Positions 1 through 64,000 of a DNA stretch of 64,000 nucleotides are shown here, one piece after another; within the stretch, counting starts at the first letter, position 1; each line of letters starts with the position of its first letter. The notes beneath the pieces were generated by a model. The model made no database searches. It was not told the DNA's origin and saw only the letters and a program-made list of their open reading frames with translations. The translations under genes and the position numbers were made by a program. Source of the DNA: Chloroflexota bacterium (GTDB taxonomy: Bacteria; Chloroflexota; Anaerolineae; Anaerolineales; Villigracilaceae); assembly GCA_021414245.1 (NCBI GenBank), contig JAIOOU010000011.1:123881-187880 (forward strand), read 5' to 3'.

Positions 1-1528
1 CCTGCCACCAGGTTGAATAAATATCGGGGTTGCCGCTGCGATTGGAGGTAAAGGACACATCCGAACCGGTGCAGTTCCACGTCGGCGCGGAATCCACCCC
101 GCCGAAATCGGTCAGCTGGTATTCAGTGTTCGTGACCAGATCATAGGTGAATACATCTGTATTCTCACCCGTGGTTACCTGATACGCAATGCGCTCGCCT
201 TCGGGCGACCAGGTTGCATTGCCCGCATCCCCGCCCACGGAGATCTGCTTGAATGTCTGCCCCTGAATATCAGAGACATACAGATCCCAGGTGCCGGTGG
301 TGTTGATGAAGAAGGCCAGCTGCTTGCCATTCGGCGACCAGCTCGGAAAGAGCACGTCCTGGGCGAATGAAGTGACCTGATATTCGGTGCCTTTCGAGAT
401 ATCGAAGACATATACATTCCAGGAACCGGTGCGGTTGGACTGGAAGGTGATCCAGTTGCTGTCCGGAGACCAGAACGGATTTACATCATCGCCTGTATCC
501 GAAGTCAGCTGGACCTCCTTGCCGGTGTCCTTGTTCAACAGGTAGATGTCCCAATTACCATCCCGATCGCTTTGATAGACCACGGATTGATTGTCGGGGC
601 CGAACATCGCATTGATGTTATTGGACTGGGTTTCCGTCAAACGTTTCTGGGATTTACCCTCACTGTCCGTCAGATACAACTCGACATTGCCGTTGCGATT
701 GCTCTGGAAGACCACCCACTGGCTGTCTGCCGAGCGACTCGGGCGTGAATCCATGGAAGTGTCGTTGGACAGATTGATGGGCTGAACGCCCTCCATCCCT
801 TCGAAACCATCCAGGCGGAAGATCTCCAGGTCACCGGAGCGGAAGGAATGGAACATGATCCAATTCGGACAGCTTGCGGAGACCGGTGGGGCCGATTTAA
901 CTTCCGTGATGGGAGGAGGGGGAGGAGTGGGAGTAACCGTTACATCCACGGGCGGAGTTGGGGTTATATCCCCGGAAGGTGTGGGGGTCGGAAAAATATC
1001 CTTGGGAGAACAAACCGGATCGACCTCACCCTGGGCTGCCCGGCAGTTTGCATGCAAGCTGCCATTGACAGGGTTGCCCTTGCCATGATCACCCTGACCG
1101 CAGGGAAGCTGCCCGGCATCCAAGCACGGATCAGATGCATCCTGTTTGGAGCCGCGTACATCCACGCCGTTCGGATTTTGCACTTCAGGAGTTCCGGAGC
1201 CGGTGGTACTTCCTCCACCGCCAGTATTCCCTCCATTACCGCCGCCACCGCCAGTATTCCCCCCATTACCGCCGCCACCGCCAGTATTCCCCCCATTACC
1301 GCCGTTGCCGCCATTCCCCCCATTACCGCCGTTGCCGCCATTCCCCCCATTACCGCCGTTACCGCCATTGCCATTTTCACCACCGTTGCCTTTACCACCG
1401 CCGGCATCGCCCGCCAAACCCGGGACAGCACCGCAGGCGGAAAGCAGCAGGGACAAGATTGTCACTGCTGCAATGAGCACGAACAAGGATCTTGTCCAAT
1501 TGAAATTTTTCTTTCCTTCGATATCCAT
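1..1528 (-). CDS. Lipoprotein with (GGN)n Gly-rich tract, Pro/Thr linker and TolB-like (PD40) beta-propeller; runs off the window start
   Basis: Absent from the ORF track (no stop in window). Manual translation from ATG 1528 (SD AAGGAG): MDIEGKKNFNWTRSLFVLIAAVTILSLLLSAC lipobox, GGN repeats, PTPTP linker, then repeated FQSNRNGNVELY / YQSDRDGNWDIY / WSPDSNWITFQSNRTGSWNVY / WSPNGKQLAF / WSPEGERIAY units. Confidence 0.9.
   Translation of the reverse strand, partial: MDIEGKKNFNWTRSLFVLIAAVTILSLLLSACGAVPGLAGDAGGGKGNGGENGNGGNGGNGGNGGNGGNGGNGGNGGNGGNTGGGGGNGGNTGGGGGNGGNTGGGGSTTGSGTPEVQNPNGVDVRGSKQDASDPCLDAGQLPCGQGDHGKGNPVNGSLHANCRAAQGEVDPVCSPKDIFPTPTPSGDITPTPPVDVTVTPTPPPPPITEVKSAPPVSASCPNWIMFHSFRSGDLEIFRLDGFEGMEGVQPINLSNDTSMDSRPSRSADSQWVVFQSNRNGNVELYLTDSEGKSQKRLTETQSNNINAMFGPDNQSVVYQSDRDGNWDIYLLNKDTGKEVQLTSDTGDDVNPFWSPDSNWITFQSNRTGSWNVYVFDISKGTEYQVTSFAQDVLFPSWSPNGKQLAFFINTTGTWDLYVSDIQGQTFKQISVGGDAGNATWSPEGERIAYQVTTGENTDVFTYDLVTNTEYQLTDFGGVDSAPTWNCTGSDVSFTSNRSGNPDIYSTWWQ
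1215..1400. repeat. Coding tandem repeats (27-bp and 30-bp units) encoding the GGN/GGNTGGGG tract
   Basis: Units ccattaccgccgttgccgccattcccc and ccattaccgccgccaccgccagtattcccc each occur about three times. Confidence 0.85.
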
Positions 1529-1601
1529 GTTTCTCTCCTTCTTTATTATATTAAACCTGATATTTTTTACACACGATACAACGTCATAAACATGATCAAA
1601 A

Positions 1602-2069
1602 TTATTTACGACGCATGATCCAAAAAATGTATAGCACCCCGGCCACAACTGCAGCCACCAATACTGTGCTGCCGATCGGTTTCAGTGCAGCACCAGCGGT
1701 TGACCCATCACCCGCGGACAAGGGGAGGAACACAACCAGGAGGATCAGCAGACCGGCGGTAACAACACCAGCCAAAAGCTGTGGACGGGCTGGATAGGAA
1801 AACCATTTCTTCCAAAATGGCGCCCGGGACTCCCGGACCTCGCGCCGCATCCGGGCATTCAGGCGGACCTGCATCTGCTTGATGGCCGATTCATCCAGGG
1901 AGACGGGCGGCAGGAAATGGTTCAAACGCAGAATCGTTTTTTCGAGGCCGAGCAGTTCATCGTCCGCGTTCGAATCGGGTTGTTCCATTTTTCCTTCCAT
2001 GACCTGATCGGTGAACTCCGTCAAGCGGTTGTCCCTTTCCGGGTCGAAGCGTTCAGTACTTTGTTTCAT
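1602..2069 (-). CDS. Putative membrane anti-sigma factor
   Basis: Overlaps the ECF sigma stop by 4 bp; soluble N-terminus plus two hydrophobic helices. Confidence 0.6.
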   Translation of the reverse strand: MKQSTERFDPERDNRLTEFTDQVMEGKMEQPDSNADDELLGLEKTILRLNHFLPPVSLDESAIKQMQVRLNARMRREVRESRAPFWKKWFSYPARPQLLAGVVTAGLLILLVVFLPLSAGDGSTAGAALKPIGSTVLVAAVVAGVLYIFWIMRRK

Positions 2070-2644
2070 AATTGTTCATCCAAATGAGAACGAAGAGCGC
2101 TGATCGCCCTGCGAAATAGGGATTTGGTGGCTTCCAAATTTTGTTGGGTGAGGTCCGCGATTTCATTAAATTGCATTTCCTCGGCAAATCGCAGCAGGAT
2201 GATCTCCCTGTAATTTTCCGGCAGTTTCTGAAGTGCGCCCTGAATGAACATGCGCTCCTCCATGGCTGTCGGGGTATTGCCTGTGGTTTTGCCGGATGCA
2301 TCCGAAAGCGGTGCAAGCAGCGGCTCCTGTTTCCGCGTTCGTTTTCTGTAGAACTCCGCCACCTTGTGGTTGGTCAGGGTGCGCAGCCAGGTGCCAAATT
2401 GAGCTTCGCCTCGAAAAGAGGAAAGGGATCTCAACACGGCGATAAAGATCTCCTGGGTGACATCCTCCACATCACCCTCCGGGATCACATAGCGCACTCT
2501 CTTGTACACGTTGGGGAGATGGCGATGATACAGCGCGTCGAACGCCGCCGCGCTTCCATCCCTGTACTGCCTGATCAGGATTTCGTCGCTGGTATCTTCG
2601 ATGGTGGTTTTGGAAATATTTTCCATATAATTAGTGGCTGCCAC
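2066..2644 (-). CDS. ECF (sigma-70 family) RNA polymerase sigma factor
   Basis: Region 2 (DVEDVTQEIF...FGTWLRTLTNHK) and region 4 (LQKLPENYREIILLRFAEEMQFNEIA); alternative start at 2626. Confidence 0.92.
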   Translation of the reverse strand: MAATNYMENISKTTIEDTSDEILIRQYRDGSAAAFDALYHRHLPNVYKRVRYVIPEGDVEDVTQEIFIAVLRSLSSFRGEAQFGTWLRTLTNHKVAEFYRKRTRKQEPLLAPLSDASGKTTGNTPTAMEERMFIQGALQKLPENYREIILLRFAEEMQFNEIADLTQQNLEATKSLFRRAISALRSHLDEQL

Positions 2645-2749
2645 GGGTGGGAAAGGGTTGTTGTATAAAGACCAAAATCGCCTGGATTTCAGACTGAAAG
2701 AAACAGGCCGCTAGAATATAACATAAAAAAAGACAAGAATAGGGGGGAT

Positions 2750-2777
2750 TTGACTTTCAGGTTAGTTAGGCTATAAT
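2750..2777 (+). promoter_or_regulatory. Sigma70-type promoter for the MinD-like operon
   Basis: TTGACT-16 bp-TATAAT upstream of the ATG at 2827. Confidence 0.55.
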
Positions 2778-2826
2778 CTACAGAAAAGTCACGGTTGGAA
2801 ACTCATAAACTTATTGGAGAGGGAAG

Positions 2827-3591
2827 ATGTCCAAAATCATTTCAATTCACTCTTTTCGCGGCGGGACGGGAAAATCCAACACCACGGCGAATATAGCTGC
2901 ACTGCTCGCCATGGATGGATTTCGTGTGGGTGTCGTGGATACCGATATTGCATCCCCCGGTATTCATGTCTTGTTCAACCTGGATGAGTCCGACATGGTT
3001 CATTCCTTAAACGATTACCTGTGGGGAAAATGCACCATCGAGGAGGCCGCCCACGATGTAACTGCCAATGTCGGCGGCGAGATCAAGGGCCAGATCTTCC
3101 TGATCCCCTCCAGCATCAAAGCCGGCGAAATCGCGCGCATTCTGCGCGAGGGCTATGATGTCGGTTTGCTGAACGACGGCTTCCGTGATGTGGTCGAGAA
3201 ATTAAACCTCGATTACCTTCTGATCGATACTCACCCGGGTTTAAATGAAGAAACCCTGCTTTCCATCGCCATTTCCAACGCGCTGGTCATCATTCTCCGC
3301 CCTGATTCACAAGACTACCAGGGCACGATCGTGACGGTGGATGTGGCCAAGAAACTCGAAGTGCCTTTGATGCTGATGGTGGTCAACAAGGTTCCCTCCA
3401 CCTTCGATCTCGATGATGTCCGCACCCGGGTGGAACAGACCTATAACGCCAAGGTCGGCGCAGTCTTCCCCCACTCGGATGAAATGATGTCTCTGGCCAG
3501 TTCCGGCATCTTCTCGATCCGTTACCCGGACAATGTGGTCACCAAGGCCCTGCGCAGCCTGGTCGATCAGTTGAAAGCCTTTAAAGAGTAG
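2827..3591 (+). CDS. MinD/ParA-family ATPase
   Basis: Deviant Walker A SFRGGTGKSN, VVDTDIASPG, LIDTHPG. Confidence 0.88.
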   Translation: MSKIISIHSFRGGTGKSNTTANIAALLAMDGFRVGVVDTDIASPGIHVLFNLDESDMVHSLNDYLWGKCTIEEAAHDVTANVGGEIKGQIFLIPSSIKAGEIARILREGYDVGLLNDGFRDVVEKLNLDYLLIDTHPGLNEETLLSIAISNALVIILRPDSQDYQGTIVTVDVAKKLEVPLMLMVVNKVPSTFDLDDVRTRVEQTYNAKVGAVFPHSDEMMSLASSGIFSIRYPDNVVTKALRSLVDQLKAFKE

Positions 3592-3618
3592 GCGGCTTTT
3601 CACCAAAACGAGCACGTA

Positions 3619-3951
3619 ATGAGTGATTCCCTTTACAACATCACCTTAAAGGAACTCGAAGCCCGCACCGAAGATATTCGACCCTCTGATGTTGTCCTCT
3701 TTTCAGAACCTTTGCGCACGGCATTAAATTTCGTGATCCGGCTCGGTCGTTTCAGCCTGACGGAATTTGCGGAAAAACTCGAATTCACCCGCGAACAGAC
3801 CGGCAGGATCGCCGATATTTTGATCGAGCGAAACCTGTTTGTAAAGTCACGCTTCTCGAATGCCGAAGAGACCTTTTATGAATCCCGCCTTTCCGCGCTG
3901 ACCCGGCCGCTCTCCCGACCGCCTTCGGATATCTGGAAAAAGATCGATTGA
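3619..3951 (+). CDS. Hypothetical protein, possible winged-HTH
   Basis: 110-aa ORF following the MinD-like gene; FSLTEFAEKLEFTREQTGRIADILIERNLF resembles an HTH-wing. Confidence 0.6.
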   Translation: MSDSLYNITLKELEARTEDIRPSDVVLFSEPLRTALNFVIRLGRFSLTEFAEKLEFTREQTGRIADILIERNLFVKSRFSNAEETFYESRLSALTRPLSRPPSDIWKKID

Positions 3952-3957
3952 CAGCCC

Positions 3958-6036
<2,079 letters not shown>

Positions 6037-6105
6037 TTTTTCATCGGCTAGACAGAAACTTTCCCCTCGACTAAACTTACGGCATTCTGATCCCGGAGGC
6101 ACTAC

Positions 6106-7317
6106 ATGGATTTCCATAATACAAACGATTCATTAACCCGCCGCGTTAAGGCGTTTACCGATCGCGTTTCGATGTTGAAAGAGAACGACCTGTATTACTA
6201 CAACCAACCCGTCGAGGAGATTTTACCCGGCAATAAGGTCCGCGTGCGCGGACGTGAAATGGGCATGTATGCTTCCTACAGCTACCTGGGCCTGGTCGGC
6301 CACCCGCGCATCAACGAAGCCGCAAAAAAGGCCGTGGACAAATTCGGCACGGGCACGAACGGCGTTCGCATGCTGGCCGGCACGCTGACCCTGCACAAGG
6401 AACTCGAGGAGACCATTGCGAACTTCAAACATGCCGAAGCTGCGGTCACCTATTCCTCGGGCTATGCGACCAATTTGACCGTGATCTCCTCGTTGATGGG
6501 CCGCGGCGATTATGTCTTCTCCGACAAATTAAATCACGCTTCTATTGTGGATGGCTGTTTGATGTCCGGAGCGGAGTTCCGCCGCTTCCGGCACAATGAC
6601 ATGGAACATCTTGAAGGTCTGCTCAAGAACGCCCCCGCCGATGTGGCCAAAATGGTGATCGCGGACTCGGTCTTCAGCATGGACGGCGACATCATCGACC
6701 TGCCCAAGGTGCTCGAATTGACCAAAAAATACAAGGCCTGGTTGATGATCGATGAAGCTCATTCGGTGGGCGTGCTCGGAAAAACCGGCACCGGAATCGA
6801 GGAGCATTTCGGCCTGGGCGACGTGATCGATATCAAGATGGGCACGCTCAGCAAGACCATTCCGTCCGTGGGCGGCTACGTGGCTGCCCGCAAGGAGATC
6901 ATCACCTACCTGAGTCACGCCAGCCGCGCATACATCTTTTCGGCCGCACTGCCGCCCGCGCAGGCCGCCGCTGCCAATGAAGCCTTCAAAGTCATTCTGG
7001 ACGAACCCTGGCGCATTGAACGTTTAAATCAAAACACAAAGCAATTCATTGGCGGGCTCAAAGGAATGGGATTCGATACCATGCTGACCGAAACCGCCAT
7101 TGTGCCGGTCCTGTGCGGTGAGGATGAAATGGCTTTTGCCATGACCCGCGAAGCCCAACACCACGATGTTTTTGTGCTGCCGGTCGCATCTCCAGCGGTT
7201 CCGGAAGGCCTGGCGCGCCTGCGTGCAACCGTCACGGCCGCGCACGAGCCCAGCGAGATCGAACGTGCCATGGATGTGATCGGCACGGCCGGAAAGAAAC
7301 TGGGGTTGATTAAATAG
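6106..7317 (+). CDS. PLP-dependent alpha-oxoamine synthase (BioF/Kbl/SPT family)
   Basis: SYSYLGL, SDKLNHASIVDG, DSVFSMDGD, DEAHS, GTLSK motifs; exact substrate not assignable. Confidence 0.9.
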   Translation: MDFHNTNDSLTRRVKAFTDRVSMLKENDLYYYNQPVEEILPGNKVRVRGREMGMYASYSYLGLVGHPRINEAAKKAVDKFGTGTNGVRMLAGTLTLHKELEETIANFKHAEAAVTYSSGYATNLTVISSLMGRGDYVFSDKLNHASIVDGCLMSGAEFRRFRHNDMEHLEGLLKNAPADVAKMVIADSVFSMDGDIIDLPKVLELTKKYKAWLMIDEAHSVGVLGKTGTGIEEHFGLGDVIDIKMGTLSKTIPSVGGYVAARKEIITYLSHASRAYIFSAALPPAQAAAANEAFKVILDEPWRIERLNQNTKQFIGGLKGMGFDTMLTETAIVPVLCGEDEMAFAMTREAQHHDVFVLPVASPAVPEGLARLRATVTAAHEPSEIERAMDVIGTAGKKLGLIK

Positions 7318-7331
7318 GTTCAGATCATCGA

Positions 7332-7379
7332 AAACAAAAAGTCCCTCGAATTCTCAACAATTCGAGGGACTTTTTGTTT
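7332..7379. terminator. Intrinsic terminator, 21-bp stem
   Basis: aaacaaaaagtccctcgaatt / aattcgagggactttttgttt perfect inverted repeat. Confidence 0.8.
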
Positions 7380-7472
7380 CTTTTATTGAATCTGATAGTT
7401 CCTGAGAGAATATTTTATATGTTTTTCTAATAAATTCCCTGTACAATCCCGTTAGTACAAAAGGAGATAAAA

Positions 7473-8576
7473 ATGAAATGGCAATGGAAATTGGGTAAAT
7501 TTGCGGGAATTGAAGTATACGTTCACGCCACCTTTCTGCTTTTGATCGCATGGGTGGGCTACAGTCACTGGCTGGAAAATCGAAATTGGGGCGAGGTTTT
7601 TAGCGGCATTCTCTTTATCCTCGCGTTATTTGCTTGTGTGATCCTGCATGAATACGGGCATGCGCTTACCGCCCGAAAATACGGGATTAAAACCCGCGAT
7701 ATCACGATCTACCCGATCGGCGGGGTGGCCCGTCTGGAGCGAATGCCGGAAAAACCGATCGAGGAATTGTGGGTCGCCCTGATGGGACCCGCTGTAAACG
7801 TGGTCATCGCCGCGGGGCTCTTCGCCTATCTTTATTTGACCTCAAGCCTGGTGCCGCTCAGTGAGTTGACCATTGCCTCGGGCAGTTTCCTGGAACGTGT
7901 CATGACGGTTAATGTATCACTTGTGTTGTTTAATCTCATTCCGGCTTTTCCCATGGACGGCGGCCGCGTGCTGCGCGCACTTCTGGCCCTGCGCATGGAC
8001 TATGTCCGGGCCACTCAGATTGCCGCCACCATCGGCCAGGGGATGGCCCTGTTGTTTGGGCTGGTGGGTTTGTTTGGAAATGCCTCACTGCTTTTCATTG
8101 CATTCTTCATTTGGATTGGAGCCTCCCAGGAGGCGGGCATGACCCAGATGAAGAACGCCATCAGCGGAATTCCCGTTGGCCGTGCCATGCTGACCGATTA
8201 CAAAAGTCTTTCCCCGCGGGACCCGCTTTCACGCATGTCCCAGTTGCTGCTGGCCGGCTCCCAGCATGATTTCCCGGTGATCGATAATGACCGTATCGTG
8301 GGTGTCGTCACACGGGACGACTTTCTTAAAGCCCTCACGCGGCATGGTGAGAGTATCGCCATTTCAGCCGTGATGAAAAAAGATCTGCCTGAAGTGGATT
8401 CCCATGAAATGGTGGAAAACGCCTTGATGCGTATTCAGGAATCAGGCGTGCCAGCCCTGCCTGTAACGCACGCCGGTCAATTGGTGGGCATCGTCACCGC
8501 AGAAAATATCACAGAGTATTTAATGATACGCTCCGCGTTAAGAAGAGCCGCAAGCTCCGCGCCTCTGGCTTTCTGA
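7473..8576 (+). CDS. Site-2 protease (M50) with CBS domains
   Basis: HEYGH zinc motif, NLIPAFPMDGGR, two C-terminal CBS repeats. Confidence 0.95.
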   Translation: MKWQWKLGKFAGIEVYVHATFLLLIAWVGYSHWLENRNWGEVFSGILFILALFACVILHEYGHALTARKYGIKTRDITIYPIGGVARLERMPEKPIEELWVALMGPAVNVVIAAGLFAYLYLTSSLVPLSELTIASGSFLERVMTVNVSLVLFNLIPAFPMDGGRVLRALLALRMDYVRATQIAATIGQGMALLFGLVGLFGNASLLFIAFFIWIGASQEAGMTQMKNAISGIPVGRAMLTDYKSLSPRDPLSRMSQLLLAGSQHDFPVIDNDRIVGVVTRDDFLKALTRHGESIAISAVMKKDLPEVDSHEMVENALMRIQESGVPALPVTHAGQLVGIVTAENITEYLMIRSALRRAASSAPLAF

Positions 8577-8649
8577 GCGGATTTGCCAGCCTGGATGAGA
8601 AGATTCTTAACCACGGTCTCGGTCTTCCTTTGTATACTTGTTCCAACTC

Positions 8650-8738
8650 CGATGGGGAGTAGCCGCCCAAAAGCCTGGGGTGCACAGTCGTCAATACGGA
8701 AAACTTTCCCGGCTGTTCTGTAAACGGCAAGACCATCG
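8650..8738 (+). ncRNA. yybP-ykoY (Mn2+) riboswitch aptamer
   Basis: P1 cgatgg/ccatcg, conserved GGGGAGUAGC and GGCAAGAC strands, P2 gccg/cggc, P3 cagtcg/cggctg with a UCAAUAC loop, P4 ggaa/ttcc; upstream of a cation P-type ATPase operon. Confidence 0.85.
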
Positions 8739-8768
8739 TCAATCCTTGGCGATGGTCTATTTATTTTT
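8730..8768 (+). terminator. Riboswitch expression-platform terminator
   Basis: agaccatcgtc-aatcctt-ggcgatggtct then atttattttt; its 5' arm is the 3' strand of aptamer P1. Confidence 0.8.
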
Positions 8769-8791
8769 CAACCTTCGCCCGAACACAAGAG

Positions 8792-9484
8792 GTGAATCAT
8801 ATGGTACACAAATGGGAAACATTGATCCTTTCCTCGATGCAAATGATCTTCGATGAATTCGGCTGGGCGGGCGTGTTTGGTTTGATGGTTTTCGAAAATG
8901 CCACAGGCATTACTCCCAGCGAGATCATCCTTGCCTGTGCCGGTTGGATGTTGATTGAACGGCATGACATTCCACCCGCGTACATCCTGCTTGCAGGCAT
9001 ATATGCCGGGCTGGGAAGCGCAATCGGAGCATCCATCACCTATTGGGCCGCACGGATCGGCGGTTGGCCTGTCATCGACAGGCTGGCAAAGATATTCCGC
9101 ATGGACCTTTCCTTGATCGGCAGGGCGGAACGCCAAATGCACAAATGGGGGCCTTGGCTGGTATTGATCGGGCGCGTCATTCCCGGCGTGAGGACCCTGA
9201 TCAGCATCCCGGCGGGACTGGTCAGGATGTCCTTTCCCCGGTTTTTTATCGCCACCTTCATTGGGGCCTATACTTGGTGTACACTCCTGATCGGCGCAGG
9301 CTACCTGCTTGGCCATGAATGGATGCTAATCAGTAATTACATAAAAGGGAATCTGCCCCTGGTGTTGGCACTTGGATTGTTCGGGATAGGCATGGTCCTG
9401 GTTTATCATTATCGAAAAAAATTGCCCGTAGCGGCATGGGTTTACACCCTCAGGAACAAGAATGGATTGGATGACGGAACATGA
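8792..9484 (+). CDS. DedA family membrane protein
   Basis: FENATGITPSEIIL, GRVIPGVRTLISIPAG motifs; ATGA overlap with the ATPase. Confidence 0.92.
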   Translation: MNHMVHKWETLILSSMQMIFDEFGWAGVFGLMVFENATGITPSEIILACAGWMLIERHDIPPAYILLAGIYAGLGSAIGASITYWAARIGGWPVIDRLAKIFRMDLSLIGRAERQMHKWGPWLVLIGRVIPGVRTLISIPAGLVRMSFPRFFIATFIGAYTWCTLLIGAGYLLGHEWMLISNYIKGNLPLVLALGLFGIGMVLVYHYRKKLPVAAWVYTLRNKNGLDDGT

Positions 9485-12180
9485 ACTGGTATCTCACTGA
9501 TATTCAAGAAAGTCTTTCATTTTTACAGACGGATCAGCAAAATGGTCTTTCTGAATCTGAAGTTTCGGCTCGTATCGCCCGGTACGGCACCAACGAACTG
9601 ATTGAACGCGGAGGGCGCAAACCCCTGCAGATCCTCTGGGAGCAGCTCACCGCCACGATGGTGCTGATTCTCATTGCAGCTGCTGTAGCCGCCGGACTGC
9701 TTGGCGACACCAAGAACAGCATCGCGATCCTTTTGATCGTGGCCCTGTACGCCTTCCTGGGCTTCATTCAGGAATACCGCGCCGAGAAAGCCATCGCCGC
9801 CCTAAAGAAGATGTCGGTACCGAACGTACGTGTGATACGCGATGGCAAATTGCAGGAACTTTCCGCCCGTGACCTGGTCCCCGGCGATATCCTGCAACTG
9901 GAAGCCGGCAATGTGCTCCCCGCGGACCTGCGCCTGCTCGAAGCGGTCAACCTGCGCATTCAGGAAGCCGCCCTGACCGGTGAATCCGAGGCCATTGAAA
10001 AACACACGGCCGCCCTCTCCGGCGAAGACCTGCCCCTCGGCGACCGCCGCAATATGGGATTCATGGGTACCATTGTCACACAGGGCCGCGGACTCGCGCT
10101 GGTCATCGCGACCGGCATGCAGACCGAGCTCGGCAAGATCGCCGATCTCATTCAACAGGTCAAACAGGAAAACACCCCCCTTCAACGCAGGCTGGATGCG
10201 CTTGGCAGGAATCTTGCCCTTGTCGGTGTCGGGATTGCCGCCCTGATCTTCGTGCTTGGCCTCCTGCGCGGAGATGAACTCCGTCACATGCTGCTTACGG
10301 CAGTCAGTGTTGCCGTTGCCATTGTTCCGGAAGGCCTGCCGGCCGTGGTCACCATCACCCTGGCACTTGGCGCACAGCGGATGCTGCAGCGCAACGCGCT
10401 CATCCGGAAACTGCCCGCCGTGGAAACGCTCGGCTCGGTAACCGTGATCTGCTCCGACAAAACCGGCACACTGACCGAGAACCGCATGACTGTGGTTGTG
10501 CTGGATGTTGCCGATCACGCACTTGACCTGACCGAGGAGATCGAACGCGACGGCACGCTTCGCACCACCCGCAGGCTGGGCACGCCGATCCAATCCTCTC
10601 TTTCGCTGGCAATGATCGGCGGCGCCTTGTGCAATGACGCAAAACTGGTCGACATCGGCGATGAACGCTATCACACCCTGGGCGACCCCACGGAAGGCGC
10701 CATCGTGGTTGCAGCCGCAAAGATGGGATACTGGAAGGCCTCCCTGGATTCCTCCTTCCCGCGCGCTGCCGAACTGCCCTTTGACTCGGAACGCAAACGC
10801 ATGACCACCGTCCATCATTTGGAGCGTTACGATCCCGCCGTGCTGGCCGGGCTGGAAGTGGGCGCGCGCCGATATATCGCCTTCACCAAGGGCAGCGTGG
10901 ATGGGCTGCTGGATGTCACGACCCATGTGTGGGTGGATGGAAACGCCCAGGTTCTGGATGCAGAGTGGCGGTCCAAGATCGAGGCGTCGAATGAGGGCCT
11001 CGCAAAGAAAGGCATGCGCGTACTGGGCGTCGCCTTCCGCACGTTTGACTCCATCCCCGAAGTCATTCAAATGGACCTTGAGCAGGGGCTGACCCTGGTG
11101 GGTTTGTTCGGCATGATCGACCCGCCACGTGGAGAGGTAAATGAAGCCGTGGCCATCTGCCGTGCGGCCGGCATCCGACCCGTGATGATCACAGGCGATC
11201 ACCCCCTGACCGCGATCGAGATCGCGCGTCAATTGGGAATCACCGACAATGGCCGCGCCCTGACCGGTACCGAGATCGAAAACCTGACCTTCGATGAATT
11301 GAAGAATGTGGTCGAAGAGGTCAATGTCTTTGCGCGCGTGGCACCCGAACATAAATTAAAGATCGTGCAGGCCCTGCAGGAAAACGGTCACATCGTATCG
11401 ATGACCGGCGACGGCGTGAACGATGCGCCTGCCCTGCGCCGCGCAGACATTGGCGTGGCTATGGGCATCACCGGCACGGATGTTTCCAAGGAAGCCTCCG
11501 ACCTGGTCCTGCTGGACGATAATTTTGCCACCATTGTGGCTTCCGTCCGCGAAGGCCGCACCATTTACGACAACATCCGCAAGTTCGTGCGCTTCAGCGT
11601 GGCGGGCAATATCGGAAAGGTGCTGGTGATGCTGATCGCCCCCTTCCTCGGCAAGCCCCTGCCCCTTTTGCCGCTGCAACTGCTCTGGTTGAATCTTCTC
11701 ACCGATGGTTTGCTGGGTCTGGGCATGGGCGTGGAAAACCCCGAAGCGGACACCATGAAACGCGCGCCGTATTCGCCAAAGGAAGGCGTGTTCTCACGCG
11801 GTGCCGGTGCCCAAACCATTTGGGTGGGTGCCATGATCGGCGCCCTCGCTCTGGGATTGGGTTCCTGGTATTACTTTACCGGCCGCCCTGAATGGCAGAC
11901 CATGATCTTCACTTCGCTGGCTTTCATGCAGGTCTTCCAGGCTTTGGCTTCACGCTCGGCAAAAGAGTCCTTGTTCAAAATGCGCCTGTTGAGTAACCCG
12001 TTGCTGGCGGGCATGGCTGGTCTGGTGGTGGCCCTGCAATTAATGGTGTTATATGTGCCCCTGTTCAGCCGCTTCTTTGAAGTCATTCCCTTGAACGGCT
12101 GTGACCTGTCCATCGCGGCAAGCATGGGTGTGGTCGTCTTTCTGGTAATGGAATTGGAAAAGGCAATTCGCAGAAAATAG
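9481..12180 (+). CDS. Cation-translocating P-type ATPase (P2A-like)
   Basis: [44 protein letters not shown]. Confidence 0.96.
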
Positions 12181-12185
12181 TAATC

Positions 12186-12224
12186 AATAAAAAAATCCGC
12201 CTTATCAAAGGCGGATTTTTTATT
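12186..12224. terminator. Bidirectional terminator
   Basis: aaaaaatccgcctt / aaggcggatttttt between convergent genes. Confidence 0.8.
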
Positions 12225-12229
12225 CAAGC

Positions 12230-12835
12230 TCAAAAGATTCCCAGCCACAACTGGTACAGCCCAAAACCGAATAATGCACTGGCAGAAACGCCCAGCAGCA
12301 CCCGGTTGACCTTGGGTCCCATGCGCGCGGCGGTCCCAAAGACCAGGATGATCACGGCCAGGCTGCTGATCAAGGTCCCATAGAACCCAACTAGAAAGCC
12401 AATCCCATCGATCGGCGTCTCCCGCCAGCCCTTTATCAAAACGGGACCGGTCACGAGGGTCCAAAAGATATAAGGGTTTGGATTCAATACGTTCATCATT
12501 GCGGCCTTAAACAAACCTTGTGTATTCTCCGGGTCGGCGTCTGGAAGAGAGGGTTCAAAATTTTTCCAGGCGTTGAATATTCCATGCGCAAGATACAAGA
12601 TGAACAACCCGCCTGCGATGTACAACCCGCGCTGCATCCATGTGGGGACCTGGCTGAGCACCAGCACGCACAACAGGATGATCGGACCGTCACTGAGAAG
12701 CGGGGTCAGGGCAGCCGGCAGGGTCCGTCTCCAGCCATGGGTCAAGGTTTGGGAAATGAGATAGGTCTGAAAGGGTCCGGGTTGGGAGGCGGCGGCCAGG
12801 CCATATCCCACACCTTGAAGAAGATAGATCCACAT
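12230..12835 (-). CDS. LysE family translocator
   Basis: SQPGP start motif, NVLNPNPYIFW, hydrophobic profile. Confidence 0.88.
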   Translation of the reverse strand: MWIYLLQGVGYGLAAASQPGPFQTYLISQTLTHGWRRTLPAALTPLLSDGPIILLCVLVLSQVPTWMQRGLYIAGGLFILYLAHGIFNAWKNFEPSLPDADPENTQGLFKAAMMNVLNPNPYIFWTLVTGPVLIKGWRETPIDGIGFLVGFYGTLISSLAVIILVFGTAARMGPKVNRVLLGVSASALFGFGLYQLWLGIF

Positions 12836-12843
12836 GCTGATTT

Positions 12844-14007
12844 CTATTTATTTTGACGACCGAGCGCGTCCGATACCCATCGGGATAAAACAGGTCCAAG
12901 GATCACCAAAAACAACACATAGGCTGTCGCGAGCGAACCCAGCTGTGGATTCAAACCCGCGCTTACTCCAAGTCCCGCAATGACAATCGAAAATTCCCCG
13001 CGCGCCACCAGCGAGCTTCCCGTCCGGAGTTGGCCGCTCCTGTCGATCCCCGCGCGCCGCGCCGCCCACTGGCCCGTCAGGATCTTGGTCAGAGCCGTGA
13101 CCAGCCCCAGGCCCACAGCCAGCAGAAGCACGGGCGGCAGGGATGCAGGATTAATCTGCAATCCGAAAAAGAAAAAGAAAGTCGCCGCAAACAAGTCTCT
13201 CAACGGGCTGATCAATTGATGAGCCCGCTCCGCGATCGGACCCGAAATCGCAATCCCGACCAGGAAGGCGCCGATCGCCGCCGAGACTTGCAGCCGCTGG
13301 GCAACTCCGGCCACGAGCAGGATCAATCCAAAGGTGGACAGCAGGATGATCTCGTTGGATTCATGGGCCATCAGTCTGCTGATCTGACCCCCATAACGGA
13401 CCGCAACGAACAAAACAATGCTGACTGTCGCCAATGCGATCAGGATGGAACTGACTCCGGCCGTGAACCCCTGCCCGATCAACAATACGGCTACGAGGGG
13501 AAGATAGATGGCCATGGCAAGATCTTCGATGACCAGGATGGAAAGGATAACCGGGGTTTCAGAACCGCCCAGCCTGCCCAACTCGCCCAACACTTTCGCG
13601 ATCACCCCGGAGGAGGAAATGTAAGTGACACCGCCCAGCAGGAAAGCTGCAAGCGGATCCCAGCCCAGCAGGAATCCACAGATCAAACCGGGTGGAAAGT
13701 TAAGCAGGAAATCGACCGCCCCGGCGGGAAGACCGCGCCGAAGTGTGTCTTTCAGGTCGGCGCCGGTATATTCCAGGCCGAGCATGAAGAGCAGCAAGAG
13801 CACGCCGATCTCGGCACCGACATGAATGAAGTCCTCGCTAAAGTTGAGGGGCAGGAGTCCGCCCTCCCCAAAACAAAGTCCCCCAAGCAGATATAAAGGA
13901 ATGGCGGAGAATCCCCAGCGGCTTGCCAGACGGGCCAGCACTGCCAGCCCGATCACAGCCAGACCGAGTTCGATGAAGATCAGGGATACATTTGCAGCTT
14001 CATTCAT
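12844..14007 (-). CDS. Cation:proton antiporter (CPA2, KhtU/YhaU-like)
   Basis: LLFMLGLE, ISSSGVIAK, LVIEDL, RGEFS motifs; about 12 hydrophobic segments. Confidence 0.9.
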   Translation of the reverse strand: MNEAANVSLIFIELGLAVIGLAVLARLASRWGFSAIPLYLLGGLCFGEGGLLPLNFSEDFIHVGAEIGVLLLLFMLGLEYTGADLKDTLRRGLPAGAVDFLLNFPPGLICGFLLGWDPLAAFLLGGVTYISSSGVIAKVLGELGRLGGSETPVILSILVIEDLAMAIYLPLVAVLLIGQGFTAGVSSILIALATVSIVLFVAVRYGGQISRLMAHESNEIILLSTFGLILLVAGVAQRLQVSAAIGAFLVGIAISGPIAERAHQLISPLRDLFAATFFFFFGLQINPASLPPVLLLAVGLGLVTALTKILTGQWAARRAGIDRSGQLRTGSSLVARGEFSIVIAGLGVSAGLNPQLGSLATAYVLFLVILGPVLSRWVSDALGRQNK

Positions 14008-14013
14008 GCCTTA

Positions 14014-14496
14014 TTAAAACACGAATTTGGTCGGGTTCTCAAAGAACTTCGTCCATGCCAGGCATTGCCGCGGCGTGAACACATACAGGCCGCCTTCATC
14101 CCATTGATCGGGTTTGGGCGCGTATCCGTCTGATTCATATTTCGCACAGTAGGCCTTCGAGAGTCGCTGGGCCAGTTCCGGGTCGGGTTTGGATGCGGGT
14201 TCTGCCGTCCCCTCCATAATGACCACATCGTTTCCGCTTTCGAGATGCAGGGTTACACGCGGGTCCTTTTCAAGGTTGCGCGCGTGACGAGTCTCCGGGC
14301 TGCCGTCGTAATACAATTTGCCGTCCAAAAATGCGCCCCAGCGCGGAACCACATGCGGACGGCCGTCCGGATACACCGAACACAGCCAGTAGTTGATCGA
14401 TTCTTTTAATCGCTGTTCCACATGCTCCCAGGGGACCTCGGAGATGGGGTTGTCCACATAGCCTTTGGGAAGTTTGGGTCGCGAGATCTTTGGCAT
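14014..14496 (-). CDS. Pyridoxamine 5'-phosphate oxidase-like (split-barrel flavin/F420-binding) protein
   Basis: YWLCSVYPDGRPHVVPRWG, RHARNLEKDPRVTLHLE. Confidence 0.85.
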   Translation of the reverse strand: MPKISRPKLPKGYVDNPISEVPWEHVEQRLKESINYWLCSVYPDGRPHVVPRWGAFLDGKLYYDGSPETRHARNLEKDPRVTLHLESGNDVVIMEGTAEPASKPDPELAQRLSKAYCAKYESDGYAPKPDQWDEGGLYVFTPRQCLAWTKFFENPTKFVF

Positions 14497-14498
14497 GT

Positions 14499-16826
14499 TT
14501 ATTCTCCCAAAGCTTTCTTCACTGCTGCATACGCATCCACAATACCAAAGCCATAGGCATTGCCGGGCATATCTCCGCTAAAACATCCGATCGAAGTATT
14601 CCCGGTATAGGGCCGGGCGGTGTCGATGATGAGCTGTTCCGTGGCGTCGATGTCGCCGATCAGGTCCGGCTGCGCGGACCAGATCAATGCCACCACGCCC
14701 ACAAGGTGCGGACCCGCCATGGAAGTGCCGCTGAAACTTGCGTAGGTTCCCTGCGGGGTGGAAGAGAGGATATCCACACCGGGTGCAACGATATCCGGCT
14801 TGGTGCGGCCGGAGCCGTCTGCCGTGACCGGGCCGCGGCTGCTGAAGTCGGCCATATTGCCGACCTGATCGATGGCGCCCACGGAAAAGACAGAGTCGTA
14901 CAACGAAAGCGGCGATTCGACCGTTTCGCACATCGGCCCGTCATTGCCGGTGGACACGACCACAAAGATGCCCGCCGCGCGCAGATTATCTGCGGCCGCC
15001 AGAAGCGCATTCGGGTCGCAGCCTTCGAGGGCCGGGCATCCCCATGAATTGTTCAAGATATGCGCGGCCTGCGCGGGATCGCCGTCCTTGAACGGGTCGC
15101 CACCCTGCGGAAAGGGCGCCAGCATGAACTGCATGCAATCCAGATATAGGGCGGGGTTGGCGAGATTTCGATCCAGGTTTACGCAACCGATCCACTGCGC
15201 ATCCGGGGCCACGCCAATTCCATTCCGGCCCAAAATGATCCCGGTCGTATGCGTGCCGTGACCGTTCTCATCGTTGGGGGATTTCGTCCCATCCCACGGA
15301 TCGAACCAATTGTAATCACCGCCCTGGGTCAGACCGCGATACTGATCGTGAATGGCGGGATGATCTCCATCCACGCCCGAATCCGAATTGCCGATCACGA
15401 TTCCCCGGCCGCGCACATTGAATTCATCCCAGACCTTGTCCGCTCCGATCATGGCGATATTCCATTGCAGGCTGCCATCGGCTTGGTCAAACCCGGGGGT
15501 GGCGGAATCTGCGGGCACAGCGCGCAGGCGCGGGCTGGGAAGGACCCGGTCCACTTCGGGGCGGGTCAGCAAAACCAGCCGCACCAGAGTCCCGCCGCGC
15601 ACCTCGATCGCATTCTCCAGATAATAAGGCGTGTATTCCACGCCGGTCCGATCAAAGAACGTGCGCAGGCCGGCCTGTGTGGTATTGGCATGTGCAGTCA
15701 GCTTTTGATAGGCAGCGTTCAGGCGCTCGTCCCGGTCTTTGATATTCGCAACATCTGAAATATCCGCCTGATCCTTCAAAATGACGAAGAGGCGGTCGCC
15801 ATAATCTCCGGGGTGACCAAATAGAAAAAACAACGCGACGACAAAGATCCACGTGACGCCGGTCCCGGCCCAACCCACGGCCCGCTTCGTTCTGGACCCG
15901 CTGCCGGATGCGGTTGCGAAGCGCAGGATCAGCGCGACGAGACTGACCGCAAGGCCGAGCAGGATCACGATTCCCCCGACCCTGGCGGCCACACTTCCAA
16001 TATCACCGAGCACAATAGTCAACTCGGTCGGATCGAACAACGCCAGGCCCGCAAAGGTCAGCAGGGACACGGCCGCGCCCGCGGCTGCTTTTGAAGGCAG
16101 GACCGCGGAAATGGCAAATGCAAAGGAAGGCAGGATGGCGAGCAAAAGCAGCTGTGAACCGTCATATCCAATCGCGGAACCCAGCAATGTCAATACCGCG
16201 CCGACCCCGAGGCCGTCCAAAAGCAAGTTACCGGTCGTGGACTCGATCAGCACAGCCGCCAGGACCCCGAAGGCCAGGCTGGCCAGCAGGCTCAGGAAGG
16301 CATCGCCAAAGGAACCAAATGAACCGTAGATCGCAAATGGAGCAAAGCCAATGCCCGCGATCAGGAGACCAAAGGGCAGGGAGGCGCGCCCCCATTCCAT
16401 TTTATTTTTTCGCAGCCGGATGATAATGGCCGCGCTCGCCGCGCAGATCAACCATTGCGCGATCGAACCCAGTTGGTCGTTGTTGGGACCCAGCAATCGC
16501 AGCAACAGGGCCGGAAAAGCCATCACGGACGCACCAAACCAGCCCGCGTAGACAGGCTTGAAACGGTCATCACGGGTGAAACGCCACAGCGCGGCGGTGA
16601 TGCCCGTCATGACCACAGCCTGCACGGCCAGCCCGATCAGTCCCGCCCAGGCCAGGCTCTTCAGGCTCAGCGAAGTGATCGCACTTTGCTCCAGTGACCA
16701 GAGCACGAAATGATAGATGAACAAACACAGCGGCATGGGAAGCGCGAAAAGCAAAAAGAGCACCAGGGCTCCGGTCGTTCGGTTTTGCGGTTCGGGGGTT
16801 GAAACTTCCAAAGTGGATTCTGTCAT
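14499..16826 (-). CDS. S8 (subtilisin-like) serine peptidase with a multi-TM N-terminal domain
   Basis: Triad DSGVD, HGTHTTG, GTSMAGP; NNSWGC oxyanion region; first ~340 aa polytopic. Confidence 0.92.
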   Translation of the reverse strand: MTESTLEVSTPEPQNRTTGALVLFLLFALPMPLCLFIYHFVLWSLEQSAITSLSLKSLAWAGLIGLAVQAVVMTGITAALWRFTRDDRFKPVYAGWFGASVMAFPALLLRLLGPNNDQLGSIAQWLICAASAAIIIRLRKNKMEWGRASLPFGLLIAGIGFAPFAIYGSFGSFGDAFLSLLASLAFGVLAAVLIESTTGNLLLDGLGVGAVLTLLGSAIGYDGSQLLLLAILPSFAFAISAVLPSKAAAGAAVSLLTFAGLALFDPTELTIVLGDIGSVAARVGGIVILLGLAVSLVALILRFATASGSGSRTKRAVGWAGTGVTWIFVVALFFLFGHPGDYGDRLFVILKDQADISDVANIKDRDERLNAAYQKLTAHANTTQAGLRTFFDRTGVEYTPYYLENAIEVRGGTLVRLVLLTRPEVDRVLPSPRLRAVPADSATPGFDQADGSLQWNIAMIGADKVWDEFNVRGRGIVIGNSDSGVDGDHPAIHDQYRGLTQGGDYNWFDPWDGTKSPNDENGHGTHTTGIILGRNGIGVAPDAQWIGCVNLDRNLANPALYLDCMQFMLAPFPQGGDPFKDGDPAQAAHILNNSWGCPALEGCDPNALLAAADNLRAAGIFVVVSTGNDGPMCETVESPLSLYDSVFSVGAIDQVGNMADFSSRGPVTADGSGRTKPDIVAPGVDILSSTPQGTYASFSGTSMAGPHLVGVVALIWSAQPDLIGDIDATEQLIIDTARPYTGNTSIGCFSGDMPGNAYGFGIVDAYAAVKKALGE

Positions 16827-16860
16827 GGGCTGCTCCTCTGTTTGCTGAAAACGTCCTGCA

Positions 16861-17505
16861 TTAATCCTCGGGCGCCTGGGGAATCAGGGCCTCCGGCCCG
16901 TGCGGCTGGACATTGAACATCTTGAACCCGGCCTGCACAGACGGGCCGACCAGCAGGGCGTAGACCAGCGTGCCGATCCCCACCGGCCCGCCCAGCAGCC
17001 AGCCAATCGTGACCACGGTCACTTCGATGATGGCGCGCGCGGCGCGAATGCTGATGCCGGTGGTGCGCTTGATCGCCAGCATCATGCTGTCGCGCGGACC
17101 CGCGCCCGCATCCACGCCGATATAAATGGCGCTGGCCAGCCCCATCAGAAAGATCGCCACCAACAGCATGCCGATCTGCAGAAGCAGATGATGTTCAACG
17201 GATGGAATGATCGAAAGCCACAGGTCCTCCCACGGACCGATGGACAAAATATTTCCGAGCGTACCCCAGCCGATCTGCTCGCGCATGATCAACGCGCCGG
17301 AAAGGACTGCAAAGCCCATCAAGACCGTCATGGTCCCGATGGAAATGCCGATCCGTTTGGCCAGCGCCACCTCCAGCACGGCCCAGGCGCTTGTGCCCAG
17401 GTTGCCGCGGATCATGAGCGAGATCGCAAGGCCGAACAACATGAAACCGACCTCGATCCGGATGAAGTCACGTAAAAAAGTTTTCCAGCGAATGGGTTTG
17501 AGCAT
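16861..17505 (-). CDS. YczE/YitT-like membrane protein
   Basis: LGTSAWAVL, IGWGTL, AGAGPRDSMM, GGPVGIGT; start revised to ATG 17505 (GGAG SD, avoids overlap with the GNAT gene). Confidence 0.85.
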   Translation of the reverse strand: MLKPIRWKTFLRDFIRIEVGFMLFGLAISLMIRGNLGTSAWAVLEVALAKRIGISIGTMTVLMGFAVLSGALIMREQIGWGTLGNILSIGPWEDLWLSIIPSVEHHLLLQIGMLLVAIFLMGLASAIYIGVDAGAGPRDSMMLAIKRTTGISIRAARAIIEVTVVTIGWLLGGPVGIGTLVYALLVGPSVQAGFKMFNVQPHGPEALIPQAPED

Positions 17506-17562
17506 AATTCTCCAGTGAGCGTGATCCGTTAATGATAACCCATGATGTGATAAACTCGCGCC

Positions 17563-18015
17563 ATGACCCAAATGATCGAAGCCCATCGCGGCCAATTCAC
17601 CATCAGCACAGACCCGGCCCGCCTGGACCTGCAGGCCATCCTTGATTTCTTCACGCGCGCCTACTGGACCCTCGGCCGTCCCCCTGAGCGCACCGAACGC
17701 GCCCTGGCAAATTCACTGGTCTTCGGCGTATACGAGGGAAGCAAACAGATCGGCATCGCGCGCGTGATCAGCGATTACGCCATCTTCGCCTATCTGTGCG
17801 ACGTGTTCATTCACGAGGAGTATCGCGGGCACGGGCTCGGCAAATGGCTGATCGAAACGATCATGTCCCACCCCGACCTGCAGGGCCTGAGGCGCTGGAC
17901 CCTGGTGACCCGCGACGCGCACGGGCTGTACAAACAGTACGGATTCGATGCACTGGCCAACCCCGACGGCTGGATGGAAATCATCCGGCCCTTTCCGGGT
18001 GAAGGCCGCGATTAA
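17563..18015 (+). CDS. GNAT family N-acetyltransferase
   Basis: DVFIHEEYRGHGLGKWL acetyl-CoA motif, TRDAHGLYKQYGF. Confidence 0.92.
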   Translation: MTQMIEAHRGQFTISTDPARLDLQAILDFFTRAYWTLGRPPERTERALANSLVFGVYEGSKQIGIARVISDYAIFAYLCDVFIHEEYRGHGLGKWLIETIMSHPDLQGLRRWTLVTRDAHGLYKQYGFDALANPDGWMEIIRPFPGEGRD

Positions 18016-18031
18016 GCGGTAAGATAGACGC

Positions 18032-19207
18032 ATGCCCATCACCCTGCATTCCGGCCGTGAAAAAAGCCTGCTGCGCCGCCACCCGTGGATCTTCGCCAGC
18101 GCCATCAAACAAATGGATGGAAACCCCGCTTCCGGCGCAAGCGTGGACCTGCTCTCGTCCGATGGGCAGTTCCTTGCCCGGGCCTGCTACTCCCCACACT
18201 CACAGATCCGCGCACGGGTCTGGACCTTTGACGACGAGCCCGTGGACAAAGAGTTCTTTCGCAAGCGCATCCGTGCCGCCCTGCATTTGCGGGGATCGCT
18301 CTTCGACAAAGCAAATTCCCTGCGGCTCATTCACGCCGAATCAGACGGCCTGCCCGGCCTGATCGTGGACCGCTACGGGGATGTGCTGGTGATGCAATCC
18401 CTGACGGCCGGTTCCGAATTCTGGAAGGAGACCCTGGCCGATCTGCTGGTGGAGGAAACAGGCGTTCAAAATATTTATGAACGCTCGGATGCCGATGTGC
18501 GCGAACTGGAAGGCTTGAAACCGATTACCGGAATGCTGCGCGGGAAGATCGATAATTTCCGTCTGACGATCGAAGAATACAACCTGAAATTCTACGTGGA
18601 CATCCAGCACGGCCACAAGACCGGCTTTTATCTGGACCAGCGTCACAACCGGCAGCGCGTCGGTCAATTTGCAAAGGATCGCGATGTGCTGAATTGTTTT
18701 TGCTACACGGGCGGGTTTTCGGTGCACGCCCTGGCGGGCGGCGCGAAATCCGTCCTTTCGGTGGACAGCTCCGCGGACGCCCTCGCGCTTGGAAAGGAAA
18801 ATATCGCGCTCAACAATCTGCCTGCTGAAAAGGCGACCTGGCTGGAAGGCGACGTCTTTCAACTGCTGAGAAAATTCCGCGACGAGAACCGCTCCTTCGA
18901 CATGATCATCCTCGACCCGCCCAAGTTTGCGCCCACCGCCGCGCACGCCGAAAAGGCATCGCGCGCCTACAAGGACATCAACCTGCTGGCCTTCAAGTTA
19001 TTGCGTCAGGGCGGGCTGCTCTTCACCTACTCGTGTTCGGGCGGGGTCGACGCGGCCCTCTTTCAAAAGATCGTGGCCTCGGCCGCGCTGGATGCGGGCG
19101 CGGACGCGGCCATCATCGAGCATTTGTCCCAGGGAGGCGATCACCCGGTCAGCCTGCACTTTCCGGAGGGGGCTTACTTGAAGGGCCTGGTGTGCGTGAA
19201 GGGGTAA
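18032..19207 (+). CDS. rlmI: RlmI-like 23S rRNA m5C methyltransferase
   Basis: RRHPWIF PUA domain, ESDGLPGLIVDRY, GHKTGFYLDQR, VLNCFCYTGGF, ILDPPKFA. Confidence 0.85.
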   Translation: MPITLHSGREKSLLRRHPWIFASAIKQMDGNPASGASVDLLSSDGQFLARACYSPHSQIRARVWTFDDEPVDKEFFRKRIRAALHLRGSLFDKANSLRLIHAESDGLPGLIVDRYGDVLVMQSLTAGSEFWKETLADLLVEETGVQNIYERSDADVRELEGLKPITGMLRGKIDNFRLTIEEYNLKFYVDIQHGHKTGFYLDQRHNRQRVGQFAKDRDVLNCFCYTGGFSVHALAGGAKSVLSVDSSADALALGKENIALNNLPAEKATWLEGDVFQLLRKFRDENRSFDMIILDPPKFAPTAAHAEKASRAYKDINLLAFKLLRQGGLLFTYSCSGGVDAALFQKIVASAALDAGADAAIIEHLSQGGDHPVSLHFPEGAYLKGLVCVKG

Positions 19208-19392
19208 AGTTAGATAGATAAGCAGCTTTCAAAATGGGTTTATACTACGCTAAAACACATTGCAGTTGCTACTGGGAATCAAAATCTATTATTTCCTGTG
19301 TATAGTTTCTTCGCGACAATTAGGATTATCGAAAACATAGGATAATATAACAATTTATGATTGTAAGTCTATAATTTGTCAAGGAGAAAACA

Positions 19393-20643
19393 ATGCAATT
19401 CAATTCCTGGCTGTTAGACAAGAAAATTAATGGATTGAATGTTAGCTTAGATTTATCAATAGAAGAATATTGGGGCTTTGCTCCTGATATTTTGCATGCA
19501 AATGAATACCAAAGGAAAAAGGTTAACGCCAATGGGAAAATATATCAATTATTAGCAAGAGACCTAAAGTCAGGCTGTGTCATACCGCCAATCATTTTAT
19601 CCGTCAGCGGTCAGATAGAACCAGAGATAGCGGGTGTGATAAATAATTGTCTGGAAAACAATATTGTTGATGCGAACAGTGCTGGAAAACTCCAAATTTT
19701 TATTAGGGAAGCCATAGCTGAAAAAGAATTAATAATTTTAGACGGTCTGCAAAGAACATTTACTATACAAGAATGTATAAGAGACTTCACTGAAAATGAA
19801 GAAAAAAATAAATTTCTTAAAATAAAAATTCGAGCCGAAATATATGTAGGTTTGTCTAAGCCAGGTATTTTATATCGAATGATTACGTTAAATACTGGTC
19901 AAACTCCAATGACTTTAAGGCATCAGATTGAAATTTTATATCAAGACTACATTGACAGCGATAGTCTTAAGGACTCTGGAATATACATTGTAAGAGAAGT
20001 TGATAATGAAAGTGTAAAAGTATTGGGATACTATAAGTTTTCTGATGTCGCAGATATGTATTATTCTTTCACGGTGGGATCTCCAAATTCCTATTCGAAA
20101 GAAACAATTTCGACTGTTCTAAGAGAGCATGAATTTCTCGAAGGTTTTGAACCAGAAAATCAGGTCGATCTCTCAACTTTAATTGAAACGTATCATGATT
20201 TTGTTAAAAAATTGAACGAATTAACTAATGGATGGACTTTACCTGAAGAGGATGGTGATATCTATAGTGAAGGTCTTCAGCTAGGTGGACTTCCTTTAGG
20301 GAAGGATATACCTAGCATCGGAAGCCGAGTACAAGTAATGGCAGGTTTTGGAGCAGCATGTAATAAATTAATCGCATTGTCCCAATACGAAAACCTAGGC
20401 GAAGTTAGAGGAGTTATTGGCAATATAACTCTTGGAAATATGGAAGATCCAATGACCATCCTCATTCAGTTCCTTGATGAAATCAGAGCAAATGCAAAAA
20501 AAATTGGCGATTCTCAGAGGGCATATTTTTTCTTGTTCTTCCGTCACCTTTTTAGTGAGCAACACGATAGTTATTTGAATTTGTCTCTTGCAGTCTCGTC
20601 TGCAAAAGATGCCTATGATACTAATTATTCGTTATCAAAGTGA
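19393..20643 (+). CDS. Hypothetical protein with a ParB/Srx-like (DGQHR/DUF262-like) N-terminal domain
   Basis: NEYQR, IPPIIL, IILDGLQRT, LNTGQTPM motifs; AT-rich. Confidence 0.6.
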   Translation: MQFNSWLLDKKINGLNVSLDLSIEEYWGFAPDILHANEYQRKKVNANGKIYQLLARDLKSGCVIPPIILSVSGQIEPEIAGVINNCLENNIVDANSAGKLQIFIREAIAEKELIILDGLQRTFTIQECIRDFTENEEKNKFLKIKIRAEIYVGLSKPGILYRMITLNTGQTPMTLRHQIEILYQDYIDSDSLKDSGIYIVREVDNESVKVLGYYKFSDVADMYYSFTVGSPNSYSKETISTVLREHEFLEGFEPENQVDLSTLIETYHDFVKKLNELTNGWTLPEEDGDIYSEGLQLGGLPLGKDIPSIGSRVQVMAGFGAACNKLIALSQYENLGEVRGVIGNITLGNMEDPMTILIQFLDEIRANAKKIGDSQRAYFFLFFRHLFSEQHDSYLNLSLAVSSAKDAYDTNYSLSK

Positions 20644-20649
20644 AAAGAT

Positions 20650-21852
20650 ATGCCTGAAGCTCTAGAAATAAAACTAGACGATGTGCAGCTTTTCAAGAAG
20701 TTATTTTCTGATAGCTTGCAGGGCTATCAAGACCGTGACGTTAAGTACGAGCGTGACGAGAAGTATGTAATTCGAAATACAGAAATAACAATTGCCATTG
20801 AAGGGTATATTTCCCCATTTATTGACCAGGAATATTCTTACAATAAGTTCACATGTTTTTTGTTTAAGAGTAGCTTTCAAAATCAAAACCAGATTACAAC
20901 AATAGTTTACAAAGCAGATGATGATCAAGAAAAAACATTAGGATATATATACCCAAGAACAGCTCTGTTGCGTGACAATACTATTGAAGAAAAATATAAA
21001 TCACTTTTTGCTTGCGCTGCAATTGAAAATGTTATCTTGAATGGCTTTTCAAACCATCTAGTAATACCTTACAGCAGCCCTGCTCCATCAAGTGCTCAGA
21101 TAGACATAACTTTTGAATCTCTTTTTAATGAAGATGTCTCAATTGCGGTAATCGGAAAAGAGCAGTTACTAGAGTCTAAATTGACAACTGAAGAGCTTGT
21201 AATACAAATATGTAAGCACGGTTATGAGAATATAACTAATCCTTTGGAAATCTCATATGAATTATCCGTGGAATTTCGCAACTCGATAAAAATAAAGAAA
21301 CTTCCTGATGCCGCAAAAATGAATGCCAAAATATTTGTTTCGTTATTGAGAATTTACGCAACTCAAAACGATCCATTATCTAAGTTTATGGTCTTATATC
21401 AAATTATCGAGATTTTTATTGCGGAGATTTTTTCTGCCGAGCTCTCAATATTAATTGAGCAAGAGGAAAATGTGAAAAACGCATGGAAAATGAAGGAGAA
21501 ATTGCAAGACCTAAGTACTGAAATGAAGAGAATAAATCATCTTTTTAACTCTTATACCCAAGGCAAAGATAGTGCAATTTTTTCTTATTGTGAAGATCTG
21601 TGCAGAGCATTTACTGGGAAATACTTACTTGATATAGAAGCTCTTCCTTTAGATCAAAAAGAATTGCCTGTATTAATCTATAAAATAAGAAATCATATCG
21701 TGCATTATCAACCTATTTTGATTGAGCGAGCAGAAAAGGATTTGAATGATATTTGCGAAGCATTCAAACGATGTTGTATTGAATTAATAATCTTTTTTAA
21801 GATTCCCAAAAGGCCGGATTTGCCTCCAGAAGTTATAGCTGAAAATATTTAG
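20650..21852 (+). CDS. Hypothetical protein with a C-terminal HEPN-like domain
   Basis: KFMVLYQIIE helix and IYKIRNHIVH (Rx4H); 6 bp after the previous gene; AT-rich. Confidence 0.6.
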   Translation: MPEALEIKLDDVQLFKKLFSDSLQGYQDRDVKYERDEKYVIRNTEITIAIEGYISPFIDQEYSYNKFTCFLFKSSFQNQNQITTIVYKADDDQEKTLGYIYPRTALLRDNTIEEKYKSLFACAAIENVILNGFSNHLVIPYSSPAPSSAQIDITFESLFNEDVSIAVIGKEQLLESKLTTEELVIQICKHGYENITNPLEISYELSVEFRNSIKIKKLPDAAKMNAKIFVSLLRIYATQNDPLSKFMVLYQIIEIFIAEIFSAELSILIEQEENVKNAWKMKEKLQDLSTEMKRINHLFNSYTQGKDSAIFSYCEDLCRAFTGKYLLDIEALPLDQKELPVLIYKIRNHIVHYQPILIERAEKDLNDICEAFKRCCIELIIFFKIPKRPDLPPEVIAENI

Positions 21853-22002
21853 TGTCGCGATAGAAACATTTGTGAAAAATGTAGGGCAATAGGATATGAA
21901 TCTCGAATCGCTAGGTTCCAGGCCTAGCTTCTGTAGCGTTATAGGGAAACAGTAGTCTTATTTTGGGCACCTTTTTTCTCTTGTAGGTTCATTTGCACAG
22001 CA

Positions 22003-22296
22003 AACAAGTTCGTGATATCGAGTAACAAGTACTAATTTGGAGCTTTTGACTTCCTAATTCCTATAAACAAGAACCTATTTGCGACTAACAAGAACCTGTT
22101 TGCGAGTAATAGCTTCCTGTTTGCGACTAACAAGTACCTATTTGTGAGTAACAAGAACCTGGTTGCGAGTAACAAGTACCTGTTTGCGACAAACTACTTC
22201 CTGTTATCGAGTAACAGGAAGTAGTTTGCGGTTTTGTAGTACCTGATGGCCTGAAAATAGTACTTTTTGGGGAGAAACAGGTACTTGAATCTCGAT
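22003..22296. repeat. Degenerate 21-bp tandem array (about 14 units) containing a 17-bp perfect hairpin
   Basis: Consensus AACAAGWACCTGTTTGCGAST in register from 22003; hairpin caaactacttcctgtta-tcgag-taacaggaagtagtttg at 22190-22228. Confidence 0.85.
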
Positions 22297-22387
22297 TTGA
22301 AAAATTGTAAAAAGGAAAAGTAATTTCTGTTGTCAGGGGAAAGCGTGGCTTTTACCCGTAGTTGCCATTTTAGAAAAGGAGAAAACC

Positions 22388-22741
22388 ATGGCCAGACAGA
22401 AAAAACTTTCCGCAATCCTTGAAAAAGCAGCCCAGCGTCACAGCGCCCTCACGTCCATTGATCCCGCCCTGGACCTGGGCAACGGCTTGACCCTCGCCGC
22501 CTTCAGGGCAGAGATCGAAAATGCCCGGGCCCTGCAGGATGAGTATAACGCCCTGCTCTCGCAAGTGGACGGGACCTACAACCGTTTCCAAGAGGCTGAA
22601 ATCTCCGTACGCGATCTGAGCCAGCGCATGCTTGCAGGCGTGGGTGTACGGTTCGGAATGAACAGTCACGAGTACGAGAAGGCGGGCGGCACCCGCAAGA
22701 GCGAACGCAAACGACCCGCCCGCAGAGCAGTTACAGCATAG
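22388..22741 (+). CDS. Small helical hypothetical protein
   Basis: 117 aa with SD AAGGAG; SIDPALDLGNGLTL and C-terminal EYEKAGGTRKSERKR; followed by a terminator. Confidence 0.8.
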   Translation: MARQKKLSAILEKAAQRHSALTSIDPALDLGNGLTLAAFRAEIENARALQDEYNALLSQVDGTYNRFQEAEISVRDLSQRMLAGVGVRFGMNSHEYEKAGGTRKSERKRPARRAVTA

Positions 22742-22757
22742 TCCACACAACCGAAAG

Positions 22758-22790
22758 GACAGTCTCCCTTACAGGGGAGGCTGTCTTTTT
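22758..22790 (+). terminator. Intrinsic terminator
   Basis: gacagtctccc...gggaggctgtc followed by ttttt. Confidence 0.75.
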
Positions 22791-22816
22791 ATTATCTTCC
22801 TGCAATGGTCTTTGGC

Positions 22817-22845
22817 TTGACTGTGAACATATGTTCTACTATAAT
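22817..22845 (+). promoter_or_regulatory. Sigma70 promoter with a LexA-type SOS box in the spacer
   Basis: TTGACT (22817-22)-17 bp-TATAAT (22840-45); palindrome GAACATATGTTC at 22825-22836 matches GAAC-N4-GTTC. Confidence 0.8.
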
Positions 22846-22855
22846 CTTTGTCAAT

Positions 22856-23275
22856 ATGTCTATCATGCATCGTTTGTTATACCTGATAGGCTTGCGACCC
22901 AACCCCGACCCCCGTACCTTTCAGATCAGTGAAAGTTTCCATCTTGAACTGGTCACACTCGCCAAGCACGCGGGCCGTCCTGAACATGATTTGATCCCTG
23001 AACTCCTGGCCGTTGGCCTTACCCAATATGCTGCTCAAGACCTGCTTCGAATCAAGTGGAAGAGTCTTTCCGCGCGCGAACAGGAGGTCACTGCGTTGAT
23101 CTGTCTTGACTATAATCGTATTCAGATCGCGGATATGTTGGGGGTGTCGCCCGGAACAGTCAAGACCCACACGGAAAGCATCTACAATACATTTGAAGTC
23201 CATACCGCAAAACATCTTGCAAAACTTCTGGAAGGCTGGGATATGGCTGGCTGGTGGGATACACACCCCCAGTAG
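22856..23275 (+). CDS. Transcriptional regulator, putative RHH-like N-terminus plus LuxR-type HTH
   Basis: SLSAREQEVTALIC...IADMLGVSPGTVKTH. The track start at 22805 lies upstream of the promoter, so revised to 22856 (or 22865). Confidence 0.8.
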   Translation: MSIMHRLLYLIGLRPNPDPRTFQISESFHLELVTLAKHAGRPEHDLIPELLAVGLTQYAAQDLLRIKWKSLSAREQEVTALICLDYNRIQIADMLGVSPGTVKTHTESIYNTFEVHTAKHLAKLLEGWDMAGWWDTHPQ

Positions 23276-23394
23276 CGGTTCCCCCCTTGGGCGAACCCCC
23301 CAGATGTGCCTCTGCCAAATCTCTGCCAAACAATCTGCCAAGGAATCAAGCCTGGCAGATTGTTTTTTGTTTAATTCACAGCTATTCTGCAAGG

Positions 23395-24252
23395 ATGAAC
23401 ACATTACTCCCCGCCCCCGCGCTACCCTTCGAGCTTTCCGTCGAATCCAATAAGCTTTTGGTGATCATCACCGAAGGCAGACAAAGAACAGGGTTAACCG
23501 AGCTTATCGCTCGACTGGCCTTTAGAGGGCCTTTTCATATCATTGCAGGCGGTCAATGGGTGCCGGATCAAGACGACCTGCACACTGCCATGCGTCATTT
23601 CACAACAGATGTTGAGAGCACAAGGAGAAATATATCTTTGACGAGGCCCGATACTTATCTGCAATTTTTGGACCTGGTTGCCGAAAGCGATAAAAGAACT
23701 GAACCGTTATTGATATTGGATTTCCTGAATCTGTTCTATGACAAGGATGTTGATATTTCCCGTCGGAAGAGAATGGTGGAGAAGTGCTGCGAACACCTGC
23801 AAAAAATCAAGCTTATAAGGCCCGTAACCATATTTATGCGGGAAGTGCCGCAGGAAGACTACGAACTGTTTCATCCGGTTGTAGTTTCCATTGCAGAGGA
23901 TGCTGTTCACTTGGAAAGAGGTTCTCTGCTTCAAGCGTTGCTGCCGGAGGCTGGCATGGGAAAGAATCTTAAATCTGCAAGGGGGTTGGCGGAAAAACTC
24001 AGGGGGAAAATCCATTTTATGGGCACAATGATCGACCCGGCTGACCGCGCGGTCATCAAACAGTTTGGCGAGTGGGTCATGGACCACAGCGTGGAAATTC
24101 ACAGGAGCACCGAGCTTGCGCCGATGGAAGCCGCCTTAACCATGATCGTACTTGAGGAGCATAGAAGGATCACGAAACTTTCCAATGAGCTGCACAACTT
24201 CATGGATGAGATGGACAAAAGACTTGATGAACTTATGAAAGTGAGTAAATGA
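23395..24252 (+). CDS. Degenerate RecA/RadA-like protein fused in frame to a small helical protein of the type found beside PolB2
   Basis: RecA-like strand order with LLILDFLNLFYD (Walker-B-like) and no intact Walker A; internal GGAGG + ATG 23956 opens MGKNLKS...PMEAALTMIVLEEH. Confidence 0.6.
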   Translation: MNTLLPAPALPFELSVESNKLLVIITEGRQRTGLTELIARLAFRGPFHIIAGGQWVPDQDDLHTAMRHFTTDVESTRRNISLTRPDTYLQFLDLVAESDKRTEPLLILDFLNLFYDKDVDISRRKRMVEKCCEHLQKIKLIRPVTIFMREVPQEDYELFHPVVVSIAEDAVHLERGSLLQALLPEAGMGKNLKSARGLAEKLRGKIHFMGTMIDPADRAVIKQFGEWVMDHSVEIHRSTELAPMEAALTMIVLEEHRRITKLSNELHNFMDEMDKRLDELMKVSK

Positions 24253-26573
24253 ATGAAGTTGTAGGCTGGCTTTTTGATCTATATGAGCATCCCGAAAAAG
24301 GACTTGTTCTTTGGATCGTTGGAGAGGACGGCAAAGCATATTCGTTTTATCAGGAGTTTTCCGCTGCTTTTTGTGCGGGAGGCGCTCCTCAGCAGTTACA
24401 TGACCTGGCTAAATTCTTAAGGTCAAAATATTCCACCAACCTGCTAAAATTTACGCGCCATCAGGCGGAGGATTTGTTTGATGGCACACAGGATGTTATG
24501 GGGATGCGTGTCTCCAGCAGTGCTTTATTGCCGCAGGTATTTCAGGACGCAAGCAGAGAATTCCCGGACCTAACCTATTCCAATGTTGATATACCCATAA
24601 CCTTGCGTTATGCGGCAAAATACCACGTGTTTATGATGGCCCGTTGTCGTGTGATTGCTGAGCCAAATGGCAAACTGGTTAACATACAGGCGCTCGACAA
24701 GCCCGAAGACCTGGACCCAAAACTGCCGAAACTAAAGGTTTTGCAGCTCAGGCCGGATGTCAATCCAAATCGAAGGAAACCACAGCAGCTACTGATCAAA
24801 TACAACGATGTTGGTATTCGTGTTCCTTTGTCGCGCCCAAAAGAAATAATAGACTTACTCAATAATATTTTTTCCACATTTGATCCGGATGTTCTCGAAA
24901 CTCATTTTGGGGACACATGGTTTTTTTCCTATCTGGAGAAGGCTTCAAAGCAAACCGGGATATCCATTAATCCCAATCGGGACCACACGCGACAGCCGCG
25001 AAAAGTAAAAGAAATCAGCTTTTACAACTATGGCCGCGCTCATTATCGCAGCCCGCAAACACACTTATATGGACGCTGGCATGTGGACAAAGAAAATTGT
25101 ATGACCTACAAACAATACGGTTTGCAGGGGGCCGTTGAGCAAACCCGCTGGTCCAGCCTGCCCTTGCAGGGGGTTGCAAGGCGTTCTCCGGGCGCATCCA
25201 TAGCCGCGATGCAGGACCTGGCAGCCTTGCGGCGCAATGTTCTCGTTCCCTATCAACGCCAGAAAGGCGAAGTTTCCAAGACCTACGAAGAGCTTGTTGA
25301 AGCGGATTCGGGAGGTTTTGTTAAGCGCCCGAAACTTGGGGTTTATGCCAATGTAGCCGTGTTGGATTTTGCCTCATTAATGGCGTCCATTATTATCCGT
25401 TGGAATGTATCTCCGGAAACCGTTGTCAGTATCGATGCGGAAGGGGAGGGTTTTGAAATACCAGACCTGGGCGTCAAAATACTCTCGAAGCCCGGGTTAA
25501 TCCCTGAAACCCTCCGGCCAATGCGCGACAAGCGCGTTACCCTCAAGAGGTGGTTAAAGACTTTAGCCAAGGATGATCCACGTTATATTTACGCCCGTCG
25601 AATGTATGAGCCTGTCGTAGACGGGCTTAAATGGCTTACTGTGGTGTGCTATGGGCGGTTGGGGTTTGCCAATTCAAGGTTTGGCCGTGTCAATGCGCAT
25701 GAGGTTGTCTCCTATCTTGCGCGCAAGGTCATTGTGGAGACAATGGGCATCGCCGAAGCACAAGGATACGAATGGCTGCATGTCTATGTCGATAGCATTT
25801 TCGTGACCCGCAAGGATGCCACGCAAGCAGATTTTCAAGCATTGGCAGAACAGATCGAGCTGCAAACAGGACTGCCAATGGATCTTGAAAATGTATATTC
25901 CTGGTTTGCCTTCCCTGCTTCAAGAGAAAGTGAAGATCGTTCGGTGGCAAATCGATTCTTTGGACGCGCACCCGATGGAAAGCATAAGATACGAGGCTTG
26001 GCGCTTCGCCGCAGGGATACAACGGAGTTTGTTTCAAGAATACAGAGGGGCGTTTTCAAAATTCTGGCAAAGGAAGAGAACGTCGATAAGTTGCCGGAAC
26101 TTTTCCCTGAAATATTGGAATATGTAGGAAAAAGACTCACCTGCCTTGTCAATAAGAAAGTACCCGTAAGGCAATTGATTATTACTCAAAGGATGAGTCG
26201 TGAACTGAATGAATATAGCTCAATGTCCCCGATCGCTGTTGCCGCACGTCAGCTGAATGCGCATGGCAGGACTGTAAAAATGGGCAACGATATAAGGTTT
26301 ATTCATGTTCGCAATGGGCATGTTGTACCTGCGGATTTGCCCATTGAGGTTGACCCTCGAAATATTGATGTTCGAAAATACAAAGAATTGGCTCTGCTCG
26401 GTGTGCACGATTTGCTGCAGCCATTGGGTGTAACAGAACGAACTTTGCGAGATTGGTTATTTAAGAAGGCAGGTTATATCACTCCCCCGGGCAAACTTTT
26501 TTCAACTGACCGTACTCGATTGGATTTGCCTTTGTTTAATAGCGTGAAACGTTTACATCTCGGCCTGCAGTAA
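24249..26573 (+). CDS. Family B DNA polymerase, PolB2 (Dpo2)-like
   Basis: Motif A VLDFASLMASII...NVSPET, motif B LKWLTVVCYGRLG, motif C HVYVDSIFV, KIRGLALRRRD; eroded exonuclease region DPDVLETHFGD. Confidence 0.85.
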   Translation: MNEVVGWLFDLYEHPEKGLVLWIVGEDGKAYSFYQEFSAAFCAGGAPQQLHDLAKFLRSKYSTNLLKFTRHQAEDLFDGTQDVMGMRVSSSALLPQVFQDASREFPDLTYSNVDIPITLRYAAKYHVFMMARCRVIAEPNGKLVNIQALDKPEDLDPKLPKLKVLQLRPDVNPNRRKPQQLLIKYNDVGIRVPLSRPKEIIDLLNNIFSTFDPDVLETHFGDTWFFSYLEKASKQTGISINPNRDHTRQPRKVKEISFYNYGRAHYRSPQTHLYGRWHVDKENCMTYKQYGLQGAVEQTRWSSLPLQGVARRSPGASIAAMQDLAALRRNVLVPYQRQKGEVSKTYEELVEADSGGFVKRPKLGVYANVAVLDFASLMASIIIRWNVSPETVVSIDAEGEGFEIPDLGVKILSKPGLIPETLRPMRDKRVTLKRWLKTLAKDDPRYIYARRMYEPVVDGLKWLTVVCYGRLGFANSRFGRVNAHEVVSYLARKVIVETMGIAEAQGYEWLHVYVDSIFVTRKDATQADFQALAEQIELQTGLPMDLENVYSWFAFPASRESEDRSVANRFFGRAPDGKHKIRGLALRRRDTTEFVSRIQRGVFKILAKEENVDKLPELFPEILEYVGKRLTCLVNKKVPVRQLIITQRMSRELNEYSSMSPIAVAARQLNAHGRTVKMGNDIRFIHVRNGHVVPADLPIEVDPRNIDVRKYKELALLGVHDLLQPLGVTERTLRDWLFKKAGYITPPGKLFSTDRTRLDLPLFNSVKRLHLGLQ

Positions 26574-26601
26574 AATATATTAGAACTTTTCAGCAAATGC
26601 C

Positions 26602-26703
26602 GTGTCACTCCCCCGAAAACCACCGGGGCGATGTGAGGGAGCGCTCTTTGCGACCGAGGAGCCTCGCAAATTGGAGCCCGAGATCCTTCGCTCAGCATGA
26701 CAC
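26602..26703. repeat. REP-like intergenic palindromic element
   Basis: gtgtca...tgacac ends; contains gagatccttcgctcagcatgacac, shared with 28841-28869 and 34398-34422. Confidence 0.55.
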
Positions 26704-26716
26704 ATGAGACTGCAAA

Positions 26717-26764
26717 ATACAGATACCGCCCTGCAAATTTCATTTTGCAGGGCGGTATCTGTAT
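26717..26764. terminator. Hairpin/terminator between convergent genes
   Basis: atacagataccgccctgcaaa / tttgcagggcggtatctgtat, 21-bp stem. Confidence 0.75.
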
Positions 26765-26788
26765 AACTTAGAATTTATAAAAAGCCCC

Positions 26789-27796
26789 CTACGCACTCCC
26801 CAAGCCCGGCAGGCCGCCAGCGGACCTGGCATGCTTCACGGCCCTCAGGATGGCCTGCGCCAGGACTTCGGCGGCGAAGGCGCCAATCGTTGAGACATCG
26901 GCTTTCTTTGTACCCGTGGAAAGCGCGAAGATCACATCCCCATCCAGCATTGTGTGCGCGGGCCGGACCGTCCGCGCGATTCCGTCCTGCGCCATCTGAG
27001 CCACCTTGGTGGCCTGGGCCTTGGTTAATTTGGCATTGGTGGCCACCGCGCCGATGACCGTATTGCCCCGGCTCGCAAGCCCAAGCACGCCCCGGCCGAG
27101 CGGGGACTTCATCATCGCCAGCGTATCCGCGAAGGGTTCCTTTTTCCCGATCCGCAGCGGACCGGCCTTGCCGGAACGCAGGCCCGCCAGGATGGCGCCT
27201 GTCGCCGGGTCGATCACATCCCCAAAGGCGTTGACCGCCACAATGGCGCCCACGATCACGCCGCCGCCGATGTCCATGCTGGCGGTGCCCAGGCCGGACT
27301 TCATGGCGAGTCCCATGCCGAACATCTTGCCGACCGAAGCGCCTGTGCCCGCGCCGACGTTTCCCTCCGCGGGCGGACTGGACGCAGAAAGATCGCTTGC
27401 CGCGGCGGCTGCTTTGGCTCCCATGGCGGGATCAGGCCGAACGTCCGCGCGACCGAGGCCCAGGTCATATAAAATGGCCGCAGGCACGATCGGCACTTTG
27501 GCGGCGCCGGTATTAAATCCAATCCTTTGTTCCTCAAGATACCCCATCACGCCGGAGGCGGCATCCAGCCCAAAGGCCGAACCGCCCGCCAGCACGATCG
27601 CATGCACTTTCTGAACGAGATTAATCGGGTTCAACAGATCGGTCTCGCGCGTGCCGGGCGCGCCGCCGCGCACATCCACACCGGCCACCGCGCCCTTGCG
27701 GCACAATATGACCGTACAGCCCGTCAGGGCTTCCTCGTTTTGCGCGTGTCCCACTTCAATCCCGCGCACATCGGTGATGGCATTCTTTAGTTTCAT
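26789..27796 (-). CDS. P1/DmpA-like (S58) aminopeptidase
   Basis: DVRGGAPGTRET, GGSAFGL, EGNVGAGTG, GNTVIG autoprocessing site, DGDVIFAL. Confidence 0.92.
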   Translation of the reverse strand: MKLKNAITDVRGIEVGHAQNEEALTGCTVILCRKGAVAGVDVRGGAPGTRETDLLNPINLVQKVHAIVLAGGSAFGLDAASGVMGYLEEQRIGFNTGAAKVPIVPAAILYDLGLGRADVRPDPAMGAKAAAAASDLSASSPPAEGNVGAGTGASVGKMFGMGLAMKSGLGTASMDIGGGVIVGAIVAVNAFGDVIDPATGAILAGLRSGKAGPLRIGKKEPFADTLAMMKSPLGRGVLGLASRGNTVIGAVATNAKLTKAQATKVAQMAQDGIARTVRPAHTMLDGDVIFALSTGTKKADVSTIGAFAAEVLAQAILRAVKHARSAGGLPGLGSA

Positions 27797-28371
27797 GGGT
27801 TTACTCCCGGTTCGACCAGGTATTTGACGACATCCTCTTCACGAAGGACAGGAGGAAATTGCAGGCTTTCATCGATCCGCACGATGCGTCCGCCGCGAAC
27901 CTGCAGGGTCAGGCTGGTCTGGTTTTCAAGGCCGCCGATAAAGACCAGCGCATACTCCCCGGCCGGATAATTCAAGTCCGTATACGCCTGGTCCGAGACC
28001 TGGTAGGCCGCGAACAATTGAGAGACCTGCAGGCCGTCCCAGGATTGGATTTCCGCCTTGCGGATAAAATGGCCTTCGGGGCCGAGCAAGGGCAGCACCT
28101 CGACCGGCGTGCCCGGTGCTTCATTGGCAAGACATTTGGGAGGTCCGCCCAGCCCTTCGATGTTCGTGCAGGCGGTTTGTGTGAACTGAATCAGGGAGCG
28201 TACTTCGTCCAGGTCCCCCGCCAATACGATTTCAATGATCCGGTCGAGTTCGGGGATGCCGGTCCGGCCGGCGGCGGGATCCGCTGTGGGCTGCGCCTGT
28301 GCGCAGGCGGTCAACACGAGAAACAGCGCGATCCACCCGACCCGCAGCCTGTTTGCCCATTTCTTTGACAT
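27793..28371 (-). CDS. Hypothetical lipoprotein
   Basis: Signal with LVLTAC lipobox; overlaps the next gene by 4 bp. Confidence 0.7.
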   Translation of the reverse strand: MSKKWANRLRVGWIALFLVLTACAQAQPTADPAAGRTGIPELDRIIEIVLAGDLDEVRSLIQFTQTACTNIEGLGGPPKCLANEAPGTPVEVLPLLGPEGHFIRKAEIQSWDGLQVSQLFAAYQVSDQAYTDLNYPAGEYALVFIGGLENQTSLTLQVRGGRIVRIDESLQFPPVLREEDVVKYLVEPGVNP

Positions 28372-28417
28372 GGGTGAACCTCCTTATTCCGACCCCTTGA
28401 TTATATCTTTCCAGGCC

Positions 28418-28816
28418 TCAGGCCTTCGGTTTGTTTTCGATGCCGGTGTGAAAGAAGACCAGCCAGGTGAAGATTCCCGCGAAGACAGCGTACACGGTCA
28501 ACACCACCCACAATAAGATTCTGGTCCCGTCCGACAGTTGATGGTTCAACAGGGTCAACGCGCCCATCATGAAGTGCGCAAAATTCGCGAGTGAGATCGG
28601 CCGCAAATACACGCCGCCGATGATGTTGTCTTTCACAGTCCAGTTCATGAGCGCGAACGATAGGTACAATGTCCCGGCCAGCTGGATCAGGACAGGCAGG
28701 GGCGCGGTCAGCGGCAGGCTGAATAATTTCAACAGTTCTTCAGGGGCGAACAGGGCCAACAAGCCCGCAGCTGCAAGCCAGATACTGCTGGCGATCATCA
28801 ATGCCTTGGTTTTCAT
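28418..28816 (-). CDS. Hypothetical four-TM membrane protein
   Basis: Hydrophobic 132-aa ORF with an AGGA SD. Confidence 0.7.
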   Translation of the reverse strand: MKTKALMIASSIWLAAAGLLALFAPEELLKLFSLPLTAPLPVLIQLAGTLYLSFALMNWTVKDNIIGGVYLRPISLANFAHFMMGALTLLNHQLSDGTRILLWVVLTVYAVFAGIFTWLVFFHTGIENKPKA

Positions 28817-28840
28817 GTAAGTTCCTTTGGGATAAAAAAC

Positions 28841-28869
28841 GAGGTCCTTCGCTGCGCTCAGGATGACAC
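28841..28869. repeat. REP-like element, half copy
   Basis: gaggtccttcgctgcgctcaggatgacac. Confidence 0.55.
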
Positions 28870-28881
28870 GGGCAGGACATT

Positions 28882-30132
28882 TTATTTCAATTTACTCTTC
28901 AGATACGAACGCAGCTTGACCGGTTTGATCCCGCTCAAGTCCACTTTGCCCGCAGCGATCATATCCCGAAAACGCGCAAGTCCATTGGCGAGGGCGCTCG
29001 CGAAGGCTTCATCCTTCGGCGCGTCGTCTTCGAGCCAGAAGCCGAGGATGTGAAGCGTGTTCGTCTTGCGGTCCAGTTTCGGGTCGAGGCGCGCCACGAG
29101 ATCATCGCCGTACAGGATCGGCAGGGTGTAGTATCCCCAGCGGCGTTGATGCACGGGTTTGTACACTTCCCATAGATACTCGAAATCGAAGACAAGCTTC
29201 GCGCGTCCGCGGGCGCTGACCATTTCCAGCGGGGCCAATAATGTAACTTCCTCATCTGTGGTGGTCTGCAAGGCTTTCCAGGCCTTCGGCACGCGGCCGG
29301 ATTCAAGCGTTTCCAGCAGGGGCAGGTCACGGGTCAACACGAGCCAGTCCTCTTTGGAACCCTGCAGCTTGAGGCGGGTGACAAGTCCGTTCGAGATCAT
29401 CTCCGCCAGTTTTCTTTCCGCTTCCCCGGCCGGGACCTCGCGCGCGATGGCATCCCTCCAGTTAATTCGAAAACGCTTTTCACGCATGATGTTGAGGAAG
29501 GCGATCGACTTGCGGGCAAAGAAATCCTCGGCTTCCTTTTCAGGAACGGCATGCTGATACTCGGACGGCACGACCCGCTCGCGCAGGTCATAATACCGGT
29601 CAAAGCCCTTGCGGTGCGAGATCATGACCTCGCCGGTCAGCCACAGATAATACAAAGCCAGGGAGGTTTCCTTGCGGCCGCGGTAACTCCATTCCTTGAC
29701 GGCCGCGCCTTCGAAATCGCGGTTCCCCAACGGACCGCGTTCCTTCAAGGCGGCGACCACATCCTTCAGCACGGCCGCATTCCGGCGTGCAAAGTCCGTG
29801 CCCCAGCGCCCGTGTTCGCTGCGCCGGTTCATGTACGTGCGCCAAAACGGGAATTCCTTCATCGGGTACATGGCCAGCCAGCCGCCGTAATCAAAGGCCC
29901 GGCGTTTCTCGTACGCCATTTGATACAGATGCGCAGGCTTGAAATCCAGCACGCGCCCGTACAAGGCGATCTCCTGGCTGCGGGCCGCGATATTGAGCGG
30001 GTCCAATTGCAGGGCTTCCATTTGGTGCAGGGCGGCTTCGACGCCGTTCACGCCCTTGAAACGGCGGCCGGGCCAAAGTCCCTGCTGACCGAGCAGGAAA
30101 CGGCGAAAAGTGAGTTTGGATATGCTGTCCAT
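28882..30132 (-). CDS. YcaQ/AlkZ-like winged-helix DNA glycosylase (crosslink repair)
   Basis: LQLDPLNIAARSQ (QxD), LLAPLE, FEYLWEVYKP..RRWGYYTLPILYGD. Confidence 0.85.
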   Translation of the reverse strand: MDSISKLTFRRFLLGQQGLWPGRRFKGVNGVEAALHQMEALQLDPLNIAARSQEIALYGRVLDFKPAHLYQMAYEKRRAFDYGGWLAMYPMKEFPFWRTYMNRRSEHGRWGTDFARRNAAVLKDVVAALKERGPLGNRDFEGAAVKEWSYRGRKETSLALYYLWLTGEVMISHRKGFDRYYDLRERVVPSEYQHAVPEKEAEDFFARKSIAFLNIMREKRFRINWRDAIAREVPAGEAERKLAEMISNGLVTRLKLQGSKEDWLVLTRDLPLLETLESGRVPKAWKALQTTTDEEVTLLAPLEMVSARGRAKLVFDFEYLWEVYKPVHQRRWGYYTLPILYGDDLVARLDPKLDRKTNTLHILGFWLEDDAPKDEAFASALANGLARFRDMIAAGKVDLSGIKPVKLRSYLKSKLK

Positions 30133-30187
30133 AAAGGTTTCGCCGATTATAGACCATTAATTCTAATTTACAAGGTCTGCTTCGGAA

Positions 30188-30218
30188 ATAAAAAAGGACC
30201 GGAATTACCCGGTCCTTT
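30188..30218 (-). terminator. Intrinsic terminator
   Basis: aaaggaccgg/ccggtccttt with a minus-strand T-run. Confidence 0.65.
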
Positions 30219-30230
30219 CATCTGCATTGT

Positions 30231-30431
30231 TTATTTATCGTCGTCGGCCAGCGAGCCGATCGCGCGCAGTAGGCCAAAGATCAACAGGCCCAGCTTGAGT
30301 CCCTCGCCCGTGGTCAGGGCGGTTTCGCGGTCGTGCTTTTCAGCGCGCCGCGTGAGCAGTGTGGCCGCGATCAGGCCGGTCACAGCGCCGACTAGGGCGC
30401 CGCCGATGATGACTTTCTGTTTGTTGTTCAT
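30231..30431 (-). CDS. Small hypothetical membrane protein
   Basis: 66 aa, two hydrophobic helices, ATGA overlap with the upstream gene. Confidence 0.7.
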   Translation of the reverse strand: MNNKQKVIIGGALVGAVTGLIAATLLTRRAEKHDRETALTTGEGLKLGLLIFGLLRAIGSLADDDK

Positions 30432-30853
30432 GGGGTGATCCTTCCAAAAAATGCCACAACGTTTTCAATGAACCCGTTCAGCGCGATCACGGGTTTGACG
30501 ACCATATCTGCCGCGCGCAGGATGTATCCGCGCGCAATATAGACATAATCCTGGGCCAGGCCGGTATAGGTCGGCAGCAGGCCAAGCAGGCGCGCCATCA
30601 GGTAAATGAGCCCAACCAGCACCGCCAGCACGATCAGGCCCGCGATCAAAATCGGGATGATGATCCAGATCGTGGAGATGGCTGCCCAGCGGCCCACGTC
30701 CCCACCCGAGGTGAACGTGGACAGGCTGATCAGCACGATCAAGCCGATCATCAACAAAACCACGAGGACCATCGGCAGGATGATCTGGGTCACGCGCTGC
30801 TTGCGGTGGACTTGATGGGAGTAATGTTCGCGGATGGGAAGCTGGGGTTTCAT
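30428..30853 (-). CDS. Hypothetical membrane protein
   Basis: 141 aa with two long hydrophobic helices. Confidence 0.75.
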   Translation of the reverse strand: MKPQLPIREHYSHQVHRKQRVTQIILPMVLVVLLMIGLIVLISLSTFTSGGDVGRWAAISTIWIIIPILIAGLIVLAVLVGLIYLMARLLGLLPTYTGLAQDYVYIARGYILRAADMVVKPVIALNGFIENVVAFFGRITP

Positions 30854-30901
30854 TGTTTCTATTTTAGCATAAACGGAAAAGCGGGTTTTGTTTGCATGCT
30901 T

Positions 30902-32050
30902 CTATGGCACCAAAAGCGCAATGATCTGCTTCACGATGGGCACTACGGCCGGCAGGACGAAGGCCAGATTGAGGGCGGCCTTCTTCAAGCCCTCCGCGGT
31001 GATCTGGACCGTGGCCGGGTTGGGTTTGTCCTTGGCCGCGGTCTGCACCAGCATGTGTGCGGTGTCGGCCACAGCCTTGGCATCCTCGGCCTTGTCCTCG
31101 GGCGATTTGCTCAACACATCGTCGAGCTGCTGGATCAATCCGGCCAGGGCCTGCTTGGTGGGCTCGTCAAAGGCGGAACTGCCGGAGATTGTCATGGCCA
31201 CATCCTTGAGCGTGGACTTGACCGGCACATTGGCGCCGCGAAAATCGCCGGACATGTGAATCACATCGCCCATGATCTGGTCGCCTTCGACCACGGTCAT
31301 CGGGTTCCTGCCCATGAAGACCAGGATCCTGCGCGCGCTTTCCTTTTCCTTCGGGTCTGCGGAAAGCAGGAGCGGACCCAGTTTACGGTCCACGGTTTCA
31401 GGCACGAGATTGCTCCAGATCACGGAGAGTTGTTCGAGGGCGCCGGCCGAGGCGGTGTTCAGGATCAAATGGGTCAACTGTTTGGAGAAGGCTTCGATAT
31501 CGTCCATGTCGCGGAAGACCATCACATCCAGGGCCAGGGCCACGAATTCGTCGTCCACCAGGCCGCCTTCGATCAGTTCCTTCAACGGCACGAGGATGGC
31601 CATGCCCCTTTCCTTGGTTTTGAGAAATTCTTTTCTCTCCTCGAGGTTCATGTCGTAGTTGGGCTGGCGGCTGCGGATCTCGCGCAGGGCGCCGTCCACG
31701 GTTTTGGAGGCGATGTTGAAATCGGGCCACAACAGATTCACGATGCGGAATTTTTGGCGGGCGGGGATCTTCTTGGAGGCCGTGGTCTGCGAGAGTATCT
31801 TTTCCCGGGCGGTGCCCTTCACCTTTTGCAGAAGTTCCTGACCTTCGGCCGCGGATAATTCCAACAAGGCCTGAACCAGTCTCGGCCTGAGGCTGGCGAT
31901 CTCTTCGGATGAAAGCACCGCATCGTGCGTGTCCGAGCCTGCCAGGCCCCACGAGCCGGAGACGTAATTTTCAGCGGCTTCCGCCATTTCCAATTCGGCG
32001 GCCTTTGCCTCGATCTGCGCCAGGATCCCAACCACATTTTGTATCGGCAT
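30902..32050 (-). CDS. Hypothetical alpha-helical protein
   Basis: 382-aa ORF with genome-typical codon usage; C-terminal module begins GDVIHMSGDFRGA. Confidence 0.7.
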   Translation of the reverse strand: MPIQNVVGILAQIEAKAAELEMAEAAENYVSGSWGLAGSDTHDAVLSSEEIASLRPRLVQALLELSAAEGQELLQKVKGTAREKILSQTTASKKIPARQKFRIVNLLWPDFNIASKTVDGALREIRSRQPNYDMNLEERKEFLKTKERGMAILVPLKELIEGGLVDDEFVALALDVMVFRDMDDIEAFSKQLTHLILNTASAGALEQLSVIWSNLVPETVDRKLGPLLLSADPKEKESARRILVFMGRNPMTVVEGDQIMGDVIHMSGDFRGANVPVKSTLKDVAMTISGSSAFDEPTKQALAGLIQQLDDVLSKSPEDKAEDAKAVADTAHMLVQTAAKDKPNPATVQITAEGLKKAALNLAFVLPAVVPIVKQIIALLVP

Positions 32051-33039
32051 TATGCACTCCCTGCATTGGTGCGCGCGGCCATCTCTTCGACCCGCGGCGC
32101 GACTTCGTTGATATAGAGTTCGACCATTTCCATGTCATAGGGCGCGGCCAGGCTTAATACAAAATGACCGGCCCCGCACGCGACGTATTTCATCAGTTGT
32201 TCGGCGGCCTGCTGCGGGGTGCCCATCAGCACACGTCCGCGCAATTCTTCGACATTCGTGTTCCAGGCCTGCGCCAGCGCTTCCGCCCGGCGCCGGGCCG
32301 TGTCTTCGTCCCTGGCGATCACGCTCGGGAAGTGGATCATCCTGCGGATTAAGGATGAATCGCGCCCGATGCGCTGACAATGCCCAGAGAGCACGTCCAG
32401 TTTGTGATTATACACATCCAGGGGCAGCATATCCATATCCCAGCCGTCGGCCTGTTCGGCCACGATGCGCAGGGTGACCTTTTCGCCCTGCCCGCCGATC
32501 CAGATGGCCGGGGCCGGCTTTTGGACCGGCTTGGGTTCACAGCGCGCATCGGTAAGGTGGAAGTGGCGGCCTTGAAAGTCGCTAACCTCCTGCGTCCACA
32601 GGCTGCGTATGACCTGCACGGCTTCATCGAGCTGCGCGAGCCTTTCGCCGGTGTTCGGGAAGGGCATGCCGTACGCCAGGCTTTCGGCTTCGAACCAGCC
32701 CGCGCCGATGCCCAGTTCCAGCCGCCCGTTGGTGACCACGTCCAGCGTGGCGCCCATCTTGGCCAACAGGGCTGGATGGCGGTAGATCACGCCGGTGACC
32801 AGACAGCCGACGTGCAGCTTTTGGGTTTGCGCGGCCAGCGCCGTCAGCAGGGTCCAGCCTTCGAAGCACGGGCCGCTGCGTTCGCCGGTGATGGGCATGA
32901 AATGGTCGAAGAGCCAGGCCGAGTCATAGCCGAGCGCGTCGGCGCGCTGCCAGAGTTGAAGCAGTTCGCCGTAGGTGACATGCTGGGGCGAGCTTTGCAG
33001 GCCCCATTTCAATTGGGATGTTGCGGCGGGTTGGGACAT
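32050..33039 (-). CDS. LLM-class (likely F420-dependent) oxidoreductase
   Basis: DSAWLFDHF, YRHPALLAKMGATLDVVTNGRLELGIGAGW, IWIGGQGEK. Confidence 0.93.
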   Translation of the reverse strand: MSQPAATSQLKWGLQSSPQHVTYGELLQLWQRADALGYDSAWLFDHFMPITGERSGPCFEGWTLLTALAAQTQKLHVGCLVTGVIYRHPALLAKMGATLDVVTNGRLELGIGAGWFEAESLAYGMPFPNTGERLAQLDEAVQVIRSLWTQEVSDFQGRHFHLTDARCEPKPVQKPAPAIWIGGQGEKVTLRIVAEQADGWDMDMLPLDVYNHKLDVLSGHCQRIGRDSSLIRRMIHFPSVIARDEDTARRRAEALAQAWNTNVEELRGRVLMGTPQQAAEQLMKYVACGAGHFVLSLAAPYDMEMVELYINEVAPRVEEMAARTNAGSA

Positions 33040-33127
33040 TGCAGTCCATTATAAAGGACCGCGGGAAATAAATGGTCCCCGGCGGGAAGTTGCGGGGGCA
33101 TTCACAGGGGCATGCGTTTGAGACAAT

Positions 33128-33483
33128 TTACCTAAGGATCCTGAAATTTGAGATCCAAAAGACCCAATCGATCTCCTGCGTATCGCGGTTTGCGCCCAGC
33201 CACCTGATGAACAGGTCCACCACACTTCCATTCACTGCTTCCTTCTGCAGGTCTGGCAGAAGCGGCTCCTGGATCGGCATCCAATATTCAGCAGTTCCTT
33301 CCGCGAACAGGCATTCATGTTTACTCATATCCACATACGTGTCGAGCTGTCCGGGGTCAGTTGCAAACGCCCACATGGACAACAGGGCCGTGCGGCTCTC
33401 CAGGATATCCCTGCAGGCGCACAGGCGCTTATTAGAAATAAAGTCAGAATGGTCAGTTGGGTTTTTTGGAAAATAGTATTCAT
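33128..33483 (-). pseudogene. Frameshifted or internally deleted lipoprotein gene
   Basis: ATG 33483 gives MNTIFQKTQLTILTLFLISACAPAG (lipobox) and stops after 52 codons; a protein-like C-terminus (...EYWMPIQEPLL...WVFWISNFRILR*) is in another frame; span 356 nt. Confidence 0.55.
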
Positions 33484-33540
33484 GTTGTCGTTTTCCTGAT
33501 CGGTACAACACCCGGCGGCCGGTAACAGCCGCCAGCCAGG

Positions 33541-33963
33541 TTACCCGCCTGCTTCGGACGGGTTCATGGCTTGAAACAAGGTGACTTGCGTGCCGTCCGG
33601 GTCCTGCAGGCGCACGTTGTGATCGCCCCACGGGGTGACCACCGGCTCGTGCACCAGGGTCGCGCCGTGGGCCAGCAGGCGCCCCATGGCGGCCTGCAGA
33701 TCCGGGACCTGCAACGCAAAGCGGACCTGGCCGCTGACACGCCGCCCGGCTTCGATGGTGTCGATGGTCTCGGCCTGGGTCTCGTCGAAGACCTCGAGCG
33801 TGGCGCGGCCCATATCGAGGATCAGGGCCTGGCCCTGGCCATTGTCCCAAATGGCAGCGGGCTCGAGGCCGAGGCCCTGGCAGTAGAATTTCACCAACCG
33901 TTCATAATCGCCGGTCGTGATCGCGACGCGCAGTTCCAGCACGGAGGGGGTGGGGGTGGACAT
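33541..33963 (-). CDS. VOC/glyoxalase family protein
   Basis: DYERLVKFYCQGLGL, TPWGDHNVRLQDPDG; start revised to MSTPTPS. Confidence 0.9.
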   Translation of the reverse strand: MSTPTPSVLELRVAITTGDYERLVKFYCQGLGLEPAAIWDNGQGQALILDMGRATLEVFDETQAETIDTIEAGRRVSGQVRFALQVPDLQAAMGRLLAHGATLVHEPVVTPWGDHNVRLQDPDGTQVTLFQAMNPSEAGG

Positions 33964-34014
33964 ATATCCTGGGTTTCCTTTCGTTATTGTTCTACCTGTA
34001 ATGTGATTCAACTT

Positions 34015-34392
34015 TTATTTTATGAATTTTCCAACTGCCCTGTTGACCGAGTATCCCACTGCGAAACTTGCCCCAATGGCACACAGCAGGCCCGCCAGGG
34101 TCCCAAAACGCGGGGTGGTATATGAATTTGCCAACAGACCAGCAAGTCCGCCGAGGAAGAGGATCAGCACAAGGCTGGCGAGCAGGATCACGATATCCCT
34201 GGCAATTTTTAGGCGCGGGTTTTCAGATTGTCGATGTTTTTTGAAAATGGAGGAAATGGTCACGCCCAGGCTGAAAAGCAGCAGGGCGGTCCCCACCAGC
34301 GGCAGGAAGGCGGGGAACTGCCAGTACGTGAAGATCAAGACCGCAAGCGAGAAAAATACAAATATTTTCATATCCATATACCTCCAGATCAT
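34015..34392 (-). CDS. Hypothetical membrane protein, copy A
   Basis: Four hydrophobic helices; paralog of 37020-37406; true start probably 34377 or 34371. Confidence 0.75.
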   Translation of the reverse strand: MIWRYMDMKIFVFFSLAVLIFTYWQFPAFLPLVGTALLLFSLGVTISSIFKKHRQSENPRLKIARDIVILLASLVLILFLGGLAGLLANSYTTPRFGTLAGLLCAIGASFAVGYSVNRAVGKFIK

Positions 34393-34397
34393 TTCCC

Positions 34398-34422
34398 TGT
34401 GTCATCCTGAGCGAAGGTTCTC
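34398..34422. repeat. REP-like element, half copy in inverted orientation
   Basis: tgtgtcatcctgagcgaaggttctc is the reverse complement of the 26.7 and 28.85 kb motif. Confidence 0.55.
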
Positions 34423-34587
34423 CGCTCCTATTTCCGAGACTATCAGCAACATAGCGCCGAACGCACAAAGTCCCCGAAGCGCAGTAGAGTGGGAGTGCGG
34501 TGCAAGTGTCCGTTGCAATGAACGCTTTCAGAGTGGCACAATATTTTTCGGGAAGCATACGTCCTTGTGCAAGATAAGCCCGGTTGA

Positions 34588-35511
34588 CTACTGCTCAACT
34601 CTAAATTCATCTTCATAAAAGCATCTTTTTTCTTGTTTGTCGAATAAATCATATATTCCCTGCGGATCTAATTTTATTTTATCATCGTAAAAAGACAAGC
34701 TGAAATTCTTATTGAAACTTCCCCGGGCAAATTCAATTATATTTAATTTCTGATCTGCAGGATTGGCCAGTGCGATGCTAAAAGAACTAACATCCCCATC
34801 ACCTATAGCTGGACACAGTATATATTTATCATTATCAGCAAGCTTCGCAGCTCCAGGATAAATCGCCATAATTTTTTCGTCGCTATACACGATTTCAATA
34901 TTGTATGCATTCTGAGTTTGGTGGACGCGAGGCGGATTTAGATATATCAAATCGGGCACACCATGGCGACGAAAAAGTTCCAAAATACCGTAGCGATCAA
35001 GTAAATTATTTTTCACATTACTTGTCTGATCAGGATTAATTACAGACTGGAAATTTACAATAAATCCATTCAGCATCTCATTAGAGGATTGAATATATAA
35101 ATGAAAAAAAACATGGAGATCTCCCTGCTTGGTATCAAAATTTGGAGAGTAATGCCATTGATAAGGGGAAACCACACTAACATCATAGGCCAGCAATCTA
35201 TGGTCACGAGTATAAATTTGAAAGTAGGATAGTGCCTGACCTAAAGTAGTTTTGCCGGGATATATGCCTAAAAAACACGGCAGTTCGCAATTACCGTTAG
35301 TACGCAAAAGTTCAAAAAGCTTGTTTTGGATTTCAGCAGGCAAGGTTGGATAGGCAGTTGGCATTAAGAGATTCGTAGAAGCAGGGCCGGTAGGAAGGAC
35401 AAAGGCTTGAACGGCAGTTTCCGTGCTTTTTTCTGCATAAGATTTGCAGGAGAAAAGTATAACAATGAAAGTTATCAAAAAGAGTTTTTGTGTTTTCATA
35501 TCATTTTCCAA
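34588..35511 (-). CDS. Hypothetical lipoprotein with a CxxPCFxGIxPG motif
   Basis: ILFSC lipobox, CELPCFLGIYPGKTT; AT-rich. Confidence 0.75.
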   Translation of the reverse strand: MENDMKTQKLFLITFIVILFSCKSYAEKSTETAVQAFVLPTGPASTNLLMPTAYPTLPAEIQNKLFELLRTNGNCELPCFLGIYPGKTTLGQALSYFQIYTRDHRLLAYDVSVVSPYQWHYSPNFDTKQGDLHVFFHLYIQSSNEMLNGFIVNFQSVINPDQTSNVKNNLLDRYGILELFRRHGVPDLIYLNPPRVHQTQNAYNIEIVYSDEKIMAIYPGAAKLADNDKYILCPAIGDGDVSSFSIALANPADQKLNIIEFARGSFNKNFSLSFYDDKIKLDPQGIYDLFDKQEKRCFYEDEFRVEQ

Positions 35512-35665
35512 ACATACTCTTCAATATCCGGTCCATTTCTTGTCTCCTAGCGTCACCACTTAGATCATTTGCCGGCTCATGGCCTTCATTAACTACACGA
35601 TGGTATACGAAATAAAAGCAGAGTGATTGATATAGATTTACAAGAAGTGATTTGTCCATCAGTAG

Positions 35666-36412
35666 CTATCGAAATTTGTCAAACAACCCACAAAAAGTGA
35701 CAAGGAAGAATATGCTATTTATCGATTGGATAAATAGTGCTGAATTAAAAAGCATGCGATCCCCTCTTTTGTATCCCCATTTGAAAGCTACATAGACAAA
35801 AAAAACTGAGGCAAGAAGATATGAGAATACAAATAGATATGGACTGCCAGCTATTAAGAGAAAAATTATTAGTAGCCATAGCAACCGGACAGATAAATAC
35901 CTAGAAAAAGTAATAAAAAACCTGTAGAGTGTTCTCCGAGTAGATGGCTTTGCCATTGTGAGATATTGTTGAGCAGATTTGAAATCTTTTTGCGAAGCAT
36001 ATGCTTTTGCAATATCAAGGATCAAATCATTATTCGGAGAAAGTTCTAAAGCGTTTCTATAAAATAAAACAGCATCACTATATTTACGCTCCAGCAAGGA
36101 AATATTGGCTAACACCCAATAAGAAAAAAAAGATTTTCCATGCTTTTCCAAGGCTTTTTCTGCAAGAGATTTGGCAACATCGAATTCTCGCAGAGAGAAA
36201 TGGATTAAAGATTCCGCTTCTGCAACGACAGGGCAGTCGTGGGCAGGTTGAGTCTGGCCAGCGGTGTTTAATATTTCCTGGGCCTCAGCTATTTCGTTTC
36301 TTGCCGCGCGAAAAAGTGCAACACAGCAAAATTCGTGACCCTCTGCTCCCTCTAAATCTTTAAGTCTCAATGTTTCATCTTTTAAACAAATTCTTTCATA
36401 AAGACTATTCAT
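35666..36412 (-). CDS. TPR-repeat protein with C-terminal TM helices
   Basis: KYSDAVLFYRNALELSPNN TPR signature; hydrophobic C-terminus. Confidence 0.75.
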   Translation of the reverse strand: MNSLYERICLKDETLRLKDLEGAEGHEFCCVALFRAARNEIAEAQEILNTAGQTQPAHDCPVVAEAESLIHFSLREFDVAKSLAEKALEKHGKSFFSYWVLANISLLERKYSDAVLFYRNALELSPNNDLILDIAKAYASQKDFKSAQQYLTMAKPSTRRTLYRFFITFSRYLSVRLLWLLIIFLLIAGSPYLFVFSYLLASVFFVYVAFKWGYKRGDRMLFNSALFIQSINSIFFLVTFCGLFDKFR

Positions 36413-36495
36413 TTTCCGCCTCGTGTAATTATGAAAATCGTTTCAACAATCTTCTCCAACAGAGTTTTCCATTGGTGCATCAAATCATTTCAATC

Positions 36496-36533
36496 ATCGC
36501 GACGCGCAGTTCCAACACAGAGGGGTGGGGGTG
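36496..36533 (-). repeat. Remnant copy of the 5' end of the VOC gene
   Basis: atcgcgacgcgcagttccaacacagaggggtgggggtg vs 33920-33958: two substitutions and a 1-nt deletion. Confidence 0.8.
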
Positions 36534-36587
36534 TTTTCAAAGTCATCTATCCCTATCTAAACTGCAAATACAGTGCTCGAACATAAA

Positions 36588-36923
36588 TCACATCTTCTTA
36601 GCTTCGAGTCGACGTATTTCCTCTGCAGTCTTAAGACGAAATTGCATGCTACCTCCAAGCCATTGAGTTAAAAACTGTTTGGCTTGCTCAATAGCATTTT
36701 CTTCATTTTCTGCATCTGCTACTGGAAGCTGAACTCTCGTTGGATAAACAATAAAGTACAACTTTTTCTGGTTATGATTATATTGAAAAGTATATGCTTT
36801 TTTTCTTTCGTTCAATCCCCACTCTCTAATTAAGCAAACAATGCTAATACACCCGGGAATAGATGCATGATCAGGACGGTAAGAAATTTCGAGAAACTCA
36901 AGTAATTCTATTTCTGAAGTCAT
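36588..36923 (-). CDS. Hypothetical protein
   Basis: 111-aa AT-rich ORF in the cassette; no recognised motif. Confidence 0.55.
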   Translation of the reverse strand: MTSEIELLEFLEISYRPDHASIPGCISIVCLIREWGLNERKKAYTFQYNHNQKKLYFIVYPTRVQLPVADAENEENAIEQAKQFLTQWLGGSMQFRLKTAEEIRRLEAKKM

Positions 36924-37019
36924 ATGTAAAACATCCTAGGGGGTTGCAAAAGGTTCATGAATCACTGTTCGTGAAATCCCCGCTGCCAGTCTCCTTGCGA
37001 TACCTGTTCATTTGTATCA

Positions 37020-37406
37020 TTAGCTCAAGAATTTCCCCGCTCCCTTTTTGACCCAATACCCGACCGCGAAACTTGTCCCGATGGCACAGAGCAGTCCTGT
37101 CAGGGTTCCAAAGTGCGGGGTGATAAGGGAATTTGCATACAATCCTGCCTGCCAGCCCAGGAAGAGGATAAGCACAAGGGTGGCAAGCAGCGTCGCGATA
37201 TCCCTGGCTATTTTCAGGCGTGGGTTTTCAGACTCTTGATGATTCTTAAAAATGGACGAAATGGTCACGGCCAGGCTGAAAAGCAGCAGGGCGGTCCCGA
37301 CCAGCGGCAGAAAGGCGGGGAATTGCCATAAGGAAAAGAAAACAACAAAAATAAACAGAAGTAGTAATAAGCCTAAGTATTTTTTAAACAAAAATATTAT
37401 TGTCAT
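37020..37406 (-). CDS. Hypothetical membrane protein, copy B
   Basis: Shares WQFPAFLPLVGTALLLFSL...SENPRLKIARDI with copy A. Confidence 0.75.
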   Translation of the reverse strand: MTIIFLFKKYLGLLLLLFIFVVFFSLWQFPAFLPLVGTALLLFSLAVTISSIFKNHQESENPRLKIARDIATLLATLVLILFLGWQAGLYANSLITPHFGTLTGLLCAIGTSFAVGYWVKKGAGKFLS

Positions 37407-37408
37407 GG

Positions 37409-38134
37409 TTATTTTTTCAACAACTCCTCAAACCCGAGTTCTCTTTCTGCTTGCTCTTTCCGCTTAAGATGTTCAGGATTAGTATTATCAAAAGGCTCTT
37501 CCTGTAACACTATCATGATGCCATTATTCACTTCTTCTTTCGAGAAACAGGTTGTTAATTTGTCAAAACGCTTTCGTCCTATCATATCTAGGTATTCCGC
37601 ACCAAAATATGTTAGCCAGTCCAGTTCAAGCCGATAGCTTCCCTTCGCCGGTCTTTTATAAGTTTTAGTTCGCAAGAAACTTACCCCTCCATTAGGTTCA
37701 GGAATCTCTATCAAGTGATCATCGCACAAATAGGCTTGTCCAATTGCCATTCCGAAAACACCTTCCTTCAAGAGCGTAACAACATCGTCAAGCGTACATA
37801 CTGAGTCTTGAATATGTTTGGCAGTAAAACCAATTACCAAAACACTTGGCCCAAGACTATTCGAAGGCAAAGCTGAAGCGGAAAACTGTAGCCCATTCTC
37901 CGGGTATAAGTATAAAGGAATTCTGCCTGTCTCATTCGAAATATCTTCTTTGGGTATAAGGGCTGACGAAAACTCGCCTGAATTAAATAAAAATTTTTCC
38001 TCTGTCTTATTTTTGCCCAGATACATCTTTGAAGGAAAAACTAGTTTAGAAACGGTCTTATTTTTAAAAACGTTATCAAACATTCCAATGGATTGTGGTT
38101 CAAAAGACCAAATAACGCACGAATATGTTTTCAT
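37409..38134 (-). CDS. Cognate immunity protein, Imm52-like
   Basis: 24 bp after the toxin; C-terminal LDWLTYFG...IGRKRF...GIMIVLQEEPFD pattern. Confidence 0.65.
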   Translation of the reverse strand: MKTYSCVIWSFEPQSIGMFDNVFKNKTVSKLVFPSKMYLGKNKTEEKFLFNSGEFSSALIPKEDISNETGRIPLYLYPENGLQFSASALPSNSLGPSVLVIGFTAKHIQDSVCTLDDVVTLLKEGVFGMAIGQAYLCDDHLIEIPEPNGGVSFLRTKTYKRPAKGSYRLELDWLTYFGAEYLDMIGRKRFDKLTTCFSKEEVNNGIMIVLQEEPFDNTNPEHLKRKEQAERELGFEELLKK

Positions 38135-38158
38135 AAAAACTCCTACTATAGTTACAAT

Positions 38159-41100
38159 TTAAGGTACCCACTTAACTGTTATAGCACCAAAATCGTTTGC
38201 ATTGAGAAATTTTTGCAATTGTCGCGCAGCATCTTTATCAGACACCCACCATTCTATTTCCGTGAATTGGCTGGTAGCATCTAATGCTTTTAGTTGCCGG
38301 GCGGCTTCGTCAAGCAATTTATCTTTAATACCCTGTTGCCATGATGCATTAAGATCTAATTTATAACCGTTACCGTCAGCAAATTTAGCATCAATTAATG
38401 TATCACCTTTATACCAATCAAATGCCACCTCCCCGCTTGGAGTGTCTACATCTTTTATCAAAATTTCTAAATTTCGATAAGGTCTGTCAGTTACACGTAC
38501 TTCATAATCTAATGCGTTTTGTTTCTTCGTTCTCCCATATGTATATTCTATACCTGGTTTTTCAGGTACAGAATCTCCAACTTTAGGTATGTTATTGCTA
38601 CCATCTCCTCTGATCTGTAGGGGATTATTTATATTATTCCATACAACTGCCCCACCATGTCCACCAACTATAAGTCCACCCACTGCTGCAGCCCCTTCCA
38701 CTGCCAATGCAACTCCCCCTACCCCAAAACATAAAATTGCCCCGGGTCCAGTTGCGGCAGCGCAGGCAGCAGCCCCACCAGTTGTTGGCGGGATAAGGCT
38801 AAAGCTACTTGCAAATAATGCTCCGCCAACAGCCATTTCAATTTGACCAACCACCTTACTTATGATACGTCCTGCTTCACGCCCATCCTGATAGAATTCA
38901 TTTCCGTTCTCTGGTTTCCATCCCATAACCCAACCGTACAATCCCATAGTGTAATCATTGATGAATTGTGTTCTTACCCCACTTAAATAAGAGACTATGT
39001 TTTTTGTTAAATTTACTATCTTCGAATCAGACACATATTTTTCAGAGTAATCAGATTGGGTATTTGAATAAAGCAACTCAACTGGGGTCTTAATTGGAGG
39101 AGGTAGTAAATCTACCCAGCCGGGCTTTCCATAGAGAAAACTAGATGAAGTAGATGGTGCCGCCCACTCATCGATAAAATTGTTCCACGACTGTTTTCCT
39201 TTATTAATCAGGTTCTCCCACCACTTCGGCGGGTCATCATCTTTGGCAGGCATAGCCAGCACCTTGGCGGCTGCGGTCTGTTTTTCCTGTTGGGCTTTCC
39301 AGGCGTCCACCATAGCTTGATCTCCATCGTGTTCACTCATGCGATGGTCAAAGGCGGCTTGCTCTCTTTCCTTTTGAGCAGCCAGATACCTGGCCTCTTC
39401 GGCCGCATCCTCCCTGGCCAATTTGGCTTCGATGGCCGCCGCATGGTCTTTCGCTGTTGCGAGTTCAGCGGCTTTCCGGGCGTCCAGGGCAGCTTGATAG
39501 GCACGGTTGATGCGGTCATATTCGACCTGCTTTTCACGCCGTTCCTGTTGTTTTGCCTGGGCTCGGGCACGCTGCTCTTCTTCACGTTTCTTTTGCCAGT
39601 CTGCCAGTGTGGCACCCACTAACGCCGCGGCTGCGGCTCCCCACAGGATATTGCCAGTCTGTTGATTTGATACCGGCACTGTGGCGGAGTCCACGCCAAA
39701 TTTGATGGAGGCGCTGTCTTTGGTGAGTGGGGCAGAGTGGGTTGTGTTGCCCGAAGTGGAAGTATCCGTTTGCGGCGGGACGGAGGAGGCACCGGTCTGC
39801 CCGCCGAAGCTGGAGGCAGGTGTCGGGAGGGAGGAAGCGGGGGTGGGATCCCCTTCAGGATGATCTGGAAGACTGGCGACTAATAAAGAGGAAAGCAGGT
39901 CCACTTCCACTGTGGTTCGCCCTCTGGCTTCGTTGCCTGCCTGGTCAAAGATCTTCACGACCATATCATATTCCCCGGGCGGGACCTGCCTGCCTTTCGA
40001 ATCCCTGCCATTCCAATATAACTCTGAAGTGATGCTGGCTCCAAAAAGTCCATCGGTGTAATTTCGACCTTCCACACGTGTGCTGGCATAGGCAAGTCCG
40101 CTGCCATGGTCTTCGGCATTGTAATAGGCAGGTTCACCCAAGTTCCATGAGGAAGGCAAATGGAGCGTGGGAGCAATCGTGTCGATTTGGACTTGTTGGG
40201 GACCCGTGTCGGTGCACAAGCCAGCTTTGTCGCAGGCAATCAGTTGATACGAATGCAGGCCTTCGCCTGTGAAAGATATGGGTCCCTGCACAGAGGACCA
40301 GCTTGCGCCATTATCCAAACTTTGCAACAGACTGTCGATCCCGGAACCGGCATCACTTGCATTGGCAGTCACTTGAACCGCGGAGGTATACCAGTTGTTC
40401 TGTCCCAGGTCTCCGAGGAAGGAAAGGGTAAGGGTGGGAGTGGTGGTGTCCACGTTGAAATTGCGGGTTTCATCCGAGCACAGCCCGGCCCGGTCACAGG
40501 CGGTGACGTGCACCTGCCAGATCCCGTCCGCGAGGGTAATCGAGGCGCAGTCAGTGGCGGCACTATTGACTTCACAGGTCAACGAAGCCAGACCCGAACC
40601 CGCATCGGAAGCCGAGGCATTGAATTGAACCGGTGAGATCCGCCAGCCATTATTCCCGGGTGTGCTTGTGGCGCTGATGGTGATGAGAGGCGTGGTGGTA
40701 TCCACGGAAAAACTTTGTGTGGAGGTTTGAGCACCCCAGCCGGCTTGGTCCGTTGCACGGAAGAGAAGGGTGTAATCCCCATCGTTGAAGTCCAGTGGAC
40801 TGCTGACGGAGGACCAACTCCCGCCGTTATCCAGTGAATATTCAAAAGACTGGACTCCGGAAGCAGCATCGGAGGCAGAGGCCGAAACCGTTACAGTGGA
40901 GATGTAATAGTTGTCGGCGCCAGACGTCCCGAGCAGAGAGGCGTTGATCTGTGGAGTGCTCAAGTCGAGGGTGTAGGAAGTCGATCCGGTCGCGAACAAG
41001 CCGGTGGCGGAGTCGACACGATAGCTGATCGTACCCGCGCCTTCGCTTGTAATGGGAATCGAGCAGGAGGTCGCTGCGTTGGGACAGGCAAAGGGGGTGC

Positions 41101-41581
41101 CATTCAAGATCCCGGAGATGAGGACAGAGGCTCCCTGGGGATCGGAGGCGCTCAGGTTCAACGTCAGGGAGCCGGTGCACCAACTGTTGTTGCTTTGCGC
41201 GCAGTTCAGTACCCCGGAGATTGTCGGCGGTTCGGTTGGGGTCGGGTCCACGCAATCCGGATCACATTGGATTTCCCAGGACAGACAACAGCCGATATCC
41301 CAAGGATTGGTTTTGCTCGGGCAGCCGGGTTCCCCCAGGGCGATCCACTTTGTGCAGACATTGATCTTGCAGGCGTTCGAGCAATTCGGGGCTTTTGCGT
41401 CCACGGCGGTGACCAATGTAATCCGGCCATATTCCTGCAAGGGTTCCCCGCTTGATCTGGATATTTCAGAGGCATTGAGAGCCGGGTACAACCAGATCAG
41501 GACTGCGATCAATAATGCAAGAAAGACCCGGATGGGTTCAAATCGAACAAGGGTCCTTCTTAGTGAGTTGAGGAGTCTCAT
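38159..41581 (-). CDS. Polymorphic toxin: signal/TM, Cys-rich domain, Ig-like repeats, FlgD-like Ig, coiled coil, hydrophobic pre-toxin segment, REase-fold (Tox-REase-5-like) tip
   Basis: Repeats DTTTP...GxN(G/N)W...ASDAGSG; YWNGRDSKGRQVPPGEY; tip FDWYKGDTLIDAK...EAARQ...IEWWV...ITVKWVP; start revised to ATG 41581 (AGGAGG SD). Confidence 0.75.
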   Translation of the reverse strand: MRLLNSLRRTLVRFEPIRVFLALLIAVLIWLYPALNASEISRSSGEPLQEYGRITLVTAVDAKAPNCSNACKINVCTKWIALGEPGCPSKTNPWDIGCCLSWEIQCDPDCVDPTPTEPPTISGVLNCAQSNNSWCTGSLTLNLSASDPQGASVLISGILNGTPFACPNAATSCSIPITSEGAGTISYRVDSATGLFATGSTSYTLDLSTPQINASLLGTSGADNYYISTVTVSASASDAASGVQSFEYSLDNGGSWSSVSSPLDFNDGDYTLLFRATDQAGWGAQTSTQSFSVDTTTPLITISATSTPGNNGWRISPVQFNASASDAGSGLASLTCEVNSAATDCASITLADGIWQVHVTACDRAGLCSDETRNFNVDTTTPTLTLSFLGDLGQNNWYTSAVQVTANASDAGSGIDSLLQSLDNGASWSSVQGPISFTGEGLHSYQLIACDKAGLCTDTGPQQVQIDTIAPTLHLPSSWNLGEPAYYNAEDHGSGLAYASTRVEGRNYTDGLFGASITSELYWNGRDSKGRQVPPGEYDMVVKIFDQAGNEARGRTTVEVDLLSSLLVASLPDHPEGDPTPASSLPTPASSFGGQTGASSVPPQTDTSTSGNTTHSAPLTKDSASIKFGVDSATVPVSNQQTGNILWGAAAAALVGATLADWQKKREEEQRARAQAKQQERREKQVEYDRINRAYQAALDARKAAELATAKDHAAAIEAKLAREDAAEEARYLAAQKEREQAAFDHRMSEHDGDQAMVDAWKAQQEKQTAAAKVLAMPAKDDDPPKWWENLINKGKQSWNNFIDEWAAPSTSSSFLYGKPGWVDLLPPPIKTPVELLYSNTQSDYSEKYVSDSKIVNLTKNIVSYLSGVRTQFINDYTMGLYGWVMGWKPENGNEFYQDGREAGRIISKVVGQIEMAVGGALFASSFSLIPPTTGGAAACAAATGPGAILCFGVGGVALAVEGAAAVGGLIVGGHGGAVVWNNINNPLQIRGDGSNNIPKVGDSVPEKPGIEYTYGRTKKQNALDYEVRVTDRPYRNLEILIKDVDTPSGEVAFDWYKGDTLIDAKFADGNGYKLDLNASWQQGIKDKLLDEAARQLKALDATSQFTEIEWWVSDKDAARQLQKFLNANDFGAITVKWVP

Positions 41582-41715
41582 GAATTTCCTCCTGATGTGC
41601 AATGAGACAACTACTTTTTTCCCGTGATGTGCTTCGTTGTTACGCGGCTATCTCTAAAGTATTTCTGACATTTTACAAGAATTTAAATCCTTTTTCAATA
41701 GGGATTTCCCCTAAA

Positions 41716-41751
41716 TATAAAAGACCCCACAGGCTAAGCCTGTGGGGTCTT
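41716..41751 (-). terminator. ftsZ terminator
   Basis: aagaccccacaggc/gcctgtggggtctt followed by a minus-strand T-run. Confidence 0.75.
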
Positions 41752-41763
41752 GATCGTTTGAGA

Positions 41764-42933
41764 CTAGCGCCGGTTGCGCAGGAAGGTCGGCACGTCCAGA
41801 TCGTCACCGCTGATGGTCGGGCCGGGCACGGACTTGCTCTCGCTCGAGGAGGAGGGCTTGTACTCGGCGTTCACGCTGACTGAGTCGTTCTGGCGCGAGA
41901 AGGGCGTGTTGGAGGCCGAGAGCGGCTTGTCGTTCGAGCGCGGGAGGCGTTCGAGTCCGCGGCGCGGCACGCCGGTCCGCTCGAAACCGGTCGCGATGAC
42001 CGTACAGCGGATCTCGTCGCCCATGTCGGGGTCGATCACGGCGCCGAAGATCATGTTCACATCCGGGTGGGCCGTCTCGCGGATGATGGCGGCGGCCTGG
42101 TTGACCTCGAAGAGGGTCATGTTTGAACCGCCGGTCACATTGAAGAGCACGCCGCGCGCGCCGTCGATGGTGATGTCGAGCAGCTGGCTGGAGATGGCCT
42201 GTTCGGCCGCGATCTTGGCCCGGTCATCACCCGATCCGCGCCCGACGGCCATCAGGGCCGCGCCGCCCTCGGACATGATGGCGCGCACATCGGCGAAGTC
42301 AAGGTTGATCAAGCCGGGGATGGTGATCAATTCGGAGATGCCCTGGATGCCCTGGTGCAGGACCTCATCGGCCATGCGGAAGGCGTCCTGTAGGGAGGAT
42401 TTCTTGTCCGCGAGTTGAAGCAGGCGGTCGTTCGGGATCGAGATCAGGGTGTGCGCATGTTCCCTCATCTTGGTCACACCGATTTCACCAGACTGGGAAC
42501 GCTTGCCGCCTTCAAAGGTAAAGGGACGGGTGACCACACCAATGGTGAGCGCGCCGCATTCCTTGGCCACCTGGGCCACCACGGGAGCCGCACCGGTGCC
42601 GGTGCCGCCACCCATGCCGGCGGTGACGAAGACCATGTCCGCGCCCTTGAGCACATTGTACAGTTCATCGGAGGATTCCTCGGCGGCTTTGCGGCCGACC
42701 TCGGGATCGCCGCCCGCGCCAAGTCCGCGAGTGAGCTTATCGCCCAAACGCACACGGATGGGAGCGCGCGAAAGGGTCAGGGCCTGCGCATCGGTGTTGG
42801 CGGAGATGAATTCCACGCCCTGAATACCCTCTTCCATCATGCGGTTGACGGCGTTCTGGCCTGCTCCACCGACGCCGATCACTTTGATGCGGGCGAAGGC
42901 TTCCGATTGAAGATTTCTTTTGTTCGAGTCCAT
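41764..42933 (-). CDS. ftsZ: Cell division protein FtsZ
   Basis: GGGTGTG tubulin motif, INLDFAD, C-terminal LDVPTFLR; start revised using the GGAGG SD. Confidence 0.98.
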
Positions 42934-43038
42934 GTGTTCCTCCTGGCAAGGATTTGCCAATCTTAAACGAGAATGCTGAAATTAAACAGGGTTAACAATA
43001 ATCTGTTTTTCATGTGCCCATTGACAAGGGCGGGTTTC

Positions 43039-44280
43039 CTAGGGTAACAATCTTCCGAACCAGTTCTTGATCGAGTCCAGATTCATATTTTTCTCTCCTC
43101 TTGTTCTGCGTTTCCTGCCGCCGCCCGAAGAGACGACGTCATGATCGCGCATGGTGGTGGCCCAGCGCAGCAACCCCACGCTGGTGGAATAGGCGGGTGA
43201 ATCCAGTTTGTCCACCAGTCCGGTCAGGCCTTCCGGCTGGGCTGTGCGCACACTCATTCCCAGCACTTCGCTTGCGATCCGATTAATGCCGGGCAGCGCG
43301 GAGGTGCCGCCCGTTAATACCATGCCGGCCGGCAGCAGGCCGTCGTAGCCGGAGCGTTTGATCTCCTGCATGATCAGGCCAAAGGTCTCCTCAATGCGCG
43401 CTTCGATGATATGCGCGAGGTCCTGGCGGTTGATGCGCACATCCTTATCCTCGCCAAAGGGGCGGATCGAGAAGAATTCCTCGGCCCCCACCTCGGACCG
43501 GATGGCATAGCCCTGCTGCTTCTTGACTTCCTCCGCCTGTGTCAGGGGCAGGCGCAGTCCGTGCGCGATGTCCTGGGTCAGATGATTGCCGCCCACAGCC
43601 AGCACCATCGTGTGCCAGACATCCCCGTTGACATAGATCGCCAGGTCGGTGGTTCCGCCGCCGATGTCGCAAACGGCCACCCCCATTTCACGCTCCTGCT
43701 CGGTCAAAACCACCTCGGCGGAAGCGAGCGGATTTAATACGAATTGCTGGATCTCCACACCGGCGGCGGCCACGCATTGGCGGATGTTATCCACCGTGGC
43801 TGCGGCGGCGGTGATGATATGCGTCTCCACTTCGAGTTTGAAACCATGCATGCCCACCGGAGTGCGCACGCCTTCCTGCCCATCCACCGTGATCCCGCGC
43901 TGAATGACGTGGATGATCTCCCGGTCATGCGGAATGGCGACAGCCTGGGCCTGTTCCAGCGCGCGGGCCACATCCACCGCATCGATGATCCCGCCCGGGA
44001 TGCCGGCCGCGCCGCGGCTGTTGACCGAGGAGACGTGCGCGCCCGCCAGGCTGACCAGCGCGGTGGTAATCTCCAGGCCGGAGGTGCGCTCCGCCTTTTC
44101 CACCGAGCGCTTGATGGCAGCCGAGGCAGCCGCCAAATCCACAACGATGCCCTTGCGGACCCCGTCCGAGGGTTCGATGCCGACGCCCAGGATGCGCAGG
44201 GAATTGGAATCCTCCACGCGCCCGACCAGGGTGCAGATCTTGGTGGTACCTACGTCAATGCCGACCACGATTTCATCCAT
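43039..44280 (-). CDS. ftsA: Cell division protein FtsA
   Basis: GIDVGTTK, CDIGGGTTD, LTGG actin-like motifs. Confidence 0.97.
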   Translation of the reverse strand: MDEIVVGIDVGTTKICTLVGRVEDSNSLRILGVGIEPSDGVRKGIVVDLAAASAAIKRSVEKAERTSGLEITTALVSLAGAHVSSVNSRGAAGIPGGIIDAVDVARALEQAQAVAIPHDREIIHVIQRGITVDGQEGVRTPVGMHGFKLEVETHIITAAAATVDNIRQCVAAAGVEIQQFVLNPLASAEVVLTEQEREMGVAVCDIGGGTTDLAIYVNGDVWHTMVLAVGGNHLTQDIAHGLRLPLTQAEEVKKQQGYAIRSEVGAEEFFSIRPFGEDKDVRINRQDLAHIIEARIEETFGLIMQEIKRSGYDGLLPAGMVLTGGTSALPGINRIASEVLGMSVRTAQPEGLTGLVDKLDSPAYSTSVGLLRWATTMRDHDVVSSGGGRKRRTRGEKNMNLDSIKNWFGRLLP

Positions 44281-44285
44281 CTTGA

Positions 44286-45284
44286 TTATTGTCCATTATC
44301 CAAGGTTAGTTCCTGAACGTTGGTTTCCGCCATTCGATAGAAGGGCGCATCAGGATAGACCACGCTGATAAATGCGGGCGATTTGCCGCGGCTCGCGAGG
44401 GAATCCACCAGGGATTGATACACGCGCACCTTTAAAGCCATGTCCTTCGAACTCGTGCCAAAGAAAGCCTGCCATCCGCGGCTGTCGTTCCAGCCCAGTC
44501 CATAGACTGGGTCGAAGATCATCGAGGAACCAGCCGGAACGTTCGGAGCCAGGGTCAGGATCGCATCCACCATTTCCTTTTGCAAAAAGGGCGGAGGGCT
44601 GAGCGGGTCCGATGACGGGGAGGCGCCCTGTGTCGGAAGGGCCAGACCGTTCACGGCGATCAACCCGGCCACATCGCCGCGCGGACGAAACGCCACGCCT
44701 GCGGAATCGATCCAGGTATAGGCATCCCCCTGACGCCAGACGATCACAGGCTGGCGCTCGGTCAACGTGATGTAGACGTGGTTCGGCAGGTAGGCATCCA
44801 CCTGTGCGGAAGCCAGCTCGGGATAGTTCATGCGCAGGCGGGCCGCCATCTCATTTGGCTGGACCGTAAAGATGGACTGTCCCGTCAATCCCAACACAGA
44901 CTGGATTTCCTCACGGGTCAGACGCTGGTTGCCGAGCACCGTGGCGCCTGAAATGCGAAAGTACGATAGCGTGAGTCCAAGATAGAGCATCACGATGATC
45001 GAAACAACAATGGAAAAGGAAACCACCCGCCAGCGGGTCGAGCGCTTCGAAAAGGCCGCCGGGCGATGCAAGTGGATCTCGGGCAGTCCGAGCGCCACAT
45101 GGAAACGGCGGGAGGGTTCGGCCCGCATGGGTTTTACCATCGGCCGTGCAGGAACCGCGCGGGTCGTTACCGAGCGGACCGGAACGGAGGGACGCACTGC
45201 CGTCTGCTGGTATTCCCTGGCGGCCCGCTGGGCGCGTCTGCGGCGTACGATCTCGGCGCGGCTGAGTTCGCGTTTCTCGCTCAT
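44286..45284 (-). CDS. ftsQ: FtsQ/DivIB-like POTRA protein
   Basis: Basic N-terminus, single TM, GNQRLTREEI POTRA, YLPNHVYITLTERQP; ATGA overlap with ddl. Confidence 0.8.
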   Translation of the reverse strand: MSEKRELSRAEIVRRRRAQRAAREYQQTAVRPSVPVRSVTTRAVPARPMVKPMRAEPSRRFHVALGLPEIHLHRPAAFSKRSTRWRVVSFSIVVSIIVMLYLGLTLSYFRISGATVLGNQRLTREEIQSVLGLTGQSIFTVQPNEMAARLRMNYPELASAQVDAYLPNHVYITLTERQPVIVWRQGDAYTWIDSAGVAFRPRGDVAGLIAVNGLALPTQGASPSSDPLSPPPFLQKEMVDAILTLAPNVPAGSSMIFDPVYGLGWNDSRGWQAFFGTSSKDMALKVRVYQSLVDSLASRGKSPAFISVVYPDAPFYRMAETNVQELTLDNGQ

Positions 45285-46393
45285 GCCGTCCTCCGGTGTT
45301 CGGTGTGGTCGCGCTGGGCCTTGCGTTCCAAAGCCAGTTCGATCAAACGATCCACCAACTGCGGATAGGTCATACCGCTGGCCTGCCAGAGCTTCGGATA
45401 CATGCTGATCGAGGTAAAGCCCGGAATGGTGTTCAATTCGTTCAAATAGATCCTGTTCGTGTCCTGCTCGACAAAGAAATCGGCCCGCGCCATGCCGGCG
45501 CAATCAATGGCCTTGTAGGCACTGACCGCATAGGCGCGGATCTGGTCACTGACCTGCGCGGGAAGTTCCGCGGGGATCATCAAGCCGGAGGTGCCGTCCA
45601 CATACTTCGATTCGTACGAATAAAATTCGCGGCTGGGCAGCACTTCGCCGCATACAGAAGTCTGCGGGTCTTCATTACCCAGCACACTGACCTCGATCTC
45701 ACGCACATGACCGACACCGCGCTCGATGATCACACGGCGGTCATAGCGGGCAGCCTCCATCAATCCCTCTCCGAAATCGGAGCGCGAATTGCATTTGCTG
45801 ATGCCGACCGAGGAACCCAGGTTGGCGGGTTTGGTAAAGAAGGGATATGCGCCCAGCGCCTCGGCTTTCGCAATGACCGCGTTCATATCCTTTTCGATCT
45901 CACCTCGCAGCACAAGCAGGGACTCGACGATCGGAATGCCGTTCGCACGCATCACATCCTTGAAAATTCCCTTGTCCATGCCGACCGAGGAACCCGCCAC
46001 GCCTGCGCCCACATAGGCCACGTCGGCAAGTTCCAGCAATCCCTGCAGGGTGCCGTCCTCTCCAAACGGTCCGTGCAGAACCGGGAAGAAGACATCCACA
46101 CCCGCCAGGGTCTCGAGCTTGTCGCCCATTTTTGTCGAACGGATCACATAAACCGATTGATGGTCCGGCTCGGTCGGAGGCACGACCCGTTCGAGGCTTT
46201 TGAAATCGCCTTTCTCAAAAGCAGCCAGGGCGTTGTCACCGGTCAGCCAGTCGCCGTCGAGGGTGATCCCGATCTGGATCACTTCATATCGCTGCAGGTC
46301 CAATGCAGCCAGCACGGAACGTGCGGACATGAGGGAGACATCATGTTCGCCCGAGCGGCCGCCGAACAACACTGCAATTCGAAGTTTCTTCAT
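45281..46393 (-). CDS. ddl: D-alanine--D-alanine ligase
   Basis: GGRSGEHDVS, LHGPFGEDG, GSSVG, NELNTIPG. Confidence 0.97.
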   Translation of the reverse strand: MKKLRIAVLFGGRSGEHDVSLMSARSVLAALDLQRYEVIQIGITLDGDWLTGDNALAAFEKGDFKSLERVVPPTEPDHQSVYVIRSTKMGDKLETLAGVDVFFPVLHGPFGEDGTLQGLLELADVAYVGAGVAGSSVGMDKGIFKDVMRANGIPIVESLLVLRGEIEKDMNAVIAKAEALGAYPFFTKPANLGSSVGISKCNSRSDFGEGLMEAARYDRRVIIERGVGHVREIEVSVLGNEDPQTSVCGEVLPSREFYSYESKYVDGTSGLMIPAELPAQVSDQIRAYAVSAYKAIDCAGMARADFFVEQDTNRIYLNELNTIPGFTSISMYPKLWQASGMTYPQLVDRLIELALERKAQRDHTEHRRTA

Positions 46394-46414
46394 ATCGTCA
46401 ATTCGCCGGAACGA

Positions 46415-47344
46415 TCACTCGTCCCATTCTCCAAGCAATTCCACTTCCAACTCCAGCCGCACATTGAATTTTTGTGCAACCGTTTCCTGCGCCAGTCGAA
46501 TCAAGGCGCGAACATCCTGCGCCCTGGTCTCGCCGTGGTTGATCATGAAATTTCCGTGCAGCCTGCTGATCTCAGCGTTGCCGATGCGCGTCCCTTTCAG
46601 GTCCGCGGCTTCAATCAAACGGCCTGCATGATCGCCCGCAGGGTTTTTGAACATTGAACCCATGCTCGCACCGGGAGGTTGCGTGGCTTTTCGGCGTTCG
46701 CTGAATTCTTCAATTTTAGCCGACACTTCCTCTTTTGTCCCATTTTTTAATCTCAACAATGCCGAAAGGACCACTGTTGTTCCATCACCGCGTTTTAAAA
46801 CGCTGCTGCGATACCCGTATTGCATTTGTTCGGCCGAATATTTTTCAACACCATGTTCGGTCAGCAGGTCAGCCCAGATCAAATTCCCGGACATGTCACC
46901 GCCGAAGGCGCCAGCATTCCCATACACCGCCCCGCCGATCGTGCCCGGGACCGTGGCCGCCCATTCCAGTCCAGCATAGCCTTTGGACGCGCAGCGATTC
47001 GCGAGATTGCTGAAGACCACACCCGCCTCGCACCAGACCGTGGGCTGGTCGCCGCCTTCGAAACGCACTTCCTTGGCCCGATTCAAAACCACCACCCCGC
47101 GCACCCCGCGGTCACTGACCAGCACATTCGAGCCGCCTCCCAATACATGATAAGGTATCCGCCCTTCCCGGAGAACCGTAATAACATCCCTTAATTGGGT
47201 GGCAGATTTGACCATAACCAGAACATCAGCCGGCCCCCCGATCCGCGCGGATGTATACGGCGCAAGCATGACATTCTGCTGCACGGCATCGCCAAAATGA
47301 AGGCGTAATACATCAACGGGGCGGACGGTAGCGGTCATAGCCAT
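46415..47344 (-). CDS. murB: UDP-N-acetylenolpyruvoylglucosamine reductase
   Basis: GGGSNVL, VPGTIGGAVYGNAGA, GSMFKNP, HGNFMIN. Confidence 0.96.
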   Translation of the reverse strand: MAMTATVRPVDVLRLHFGDAVQQNVMLAPYTSARIGGPADVLVMVKSATQLRDVITVLREGRIPYHVLGGGSNVLVSDRGVRGVVVLNRAKEVRFEGGDQPTVWCEAGVVFSNLANRCASKGYAGLEWAATVPGTIGGAVYGNAGAFGGDMSGNLIWADLLTEHGVEKYSAEQMQYGYRSSVLKRGDGTTVVLSALLRLKNGTKEEVSAKIEEFSERRKATQPPGASMGSMFKNPAGDHAGRLIEAADLKGTRIGNAEISRLHGNFMINHGETRAQDVRALIRLAQETVAQKFNVRLELEVELLGEWDE

Positions 47345-47407
47345 TTTTCCAGGGAATTCTTCCTGCCTGTAATTTCACTCGTTTTTGTCGTCTTTTTCAT
47401 TATCATC

Positions 47408-48793
47408 TCACAGACCCTTCAATACATTCGTGCTGATCTGGTCCGCATCCCCGGCGGAGAGAACCAGCAAAATGTCCCCGGAGCGCAGATTCTTGAGCAG
47501 GTACTGCGTCGTCTTTTCAAGCGAGCCCGTGTAATGTGCAGAGGAATGCGGCATGGCGCTCACCACTTCGGCGGACGAGAAATCCTGTTTCGGCTCGCGC
47601 GAGGCGTAGATCTCGGTCACCAGTACCTCGTTCGCATCGGAGAAAGCCCGCGAGAATTCATAGAACAGCGTCTGCGTGCGGGAGTAGGTATGCGGCTGCC
47701 AGACCGCCCAGATGCGATGGTTGGGATAACGCGCCTTCGCCCCCGCCAGGGTGGCACGGATCTCGGTGGGATGATGGGCATAATCATCAATCACCGTCAC
47801 TCCCTTGCGCTCGCCGCGCACTTCGAACCGGCGTCCCGTCCCGCTGAACTCACCCAAGGCATCCGCTGCTTCCTGCAAGGACAGCCCCAGCGTGGCGATC
47901 ACGGACAAAGTAGCCAGCGCATTGCGCACATTGTGCTCGCCAGGTACCTGCAGGGAGACCTTTATGGTGGAAGCGGCATCCGAAGTCATATTGGTAATGA
48001 CCAGAAAGTCATAGCCGCCGCGATCATTGGGCTTCAGCGAGCGGGCCTGGATCCACTGCGGGGTATTGATGGTCATATCCCCGCGCAGGGTGTAGGAGAC
48101 AACATTCATTCCCTTGCGGCGCGCGTAATTCAGAAGCGAAGCGGCACCCTCATCCTCGGCGCTGGCAATCAAGCTTCCATCCGAGGGCAGCAACCCCACG
48201 AAACTCTTGAAGGCCGAAACCATATCCTCATACTTGGGATAACAATCGGGGTGATCGTGTTCAAGGTTGGTGATCACTTCGATGCGCGGTTTCAAGCCCA
48301 GGAACATGCGGTCATATTCATCGGCTTCGATCACGAAGGGATCACCCTGGCCTGCACGCGCATTGACCTTTAAGTTATTCAGCGTACCGCCCACAATGAA
48401 GGAGGGATCGCGGTCCATGGCATACAGGGTCCATGCGATCATGGCGGTGGTGGTGGTCTTGCCATGGGTTCCAGCCACCGCAATGCCGGTTTTGCCGGAC
48501 ATCAATTGACCGAGAAAATCCGAACGCTTGTAGACCGGGATGCCCGCATGCCTGGCCGCCTCCACCTCGGGATTATCATCAGGGATCGCGGAGGAACGGA
48601 TGACGAATTCGGCGCCGGTCACATTGCGCGGGTGATGACCGATGTAGATCGTAACACCGTCGTTCTGCAGGTCCACCGCGAACTGCGAGAGCGATCGATC
48701 CGAACCGGACACCTCATAGCCGCTCTCTTTAAGCAGGCGCGCGATGGCAGAAAGCCCCGAACCGCCAATGCCGATGAAGTGAACCCGTTTCAT
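47408..48793 (-). CDS. murC: UDP-N-acetylmuramate--L-alanine ligase
   Basis: HFIGIGGSGLS, GTHGKTTTT, EADEYD, DDYAHHPTE. Confidence 0.97.
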   Translation of the reverse strand: MKRVHFIGIGGSGLSAIARLLKESGYEVSGSDRSLSQFAVDLQNDGVTIYIGHHPRNVTGAEFVIRSSAIPDDNPEVEAARHAGIPVYKRSDFLGQLMSGKTGIAVAGTHGKTTTTAMIAWTLYAMDRDPSFIVGGTLNNLKVNARAGQGDPFVIEADEYDRMFLGLKPRIEVITNLEHDHPDCYPKYEDMVSAFKSFVGLLPSDGSLIASAEDEGAASLLNYARRKGMNVVSYTLRGDMTINTPQWIQARSLKPNDRGGYDFLVITNMTSDAASTIKVSLQVPGEHNVRNALATLSVIATLGLSLQEAADALGEFSGTGRRFEVRGERKGVTVIDDYAHHPTEIRATLAGAKARYPNHRIWAVWQPHTYSRTQTLFYEFSRAFSDANEVLVTEIYASREPKQDFSSAEVVSAMPHSSAHYTGSLEKTTQYLLKNLRSGDILLVLSAGDADQISTNVLKGL

Positions 48794-48822
48794 GATCTCT
48801 GCCGATGTCCTTGTGAACAGGA

Positions 48823-49353
48823 TTAGATATACACCACAATGATAAAGATAAGAATAATGATGACCGCAAAATAAATACCCGGCTCGCCCAGCAGGCGCGG
48901 CGGCATATATTTCATCATCAGGTCCACGGCCTGGATGATGGCCGGGTCGGTGGCGGGGCTGATGATATTCTTGTAGGGATATTCAGCCACATGATTGTAG
49001 AAGAGGATGGTGCCGGCTACGAAATATCCGTTGATCCCGCCCAATACCGCGCCGAAGAGCGCATCCTGCAGCCGTTCGCGCGCCGCCTTGGAGGCCAGGC
49101 GCGGAATGGAGGCAACGGTCTGATAGCCGAAATACACCAGAGCCAGCAGGATGATGGTGCGGATCCAGAAAACGGAGCTGCTGTTATCGGGCAGGTCGCG
49201 CACGAGGGGGATATATTTCTCCAGCAGCAGATTGACAGCCAGGGATGTGATCACGCTGAAAGCGACCAGCAATTCCTTCGCCCAGCCGCGCATGGCGCCG
49301 ATCACCGCAAAGAGAATGACGTACATCCAAAAGACATAAACAATACTCATCAT
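48823..49353 (-). CDS. CvpA (colicin V production)-like membrane protein
   Basis: GAMRGWAKEL and ALFGAVLGGINGY patterns; five hydrophobic segments. Confidence 0.75.
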   Translation of the reverse strand: MMSIVYVFWMYVILFAVIGAMRGWAKELLVAFSVITSLAVNLLLEKYIPLVRDLPDNSSSVFWIRTIILLALVYFGYQTVASIPRLASKAARERLQDALFGAVLGGINGYFVAGTILFYNHVAEYPYKNIISPATDPAIIQAVDLMMKYMPPRLLGEPGIYFAVIIILIFIIVVYI

Positions 49354-50450
49354 AAGGGCTGTTCTCCTGCCAGTTTAACCAACTGGCTGGCGATTGCGTC
49401 CGCCGCCTGGGGATGGGATAGTTTTTTCATGGCGCTACGCATGGCTTCGAGCTTGTGATTGTTCAATAAAAGGTCCTTGAGCACAGGCAGGAGTTTATCT
49501 TCCAACAACTCATCCTGCAAGATGAGTGCCGCGTTTTGCTGAGCCAGAAAATCCGCGTTGACCTTTTGATATCTCCAGGCATACGGATACGGGACCAGCA
49601 CCGCGGGAAGATTAAAGAATGGATATTCACCCAGTGCAGAAGCGCCCGCCCGCGAGAGCACCAGGTCCGCGGCTGCCAGGGCGGCACCCATCTCATGAAG
49701 ATAGGGCATGACATGGTAACGGGAGCGGATCGGCTGCGCCAATTCCTTCGCGGCCTGTTCGAGGACAGGCCAATCAAGGGAGCCGGTAATGTGGATGATC
49801 CGCGCGATCTTCAACAGTTCCGGCAAATGATTCCGGATGGCGGTGTTGATGGAACGCGCACCCTTGCTCCCGCCAGTGACCAGCAGGGTGGGCATTTCAC
49901 GTGAAGCGTCCAGTCCAAAGTGCCGGATCGCTTTTTCGCGGGACCAGTTCAGGAGGTCCGCACGAAGCGGGTAGCCCGAGAGAACGAGCCTCTCCGGGCG
50001 GGGGAAATATTTTTTTGAGTCCGGCGCGGTCACCGTGATGACATCCGCAAACCGGGAAAGGAATTTAAGGGCCAGTCCCGGTTCGATATCGGGCACATAC
50101 AGAACGGTTGGAATCCTTCGGCCGGCCAGCGCCATGGGGGCTGCCACATATCCGCCGGTGAAGAAGAGCACATCGGGTTTGAACTCACGCAAAATACGCC
50201 GTGAGGCCATCACGCCGCGCGTCAGTTTCGCGATGTTGCCCGGCAGTGCACGCAGGCCGACACCATGGACACCGGCTGCAGGGATGGAACGATACTGGAT
50301 GCCCGCGCGATTCACGAGTTCCTCCTCCATTCCGCCTTCGCCGCCAACCCACAGGGTCTCAACGCTGCGTTTACTGATGAGCGCGCTGTGCACGGCGAGC
50401 GCGGGATACACTCCGCCGCCCGTTCCACCAGCGCATATTAACAACCGCAC
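49350..50450 (-). CDS. murG: Undecaprenyl-PP-MurNAc-pentapeptide GlcNAc transferase
   Basis: GGTGGGVYP, TGGYVA, GGSKGA, SRAGAS; GTG start with GGAGG SD. Confidence 0.93.
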   Translation of the reverse strand: MRLLICAGGTGGGVYPALAVHSALISKRSVETLWVGGEGGMEEELVNRAGIQYRSIPAAGVHGVGLRALPGNIAKLTRGVMASRRILREFKPDVLFFTGGYVAAPMALAGRRIPTVLYVPDIEPGLALKFLSRFADVITVTAPDSKKYFPRPERLVLSGYPLRADLLNWSREKAIRHFGLDASREMPTLLVTGGSKGARSINTAIRNHLPELLKIARIIHITGSLDWPVLEQAAKELAQPIRSRYHVMPYLHEMGAALAAADLVLSRAGASALGEYPFFNLPAVLVPYPYAWRYQKVNADFLAQQNAALILQDELLEDKLLPVLKDLLLNNHKLEAMRSAMKKLSHPQAADAIASQLVKLAGEQPL

Positions 50451-51600
50451 TATAAGACCTCCATTCATCATCCGAGATTGTGCCTTCGCCAGTCTGGCGC
50501 GAAATATTAAAGAGAATGCCAATGGCCGCAAGCGTTGCGACCAGGTTCGATCCGCCGGCGCTGATGAAAGGCAGGGCATTGCCTGCGAAAGGGAGCAGGC
50601 CGACGATGACTGCCATGTTGATCAGGGCTTCGATCCCGATCCAAAAGACCAGGCCGGAGGCCAGCAGGGTGCCGAGCATATCGGGCGCGCGGCGGGCGAT
50701 CACCAGTCCGCGCCAGACCAGAAAACCAAACAGGCCGATCAATCCCACTGAACCGAACCAGCCCAGTTCCTCTGCCACGACCGCAAAGACACTGTCCGTC
50801 GGTGGCACGGGCAGGCCGGTCAACTTGGATTGAGACTGACCGAGACCCACCCCAAACCAGCCGCCATTGATGATGGCCTCGAACCCGCGGCGGACGTGAT
50901 AGGACGCCTGCAAAGGGTCCATGATGCCGGCCACGAAATCATCCACGCGCCTCTGGCCTGTGCTGCTGACCGACACCACCAGGAAGGCAGCCACGATGGC
51001 AACCACCAGCAGGACGCCGATCTGCTTCAAGTCACCGCCTGCAAGAAAAAACAACAAACCACCCAGGATAAAAACGGTTGCAGCGGCGCTCAGGTCCGGC
51101 TGTTGATAGATCAAACCGCCGATCAAACCGAGAATCACACCCAACGGGATCAAACCGAGCGAGACATCGTGCAAGTGCTGGCGTTTTGCATACAACCAAA
51201 CGCTCAGATAAATAATGGAAACCAGCTTGGCCAGTTCGGAAGGCTGCGCGGATCCATTGAAGATCGAACGCGAAGCCCCGAAACGGATTTCGTTCACGAA
51301 TAACACGATCAAGAGCAACAGGACGGTGGTCGCCAGGGCGGGCACTGCCAGCCGGCGCCAGTTGTGATAATCAAAGAAGGCCAGAAAGACGGCTGCAACC
51401 AAGCCCAGCGCAAGCCATCGCAGCTGTCGCAGGAACATGAACATCGGGTCCCCGTAGATGCCAAGCGAAAAATCCCAGGATGCCGAATACAACATGACCA
51501 GGCCGAAGAAGATCAGGGCCGCCACGCCAACCAACAATGGCATGTCGAACCCGCGCAAAAATTTGGCCGGGTTGATCGGGGTGAGAGGTTTTTCGTTCAT
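50371..51600 (-). CDS. ftsW: FtsW/RodA/SpoVE (SEDS) protein
   Basis: QPSELAKL, QQPDLSAA, TDSVFAVVAEELG, LPFISAGGS. Confidence 0.95.
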   Translation of the reverse strand: MNEKPLTPINPAKFLRGFDMPLLVGVAALIFFGLVMLYSASWDFSLGIYGDPMFMFLRQLRWLALGLVAAVFLAFFDYHNWRRLAVPALATTVLLLLIVLFVNEIRFGASRSIFNGSAQPSELAKLVSIIYLSVWLYAKRQHLHDVSLGLIPLGVILGLIGGLIYQQPDLSAAATVFILGGLLFFLAGGDLKQIGVLLVVAIVAAFLVVSVSSTGQRRVDDFVAGIMDPLQASYHVRRGFEAIINGGWFGVGLGQSQSKLTGLPVPPTDSVFAVVAEELGWFGSVGLIGLFGFLVWRGLVIARRAPDMLGTLLASGLVFWIGIEALINMAVIVGLLPFAGNALPFISAGGSNLVATLAAIGILFNISRQTGEGTISDDEWRSYSAVVNMRWWNGRRSVSRARRAQRAHQ

Positions 51601-52970
51601 GTAAGTTTCTGAACCCATTTTCTAAACGCTTCTCCTCTTTCAGCAAAATCCTTGAACTCGTCGTAGCTTGTGCCGCCCGGTGAAAACAGGACAATGTCTC
51701 CCGCACTGGCAACTTCCGCGGCAATGGCAACCGCCTCCTCCAGATTTTTTGCACGGCGAAGGTCACCGCTTCGCGGCCCGCCGACAGCTGATATGGCTTT
51801 CTCGATCAGACCAGCCGCCTCGCCGAACAGCACGACATGGTCGATGCGCTGGTGAATCAATTTCGAGATCTCGTCCCAGGGCAGGTCCTTGTCACGTCCG
51901 CCGAGCATCAGCACAATCGGCTCATGAAACGAATGGATGTCCGCCATACTTCGCTCCGGCGCAGTCGCAATCGAGCCGTTATACCAACGCACGCCATGCA
52001 ATTCACGGACCAGTTCCAGCCTGTGCGGCACGCCACGGAATTCCTCCACGGCTTCAAGCATATCATCGAGTTTGAAGCCCGCCGCGTGACCGATGGTAAA
52101 TGCCGCAAGCACGTTTGCCACATTATGGTCGCCTGGCAATTTGATTTTCTCGCGCAGCAGCAAAGGCAGATAGGCATTCCCGTCGCGCAAATTCAACAGG
52201 CCTTCATGCAGGTAGGCGCCGTTCAATCCTTCGTCCAGGTCCCGCAGGCTGAAGGTCAACAAATCTCCCCTGACCTTGTTCCGCAGACTCCACGCGCCAT
52301 TGTCATCATGGCCCAGGATGGCGGTATCTTTTTCGTTCTGAAATTCCAGGATGCGCGCCTTGGCCGACGTGTATGCATCCATGGTCCCGTGCCGGTCCAG
52401 ATGATTGGGAGTGATGTTGAGCACGGCGGCGATATTCGGAGACAGGGTCATCTGCTCCAACTGGAATGAGGAGATCTCCAGAATGGCGAGATCCCCGGCC
52501 TGCATGTCATCCACATAATTAATGAGCGGGTCACCAATATTGCCTCCAACGAAGGCACGTTCGCCGTAGGCCATCTTCGCCATATTGCCAACCAGGGTCG
52601 TGGTGGTGGTCTTTCCGGCCGAACCGGTGATCCCTATCGTTTTACAGGGCACGACCTCCATGAAGATCTGCGTATCGTTCGAAAGCGGCAGGCCGCGCCG
52701 GAGTGCTTCCTGCACGATGGAAAGGGTCAACGGTACGCCGCCCGAAAGACAAAGCACATCCGTCCGGTCAAGCAGGTCAACCGGATGCCCGCCTGCCGCC
52801 CATTTCACATTGGTATCGGCCAGGGATTCCCGGGCCGGAACCAGTTCATCGAGACTGCGGGCATCACTCAAGGTCACATTCGATCCGTGATGGGAGAGCC
52901 AGCGGGCCAGGGCTATTCCCTGCCGTGCCGCGCCGAGGATGAGTGTACGGGTTCCGTTCCAATTTTTCAT
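51597..52970 (-). CDS. murD: UDP-MurNAc-L-Ala--D-Glu ligase
   Basis: GITGSAGKTTTT, GGNIG, LEISSFQL, NITPNHLDRH, FSPGGTSYD. Confidence 0.96.
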   Translation of the reverse strand: MKNWNGTRTLILGAARQGIALARWLSHHGSNVTLSDARSLDELVPARESLADTNVKWAAGGHPVDLLDRTDVLCLSGGVPLTLSIVQEALRRGLPLSNDTQIFMEVVPCKTIGITGSAGKTTTTTLVGNMAKMAYGERAFVGGNIGDPLINYVDDMQAGDLAILEISSFQLEQMTLSPNIAAVLNITPNHLDRHGTMDAYTSAKARILEFQNEKDTAILGHDDNGAWSLRNKVRGDLLTFSLRDLDEGLNGAYLHEGLLNLRDGNAYLPLLLREKIKLPGDHNVANVLAAFTIGHAAGFKLDDMLEAVEEFRGVPHRLELVRELHGVRWYNGSIATAPERSMADIHSFHEPIVLMLGGRDKDLPWDEISKLIHQRIDHVVLFGEAAGLIEKAISAVGGPRSGDLRRAKNLEEAVAIAAEVASAGDIVLFSPGGTSYDEFKDFAERGEAFRKWVQKLT

Positions 52971-53002
52971 AGTTAATTTACATTCCAGCGAAGGAACGAT
53001 CA

Positions 53003-54001
53003 TTAGACCTGGGAAAGTCCAATACCAATAAGTGCCGCCATCAAACCGATCAGCCAGAAACGCTGCACAACCTGCGTTTCACTCCAGCCGAGCAATTCGA
53101 AATGCAAATGGATGGGCGCCATTTTGAAGAAACGTTTGCCCCGGGTCCACTTGAAATAACCGATCTGAATCACCACGCTCAACATTTCACTTAAAGGAAT
53201 GATGCCGATCACCAGCAGCATCAGCCACTGGCCCGTCATCAGCGAAATCACCGCAAGAACGGCTCCGAGCGAAAGAGACCCCGTATCGCCCATGAACAAT
53301 TCCGCAGGGTGCACGTTAAACCACAGGAAACCAAAAAGCGCGCCCACCAGAATAAAGCAGAACCTTGCAAGATAGATCTGCTCCTGCATAAGGGCGATCC
53401 CGCCGAAGGCGGCAATCGCGGTGGCGGCGATCAAACCCGCCAGGCCGTCCAACCCGTCGGTGAAGTTTATGGCATTCGATTCAGCCACAATGATAAAAGC
53501 CGCGATCGGCACATACCACCAGCCAAGTTTGATCTCAAAGAACAGGCCGGGAAAATATAATTCCGGCACTTCCATCTTATATTTCAAGACATACGCAGTG
53601 GCCAGCGCAAGCGCCACCTGAAAAATGAACTTGGTGCGGGCGCGCATCCCTTCACCTTTCCGTTTGCCGCGGATCCCCTCCCAATCGTCGATCGCCCCAA
53701 GCACGGCAAAACCCAGCATGACCGCCATGGGTACCAGCACCGACCGCCCCACCCCGCTGGAGGGAACGCCGATCAACGCGACCGCATTCAACAGACCGCT
53801 GAACAACAGGACCGGAAAAATGAACATGACACCGCCCATGGTAGGCGTACCCATCTTGACGCCATGATGGCCGGGCTCTTCCACGCGAATGATCTTGCCG
53901 ATCTTGTAATGGCGCAAAATCCGCAGCAAGGGGCCACCCCAAATGGCGGTCATGATAAAAGCCAGACCGGCCAGGCTCAGGGAAAGGGCGATCTGCTTCA
54001 C
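53003..54001 (-). CDS. mraY: Phospho-MurNAc-pentapeptide transferase
   Basis: KMGTPTMGG, IDD, NFTDGLDGLA, FMGDTGS, MAPIHLHFE. Confidence 0.97.
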   Translation of the reverse strand: MKQIALSLSLAGLAFIMTAIWGGPLLRILRHYKIGKIIRVEEPGHHGVKMGTPTMGGVMFIFPVLLFSGLLNAVALIGVPSSGVGRSVLVPMAVMLGFAVLGAIDDWEGIRGKRKGEGMRARTKFIFQVALALATAYVLKYKMEVPELYFPGLFFEIKLGWWYVPIAAFIIVAESNAINFTDGLDGLAGLIAATAIAAFGGIALMQEQIYLARFCFILVGALFGFLWFNVHPAELFMGDTGSLSLGAVLAVISLMTGQWLMLLVIGIIPLSEMLSVVIQIGYFKWTRGKRFFKMAPIHLHFELLGWSETQVVQRFWLIGLMAALIGIGLSQV

Positions 54002-55413
54002 GAACGCACCTCCAAAGCGGCAGTGATGCGATCCATGCGCAACCCATGAGAACCCTTGATCAAAATGGCATCCTTTGCGGACAGATTCTTATTCAACCAG
54101 TCCACAATCGGCTCGGCTGATTCAAACTCAAAAATATTCGCCGCCTTTAATCCCGCACGGCGGGCGGAATCCGCGATCATATGCGCACGCGGACCCAGGG
54201 TAAGCAATATCCTGGCAACCTGCGCGGCCCGCATCCCCACCATCTCATGGCCCTGTTTTTCGTACGGACCCAGTTCCAGCATATCGCCCAGCACGGCAAT
54301 CTTGCGCCCATCCATTTCATCCAGCAGATTCAGCGCAGCCAACATGGATTCAGGGGATGCATTATAGGTGTCATCCAGGATCAGGGCACCGGTCTTGCTG
54401 CGCACTGCCACCAGCCTGAGTTGTGTGTGCCCTTGTGCGAGACCTTCAAAGATCTCCTGCCAGACCAGGCCGTCATTAAGACCCACAGCAGCAGCGCGCA
54501 GGGCTGTGTGTACCGAATGGCGTCCGATCATGGGAACATGGCTATGAACAGCTTCCCCCTTGTAATGCAGGCGAAAACGGATTCCATCCAAACCGAGGCC
54601 TTCGATCTGGTCGGCCCACAAGTCCGCTTCCGGGGAGAGACCGTAAAAGAAGACGGGCGCCTTCGATTTCTCCTCCATCTTGCGGACCCAGGGATCATCG
54701 AAATTAAGAATGGCAACGCCATCTGCGGGAAGAGCCTGGATCAATTCGCTCTTGCCGCGGGCAATGGCTTCCTGTGAACCGGCACGTTCGGCATGCACGG
54801 TTCCGACATTCGTGACCACTCCCACCTGAGGCAGGGCGATGTCACAAAGGAACTCGATCTCGCCGGGGACGTAAAAGCCCATTTCCAATATGGCCCGTTC
54901 GTGAGCATGGCCGAGTTTCAGGATCGTCAACGGCAGACCGATCTCATTGTTCAAATTGCCGGGGCTTTTTAATGTGCGGTAACGGGTGCCCAGGACTTCA
55001 GCCACCATTTCCTTTGTGGTGGATTTGCCAACGCTGCCGGTAATACCGACCACCTTCAAATCGAGTTTGCGGCGCCAGAAACGCGCGATCTGCTGCAGAG
55101 CCGAGACGGTATTGTCAACGCGCAGACAGAGGGGCACTGAAAGGTCAAGGGAAGAGTCTGTTGATAGGCCGTTGCGCAGGTCAAGGGTCCGCAAAGAGGC
55201 GGGCATTTCCTTTTGGATTAAAGCAAAAGAGGCACCCCTCTTGAATGCTTCGGCAACAAAGTCATGTCCATCGACCTGCTCACCGGGGATCGCCACAAAC
55301 AGGGAGCCGGGAATCACCTGGCGCGAATCCACCGCCGCTTCGGTGATGACTGCGGCGGCGTTCGCAAGGCGAACTGAGGTGATGGCTTCGAGGGCGTCTG
55401 CTAGTGTAAGCAT
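53998..55413 (-). CDS. murF: UDP-MurNAc-tripeptide--D-Ala-D-Ala ligase
   Basis: ITGSVGKSTTKE, NNEIGLPLT, LEMG, DDTYNASPES, KGSHG. Confidence 0.96.
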   Translation of the reverse strand: MLTLADALEAITSVRLANAAAVITEAAVDSRQVIPGSLFVAIPGEQVDGHDFVAEAFKRGASFALIQKEMPASLRTLDLRNGLSTDSSLDLSVPLCLRVDNTVSALQQIARFWRRKLDLKVVGITGSVGKSTTKEMVAEVLGTRYRTLKSPGNLNNEIGLPLTILKLGHAHERAILEMGFYVPGEIEFLCDIALPQVGVVTNVGTVHAERAGSQEAIARGKSELIQALPADGVAILNFDDPWVRKMEEKSKAPVFFYGLSPEADLWADQIEGLGLDGIRFRLHYKGEAVHSHVPMIGRHSVHTALRAAAVGLNDGLVWQEIFEGLAQGHTQLRLVAVRSKTGALILDDTYNASPESMLAALNLLDEMDGRKIAVLGDMLELGPYEKQGHEMVGMRAAQVARILLTLGPRAHMIADSARRAGLKAANIFEFESAEPIVDWLNKNLSAKDAILIKGSHGLRMDRITAALEVRS

Positions 55414-55414
55414 G

Positions 55415-57163
55415 TTATTTTGTTACAAGTTGATTCCGGATGCTATCAGGGGGAATATCCATCATGATGACGGTCTTCTCGGCAACTTCAGCAAAAACAG
55501 GAGCGGCGGTTTCCGAACCCCAAATGGATGCGGACGGTTTTTCAAGCCAGACATAAATCATGAATTGCGGATCGTCCACCGGTCCCCAGCCAATAAAGGA
55601 GGCATTCGTTTTTGTAGTGTCATAAAACCCATTGACCGGGATTTGAGCCGTGCCGGTCTTGCCGGCAATGCGATATCCCGGAACCAGGGCGAGAGATCCC
55701 TCCGATTCAAGGGAAACTGCCAGCATGTCAGAAAGCGTCCTGGCTGTTTGTTCGGAAATGGGCGTGCCTGCAAACTGTGCAGGCACATCGTACTGGCGGC
55801 CGTCACGCACCATCGCATACAGGGCATGCGGCGTAACGGTGTGACCTTTGTTGGCAATCGAGGAAGCCGCCATCATGATCTGAACCGGGGTGGCGGTGAC
55901 ACCCTGACCAAAGGCATTGGTGGCCAGATCAACCGGATACCAATCCGAATCACCGGGGATCTTGAGCCTGCCGGCTGCTTCCCCAGCCAGATCCACGCCG
56001 GTCAAATGGCCCAGCCCGAAATTATTCATATAACTGTAAAAGGTCCCGGCGCCCATTTCCGTGGAGATCGTGGCCATGCAAACATTCAGCGAATGCTGCA
56101 AACACCCGGTCATATCCTGAATACCCCACGGTTCCTGATTCCAATTCTGAATGGTGGCGCCTCCCACCAGGATGGAGCCTGTATCCAGATAGGTGGTGTT
56201 GGGCACCACCGTGCCGGCGTCCAGGGCCGCCGCCATGGTCAGGATCTTGATGACCGAGCCCGGCTCATACGGCAGGGAGATGGCACGATTGAATTCGCTG
56301 GCGTTGTCATAGATCGTGTTGTAGTTCCAGAATTGATTCAAATCCATGCGCGGAGTAACGGCCATCGCGAGCAATTCCCCGTTGCGCGGGTCCATGACCA
56401 CGATCGTGCCGCCCTGCGCACCATAGGTAACAAGCGCTTCATCCAGGATTTGCTCGGTGGCTGCCTGCAGGTCACGATTGATGGTCAGCACCAATGTGGT
56501 GCCGTCCGGGACATGGGAAATCTCAAAAGCCTTGTTCGGGTCGGTTGGGACAAGCACCTGTACGGGGTTGCCGGCCAGCAGGGTGTCGTACTTGCCTTCA
56601 ATGCCAAAAAAGCCGCGGCCGTCGCGATTCATAAAACCGATGATATTCGAAGCCAGCGAACCTTCAGGATAACTGCGTTGCGGATGAGATTTGAATTCCA
56701 GGCCGGTCAGGGCGCCCTGCGTACCGGCTGGCGCCTGGGCCTGCAAGGCATCCTTGAGGGCCTGCAGTTTGACCACATGCTCCGGCTCCACAAAATCTGC
56801 AATGACCACATATACAATGCCGTCGGTGGGATTCTGAATATCGTTCAGGATTTTCGAGTAATCGAGATTAAGTTCCGCGCTGACCGAGGCGGCAATGGCG
56901 GAGGCATCCTTCACGGTATTCAGGTCCACACCGATCTCAAAGACCGACATGTTGCCGGCCAGCAGGTGACCATTGCGATCATAGATCTCGCCGCGGTCGG
57001 GATACACCGTGCGCAGTTCATAGGCGTAATTCGAAGCCTGCTCGCGAAACGCGGCTGCTTCGACACTGTTCTGGATGCGCGTCATCTGCACCACAATGGC
57101 AAGAGCGATCAACCCCATCATGATCGTTAAAGCCCTGGTCCGGCGCGCATATTGCTGTCTCAT
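55415..57163 (-). CDS. ftsI: FtsI-like class B penicillin-binding protein
   Basis: RGEIYDRNG dimerisation motif; SVIK, SLN, KTG transpeptidase motifs. Confidence 0.9.
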   Translation of the reverse strand: MRQQYARRTRALTIMMGLIALAIVVQMTRIQNSVEAAAFREQASNYAYELRTVYPDRGEIYDRNGHLLAGNMSVFEIGVDLNTVKDASAIAASVSAELNLDYSKILNDIQNPTDGIVYVVIADFVEPEHVVKLQALKDALQAQAPAGTQGALTGLEFKSHPQRSYPEGSLASNIIGFMNRDGRGFFGIEGKYDTLLAGNPVQVLVPTDPNKAFEISHVPDGTTLVLTINRDLQAATEQILDEALVTYGAQGGTIVVMDPRNGELLAMAVTPRMDLNQFWNYNTIYDNASEFNRAISLPYEPGSVIKILTMAAALDAGTVVPNTTYLDTGSILVGGATIQNWNQEPWGIQDMTGCLQHSLNVCMATISTEMGAGTFYSYMNNFGLGHLTGVDLAGEAAGRLKIPGDSDWYPVDLATNAFGQGVTATPVQIMMAASSIANKGHTVTPHALYAMVRDGRQYDVPAQFAGTPISEQTARTLSDMLAVSLESEGSLALVPGYRIAGKTGTAQIPVNGFYDTTKTNASFIGWGPVDDPQFMIYVWLEKPSASIWGSETAAPVFAEVAEKTVIMMDIPPDSIRNQLVTK

Positions 57164-57630
57164 CGCAGCCCCCGCGTGGAGTTCGAGATTCTCTCGTCCA
57201 TCCAATCCAACAGGGATTCATTGTATTCGCGCGGAATGCTCAAGGCACTTAATTGAGGCAGCGCCGCAGTGGACAGAATATCCGGTTCGAGCGGAGTGTA
57301 GCCGGCCACGACCAGGTATTCCGCTTCGCCGGTCTTCATGGGGCGAAAACCCAGATCGAGGGCGCGCTGTTTCATTACATTGGAGGAGGTCAGGGAAGCC
57401 AGTTGAGTCTGCAGGTCGCCGCTCATTTGACGGTTAATGCTGATCGATGCGTTTAATTCCTGGATCTCACGGCCCGCAATGGCAGCCTTGGAGGTCACAT
57501 CCAGATAGATGGCCGCGATCATGGCCATCGAGAGGACGGCCAGAAATGCCGTGCCGAACCACTGGCGATTAACCCGCCAGGGGGCGATCTTATAGGCATG
57601 GACCAGGTGATTTACATTTTGCATGTTCAT
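57160..57630 (-). CDS. FtsL-like protein
   Basis: Between rsmH and ftsI; single TM followed by a coiled coil. Confidence 0.7.
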   Translation of the reverse strand: MNMQNVNHLVHAYKIAPWRVNRQWFGTAFLAVLSMAMIAAIYLDVTSKAAIAGREIQELNASISINRQMSGDLQTQLASLTSSNVMKQRALDLGFRPMKTGEAEYLVVAGYTPLEPDILSTAALPQLSALSIPREYNESLLDWMDERISNSTRGLR

Positions 57631-58544
57631 AGTTTTTCTACAACTCTAAGCTTTGCACTCCGCGCTCGCGGGTTATCCTTTAATTCCTCTTCCGAAGAGA
57701 TGATCGGTTTTTTATTGACCGGACTCACAATCGCCCTGCGCTCCACTTCATAGAGCTGTTCGTAAGGCGGGTTGACCAGTTCCCTGCTTTGTTCACGAAA
57801 AAAATCCTTGACGATCCGGTCTTCCAATGAGTGGAAGGAGATCACTGCGCATCGTCCGCCGGACCTGAGAGCTGCCACCGCCTGCGGAAGCACACTCTGC
57901 ACTGCAGCCAGTTCCTCGTTGACGGCGATGCGTAATGCCTGGAACGTTTGCGTGGCAGGGTGCATGCGGTCCCCTCTTCGGGGAGAGGCCTTCTCGATCA
58001 CAACGACCAGTTCACGGGTCGTGTGAAGCGGTCTATTTTCCACGATGGCCCGCGCGATCCTTCTTGCATCGCGGTCCTCACCATAACGGAAGATCAAGTC
58101 TGCCAGATCATCCTGTGGCAGGGTGTTGACCAGGTCTGCCGCGCTTTGCAAGGCCTGCGGTCCAAATCTCATATCCAGCGGACCATCCTGCATAAACGAA
58201 AATCCGCGTTCGGCCGTATCGAACTGCATGGACGAGGCACCCAGGTCCAGCACGATCCCGTCCACCGCATCCCATTGCGCATCGGCAAGCTGCCTGGCGA
58301 GTGTGATATAGGAGGCCTGCACGAGACGTGTGCGTCCTTCGTAAGGAGCCAAGGTCTCACGAGCGAGCGCCAGCGCCTGCGGGTCCACATCCAAACCCAG
58401 CAGGAGCCCGTCTGGCGAGCAGGCCTCCAGGATCCCGCGGGAGTGACCGCCCGCGCCCAAAGTGCCGTCCACATAGCGGCCGCCATTTCGTGGCTGCAAT
58501 GCGTGTATAATCTCTTTGTAAAGTACAGGTTTGTGTGCGTCCAT
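57627..58544 (-). CDS. rsmH: 16S rRNA m4C1402 methyltransferase
   Basis: HKPVL, DGTLGAGGHS, DLGASSMQ, PLDMR, ISFHSLEDR, NPRARSAKLR. Confidence 0.97.
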   Translation of the reverse strand: MDAHKPVLYKEIIHALQPRNGGRYVDGTLGAGGHSRGILEACSPDGLLLGLDVDPQALALARETLAPYEGRTRLVQASYITLARQLADAQWDAVDGIVLDLGASSMQFDTAERGFSFMQDGPLDMRFGPQALQSAADLVNTLPQDDLADLIFRYGEDRDARRIARAIVENRPLHTTRELVVVIEKASPRRGDRMHPATQTFQALRIAVNEELAAVQSVLPQAVAALRSGGRCAVISFHSLEDRIVKDFFREQSRELVNPPYEQLYEVERRAIVSPVNKKPIISSEEELKDNPRARSAKLRVVEKL

Positions 58545-58559
58545 AACAAAACCTGTTTG

Positions 58560-59009
58560 TTATGACGCGGGACTCGTTTTGGAAAGATCCAATGTGGCAA
58601 AGCGCTGACTGTTGGCTTCCACATCCTGCAGGCTGGCCATTTGTTCGGCCCACTGCGCGGGCTTCCACACTTCAAAGTATTCGCCCTGTCCGGCCACAAT
58701 GGCCTCGCCTTCCATTTCCAGGAAGGCCCGCAGGTTTTGCGGGACGAGAATACGCCCGACCTTGTCCACTTCAACAGGATACGCATTGGACAGGATCAAG
58801 CGGCGCAAAAGACGGGCGGTTGGGTCGGCCAGGTTCATGGATTCGATGCGCTCATAGACCTGTTTGAAATAGGTCTCCGACATCACCATGAGGCACTTGT
58901 CAAAGCCCTGTGTAATGAAGGCGCCACCTTCCAACAACTCACGGAAGCGCGCCGGGATCATCAGGCGCCCTTTATCATCGAGGTTGTGTTGGTAGTTGCC
59001 TAAGAACAT
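58560..59009 (-). CDS. mraZ: Division/cell wall cluster repressor MraZ
   Basis: MFLGNYQHNLDDKGRL and a second DKVGRI repeat. Confidence 0.97.
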   Translation of the reverse strand: MFLGNYQHNLDDKGRLMIPARFRELLEGGAFITQGFDKCLMVMSETYFKQVYERIESMNLADPTARLLRRLILSNAYPVEVDKVGRILVPQNLRAFLEMEGEAIVAGQGEYFEVWKPAQWAEQMASLQDVEANSQRFATLDLSKTSPAS

Positions 59010-59061
59010 TTGTGCTATTCATCCTTTAATGAGCTGAACGCCGGGAAACATCCCGGCGCTC

Positions 59062-59116
59062 TTACCACTTTGTACCACTATTTCCCACATTATACGACTT
59101 TTGAGGGAAAACGCAA
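59062..59116 (-). promoter_or_regulatory. dcw promoter with three MraZ-type GTGG boxes
   Basis: Minus strand TTGCGT-16 bp-TATAAT, then GTGG at a 10-bp period (ccac at 59065, 59075, 59085). Confidence 0.7.
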
Positions 59117-59165
59117 GGAGACTATCCGCATTGCCAACTTTTTGCAAGGTAAAAACTGGTCATTA

Positions 59166-60065
59166 ATGACTACTTTCCCCTTTTCCCTGCTTGAGTCCAC
59201 TCATTGGCGCGACTATGAACTGCTTGATACCGGCGACGGCCTTAAACTGGAGCGCTTCGGTCAGTATATTTTTGCGCGCCCGGAGTCGCAGGCGATGTGG
59301 TCGCGTGCCCTGTCTGCAGCCGAATGGAACAATGCCCATGCCGTCTTCCAGCCCACGGCCGAGGAAAGTGGCGGTCATTGGATCGAAAAAAAGAAACTTC
59401 CCGAAAAATGGGAAATGAAATATCCGCTCCCCCATCTTCAGGACCTGACCTTCTCCGTGATGACCACTCCCGGCCGTCATTTGGGAGTCTTCCCGGAGGT
59501 CGCTTCACACTGGGACTTCATGGCGGATCTTGTCCGAAAAGCCGGCCGGCCCGTGAGAGTGCTCAACCTGTTTGGATATACCGGTCTGGCGTCTCTTGCC
59601 GCAGCAGCAGCCGGCGCCCAAGTCACCCATGTGGACGCTTCAAAAAAATCCGTCAGTTGGGCGCGTGAAAATCAGGCGCTCTCCGGCCTGAGTGAGAAAC
59701 CGATCCGTTGGATCGTGGAAGACGCGGTCAAATACGTCCAGCGTGAGGAAAAGCGCGGGGTGAAATACGACGGCATCATTCTCGATCCCCCCAAATTTGG
59801 ACGCGGGCCCAAGGGCGAAGTCTGGGAAGTGTACAAGTCCCTGCCGAGTTTGTTCGAGTTATGCCGGGCCTGTTTAAGCAATGATCCCCTGTTTGTGATC
59901 GCAACCTTGTATGCCGTGCGCGCCTCCGCCATTCATGTGGCCCAGGCGCTTGACGAGATCATGAAAAAATACAAGGGTTCGATGGACAGCGGCGAACTGG
60001 TGACGCGCGAAACCAGCGCGAAGCGCCTGCTCTCCCAGGCAGTATACGCAAGATGGTCAAAATAA
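59166..60065 (+). CDS. Class I SAM-dependent methyltransferase (RlmI/K-like, no PUA domain)
   Basis: KLERFG, HLGVFPE, VLNLFGYTG, ILDPPKFGRG; start revised from 59010. Confidence 0.88.
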   Translation: MTTFPFSLLESTHWRDYELLDTGDGLKLERFGQYIFARPESQAMWSRALSAAEWNNAHAVFQPTAEESGGHWIEKKKLPEKWEMKYPLPHLQDLTFSVMTTPGRHLGVFPEVASHWDFMADLVRKAGRPVRVLNLFGYTGLASLAAAAAGAQVTHVDASKKSVSWARENQALSGLSEKPIRWIVEDAVKYVQREEKRGVKYDGIILDPPKFGRGPKGEVWEVYKSLPSLFELCRACLSNDPLFVIATLYAVRASAIHVAQALDEIMKKYKGSMDSGELVTRETSAKRLLSQAVYARWSK

Positions 60066-60104
60066 GAAAAATCCCGAGGCTTTCACCTCGGGATTTTTCT
60101 TATT
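60061..60104. terminator. Bidirectional terminator
   Basis: aataagaaaaatcccgagg/cctcgggatttttcttatt. Confidence 0.8.
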
Positions 60105-61038
60105 ATCCGCTGCTGCTACTGCTTGAACTGCTGCTGCCCCCGCTGCTCGTACTGGTGCTGGAACTTGTGGCTGGTGAAGATACCTTCTTCAACAGGTCAT
60201 ACCAGAAGGACGAACCCTGGGATACCGCTGCCGCCGTAATTCCCAACCCGAGTGCCTTAAGCAGAATGAACATTGCCCATCCGGCATAATCGGAATTTTG
60301 CGGGAGCTCCTGGGTCTGCCACCAACCGATTCTGATCGAGAACGCGCCCAGATCATCGATAATATTGGACAGATCCGCATGTGCACCTTCGCGGGCCACA
60401 ACGGCATCCGCTTGAGCGGCGGCAATCGCCCGCAATTCAGCGCTGGTCCACAGCGCCTTGGCAAGTTGAATCGAGTCGGTTCCAAAAAGGACTGTTATGG
60501 AGATCGAAAGGATGATGACGAAACTTCGGGCGCGAGCCTTGAAGGTCGCGGCCGCCTGATCCAGCATGCCGCCAAAATAAGCCGTGGTACGGGTCCGCAA
60601 ATCAGCAAGATTGGTGACGCCCTGATTTATCCAGCCAATGAAGGCATTCTTTCCCTCCGAGTCGGGGAGCTTATCTATTAATTCGGCCAGCTGTAACAGG
60701 TCCATTTCTTTTTTGGCGCTCAAACCGGCCAGATCAAAAAACGCATCCACCAGGGTAGCCACCGGAACTTTTTCAATTTTCTTCGGCTCAGTGGCCGAGC
60801 CCAGCACACTTAAAAAATTCTTGTATCGGATCGGACGGAGCGCCTGCATTTGCGGCAGCTTGACCAGGTCTTCGATCTTCTTGTCACCAACGATCCTGAT
60901 CAAATATTGCTCCAGGGCCTTGCCGCGCGACTCCAGTGATTCATTAATCCATTGGGTCACCAGCGAAACCACGGAACCCAAAAGATAGTAAACAACGACA
61001 AGACCCACTGCAACTTCAAGAACTTGAGGAATGGACAT
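60103..61038 (-). CDS. Hypothetical membrane protein with a Ser-rich tail
   Basis: Three hydrophobic helices; LEVAVGL...QWINE..ESRGK start and GSSFWYDLLKK motif. Confidence 0.8.
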   Translation of the reverse strand: MSIPQVLEVAVGLVVVYYLLGSVVSLVTQWINESLESRGKALEQYLIRIVGDKKIEDLVKLPQMQALRPIRYKNFLSVLGSATEPKKIEKVPVATLVDAFFDLAGLSAKKEMDLLQLAELIDKLPDSEGKNAFIGWINQGVTNLADLRTRTTAYFGGMLDQAAATFKARARSFVIILSISITVLFGTDSIQLAKALWTSAELRAIAAAQADAVVAREGAHADLSNIIDDLGAFSIRIGWWQTQELPQNSDYAGWAMFILLKALGLGITAAAVSQGSSFWYDLLKKVSSPATSSSTSTSSGGSSSSSSSSSG

Positions 61039-61077
61039 GAACTTCTCCTGAAAAATGATGCTTCATTTTAATCAATG

Positions 61078-62634
61078 TTAATGCTTAAGCTCTTCCAATT
61101 CTGCAAGCCATTCCAATGGCCTGCCCCACCGTTTGCGTTCCCGTACGCCGATCTGATTCTTTCCAGGTCGATCCCACTTGGGTCCGGGCGGACCCGACTC
61201 ATCGCTCAGCATACTCTTCACACCCCACAACCCTTTATATTGTACCCAATCCGGCTCAGGATTCAAGACCACCCGCCGCCACACCTTCTCAGCAGGACGC
61301 ACCGTCCTCCGGTCAGACATGATCCGTTTAAGAAAACTGCTGGATTTTAACACGCCCTCCTTTAAGGTTTCCCCCTGCAAGCCGACACGGAACCCGTCCC
61401 CGGAGGCAATCTCGAGCGGCAGGCTCACCACATAATGATCGGTCTCATCGCGCATATAGATAAAGGCATCATCGGCAAGAAAATTCGTCCCCCGGGCTTG
61501 CAACTCCTTTAAGGCAATCTGACGCGCCTTTTGATTCGGATTGACCAATAAAAAGAGATAATGGATCAGCCCATCGATCCGAAACAGGAAGCGCTGCAAC
61601 CTGCCCGGTTTGTACATGCTCGGGGAACGGATCACTTCCGGCCGGCTGTAATTCGCATGAGATCCCAGCGCCACGTAAACAACCGGGTGCGAGGTGGCGT
61701 TCCCCTGCCTGTCAACCGCCTTCCTGACAGTATCCCATTTTTCGATATTTCCAGCACCATGTTGGGAGAACAGCACCGCATAAGGCAGTTCATTCCGAAG
61801 ATAGACAGCGATCATCTCCCAATCCCCTTCATGATGATTCATCCCATTCGCGGCCAGCCGCCAGTCATTGAACGCATAAAAAAAATGATACTGCAGGATC
61901 GACCAGCGATTATTTTTTTCGTCGGTCTCGTTTAAAACACGCCCATAATAGAGCGGGGCCGGTTCCTTTTCCAGGATCTCGGCATACTGGAAAAAGGCCT
62001 CCCGCGCGATCTTTTCCGTGGCCTGAGACAGCATGTCCATGATGAGACCGGGGCCTTCCGGCAGGACATGATCCAAAATAAGTTTCATGGTTCGAACCGA
62101 AAGATAAAATAACCCGATCAGATAGATCGGAAGCAAAACAAGATATTCGACTTCCACACTGACATACTGACTGGGCCGCAGAAAAAACCAGATCGGTGCA
62201 ACCCCAAGGGAAATAAAAAGGAGTGCTGCCAGCGCAGCCGGGATACTGCGCAACCGAATTGGGGAGGCAAGCATGAAGATGACCAACGCAGCCATCAGGG
62301 AAAGCACAAAAACAGACTCGGCCCCCGGCCAATCCGCCACAAACCACCCGCCCGCCAGCCCAATTCCCGACAACACGCCCCACCAAACCCACACATCAGA
62401 ATCATTGAGTGGCTTGTTCACAAAACGCAAATAATGCTGCTCACTTTGGAGTTTCCCGATACGTTCCGCCAGAGGCTCATTCAAATGGGCCAAAGATTCC
62501 ATTACCCCCAATGGTCCGCCAGGAAAAAGTGCGCACCTCTCAAGATATGAATCGACCGCCATTGGAAAAAACCTTTCGCTTTTTGCAAAGCGGAGCACAG
62601 GTTCATATTGTTCAAGCAATTCGGCTTCAGTCAC
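61078..62634 (-). CDS. Vps62/NPP1-like protein with a transmembrane insertion
   Basis: YEPVLRF..SERFFP, HHEGDWE, FSQH, HPVVYVALGSHANY, GPPGPK; four TM segments inserted; start probably GTG 62634 (track 62658). Confidence 0.65.
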   Translation of the reverse strand: MTEAELLEQYEPVLRFAKSERFFPMAVDSYLERCALFPGGPLGVMESLAHLNEPLAERIGKLQSEQHYLRFVNKPLNDSDVWVWWGVLSGIGLAGGWFVADWPGAESVFVLSLMAALVIFMLASPIRLRSIPAALAALLFISLGVAPIWFFLRPSQYVSVEVEYLVLLPIYLIGLFYLSVRTMKLILDHVLPEGPGLIMDMLSQATEKIAREAFFQYAEILEKEPAPLYYGRVLNETDEKNNRWSILQYHFFYAFNDWRLAANGMNHHEGDWEMIAVYLRNELPYAVLFSQHGAGNIEKWDTVRKAVDRQGNATSHPVVYVALGSHANYSRPEVIRSPSMYKPGRLQRFLFRIDGLIHYLFLLVNPNQKARQIALKELQARGTNFLADDAFIYMRDETDHYVVSLPLEIASGDGFRVGLQGETLKEGVLKSSSFLKRIMSDRRTVRPAEKVWRRVVLNPEPDWVQYKGLWGVKSMLSDESGPPGPKWDRPGKNQIGVRERKRWGRPLEWLAELEELKH

Positions 62635-62660
62635 ATTGCCTCTATGGTATAAAAGCACAT

Positions 62661-63803
62661 ATGGACACTCAATCCCTCTCCCGATCCTTCCTGACCTATT
62701 TTAACTCCAAACCTCAATTCATTGTCCGGGCTCCGGGGCGGGTCAACTTGATCGGGGAACACACGGATTATAACGACGGATTCGTCCTGCCCATGGCTAT
62801 TGACCGGGCGGTGTGGATGGCGCTCTCCCCCAGGGTCGATTCACTGGTCCGCGTTCGCTCCCTGGACCTGAAAGCTGATTCGGCTTTTGAATTAAATTCG
62901 CTTGTTCGGGGGGAGGGATGGGCGGAATATATCAAGGGGGTTGCCTTTGAACTACAGCAGGCGGGGCACACACTGCATGGCTTTGATGCCGTTATGACGG
63001 GAGATGTACCGCGAGGAGCCGGTCTTTCCTCTTCCGCAGCGGTTGAATTGACAGCAGCAAGAGCCTTTGCAGCTGTTTCAAACCTGGAATGGAATGCCAC
63101 TCAAATGGCCATTCTCGCCCAAAAAGCTGAAAATGATTGGGTTGGGGTGAAATGTGGAATTATGGATCAAATGGCAAGCTCGGCCTCCAGGGAAGGATTT
63201 GCATTATTCCTGGATTGCCGCTCCCTGGAAATTCAACATGCCCCCCTGCCGGAGAATGCATCCATCGTAATTTTGGATACCTCCACAAGGCGGGGGTTGG
63301 TGGATTCGGCATATAACCAGAGAAGAAGTCAATGTGAATCAGCGGCCCGCTGGTTTGGCGTCAAGGCACTGAGGGATGTAAGCATTGAAGAGTTCAAAAG
63401 AAAAACAAAAACTGAAAAATTGGACGAAATTATCCTGAAGAGAGCCAGGCATATTGTCACAGAAAATGCCCGCGTTCTGGAAGCCGTCCAGGTCATGAAA
63501 TCAGGAAATATAAAAAGACTGGGCGAACTCTTCAATTCCAGTCATGCCAGTTTGCGGGATGATTTCGAGGTGACCAACGAAGCGCTTAACATCATGGTCG
63601 AATGCGCCAATGAACAGCAAAGTTGTTTCGGGGCTCGAATGACAGGAGCAGGGTTTGGCGGGTGCGCGGTGGCACTGGTGGACAAGAACAGGGTCCAGGA
63701 GTTTGTAAATGCAGTTTCAGCCGCCTACAGGCAAAGGTCGGGACTCGAAGCCAGCGTTTATATTTGCAAGGCAAGTGAGGGCGCAAATGTCACGCAGCAT
63801 TGA
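62661..63803 (+). CDS. galK: Galactokinase
   Basis: APGRVNLIGEHTDYNDG, PRGAGLSSSAA, CGIMDQ, GARMTGAGFGGC; start revised from 62409. Confidence 0.97.
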   Translation: MDTQSLSRSFLTYFNSKPQFIVRAPGRVNLIGEHTDYNDGFVLPMAIDRAVWMALSPRVDSLVRVRSLDLKADSAFELNSLVRGEGWAEYIKGVAFELQQAGHTLHGFDAVMTGDVPRGAGLSSSAAVELTAARAFAAVSNLEWNATQMAILAQKAENDWVGVKCGIMDQMASSASREGFALFLDCRSLEIQHAPLPENASIVILDTSTRRGLVDSAYNQRRSQCESAARWFGVKALRDVSIEEFKRKTKTEKLDEIILKRARHIVTENARVLEAVQVMKSGNIKRLGELFNSSHASLRDDFEVTNEALNIMVECANEQQSCFGARMTGAGFGGCAVALVDKNRVQEFVNAVSAAYRQRSGLEASVYICKASEGANVTQH

Positions 63804-63825
63804 ATTTTACAGATTTCAAGCAGGC

Positions 63826-63868
63826 AGAAACAAAAAAGACCGCGTTTTGCGCGGTCTTTTTTGTTTCT
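63826..63868. terminator. Bidirectional terminator
   Basis: agaaacaaaaaagaccgcg/cgcggtcttttttgtttct. Confidence 0.8.
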
Positions 63869-63871
63869 TAT

Positions 63872-64000
63872 TTAGCTATAAGCCATCTGCTCGACTTCAA
63901 TCGGGCGTTTGCGGGGCTGTCGCTTGATGATCTTTTCAGCAGCAATCCGCGTCTGGCGCATCTGGGCATTCCGGATGATGAGTTTCATGAACTTCGCATG
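63872..64000 (-). CDS. 3' end of an unidentified gene entering from the window end
   Basis: Open frame HAKFMKLIIRNAQMRQTRIAAEKIIKRQPRKRPIEVEQMAYS* ending at the shared terminator. Confidence 0.55.
   Translation of the reverse strand, partial: HAKFMKLIIRNAQMRQTRIAAEKIIKRQPRKRPIEVEQMAYS

Follow-up and report, generated by a model that had tools for sequence, protein, structure and literature searches.

A probable PolB2 mutasome cassette in an Anaerolineales bacterium, its regulator gene carrying a LexA-type operator, with candidate two-tier SOS control

The window analysed here, a stretch of 64,000 nucleotides from a Chloroflexota bacterium (GCA_021414245.1 JAIOOU010000011.1:123881-187880), belongs to a member of the Anaerolineales and contains a cassette ending in a family B DNA polymerase. 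Three genes on the plus strand, co-oriented and with at most short gaps, encode a regulator of 139 amino acids (22856..23275), a protein of 285 amino acids in which a RadA-like domain and a small helical domain share one open reading frame (23395..24252), and the polymerase, of 774 amino acids (24249..26573), whose start codon overlaps the stop codon of the second gene in the sequence ATGA. An earlier note on this DNA had listed a promoter with a LexA-type box, an HTH regulator, a degenerate RecA/RadA-like domain, a small helical domain and a family B polymerase, with the last two ORFs overlapping by 4 bp; all five elements and the overlap are present where it placed them, the two middle domains being fused. 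With these domains named iRadA and PPB2 and the polymerase PolB2, the order GerE - iRadA - PPB2 - PolB2 is kept in about 45 loci. The 5' limit of the cassette is set by the intrinsic terminator of the upstream gene (22753..22790, plus strand), a 17-bp stem followed by a T-run. On the other side, a perfect 21-nt inverted repeat (26717..26764), lying between PolB2 and a convergent peptidase S58 gene, probably terminates transcription in both directions and closes the cassette at its 3' end. A strain-specific island of 7.6 kb (19206..26800) holds the cassette together with a Dazbog defence pair; it is missing at the same site in two genomes of the same genus.

The regulator gene is preceded by a near-consensus promoter, P1 (22817..22845, plus strand), made of a -35 TTGACT (22817-22822), a 17-nt spacer and a -10 TATAAT (22840-22845). 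With 11 of 12 consensus matches, it is the best promoter-like site that a consensus scan finds within 22400-27000. Since the start codon lies only 10 nt 3' of the -10, the P1 mRNA would be leaderless or nearly so. The spacer holds, between the -35 and the -10, the sequence GAACATATGTTC (22825..22836), a perfect palindromic core of the GAAC-N4-GTTC type; for comparison, in B. subtilis the SOS box reads CGAACN4GTTCG (PMC9578287). The conservation of the SOS box, which the earlier note had put forward as a check, is borne out: of 41 Anaerolineales loci, 36 have the layout TTGAC-N3/4-GAACnnnnGTTC-TAnTATAAT in front of their orthologue of the regulator gene, with a perfect core in 30 and one mismatch in 6, while N4 and the flanks vary. 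It is this placement in the promoter spacer, conserved across loci, that excludes chance, and not the frequency of the core, as the bare 8 bases are not enriched genome-wide (52 copies observed, 58 expected). The genome's own lexA, on contig C3 and thus away from the cassette, is preceded at about 90 bp by a perfect core, GAACGCCTGTTC, and recA has a site with one mismatch. On the other side, no LexA-type box was found at dinB, and several of the best extended palindromes of the genome precede genes other than classical SOS genes. The conserved layout and the sites at lexA and recA support a phylogenetically conserved operator of LexA (Cheo) type, to which LexA is predicted to bind.

The regulator itself carries a C-terminal HTH domain of NarL/FixJ/GerE type (residues ~66-123; Pfam GerE, E=3e-10), and its family profile matches the effector domains of NarL, VraR and StyR in the PDB (E down to 1.5e-16). 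The N-terminal ~60 amino acids are helical, and a search of the protein found no receiver domain. In nearly all loci that include upstream sequence, the gene for this protein is conserved as the one that opens the cassette.

In the second gene, iRadA (residues ~1-177) is followed by PPB2 (residues 188-285). Residues ~1-175 match standalone proteins of ~180 amino acids, and residues 188-281 match standalone proteins of 91-104 (typically ~95) amino acids, among them P0130 at 53% identity; in relatives, these standalone PPB2 proteins sit between iRadA and PolB2. The same fusion occurs in two related loci, L074 (281 amino acids) and L075 (288 amino acids). The iRadA family profile matches P. furiosus RadA (PDB, E=1e-7), and an AlphaFold model of the fusion (pLDDT 83) matches the ATPase cores of DMC1, RAD51 and RadA (Foldseek, E~1e-7), its PPB2 part being helical. 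The Walker A motif reads GRQRTGLT and has therefore lost its lysine. By sequence and model, then, iRadA has the fold of a RadA/Rad51 ATPase core with a disrupted ATP-binding site, and is predicted to be ATPase-dead. Comparison with bacterial standalone relatives supports residues 188-285 as a PPB2/arCOG07300-like helical domain. At the exact start of this domain, a GGAGG (23946-23950) precedes an internal ATG (23956-23958, plus strand), with which the initial MGRDL of standalone P0130 aligns. The pair might allow internal initiation and the production of free PPB2, a possibility that we retain as such.

Standalone iRadA homologues end in QPALF, QGLLF or QLSFF. The intact C-terminal beta-clamp motif QxxLF is absent from the iRadA part of the fusion, where the linker LLQALLPEAG (with LQALLP) presents a degenerate version of it. 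This motif is frequent, not obligatory, at the iRadA C-terminus in bacteria, and the published rule for PolB2 operons is a clamp motif in one partner or the other (PMC11791011). The C-terminal RLDLPLF of our polymerase, a candidate beta-clamp motif, fits this rule when combined with the loss of QxxLF in iRadA.

The polymerase is recognised by Pfam (PF00136, E=1e-27) and shows motif A as LDFASLMAS, motif B as KWLTVVCYG and the PolC motif as HVYVD, that is HxxxD (H511 to D515). The 20 homologues compared, at 53-69% identity, keep HxxxD, D427-K428 and the residues of motifs A and B: H511, Y513, V514, D515 and S516 are invariant, as are K428 and R429 in the loop motif MRDKR, and D427 is nearly so. 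PolB2 enzymes are characterised by the replacement of YxDTD by HxxxD, in which the His is invariant and the second Asp is retained, and by a D(K/R) loop motif (PMC8764526). Because the HxxxD, the D427-K428 pair and the residues of motifs A and B match this signature, assignment to the PolB2 type is supported. Database affinities point the same way. The top NCBIfam models give E=1e-84 for archaeal-type PolB against 2e-22 for E. coli Pol II, and the PDB matches 3e-35 against 1e-7; the Atlas neighbours are bacterial and archaeal clusters with weak exonuclease domains, Pol II being distant. In alignment with Thermococcus PolB, Exo I (FDIET) becomes LRPDV and Exo II (NFD) becomes TWF, and a Pfam search of the protein returned no DNA_pol_B_exo1. 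Judged from these motifs, the enzyme is exonuclease-dead and its proofreading site lost. The HxxxD motif, the lost Exo motifs and the iRadA and PPB2 partners thus bear out the earlier identification as PolB2, and neither E. coli Pol II nor a phage PolB. We considered an E. coli-type Pol II and rejected it, as the intact exonuclease and the DNApolII_N domain are both absent; Pol II and the cassette polymerase are both bacterial enzymes with the family B fold, under control of LexA (predicted in our case), but Pol II is a single-subunit, proofreading-proficient enzyme with a DNApolII_N domain, and the two match weakly.

Could the polymerase be a catalytically dead scaffold? The first Asp of DTD is indeed replaced, as are the motif A steric-gate Tyr (Y->M) and two residues of motif B, N and S. 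However, both metal-binding aspartates are kept (D373 in motif A, D515 in PolC), the Lys, Tyr and Gly of motif B, the His of HxxxD and the DK pair are invariant across the family, and Sulfolobus Dpo2, with the same HxxxD, is a robust polymerase (PMC8764526). We regard a dead enzyme as highly improbable.

Between the regulator and polymerase genes lie three further elements. The first is a set of three direct repeats, CTCTGCCAAA, CTCTGCCAAA and ATCTGCCAAG (23310..23342, plus strand), spaced by 11-12 nt and equalled in 1 of 200 shuffles. The second is a terminator-like hairpin, CAATCTGCCA / TGGCAGATTG, with a T6 run at 23363-23368 (23331..23368, plus strand; MFE -23.4 kcal/mol, z -2.97), whose 5' arm is the third repeat. 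An equivalent hairpin and T-run exist in 22 of 40 loci. The other 18 have no clear terminator, and in these the polymerase genes may be transcribed mostly by read-through from P1. The third is a candidate promoter, P2 (23360..23388, plus strand), with a weak -35 TTGTTT (23360-23365), a 17-nt spacer and a -10 TATTCT (23383-23388) ending 6 nt before the iRadA ATG. The consensus promoter scan missed P2, whose -35 is poor. Yet a TAnnnT hexamer stands 6-7 nt upstream of the iRadA ATG in all 40 loci; there is no Shine-Dalgarno sequence, and the P2 mRNA would hence be leaderless.

The repeats are candidate binding sites for the regulator. They are centred at about -58, -70 and -81 relative to the predicted P2 start, which are normal activator positions. 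At least two copies are found in 35 of 40 loci. Of these 40, 9 have at least three, in an arrangement that no more than 2 of 200 shuffles equal (p <= 0.01); the 11-nt-period repeats are lineage-specific. In the related locus L075, a concerted C->A change affects all three repeats and is accompanied by a compensating change in the hairpin arm. Repeat type tracks the recognition-helix type of the regulator, a correlation confounded by shared ancestry. Tandem repeats can also homogenise through slippage without any function.

The earlier note had placed the PolB2 module in the LexA regulon, which we read as a single co-transcribed operon. A link to LexA is supported by the conserved LexA-type operator, a lexA gene carrying the same core and a recA gene with a one-mismatch site. 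A single operon does not agree with our observations: the box lies on the regulator promoter, a terminator-like hairpin follows the regulator gene, and iRadA has a conserved -10 of its own. Because terminator, repeats and P2 all separate the boxed promoter from the polymerase, we favour a cascade from LexA to the regulator to PolB2, to which the layout of the locus gives about an even chance. A paralogous module in the same genome, consisting of a LexA-box promoter, a GerE gene, a terminator and a TATTGT 6 nt before the ATG of a TIR gene, has the same layout as the cassette and supports a second tier, as does the near-absence of LexA boxes from P2, where only 1 of 40 loci has one.

A simple LexA-controlled four-gene operon would instead make P1 the sole promoter and deny promoter function to the TAnnnT before iRadA; the hairpin would then be a leaky attenuator setting stoichiometry, with much regulator and little polymerase. 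Co-orientation, short gaps and the 18 loci lacking a clear terminator are all compatible with it, as are other bacterial PolB2 operons in which lexA or a LexA box stands directly before iRadA (PMC4104785), and the single locus of 40 (L055) with a LexA box at P2. However, the hairpin and T6 are strong (-17 to -23 kcal/mol), a -10-like hexamer at a fixed distance from an ATG devoid of Shine-Dalgarno sequence in every locus is hard to explain without a promoter, and the dedicated regulator gene is conserved with no other obvious target. Both the operon and its attenuator seem rather unlikely to us, though deserving attention.

Alternatively, the GerE-type protein may not be a DNA-bound activator of P2, and act as a repressor or autoregulator (negative feedback, shut-off) or as an RNA antiterminator. 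The last repeat is part of the terminator 5' arm in several unrelated lineages, and a repeat overlapping a terminator arm is the geometry typical of RNA-binding antiterminators such as BglG/SacY and HutP. The NarL/GerE effector domains matched in the PDB are, however, DNA-binding, we know of no RNA-binding one, and the repeat centres are those expected of an activator. Such roles appear quite unlikely, and activation of P2 is the reading we keep.

The earlier note knew of no characterisation of such a system in bacteria; this has to be corrected, as iRadA-PPB2-PolB2 operons, their fusions and their LexA link are already published in silico (PMC4104785, PMC11791011). Makarova et al. (2014) described linkage of the three genes in bacterial genomes, lexA being part of the operon, and deduced a role in DNA damage, while weighing replication-related roles too (PMC4104785). 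Timinskas et al. (2025) analysed 1823 operons, Chloroflexota/Anaerolineae among them, gave iRadA and PPB2 their names, reported fusions of the two as well as an enrichment of lexA and the presence of beta-clamp motifs, and described the complex as a mutasome and an analogue of Pol V; Anaerolineae homologues are included in their PolB2 set (PMC11791011). Our locus resembles these operons (G2 clade) in its three families and their order, the only one seen in bacteria, in its fusion, its candidate clamp motif in one partner, its SOS link and its exonuclease-dead PolB with YVD replacing DTD. That study reports nearby lexA genes rather than operators, the operator being a feature of the present locus, and GerE-domain neighbours appear there solely as an undiscussed line of Supplementary Table S1 (131 cases); a layout in which an operator on a GerE gene is followed by a terminator, by direct repeats and by a second promoter for a leaderless mRNA is absent from it. 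The LexA-tied lexA - iRadA - arCOG07300 - PolB2 cassette of Leptospirillum ferriphilum, read as a damage-response complex, has lexA inside the predicted operon, whereas ours has a LexA-type operator and a LuxR-type regulator instead (PMC4104785). The cassette therefore belongs to a real and already described kind of system, whose regulatory detail here is undescribed.

Among characterised enzymes, the closest parallel is Dpo2 of Sulfolobus islandicus and S. solfataricus, which shares the HxxxD motif, the lost Exo motifs and damage-linked expression, the latter inferred for the cassette (PMC8764526, PMC7390963). Dpo2 is archaeal, ~150 amino acids shorter and regulated via Orc1-2 rather than LexA, and activity has been measured for it and not for any bacterial PolB2. 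By analogy, the cassette polymerase is probably a translesion extender. Pol V (UmuD'2C-RecA-ATP) and ImuA-ImuB-DnaE2 would likewise be comparable as multi-subunit, error-prone, LexA-controlled complexes with a RecA-fold subunit and beta-clamp contact. Their catalytic subunits, of the Y family (Pol V) and C family (DnaE2), are unrelated to the family B enzyme of the cassette, which also has no UmuD-like self-cleaving subunit. Membership of the ImuA-ImuB-DnaE2 family was rejected, the sole polymerase of the cassette being of family B, with no Y-family ImuB or C-family DnaE2; the cassette stands outside both families and the likeness is a functional analogy only. Elsewhere in the genome, the single Y-family gene is DinB-like and away from the cassette, no UmuC was found, and a second DnaE-like gene has no ImuB neighbour.

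Might the cassette serve replication restart, defence or island maintenance rather than translesion mutagenesis? Its strain-specific island with the Dazbog pair would suit such a role, as would the TIR gene that follows PolB2 in L074, the TIR gene under the paralogous regulator, the rarity of PolB2 in the class, where 7 of 151 genomes sampled were found to have it, and the replication-related roles considered in 2014 (PMC4104785). But no PADLOC model matches iRadA-PPB2, and the sole match to PolB2 is a generic polymerase region within a homing-endonuclease model. For archaeal Dpo2, genetics and biochemistry indicate a part in damage-induced mutagenesis and in the extension of lesions (PMC8764526, PMC7390963), and a LexA-type operator fits a damage response. 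We consider these other functions very unlikely.

The locus is thus very probably a PolB2 mutasome cassette of the bacterial kind, in an Anaerolineales version whose regulator gene carries a LexA-type operator; the literature derives this kind of cassette by transfer from archaea. The fuller statement, adding two-tier SOS control, we hold to be fairly probable. In the mechanism we propose, LexA would repress P1 until DNA damage, through RecA-stimulated LexA cleavage, frees it for synthesis of the regulator from a leaderless mRNA. Transcription from P1 would largely end at the hairpin and T-run, and the regulator would bind the 11-nt-period repeats and activate the weak P2, yielding a leaderless iRadA-PPB2/PolB2 mRNA translationally coupled through ATGA. 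PolB2, iRadA and PPB2 would assemble into a trimer, as predicted for PolB2 mutasomes, with extra PPB2 perhaps supplied by the retained internal GGAGG-ATG, and the complex would dock on the beta-clamp via the PolB2 C-terminal LxLPLF. Like Sulfolobus Dpo2, it would then extend mismatched or lesion-paired primer ends, a form of error-prone damage tolerance. If this is true, the additional tier of regulation would postpone the expression of a mutagenic enzyme or set a threshold for it.

The cassette lies on the plus strand and comprises three genes, encoding respectively a GerE-type regulator of 139 aa (22856-23275), a 285-aa protein that joins an inactivated RadA-like partner to a small helical partner (iRadA-PPB2, 23395-24252) and a family B polymerase of 774 aa (24249-26573), the ATG of which overlaps the stop codon of the fusion gene as ATGA. 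It is preceded by the terminator of the upstream gene (22753-22790, plus strand) and by P1, the best sigma-70-type promoter in the region in a consensus scan (plus strand; -35 TTGACT at 22817-22822 and -10 TATAAT at 22840-22845, 17 nt apart, 11 of 12 matches). Between the polymerase gene and the convergent peptidase S58 gene lies a perfect inverted repeat of 21 nt (26717-26764). The earlier note had described a promoter with its box, an HTH regulator, RadA-like and helical domains and a polymerase; all are present at the positions it gave, and together they form a PolB2 mutasome cassette.

The polymerase belongs to family B (PF00136 in Pfam) and is matched far better by archaeal PolB than by E. 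coli Pol II, both in NCBIfam (1e-84 versus 2e-22) and in PDB (3e-35 versus 1e-7). Alignment to Thermococcus PolB shows that motif A keeps its Asp and motif C its second Asp, that both Exo I and Exo II have lost their carboxylates, and that HVYVD stands where other PolBs have YxDTD. In a set of 20 homologues (53-69% identity) there is little or no variation at H511 and D515, in the D427-K428 loop motif, or at the motif B residues K461, Y468 and G469. The signature of PolB2 is HxxxD with an invariant His, a D(K/R) motif and missing Exo motifs, and Sulfolobus Dpo2, which bears it, is a robust proofreading-less extender of mismatches and lesions (Feng et al., PMC8764526). Like Dpo2, the window polymerase has HxxxD and D(K/R) and no Exo motifs.

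Used as a single-sequence query, the 285-aa protein has no match in Pfam, NCBIfam or PDB. Its relationship to RadA is visible only with a family profile, which matches Pyrococcus RadA at E=1e-7, and in a fold search, where the AlphaFold model of the fusion (pLDDT 83) matches the ATPase cores of DMC1, RAD51 and RadA (E~1e-7). The Walker A motif reads GRQRTGLT, and the lysine is therefore lost. In an exhaustive search, residues ~1-175 match hundreds of standalone proteins of ~180 aa and residues 188-281 match standalone proteins of 91-104 aa, with one further fused homologue; the protein is thus iRadA fused to PPB2 (arCOG07300). Its presence in the two closest relatives (PolB 77% and 69% identical) marks the fusion as a trait of the lineage and rules out an assembly error. 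The start Met of PPB2 is kept inside the fusion, with GGAGG five bases upstream (23946-23958). Internal initiation at this codon may supply extra PPB2 copies for the published PolB2:iRadA:PPB2x3 model, and a natural fusion of this kind bears on the predicted 1:1:3 stoichiometry. The beta-clamp motif has been reported in either iRadA or PolB2, rarely in both (PMC11791011). Standalone iRadAs end in QxxLF, of which the fusion linker has only LQALLP, and the polymerase ends in RLDLPLF (family consensus TRLALPLF), a candidate clamp motif; the degenerate linker and the polymerase C-terminus fit the published either-partner pattern.

Makarova, Krupovic and Koonin linked PolB2, inactivated RadA and arCOG07300 in 2014, noted that several bacteria have these three genes, in some cases in an operon that includes lexA, and proposed a role in DNA damage (PMC4104785). 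Timinskas, Timinskas and Venclovas analysed 1823 operons in 2025, proposed a single transfer from archaea to bacteria, reported lexA enrichment and beta-clamp motifs, and modelled a heteropentameric 'mutasome' that they likened to Pol V (PMC11791011). The tables of that work contain Chloroflexota/Anaerolineae operons, the dataset listing Bellilinea, Ornatilinea, Longilinea, Pelolinea and Brevefilum, and Supplementary Table S1 has GerE as a frequent neighbour (131 cases), a point not taken up in the text. The central proposal of the earlier note, an SOS-inducible analogue of the Imu mutasome, had therefore already been published as a prediction. Its remark that it knew of no characterised bacterial system of this kind holds for experiments, as we found no experimental characterisation of a bacterial PolB2 mutasome in the literature searched.

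Is the box at P1 a LexA operator? The spacer of P1 contains a perfect palindromic core, GAACATATGTTC (22825-22836). The LexA box of Dehalococcoides is reportedly GAAC-N4-GTTC. This is also the box of Bacillus and Staphylococcus (PMC9578287). The genome that contains the window is 3.87 Mb long and 98% complete. Its single lexA has GAACGCCTGTTC ~90 bp upstream, and its single recA is preceded by a site with one mismatch, similarly placed and ahead of a TATA element; no box lies upstream of its dinB. Because the bare GAAC-N4-GTTC core is not enriched genome-wide (52 found versus 58 expected), the operator argument rests on conservation at orthologous promoters. We fetched 52 Anaerolineales loci encoding relatives of the polymerase, 41 of which had enough upstream sequence. 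The arrangement TTGAC-N3/4-GAACnnnnGTTC-TAnTATAAT precedes the regulator gene in 36 of these 41, with a perfect operator core in 30 and one mismatch in 6, while the central four bases and the flanks vary freely. A LexA-type operator at the cassette is thus well supported. In most of the 36, and in the window, the -10 element of P1 ends 7-11 nt upstream of the ATG, so a leaderless mRNA is predicted.

Extended palindromes TAGAACAnnTGTTCTA also occur elsewhere in the same genome, at L002, L003, L004, L006, L007, L008 and L009, either between genes or ahead of them. The genes behind the best of them are mostly not classical SOS genes; besides several unknowns, they encode an AAA_16 protein, an FAD oxidoreductase, a glyoxalase/bleomycin-resistance protein and a phytoene/squalene synthase. 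This points either to an unusual LexA regulon or to another factor that shares the motif. The wiring varies between lineages: in one relative's locus (L055, whose PolB is 39% identical), iRadA's own promoter carries a second perfect box, GAACATCTGTTC (L055:2626-2725), and another (L075:690-800) has a leader of ~140 nt and two boxes ahead of the regulator gene, one belonging to a divergent promoter.

The LexA control put forward in the earlier note is borne out as far as the operator is concerned, but the cassette is probably not a simple operon, since a terminator-like hairpin, repeats and a candidate second promoter intervene between its genes. Three direct repeats, CTCTGCCAAA, CTCTGCCAAA and ATCTGCCAAG (23310-23342), spaced by 11-12 nt and equalled in one of 200 shuffles, lie in the 119 bp that separate the regulator gene from iRadA. 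The third repeat is also the 5' arm of a hairpin, CAATCTGCCA...TGGCAGATTG, followed by T6 (23331-23368); the region 23300-23372 folds at -23.4 kcal/mol (z -2.97). Further downstream lies a candidate second promoter, P2. Its -10 element TATTCT (23383-23388) is separated from the iRadA ATG by 6 nt and from a weak upstream TTGTTT by 17 nt, and there is no Shine-Dalgarno sequence. Neither Rfam nor a tRNA scan gave a match in the regulatory region or at the island edges. The one RNA data set found for the source sample, a very small poly-A metatranscriptome, does not contain this stretch.

These features recur in the relatives to different degrees. All 40 of 40 loci have a TAnnnT hexamer 6-7 nt upstream of the iRadA start codon, and 22 of 40 have a hairpin with an adjoining T-run. 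Repeats with a 10-13-nt period reach at least three copies in 9 of 40 loci, at most 2 of 200 shuffles being as good in each case (p <= 0.01), and at least two copies in 35 of 40, a level expected in about a third from shuffles. The repeat sequence depends on lineage (CTGCCAA, ATCACTC, TCCATC, GTATCCCC, GCTACC, CATCCGTAC, GGTTAAC, CTAGCC or CTCCCAA), and each type is accompanied by its own recognition-helix sequence in the regulator, a link confounded by shared ancestry. The closest relative, L075, has CTGACAA for the CTGCCAA of the window in all three repeats and a compensating change in the 3' arm of the hairpin. A LexA box is present at the second promoter in one locus only (L055).

The C-terminus of the regulator is a GerE/LuxR HTH (Pfam E=3e-10), and a profile of 40 orthologues matches the effector domains of StyR, VraR and NarL, with E down to 1.5e-16; the 139-aa protein has no receiver domain. 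AlphaFold models its N-terminal ~60 residues as helical with low confidence. By eye, residues 1-65 (22856-23050; …TFQISESFHLELVTLAKHAGRPEHDLIPELLAVGL…) read as strand, helix, helix and resemble a ribbon-helix-helix, a reading that has no Pfam support and falls where model confidence is low; if real, it would give the regulator two DNA-binding modules.

A paralogous module is found in the same genome at C7:205682 (L005:1990-3005). There, a LexA-box promoter, TTGACA-TAGAACACATGTTCTA-TACACT, precedes the gene for a 137-aa GerE paralogue (38% identical in the HTH), followed by two hairpins, the second with a T-run. A TATTGT then stands 6 nt ahead of the start codon of a 150-aa TIR_2-domain gene (E=1.7e-25), an arrangement that suggests an SOS-linked TIR effector. 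The features of the gap, their conservation and this second module point to a relay from LexA through the regulator to the PolB2 promoter, to which we would give an even chance. LexA would repress the regulator gene, and the regulator, once made, would activate the leaderless promoter downstream by acting on the repeats. Read-through from P1 in place of such a cascade we consider unlikely; some other role for the GerE-type protein is quite improbable. Extending the relay, we tentatively propose a two-tier SOS module of Anaerolineae, a reading to which we give somewhat less than an even chance: LexA would repress only a small receiver-less NarL/GerE regulator with a leaderless mRNA, and this regulator would recognise lineage-specific, helically phased repeats that overlap an intrinsic terminator, and activate a second leaderless promoter for iRadA-PPB2/PolB2. 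The like-built module before the TIR-domain gene suggests that such a 'LexA -> GerE -> effector' relay is reusable.

In two genomes of the same genus (G118 and G078), the window flanks (to ~19206 and from ~26800) are adjacent or nearly so, 665 bp apart in G118, and the 7.6 kb between them are absent. G118 has a different PolB2 cassette at another site, 39% identical. GC content is 0.34-0.50 in this island versus 0.58-0.60 in the flanks, and a search of the island edges yielded neither a tRNA or integrase nor flanking repeats. The left half contains a Dazbog defence pair (19393-21852; PADLOC, DzbA E=1e-109 and DzbB E=2e-37), AT-rich (GC ~0.35) and matched in Pfam by a weak GmrSD_N only; PADLOC returned no defence-system call for the cassette. 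Next comes a tandem array of ~7-14 head-to-tail 21-bp units resembling CCTGTTTGCGAGTAACAAGAA (21982-22296), within which 22190-22228 form a perfect hairpin of 17 bp. Between the array and the cassette, a 117-aa ORF with no family match (22388-22741) ends in a strong terminator and has its own SD, AAGGAGAAAACCATG, a string that recurs identically before the DzbA gene at 19381. Downstream of PolB2, one relative (L074:6470-6916, PolB2 69% identical) has a 148-aa TIR-domain gene directly after it on the same strand and L075 has a 163-aa gene; the window has no gene there. PolB2 was found in 7 of 151 genomes sampled evenly from the class. From its island location and patchy occurrence, the cassette is patchy and probably mobile within Anaerolineae. 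The window's own genome has DinB, no UmuC, and no ImuB beside its second DnaE-like gene; its translesion repertoire appears to be PolB2 plus DinB.

In the literature searched, we found no description of an operator on the conserved GerE-type regulator gene, of the terminator, repeats and second leaderless promoter, of a kept internal PPB2 start in a fusion, or of an island location of the cassette. Bacterial PolB2 mutasomes have so far been in silico predictions, for which the published clue to induction was that lexA genes lie close by. This locus and its ~40 relatives provide a testable regulatory map, from operator and leaderless regulator gene to terminator, repeats and second promoter. 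The predicted damage-inducible mutagenesis module appears to be horizontally mobile among Chloroflexota and, if the relay is real, it would delay or threshold costly SOS outputs and travel with them on islands.

Follow-up and report, generated by a model that had tools for sequence, protein, structure and literature searches.

The 64,000-nucleotide stretch of DNA analysed here (the window) probably encodes a polymorphic toxin of a type found in Anaerolineae (Chloroflexota), in which a carrier and an imported low-GC cassette form a protein that would be exported by Sec, held at the surface, and used to cut the DNA of target cells. The two parts lie in one gene on the reverse strand (38159–41581): a conserved carrier (aa 1 to ~800) is fused to the cassette. 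The sequence is that of an intact toxin gene accompanied by a putative antidote gene, with a tip of a known type predicted to cut DNA. The open reading frame is unbroken from 38159 to 41602 and has two alternative starts, a TTG at 41602 (1,147 aa) and an ATG at 41581 (1,140 aa); an identical database protein (P0003) begins at the ATG. There is one copy of the gene in the genome.

The polymorphic nature of the toxin, claimed in an earlier note on this DNA, is supported by the comparison of its homologs. The BLAST alignments of 36 relatives cover ~aa 20–810 and end at aa 800–812, with an N-[ILV]-L-W-G Ala-rich motif, a KKREEE cluster, and a WWE junction in common (WWE in most members). Their C-termini are not invariant: past ~aa 810 the tails diverge into at least nine unrelated clusters, and one of them (P0060) matches Ntox44 (44.2 bits). 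In the window, the WWE motif (39215–39223, reverse strand) is where family-wide homology stops and low-GC DNA begins. The GC content drops from ~0.57–0.58 to ~0.40–0.43 at a break around 39300 (the WWE codons) and stays low, at about 0.37–0.47, down to ~34500.

The components of the toxin listed in the earlier note (signal or transmembrane segment, Cys-rich, Ig-like, Pro/Ser linker, hydrophobic, and Gly/Ala-rich parts) were all found in the reading frame by composition, KD, and domain searches. All lie on the reverse strand. The putative Sec-type signal or signal anchor (41462–41581) consists of an Arg-rich n-region followed by a hydrophobic helix (aa 17–47, KD 2.62), for which the sum of insertion energies on a rough scale is around zero or negative across the family (median -1.3). 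Then comes a module with nine Cys within aa 74–134 (41198–41425); the entire toxin has 18 Cys up to aa 463, none in aa 464–946, and two in the Gly-rich region. The stalk (39908–41197) is made of Ig-like repeats of the Big_13 (E 2.1e-16) and OmpL47 (E 1.9e-28) types, both over the curated cut-offs (Pfam, NCBIfam), with an ASDxxSG motif repeated at aa 243, 331, 415, and 496. The FlgD-like Ig domain previously proposed corresponds to a sub-threshold FlgD_ig match at the end of the stalk (16.9 bits for a cut-off of 27). It is followed by a linker rich in P, S, and T (39668–39907; 44% of aa 565–645) and by an Ala-rich hydrophobic segment starting with N-I-L-W-G and trailed by KKREEE (39599–39652), near-invariant in the 36 family members. 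This segment (aa 651–668) is only marginally hydrophobic (KD 1.58, ~16 hydrophobic residues); its insertion energies of +1.8 to +6.8, compared with a median of -1.3 in the N-terminal helix, come from a rough scale used without position weighting. The carrier closes with a charged and probably helical spacer (39224–39598; 38% of charged residues in aa 662–800) that aligns in the homologs to ~aa 810.

The region between the junction and the tip (38642–39205, reverse strand) contains a Gly/Ala-rich hydrophobic stretch (G+A = 47% of aa 925–990) and matched no Pfam family. On sequence comparison, this stretch is part of the imported cassette rather than of the carrier, because aa ~800–1147 are homologous (38% identity) to the toxin of a metagenome locus (L002) with the same order of pre-toxin region, tip, immunity gene, and small transmembrane gene, and because similar regions precede related tips in five other proteins (P0103, P0105, P0108, P0109, P0114).

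The tip (38162–38605, reverse strand), proposed earlier to be PD-(D/E)xK-like, can be more precisely described as a Tox-REase-5/TseT-like domain of that fold and is a predicted DNase. It carries the residues Y1033, F1061-D1062, D1071-A-K1073, Q1103, and W1118; the FD..DxK core is invariant in an alignment of 23 tips, and the invariant FD..DAK, RQ, and EW agree with the published Tox-REase-5 signature (PMC3482391). The Pfam profile of Tox-REase-5 aligns over its full length (aa 1031–1122) but scores below the threshold (19.7 bits for a cut-off of 25, E 0.0013), which is exceeded by the tip of a relative (P0127, 36.8 bits). The structural model of the tip (pLDDT 93.6) has as its top two Foldseek matches in the PDB two structures of PA3907/TseT, 9oz0_B (E 8e-4, TM 0.66) and 7dym_A. 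Related tips follow a WXG100 domain (Pfam) and, as read from the sequences, RHS-core-like and HINT-like segments.

The adjacent gene (37409–38134, reverse strand) begins 24 bp past the toxin stop, is preceded by AGGAG, and encodes a protein of 241 aa with no signal peptide. It had been described as immunity-like, and its predicted fold makes it a TsiT/Imm52-like candidate immunity protein, although the Pfam model of Imm52 did not match it. Its best Foldseek matches are 7drg_B, i.e., PA0821 (E 8.7e-6), and 7dym_B, i.e., TsiT (E 1.1e-4), with TM-scores of ~0.53–0.56 for the one model out of five that reached a pLDDT of 87 (65–67 for the others) from a six-sequence alignment. Homologs of this gene follow related tips at two further loci (L002 and L006), so the pairing of tip and immunity gene is recurrent. 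PA0821 (TsiV) is the immunity protein of a PD-(D/E)xK nuclease toxin, and TseT is a Tox-REase-5 nuclease (PMC9635880).

The closest known system is the T6SS effector–immunity pair TseT–TsiT of Pseudomonas aeruginosa (PA3907–PA3908; PDB 7DYM, 9OZ0). It resembles the locus in the best structural match of the tip, in the second-best of the downstream protein, in the FD..[DE]AK, Q, and W signature, and in the position of the immunity gene directly downstream. It differs in that sequence identity is only 17–19% for the tip and 10–12% for the immunity protein, Tox-REase-5 is below the cut-off and Imm52 unmatched here, and neither PAAR nor a T6SS nor a chaperone accompanies the toxin. Here the carrier is an Ig protein with a Sec signal, from a bacterium that is probably monoderm, and a Gly-rich hydrophobic region comes before the tip. 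TsiV (PDB 7DRG), which gives immunity to the VRR-Nuc/PD-(D/E)xK T6SS effector TseV, is the top structural match of the 241-aa protein, but is longer (361 aa), 10% identical to it, and its cognate toxin is of the VRR-Nuc rather than the TseT type.

Rhs and CdiA toxins have the junction motifs PxxxxDPxGL and VENN, respectively. Their loci, in the framework of PMC3482391, share with ours a conserved N-terminal carrier, a sharp junction motif (here WWE), unrelated swappable tips with their own immunity genes, displaced orphan modules downstream, and an atypical GC content of the cassette. In contrast, we found no YD/RHS repeats, TPS domain, CdiB, or markers of T5SS, T6SS, or T7SS at the toxin locus, the carrier is made of Ig repeats, an Ala-rich hydrophobic segment, and a charged helical spacer, and the cassettes are closed by a conserved small gene encoding four transmembrane segments (4-TM). 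We know of no counterpart of the latter in Rhs or CDI loci. The lack of a known delivery signature, already remarked upon in the earlier note, was borne out: RHS, HINT, PAAR, LXG/WXG, and haemagglutinin families have no match in the toxin (Pfam, NCBIfam), and only dcw cell-division and housekeeping genes, and no secretion genes, lie within ~12 kb on each side. Tox-REase-5 tips are known to be exported by Sec-dependent (‘T2SS’), T5SS, T6SS, and PrsW routes and to be partnered by Imm52 (PMC3482391). Our toxin shares a putative Sec-type N-terminus with the Sec-dependent ones having only a signal peptide. Yet, the table of PMC3482391 has neither Chloroflexi for Tox-REase-5 nor a carrier with Ig domains, hydrophobic segment, and coiled spacer, nor a closing membrane gene, and the profile libraries and literature searched hold no account of a delivery route for this carrier family.

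As a new finding, the toxin locus sits within a ~10.8-kb insertion (30874–41718) that separates ftsZ from the conserved gene next to it and is absent from three congeners (G079, G119, G183), where the homolog of ftsZ adjoins that of window ~30250–30873. Downstream of the active cassette, 34015–36923 is an orphan immunity array, also newly described, where older genes for immunity and another copy of the 4-TM gene lie on the reverse strand. It includes a 111-aa ORF flanked by cassette remnants and lacking family matches in Pfam and NCBIfam (36588–36923), a 36-bp scar copied from the 5' end of a VOC/glyoxalase gene (36496–36531, 89% identity to 33920–33955), a protein with TPR matches and a C-terminal transmembrane segment (35666–36412), a predicted lipoprotein with lipobox LFSC (34588–35511), and the 4-TM copy A (34015–34392). 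The TPR and lipoprotein genes are orphan immunity-like genes: a homolog of the former (28% identity) follows an orphan toxin C-terminus in G119 (L031), and one of the latter (27.6% identity), itself encoding a lipoprotein, separates a family toxin from the closing 4-TM gene in G079 (C9, L027).

The 4-TM copy B (37020–37406, reverse strand), 69% identical to copy A in protein and 81% in DNA, ends the active cassette. Closure by this gene is a new feature found across the family: homologs end the toxin–immunity loci L002, L007, L010, L011, L036, L037, and L038 and both toxin loci of G079, and two more copies, counted apart from toxin-linked loci, are in G183. The 4-TM protein might conceivably be dedicated to export or release, as a holin-like factor or as a partner of the Ala-rich segment, and take the toxin's C-terminal half through the membrane of the producer in a self-contained two-component secretion route. 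The gene is the one conserved partner among loci whose tips and immunity genes are unrelated, its start 2 bp past the immunity stop indicates close translational coupling, and the hydrophobic segment of the carrier is conserved far beyond the needs of a plain anchor. We regard this as rather unlikely: the protein has no holin or other match in Pfam, NCBIfam, or PHROGs, the three loci of G119 have no detected 4-TM gene, an archaeal homolog lies in a locus with no recognisable toxin, and the gene could just as well provide general immunity at the membrane or simply a downstream anchor for recombination. The Ala-rich segment and the 4-TM protein may serve export, membrane insertion, or general protection.

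The concern that the tip faces the producer cytoplasm, raised in the earlier note, is real, even if the evidence from the family leans the other way. The hydrophobic segment with KKREEE resembles a textbook stop-transfer anchor and, if it acts as such, would keep the C-terminal half within the cytoplasm of the producer. The toxin would then be a type I membrane protein, with the Ig domains outside, the Ala-rich segment spanning the membrane, and the spacer and nuclease inside, checked by the immunity protein until regulated proteolysis or lysis frees an effector that is self-directed (abortive or kin-policing) or burst-released. The conserved basic-acidic cluster directly after the segment, the position of all 18 ectodomain Cys before aa 463, with none in aa 464–946, the immunity protein devoid of a signal peptide, and neighbouring genes encoding no export machinery fit such a topology. 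We nonetheless find it improbable, somewhat more so than the export factor, since the segment is short, rich in Ala, and has a positive insertion energy on the rough scale, related tips are found on exported weapons (a WXG100 toxin and, by reading of the sequences, RHS- and HINT-type toxins), and orphan cassettes that include immunity genes typically belong to toxins acting between cells. Moreover, lipoprotein immunity candidates partner the tips at sister loci, and those tips must therefore act outside a cytoplasm. Together with the marginal hydrophobicity of the segment, this leads us to favour an exported C-terminus. The pairing of hydrophobic pre-toxin regions with cytoplasmic immunity is imperfect: at one locus (P0006, L010), the immunity candidates are cytoplasmic, but no region exceeded the threshold for strong hydrophobicity.

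The reading as an envelope protein (an adhesin or S-layer-like component) with a merely nuclease-like C-terminus and unrelated neighbours, which Ig-like repeats typical of adhesins and the sub-threshold Pfam match would allow, is extremely improbable and largely refuted by the invariant catalytic signature, two independent models matching both chains of one TseT–TsiT crystal complex, the recurrent tip–immunity adjacency at unrelated loci, and the swapped C-termini.

In the favoured scenario, that of a surface-displayed toxin, new tips would enter the family by recombination at two conserved sites, the end of the carrier (WWE or hydrophobic motif) and the 4-TM gene. The closing gene, the putative recombination at WWE, and the place of the Gly-rich region in the cassette are points beyond the earlier note. 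The carrier family itself appears to be an Anaerolineae type of surface protein. Sec would export the toxin and the N-terminus would tether it to the cell surface, so that the Ig stalk would display the C-terminal half to the exterior. With the help of the Gly-rich hydrophobic region, the nuclease would then cross the membrane of the target cell and cut DNA there, while binding of the immunity protein to the tip would protect the producer and its kin.

The reading frame of the toxin gene is intact on the minus strand (38159-41602), with a TTG at 41602 and an ATG at 41581, the latter being where the public copy of the protein (P0003) begins. It belongs to a real, intact toxin-immunity locus, in which the tip is of a known kind and the carrier, i.e., the N-terminal ~800 residues common to the relatives, is a new variation on the polymorphic-toxin theme. 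An earlier note, made from the sequence alone, had listed a series of features along the protein, and all of them were recovered by composition or with Pfam and NCBIfam: an N-terminus rich in Arg that contains a strongly hydrophobic helix (aa 17-47), a Cys-rich stretch with 9 Cys (aa 74-134; 18 Cys in all up to aa 463), Ig-like repeats, a linker in which P, S, and T account for 44% of the residues, a short hydrophobic segment rich in Ala (aa 651-668), a stretch whose residues are 38% charged, and a Gly/Ala-rich region (aa 925-990; Gly+Ala 47%). Its labels of signal peptide and coiled coil are composition-based. The Ig-like repeats pass the curated cut-offs (Big_13, E = 2.1e-16; OmpL47-type domain, E = 1.9e-28), and the FlgD-like Ig domain of the same list is present as a Pfam match below the cut-off (FlgD_ig, 16.9 bits). 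The mid-region of the carrier (aa 560-830) has no Pfam match at E ≤ 5, and neither this region nor the gene for a protein with four transmembrane helices that closes the locus (4-TM gene, 37020-37406, minus strand) has any match in Pfam, NCBIfam, or PHROGs.

The comparison of the toxin with its relatives reveals a conserved carrier followed by exchangeable tips. We found 95 matches among 5.8 billion proteins, of which the nearest with a name belong to Anaerolineales and other Chloroflexi. In BLAST, the alignments of ~38 of the 95 to the toxin start at ~aa 20 and stop at aa 800-812. A near-invariant Ala-rich segment, N-[ILV]-L-W-G and then KKREEE, is common to 36 family members, most of which have a WWE motif 140-190 residues past it, and divergence begins after WWE. 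Clustered by their final 220 residues, the 29 longer members fall into nine unrelated groups, and a shorter member (P0060) ends in Ntox44 (44.2 bits, over the cut-off). Invariant C-termini among homologs, which the earlier note said would speak against its proposal, were thus not found: there are at least nine tail clusters in addition to Ntox44. Each tip type in the sampled loci has different downstream genes, orphan C-termini occur in two loci (L011 and L031), and orphan immunity homologs occur in the window. The family therefore has the hallmarks of polymorphic toxins in the sense of Zhang et al. (2012): a conserved N-terminal trafficking and stalk region, unrelated tips, a tip-specific downstream immunity gene, and orphan modules.

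Other observations illustrate the diversity of these loci. One dominant tail type (C-terminal ~200 aa), without a Pfam match, is found in 21 of the 29 long members (P0006, P0010, P0013, P0028, P0035, P0045, P0052, and others). It often ends in A-G-Y-x-F-x-F-D...N-S-Y-I-L..P or G-N-S-W, comes after helical repeats of the YGDD type and long Gly-rich hydrophobic stretches, and may be an undescribed toxin domain. A metagenome contig (L002) has a second Big_13-type Ig toxin-like gene (L002:3983-5332) ~1.3 kb past the 4-TM gene of its first cassette, so family genes can stand in tandem. In the congeneric genome G079, a family toxin (L027, contig C9, 7828-12340) is apparently broken up into three ORFs (848, 135, and 440 aa); stop codons lie within the match, and the gene may be a decaying copy. 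Across 301 genomes of the class, the carrier mid-region was found only in the GTDB family of the window (four of the nine searched, counting its own), and finds of the 4-TM gene were confined to its genus; these are lower bounds, since few candidates were scored per genome, and metagenome searches gave many more.

The base composition changes where the homology ends. The GC content of the window (0.57-0.61) drops to 0.43 and lower at ~39300, near the WWE codons (39215-39223), and stays low (~0.37-0.47) down to ~34500. The coincidence of the two breaks is what an import of the C-terminal ~350 codons, together with the genes that follow them, would produce. The orphan C-termini in L011 and L031 begin within or just ahead of the conserved hydrophobic motif, which makes upstream recombination possible there as well as at WWE. 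Both are complete orphan modules. The first (L011:4992-7549) has a toxin C-terminal fragment starting in the hydrophobic motif, an immunity-like gene, and a 4-TM gene; in the second (L031:5022-7021), the fragment begins 33 residues upstream of the motif and is followed by a TPR gene.

The tip of the toxin is related to Tox-REase-5 (PF15648). It aligns with positions 2-94 of the 95 in the profile at 19.7 bits (E = 0.0013), short of the gathering cut-off of 25 bits, and has signature residues of the family at Y1033, F1061-D1062-W, D1071-A-K1073, Q1103, and W1118, where FDW and DAK are variants of the published Y, FDG, EAK, Y, Q, W (Zhang et al. 2012, PMC3482391). Relatives of aa 985-1147 are rare, only 25 among 1.84 billion representative proteins (HMMER); one (P0127) exceeds the Pfam cut-off for Tox-REase-5 (36.8 bits), and two more are just under it. 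In the 23-sequence alignment of the tip, FD, D, and K are invariant, R-Q and E-W are also invariant or nearly so, and Q and W are at least 90% conserved. The AlphaFold2 model (pLDDT 93.6) has a PD-(D/E)xK fold like that of TseT, a solved member of the family and a characterised T6SS nuclease (PMC9635880). The two best PDB matches in Foldseek are P. aeruginosa PA3907/TseT (9oz0_B, E = 8e-4, TMq 0.66; 7dym_A, E = 3.6e-3; probability 1.00 for both), and the next one is 100-fold weaker (E = 0.097). TseT was retrieved by fold comparison only, as the tip alignment, searched as a profile against PDB sequences, returned nothing significant (best E = 0.023, unrelated). Related tips stand behind a WXG100/T7SS-signal domain (P0117, Pfam) and, in sequences read by eye, behind RHS-core-like (P0113, P0116) and HINT-like (P0125) segments, which indicates that this tip circulates among established toxin carriers.

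The gene behind the tip encodes a 241-aa protein (37409-38134, minus strand), begins 24 bp past the toxin stop codon, and has AGGAG ahead of it. The protein has no Pfam or NCBIfam match at E ≤ 0.1, Imm52 (PF15579) included; for Imm52 there is only an Atlas feature lead (0.91). Its homologs form five clusters only, and two of their loci could be read. In the metagenomic locus L002, the homolog lies 17 bp behind a toxin that shares, over its last ~350 residues, 38% identity with aa ~800-1147, and is followed by a small membrane protein related to that of the window; in L006, a cyanobacterial (Okeania) contig, it follows a 109-aa tip fragment. Hence, the putative immunity gene is found directly behind a Tox-REase-5-type tip in three independent loci, that of the window included. 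The best of five structural models, built from a 6-sequence alignment (pLDDT 87), has a TsiT/TsiV-like fold, with only two PDB matches at E ≤ 0.001: PA0821 (7drg_B, E = 8.7e-6) and TsiT (7dym_B, E = 1.1e-4), both with TM 0.53-0.56. These are immunity proteins of PD-(D/E)xK T6SS nucleases (PMC9635880), and the tip and immunity models independently match the two chains of one crystal complex, 7DYM. Tip and immunity protein together constitute a divergent new representative of the TseT/TsiT kind (Tox-REase-5 with Imm52-like). The earlier note had seen a PD-(D/E)xK-like tip and an adjacent immunity-like gene, both of which these results bear out. Its pairing of Tox-REase-5 with Imm52 holds by fold and gene order and fails by Pfam models, because the HMM search it suggested gives a full-length, sub-threshold match to the former and none to the latter.

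Two elements of the cassette had escaped the earlier note. The first is that the Gly/Ala-rich hydrophobic region belongs, by its distribution among sequences, to the cassette and not to the carrier: it is common to L002 and five tip relatives (P0103, P0105, P0108, P0109, P0114) and lacking in members with other tips (e.g., P0004, P0007, P0012). The pre-toxin region (aa 800-1000) and five related ones have no Pfam match at E ≤ 5, PT-TG (PF14449) included, for which there is only a weak Atlas lead (0.81). The second is the 128-aa 4-TM gene, which begins 2 bp past the stop of the immunity gene and which is, by its recurrence in gene neighbourhoods, the one conserved partner of the toxin family. 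Homologs with 30-45% identity close the loci of P0004 (L007), P0006 (L010), and P0007 (L011, two copies), as well as L002. Two further family loci are closed by such a gene in G079, as are those of all three sampled Chloroflexi members (L036, L037, L038) of the 106-cluster 4-TM family. The gene or genes separating toxin and 4-TM gene vary from locus to locus. Another congener (G183) has two more copies. The 4-TM protein matches no described family and has no holin match of note (Pfam, NCBIfam, PHROGs; Atlas leads < 0.9), and PHROGs gave nothing of note for the 4-TM proteins, the immunity protein, or the tip. Homologs also occur in archaeal contigs, without a recognisable Ig-toxin adjoining: L039 (Methanosarcinaceae, 5953-6357), where a TIR-domain gene and a DDE transposase gene are nearby, and P0194 (Woesearchaeota).

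Gene content and similarity indicate that the region beyond the cassette (34015-36923) is an orphan array. It encodes a 307-aa predicted lipoprotein with a homolog between toxin and 4-TM gene in G079, a TPR-TM protein with a homolog behind an orphan toxin C-terminus in the congener G119, and a second 4-TM copy (34015-34392, minus strand) that is 81% identical to the first at the DNA level. A 36-bp scar in the array repeats the start of the VOC gene. One flank of the locus is the dcw cluster (mraY to ftsZ), and the other consists of housekeeping genes. In three congeners, ftsZ is directly followed by the homolog of window ~30250-30873, so ~10.8 kb (30874-41718), whole toxin locus included, are specific to this genome. 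This insertion also carries high-GC genes (a luciferase-like monooxygenase, a VOC/glyoxalase gene, and a 382-aa ORF without a family), and no integrase or tRNA was found among its scanned ORFs. We rejected the idea that the position after ftsZ is meaningful, since homologs lie in unrelated contexts and three congeners have no insertion there.

How the toxin might be exported and delivered can be approached through the immunity candidates of sister loci, many of which are predicted lipoproteins: L007:11574-12767, L011:3361-4341, L036:7778-8971, L038:7806-8984, those of both G079 loci and of G119, and the orphan of the window itself. Several have PD40/beta-propeller matches. The predicted lipoproteins in the immunity slot behind P0004- and P0007-type tips are 326-397 aa long and show faint matches to PD40/Tricorn beta-propellers. 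If immunity resides in such lipoproteins, the cognate tips act outside a cytoplasm and the C-terminal end of the family must leave the producer. The mid segment has ~16 hydrophobic residues, is Ala-rich, and gives a rough insertion-energy sum of +1.8 to +6.8 (median +3.5), whereas the N-terminal helices have a median of -1.3; the scale is approximate and lacks position weighting, so these values are indicative only. Because of the lipoprotein candidates and the weakly scoring mid segment, we favour a toxin that would be exported by Sec and stay anchored through its N-terminus, so that its stalk would display the C-terminal half; the Gly-rich hydrophobic region of this cassette would then carry the nuclease across the target membrane.

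The very high conservation of the mid segment suggests a specific role, for instance in membrane insertion, in oligomerisation, or as the partner of the 4-TM protein. The Ala-rich segment, the charged helical spacer, and the 4-TM gene could together constitute a Chloroflexota polymorphic-toxin delivery route independent of T5SS, T6SS, T7SS, Rhs, and PrsW, a proposal that we make tentatively and consider somewhat improbable. The segment might insert like a fusion peptide into the membrane of the neighbour, or the 4-TM partner might move the C-terminal half out of the producer. No such route was found described in the literature searched. That the 4-TM protein acts in export or release would fit either topology of the toxin, and seems to us unlikely. 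We think it distinctly unlikely that the toxin is a type I membrane protein, anchored by the mid segment with the nuclease kept in the producer cytoplasm: a hydrophobic segment followed by KKREEE does resemble a stop-transfer anchor, but this one is short, Ala-rich, and of positive insertion energy on the rough scale, and the sister loci have lipoprotein immunity candidates. Known routes were rejected, as the genome has no WXG100 match above the cut-off (T7SS), the family has no LPXTG-like motif and the segment is internal (sortase), and the toxin has no PrsW domain (PrsW-dependent release).

The genome does encode sortases, for which no link to the toxin locus was found, and three PrsW genes. 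The nearest PrsW-type membrane peptidase gene (contig C10, 123093-123578) lies just beyond the left edge of the window, by ~300 bp, and ~38 kb away from the toxin; no link to the locus was seen. PrsW is among the routes listed for Tox-REase-5 toxins (Zhang et al. 2012, PMC3482391). The same survey lists Sec-dependent Tox-REase-5 toxins, but neither Chloroflexi for this tip nor this carrier. The absence of known delivery motifs and secretion genes reported in the earlier note stands: no Pfam or NCBIfam model for RHS/YD repeats, TPS/haemagglutinin repeats, PAAR/VgrG, LXG/WXG100, or HINT matched the toxin, and the flanks, dcw and housekeeping genes only, contain no secretion genes. The carrier differs in this from the known delivery systems, lacking the signatures of T5SS, T6SS, T7SS, Rhs, PrsW, and HINT, even if its locus follows the same logic as Rhs and CDI systems with orphan modules.

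Chloroflexota are abundant filamentous bacteria of sludge, sediments, and mats, and to our knowledge little has been reported on how they fight or recognise one another. No paper linking Anaerolineae with polymorphic toxins was found in the literature searched. This locus provides a clean, intact example of a carrier family without any known delivery signature, which yet resembles Rhs and CDI systems in its sharp junction, its imported tips, the immunity genes that match them, and its orphan arrays. Since the tip-immunity pair has a known identity (TseT/TsiT-like), the locus offers a tractable entry point, and standard methods allow an E. coli assay of the toxic part. The carrier and the 4-TM gene could teach us how a monoderm-type cell presents and delivers a nuclease without a dedicated secretion machine.
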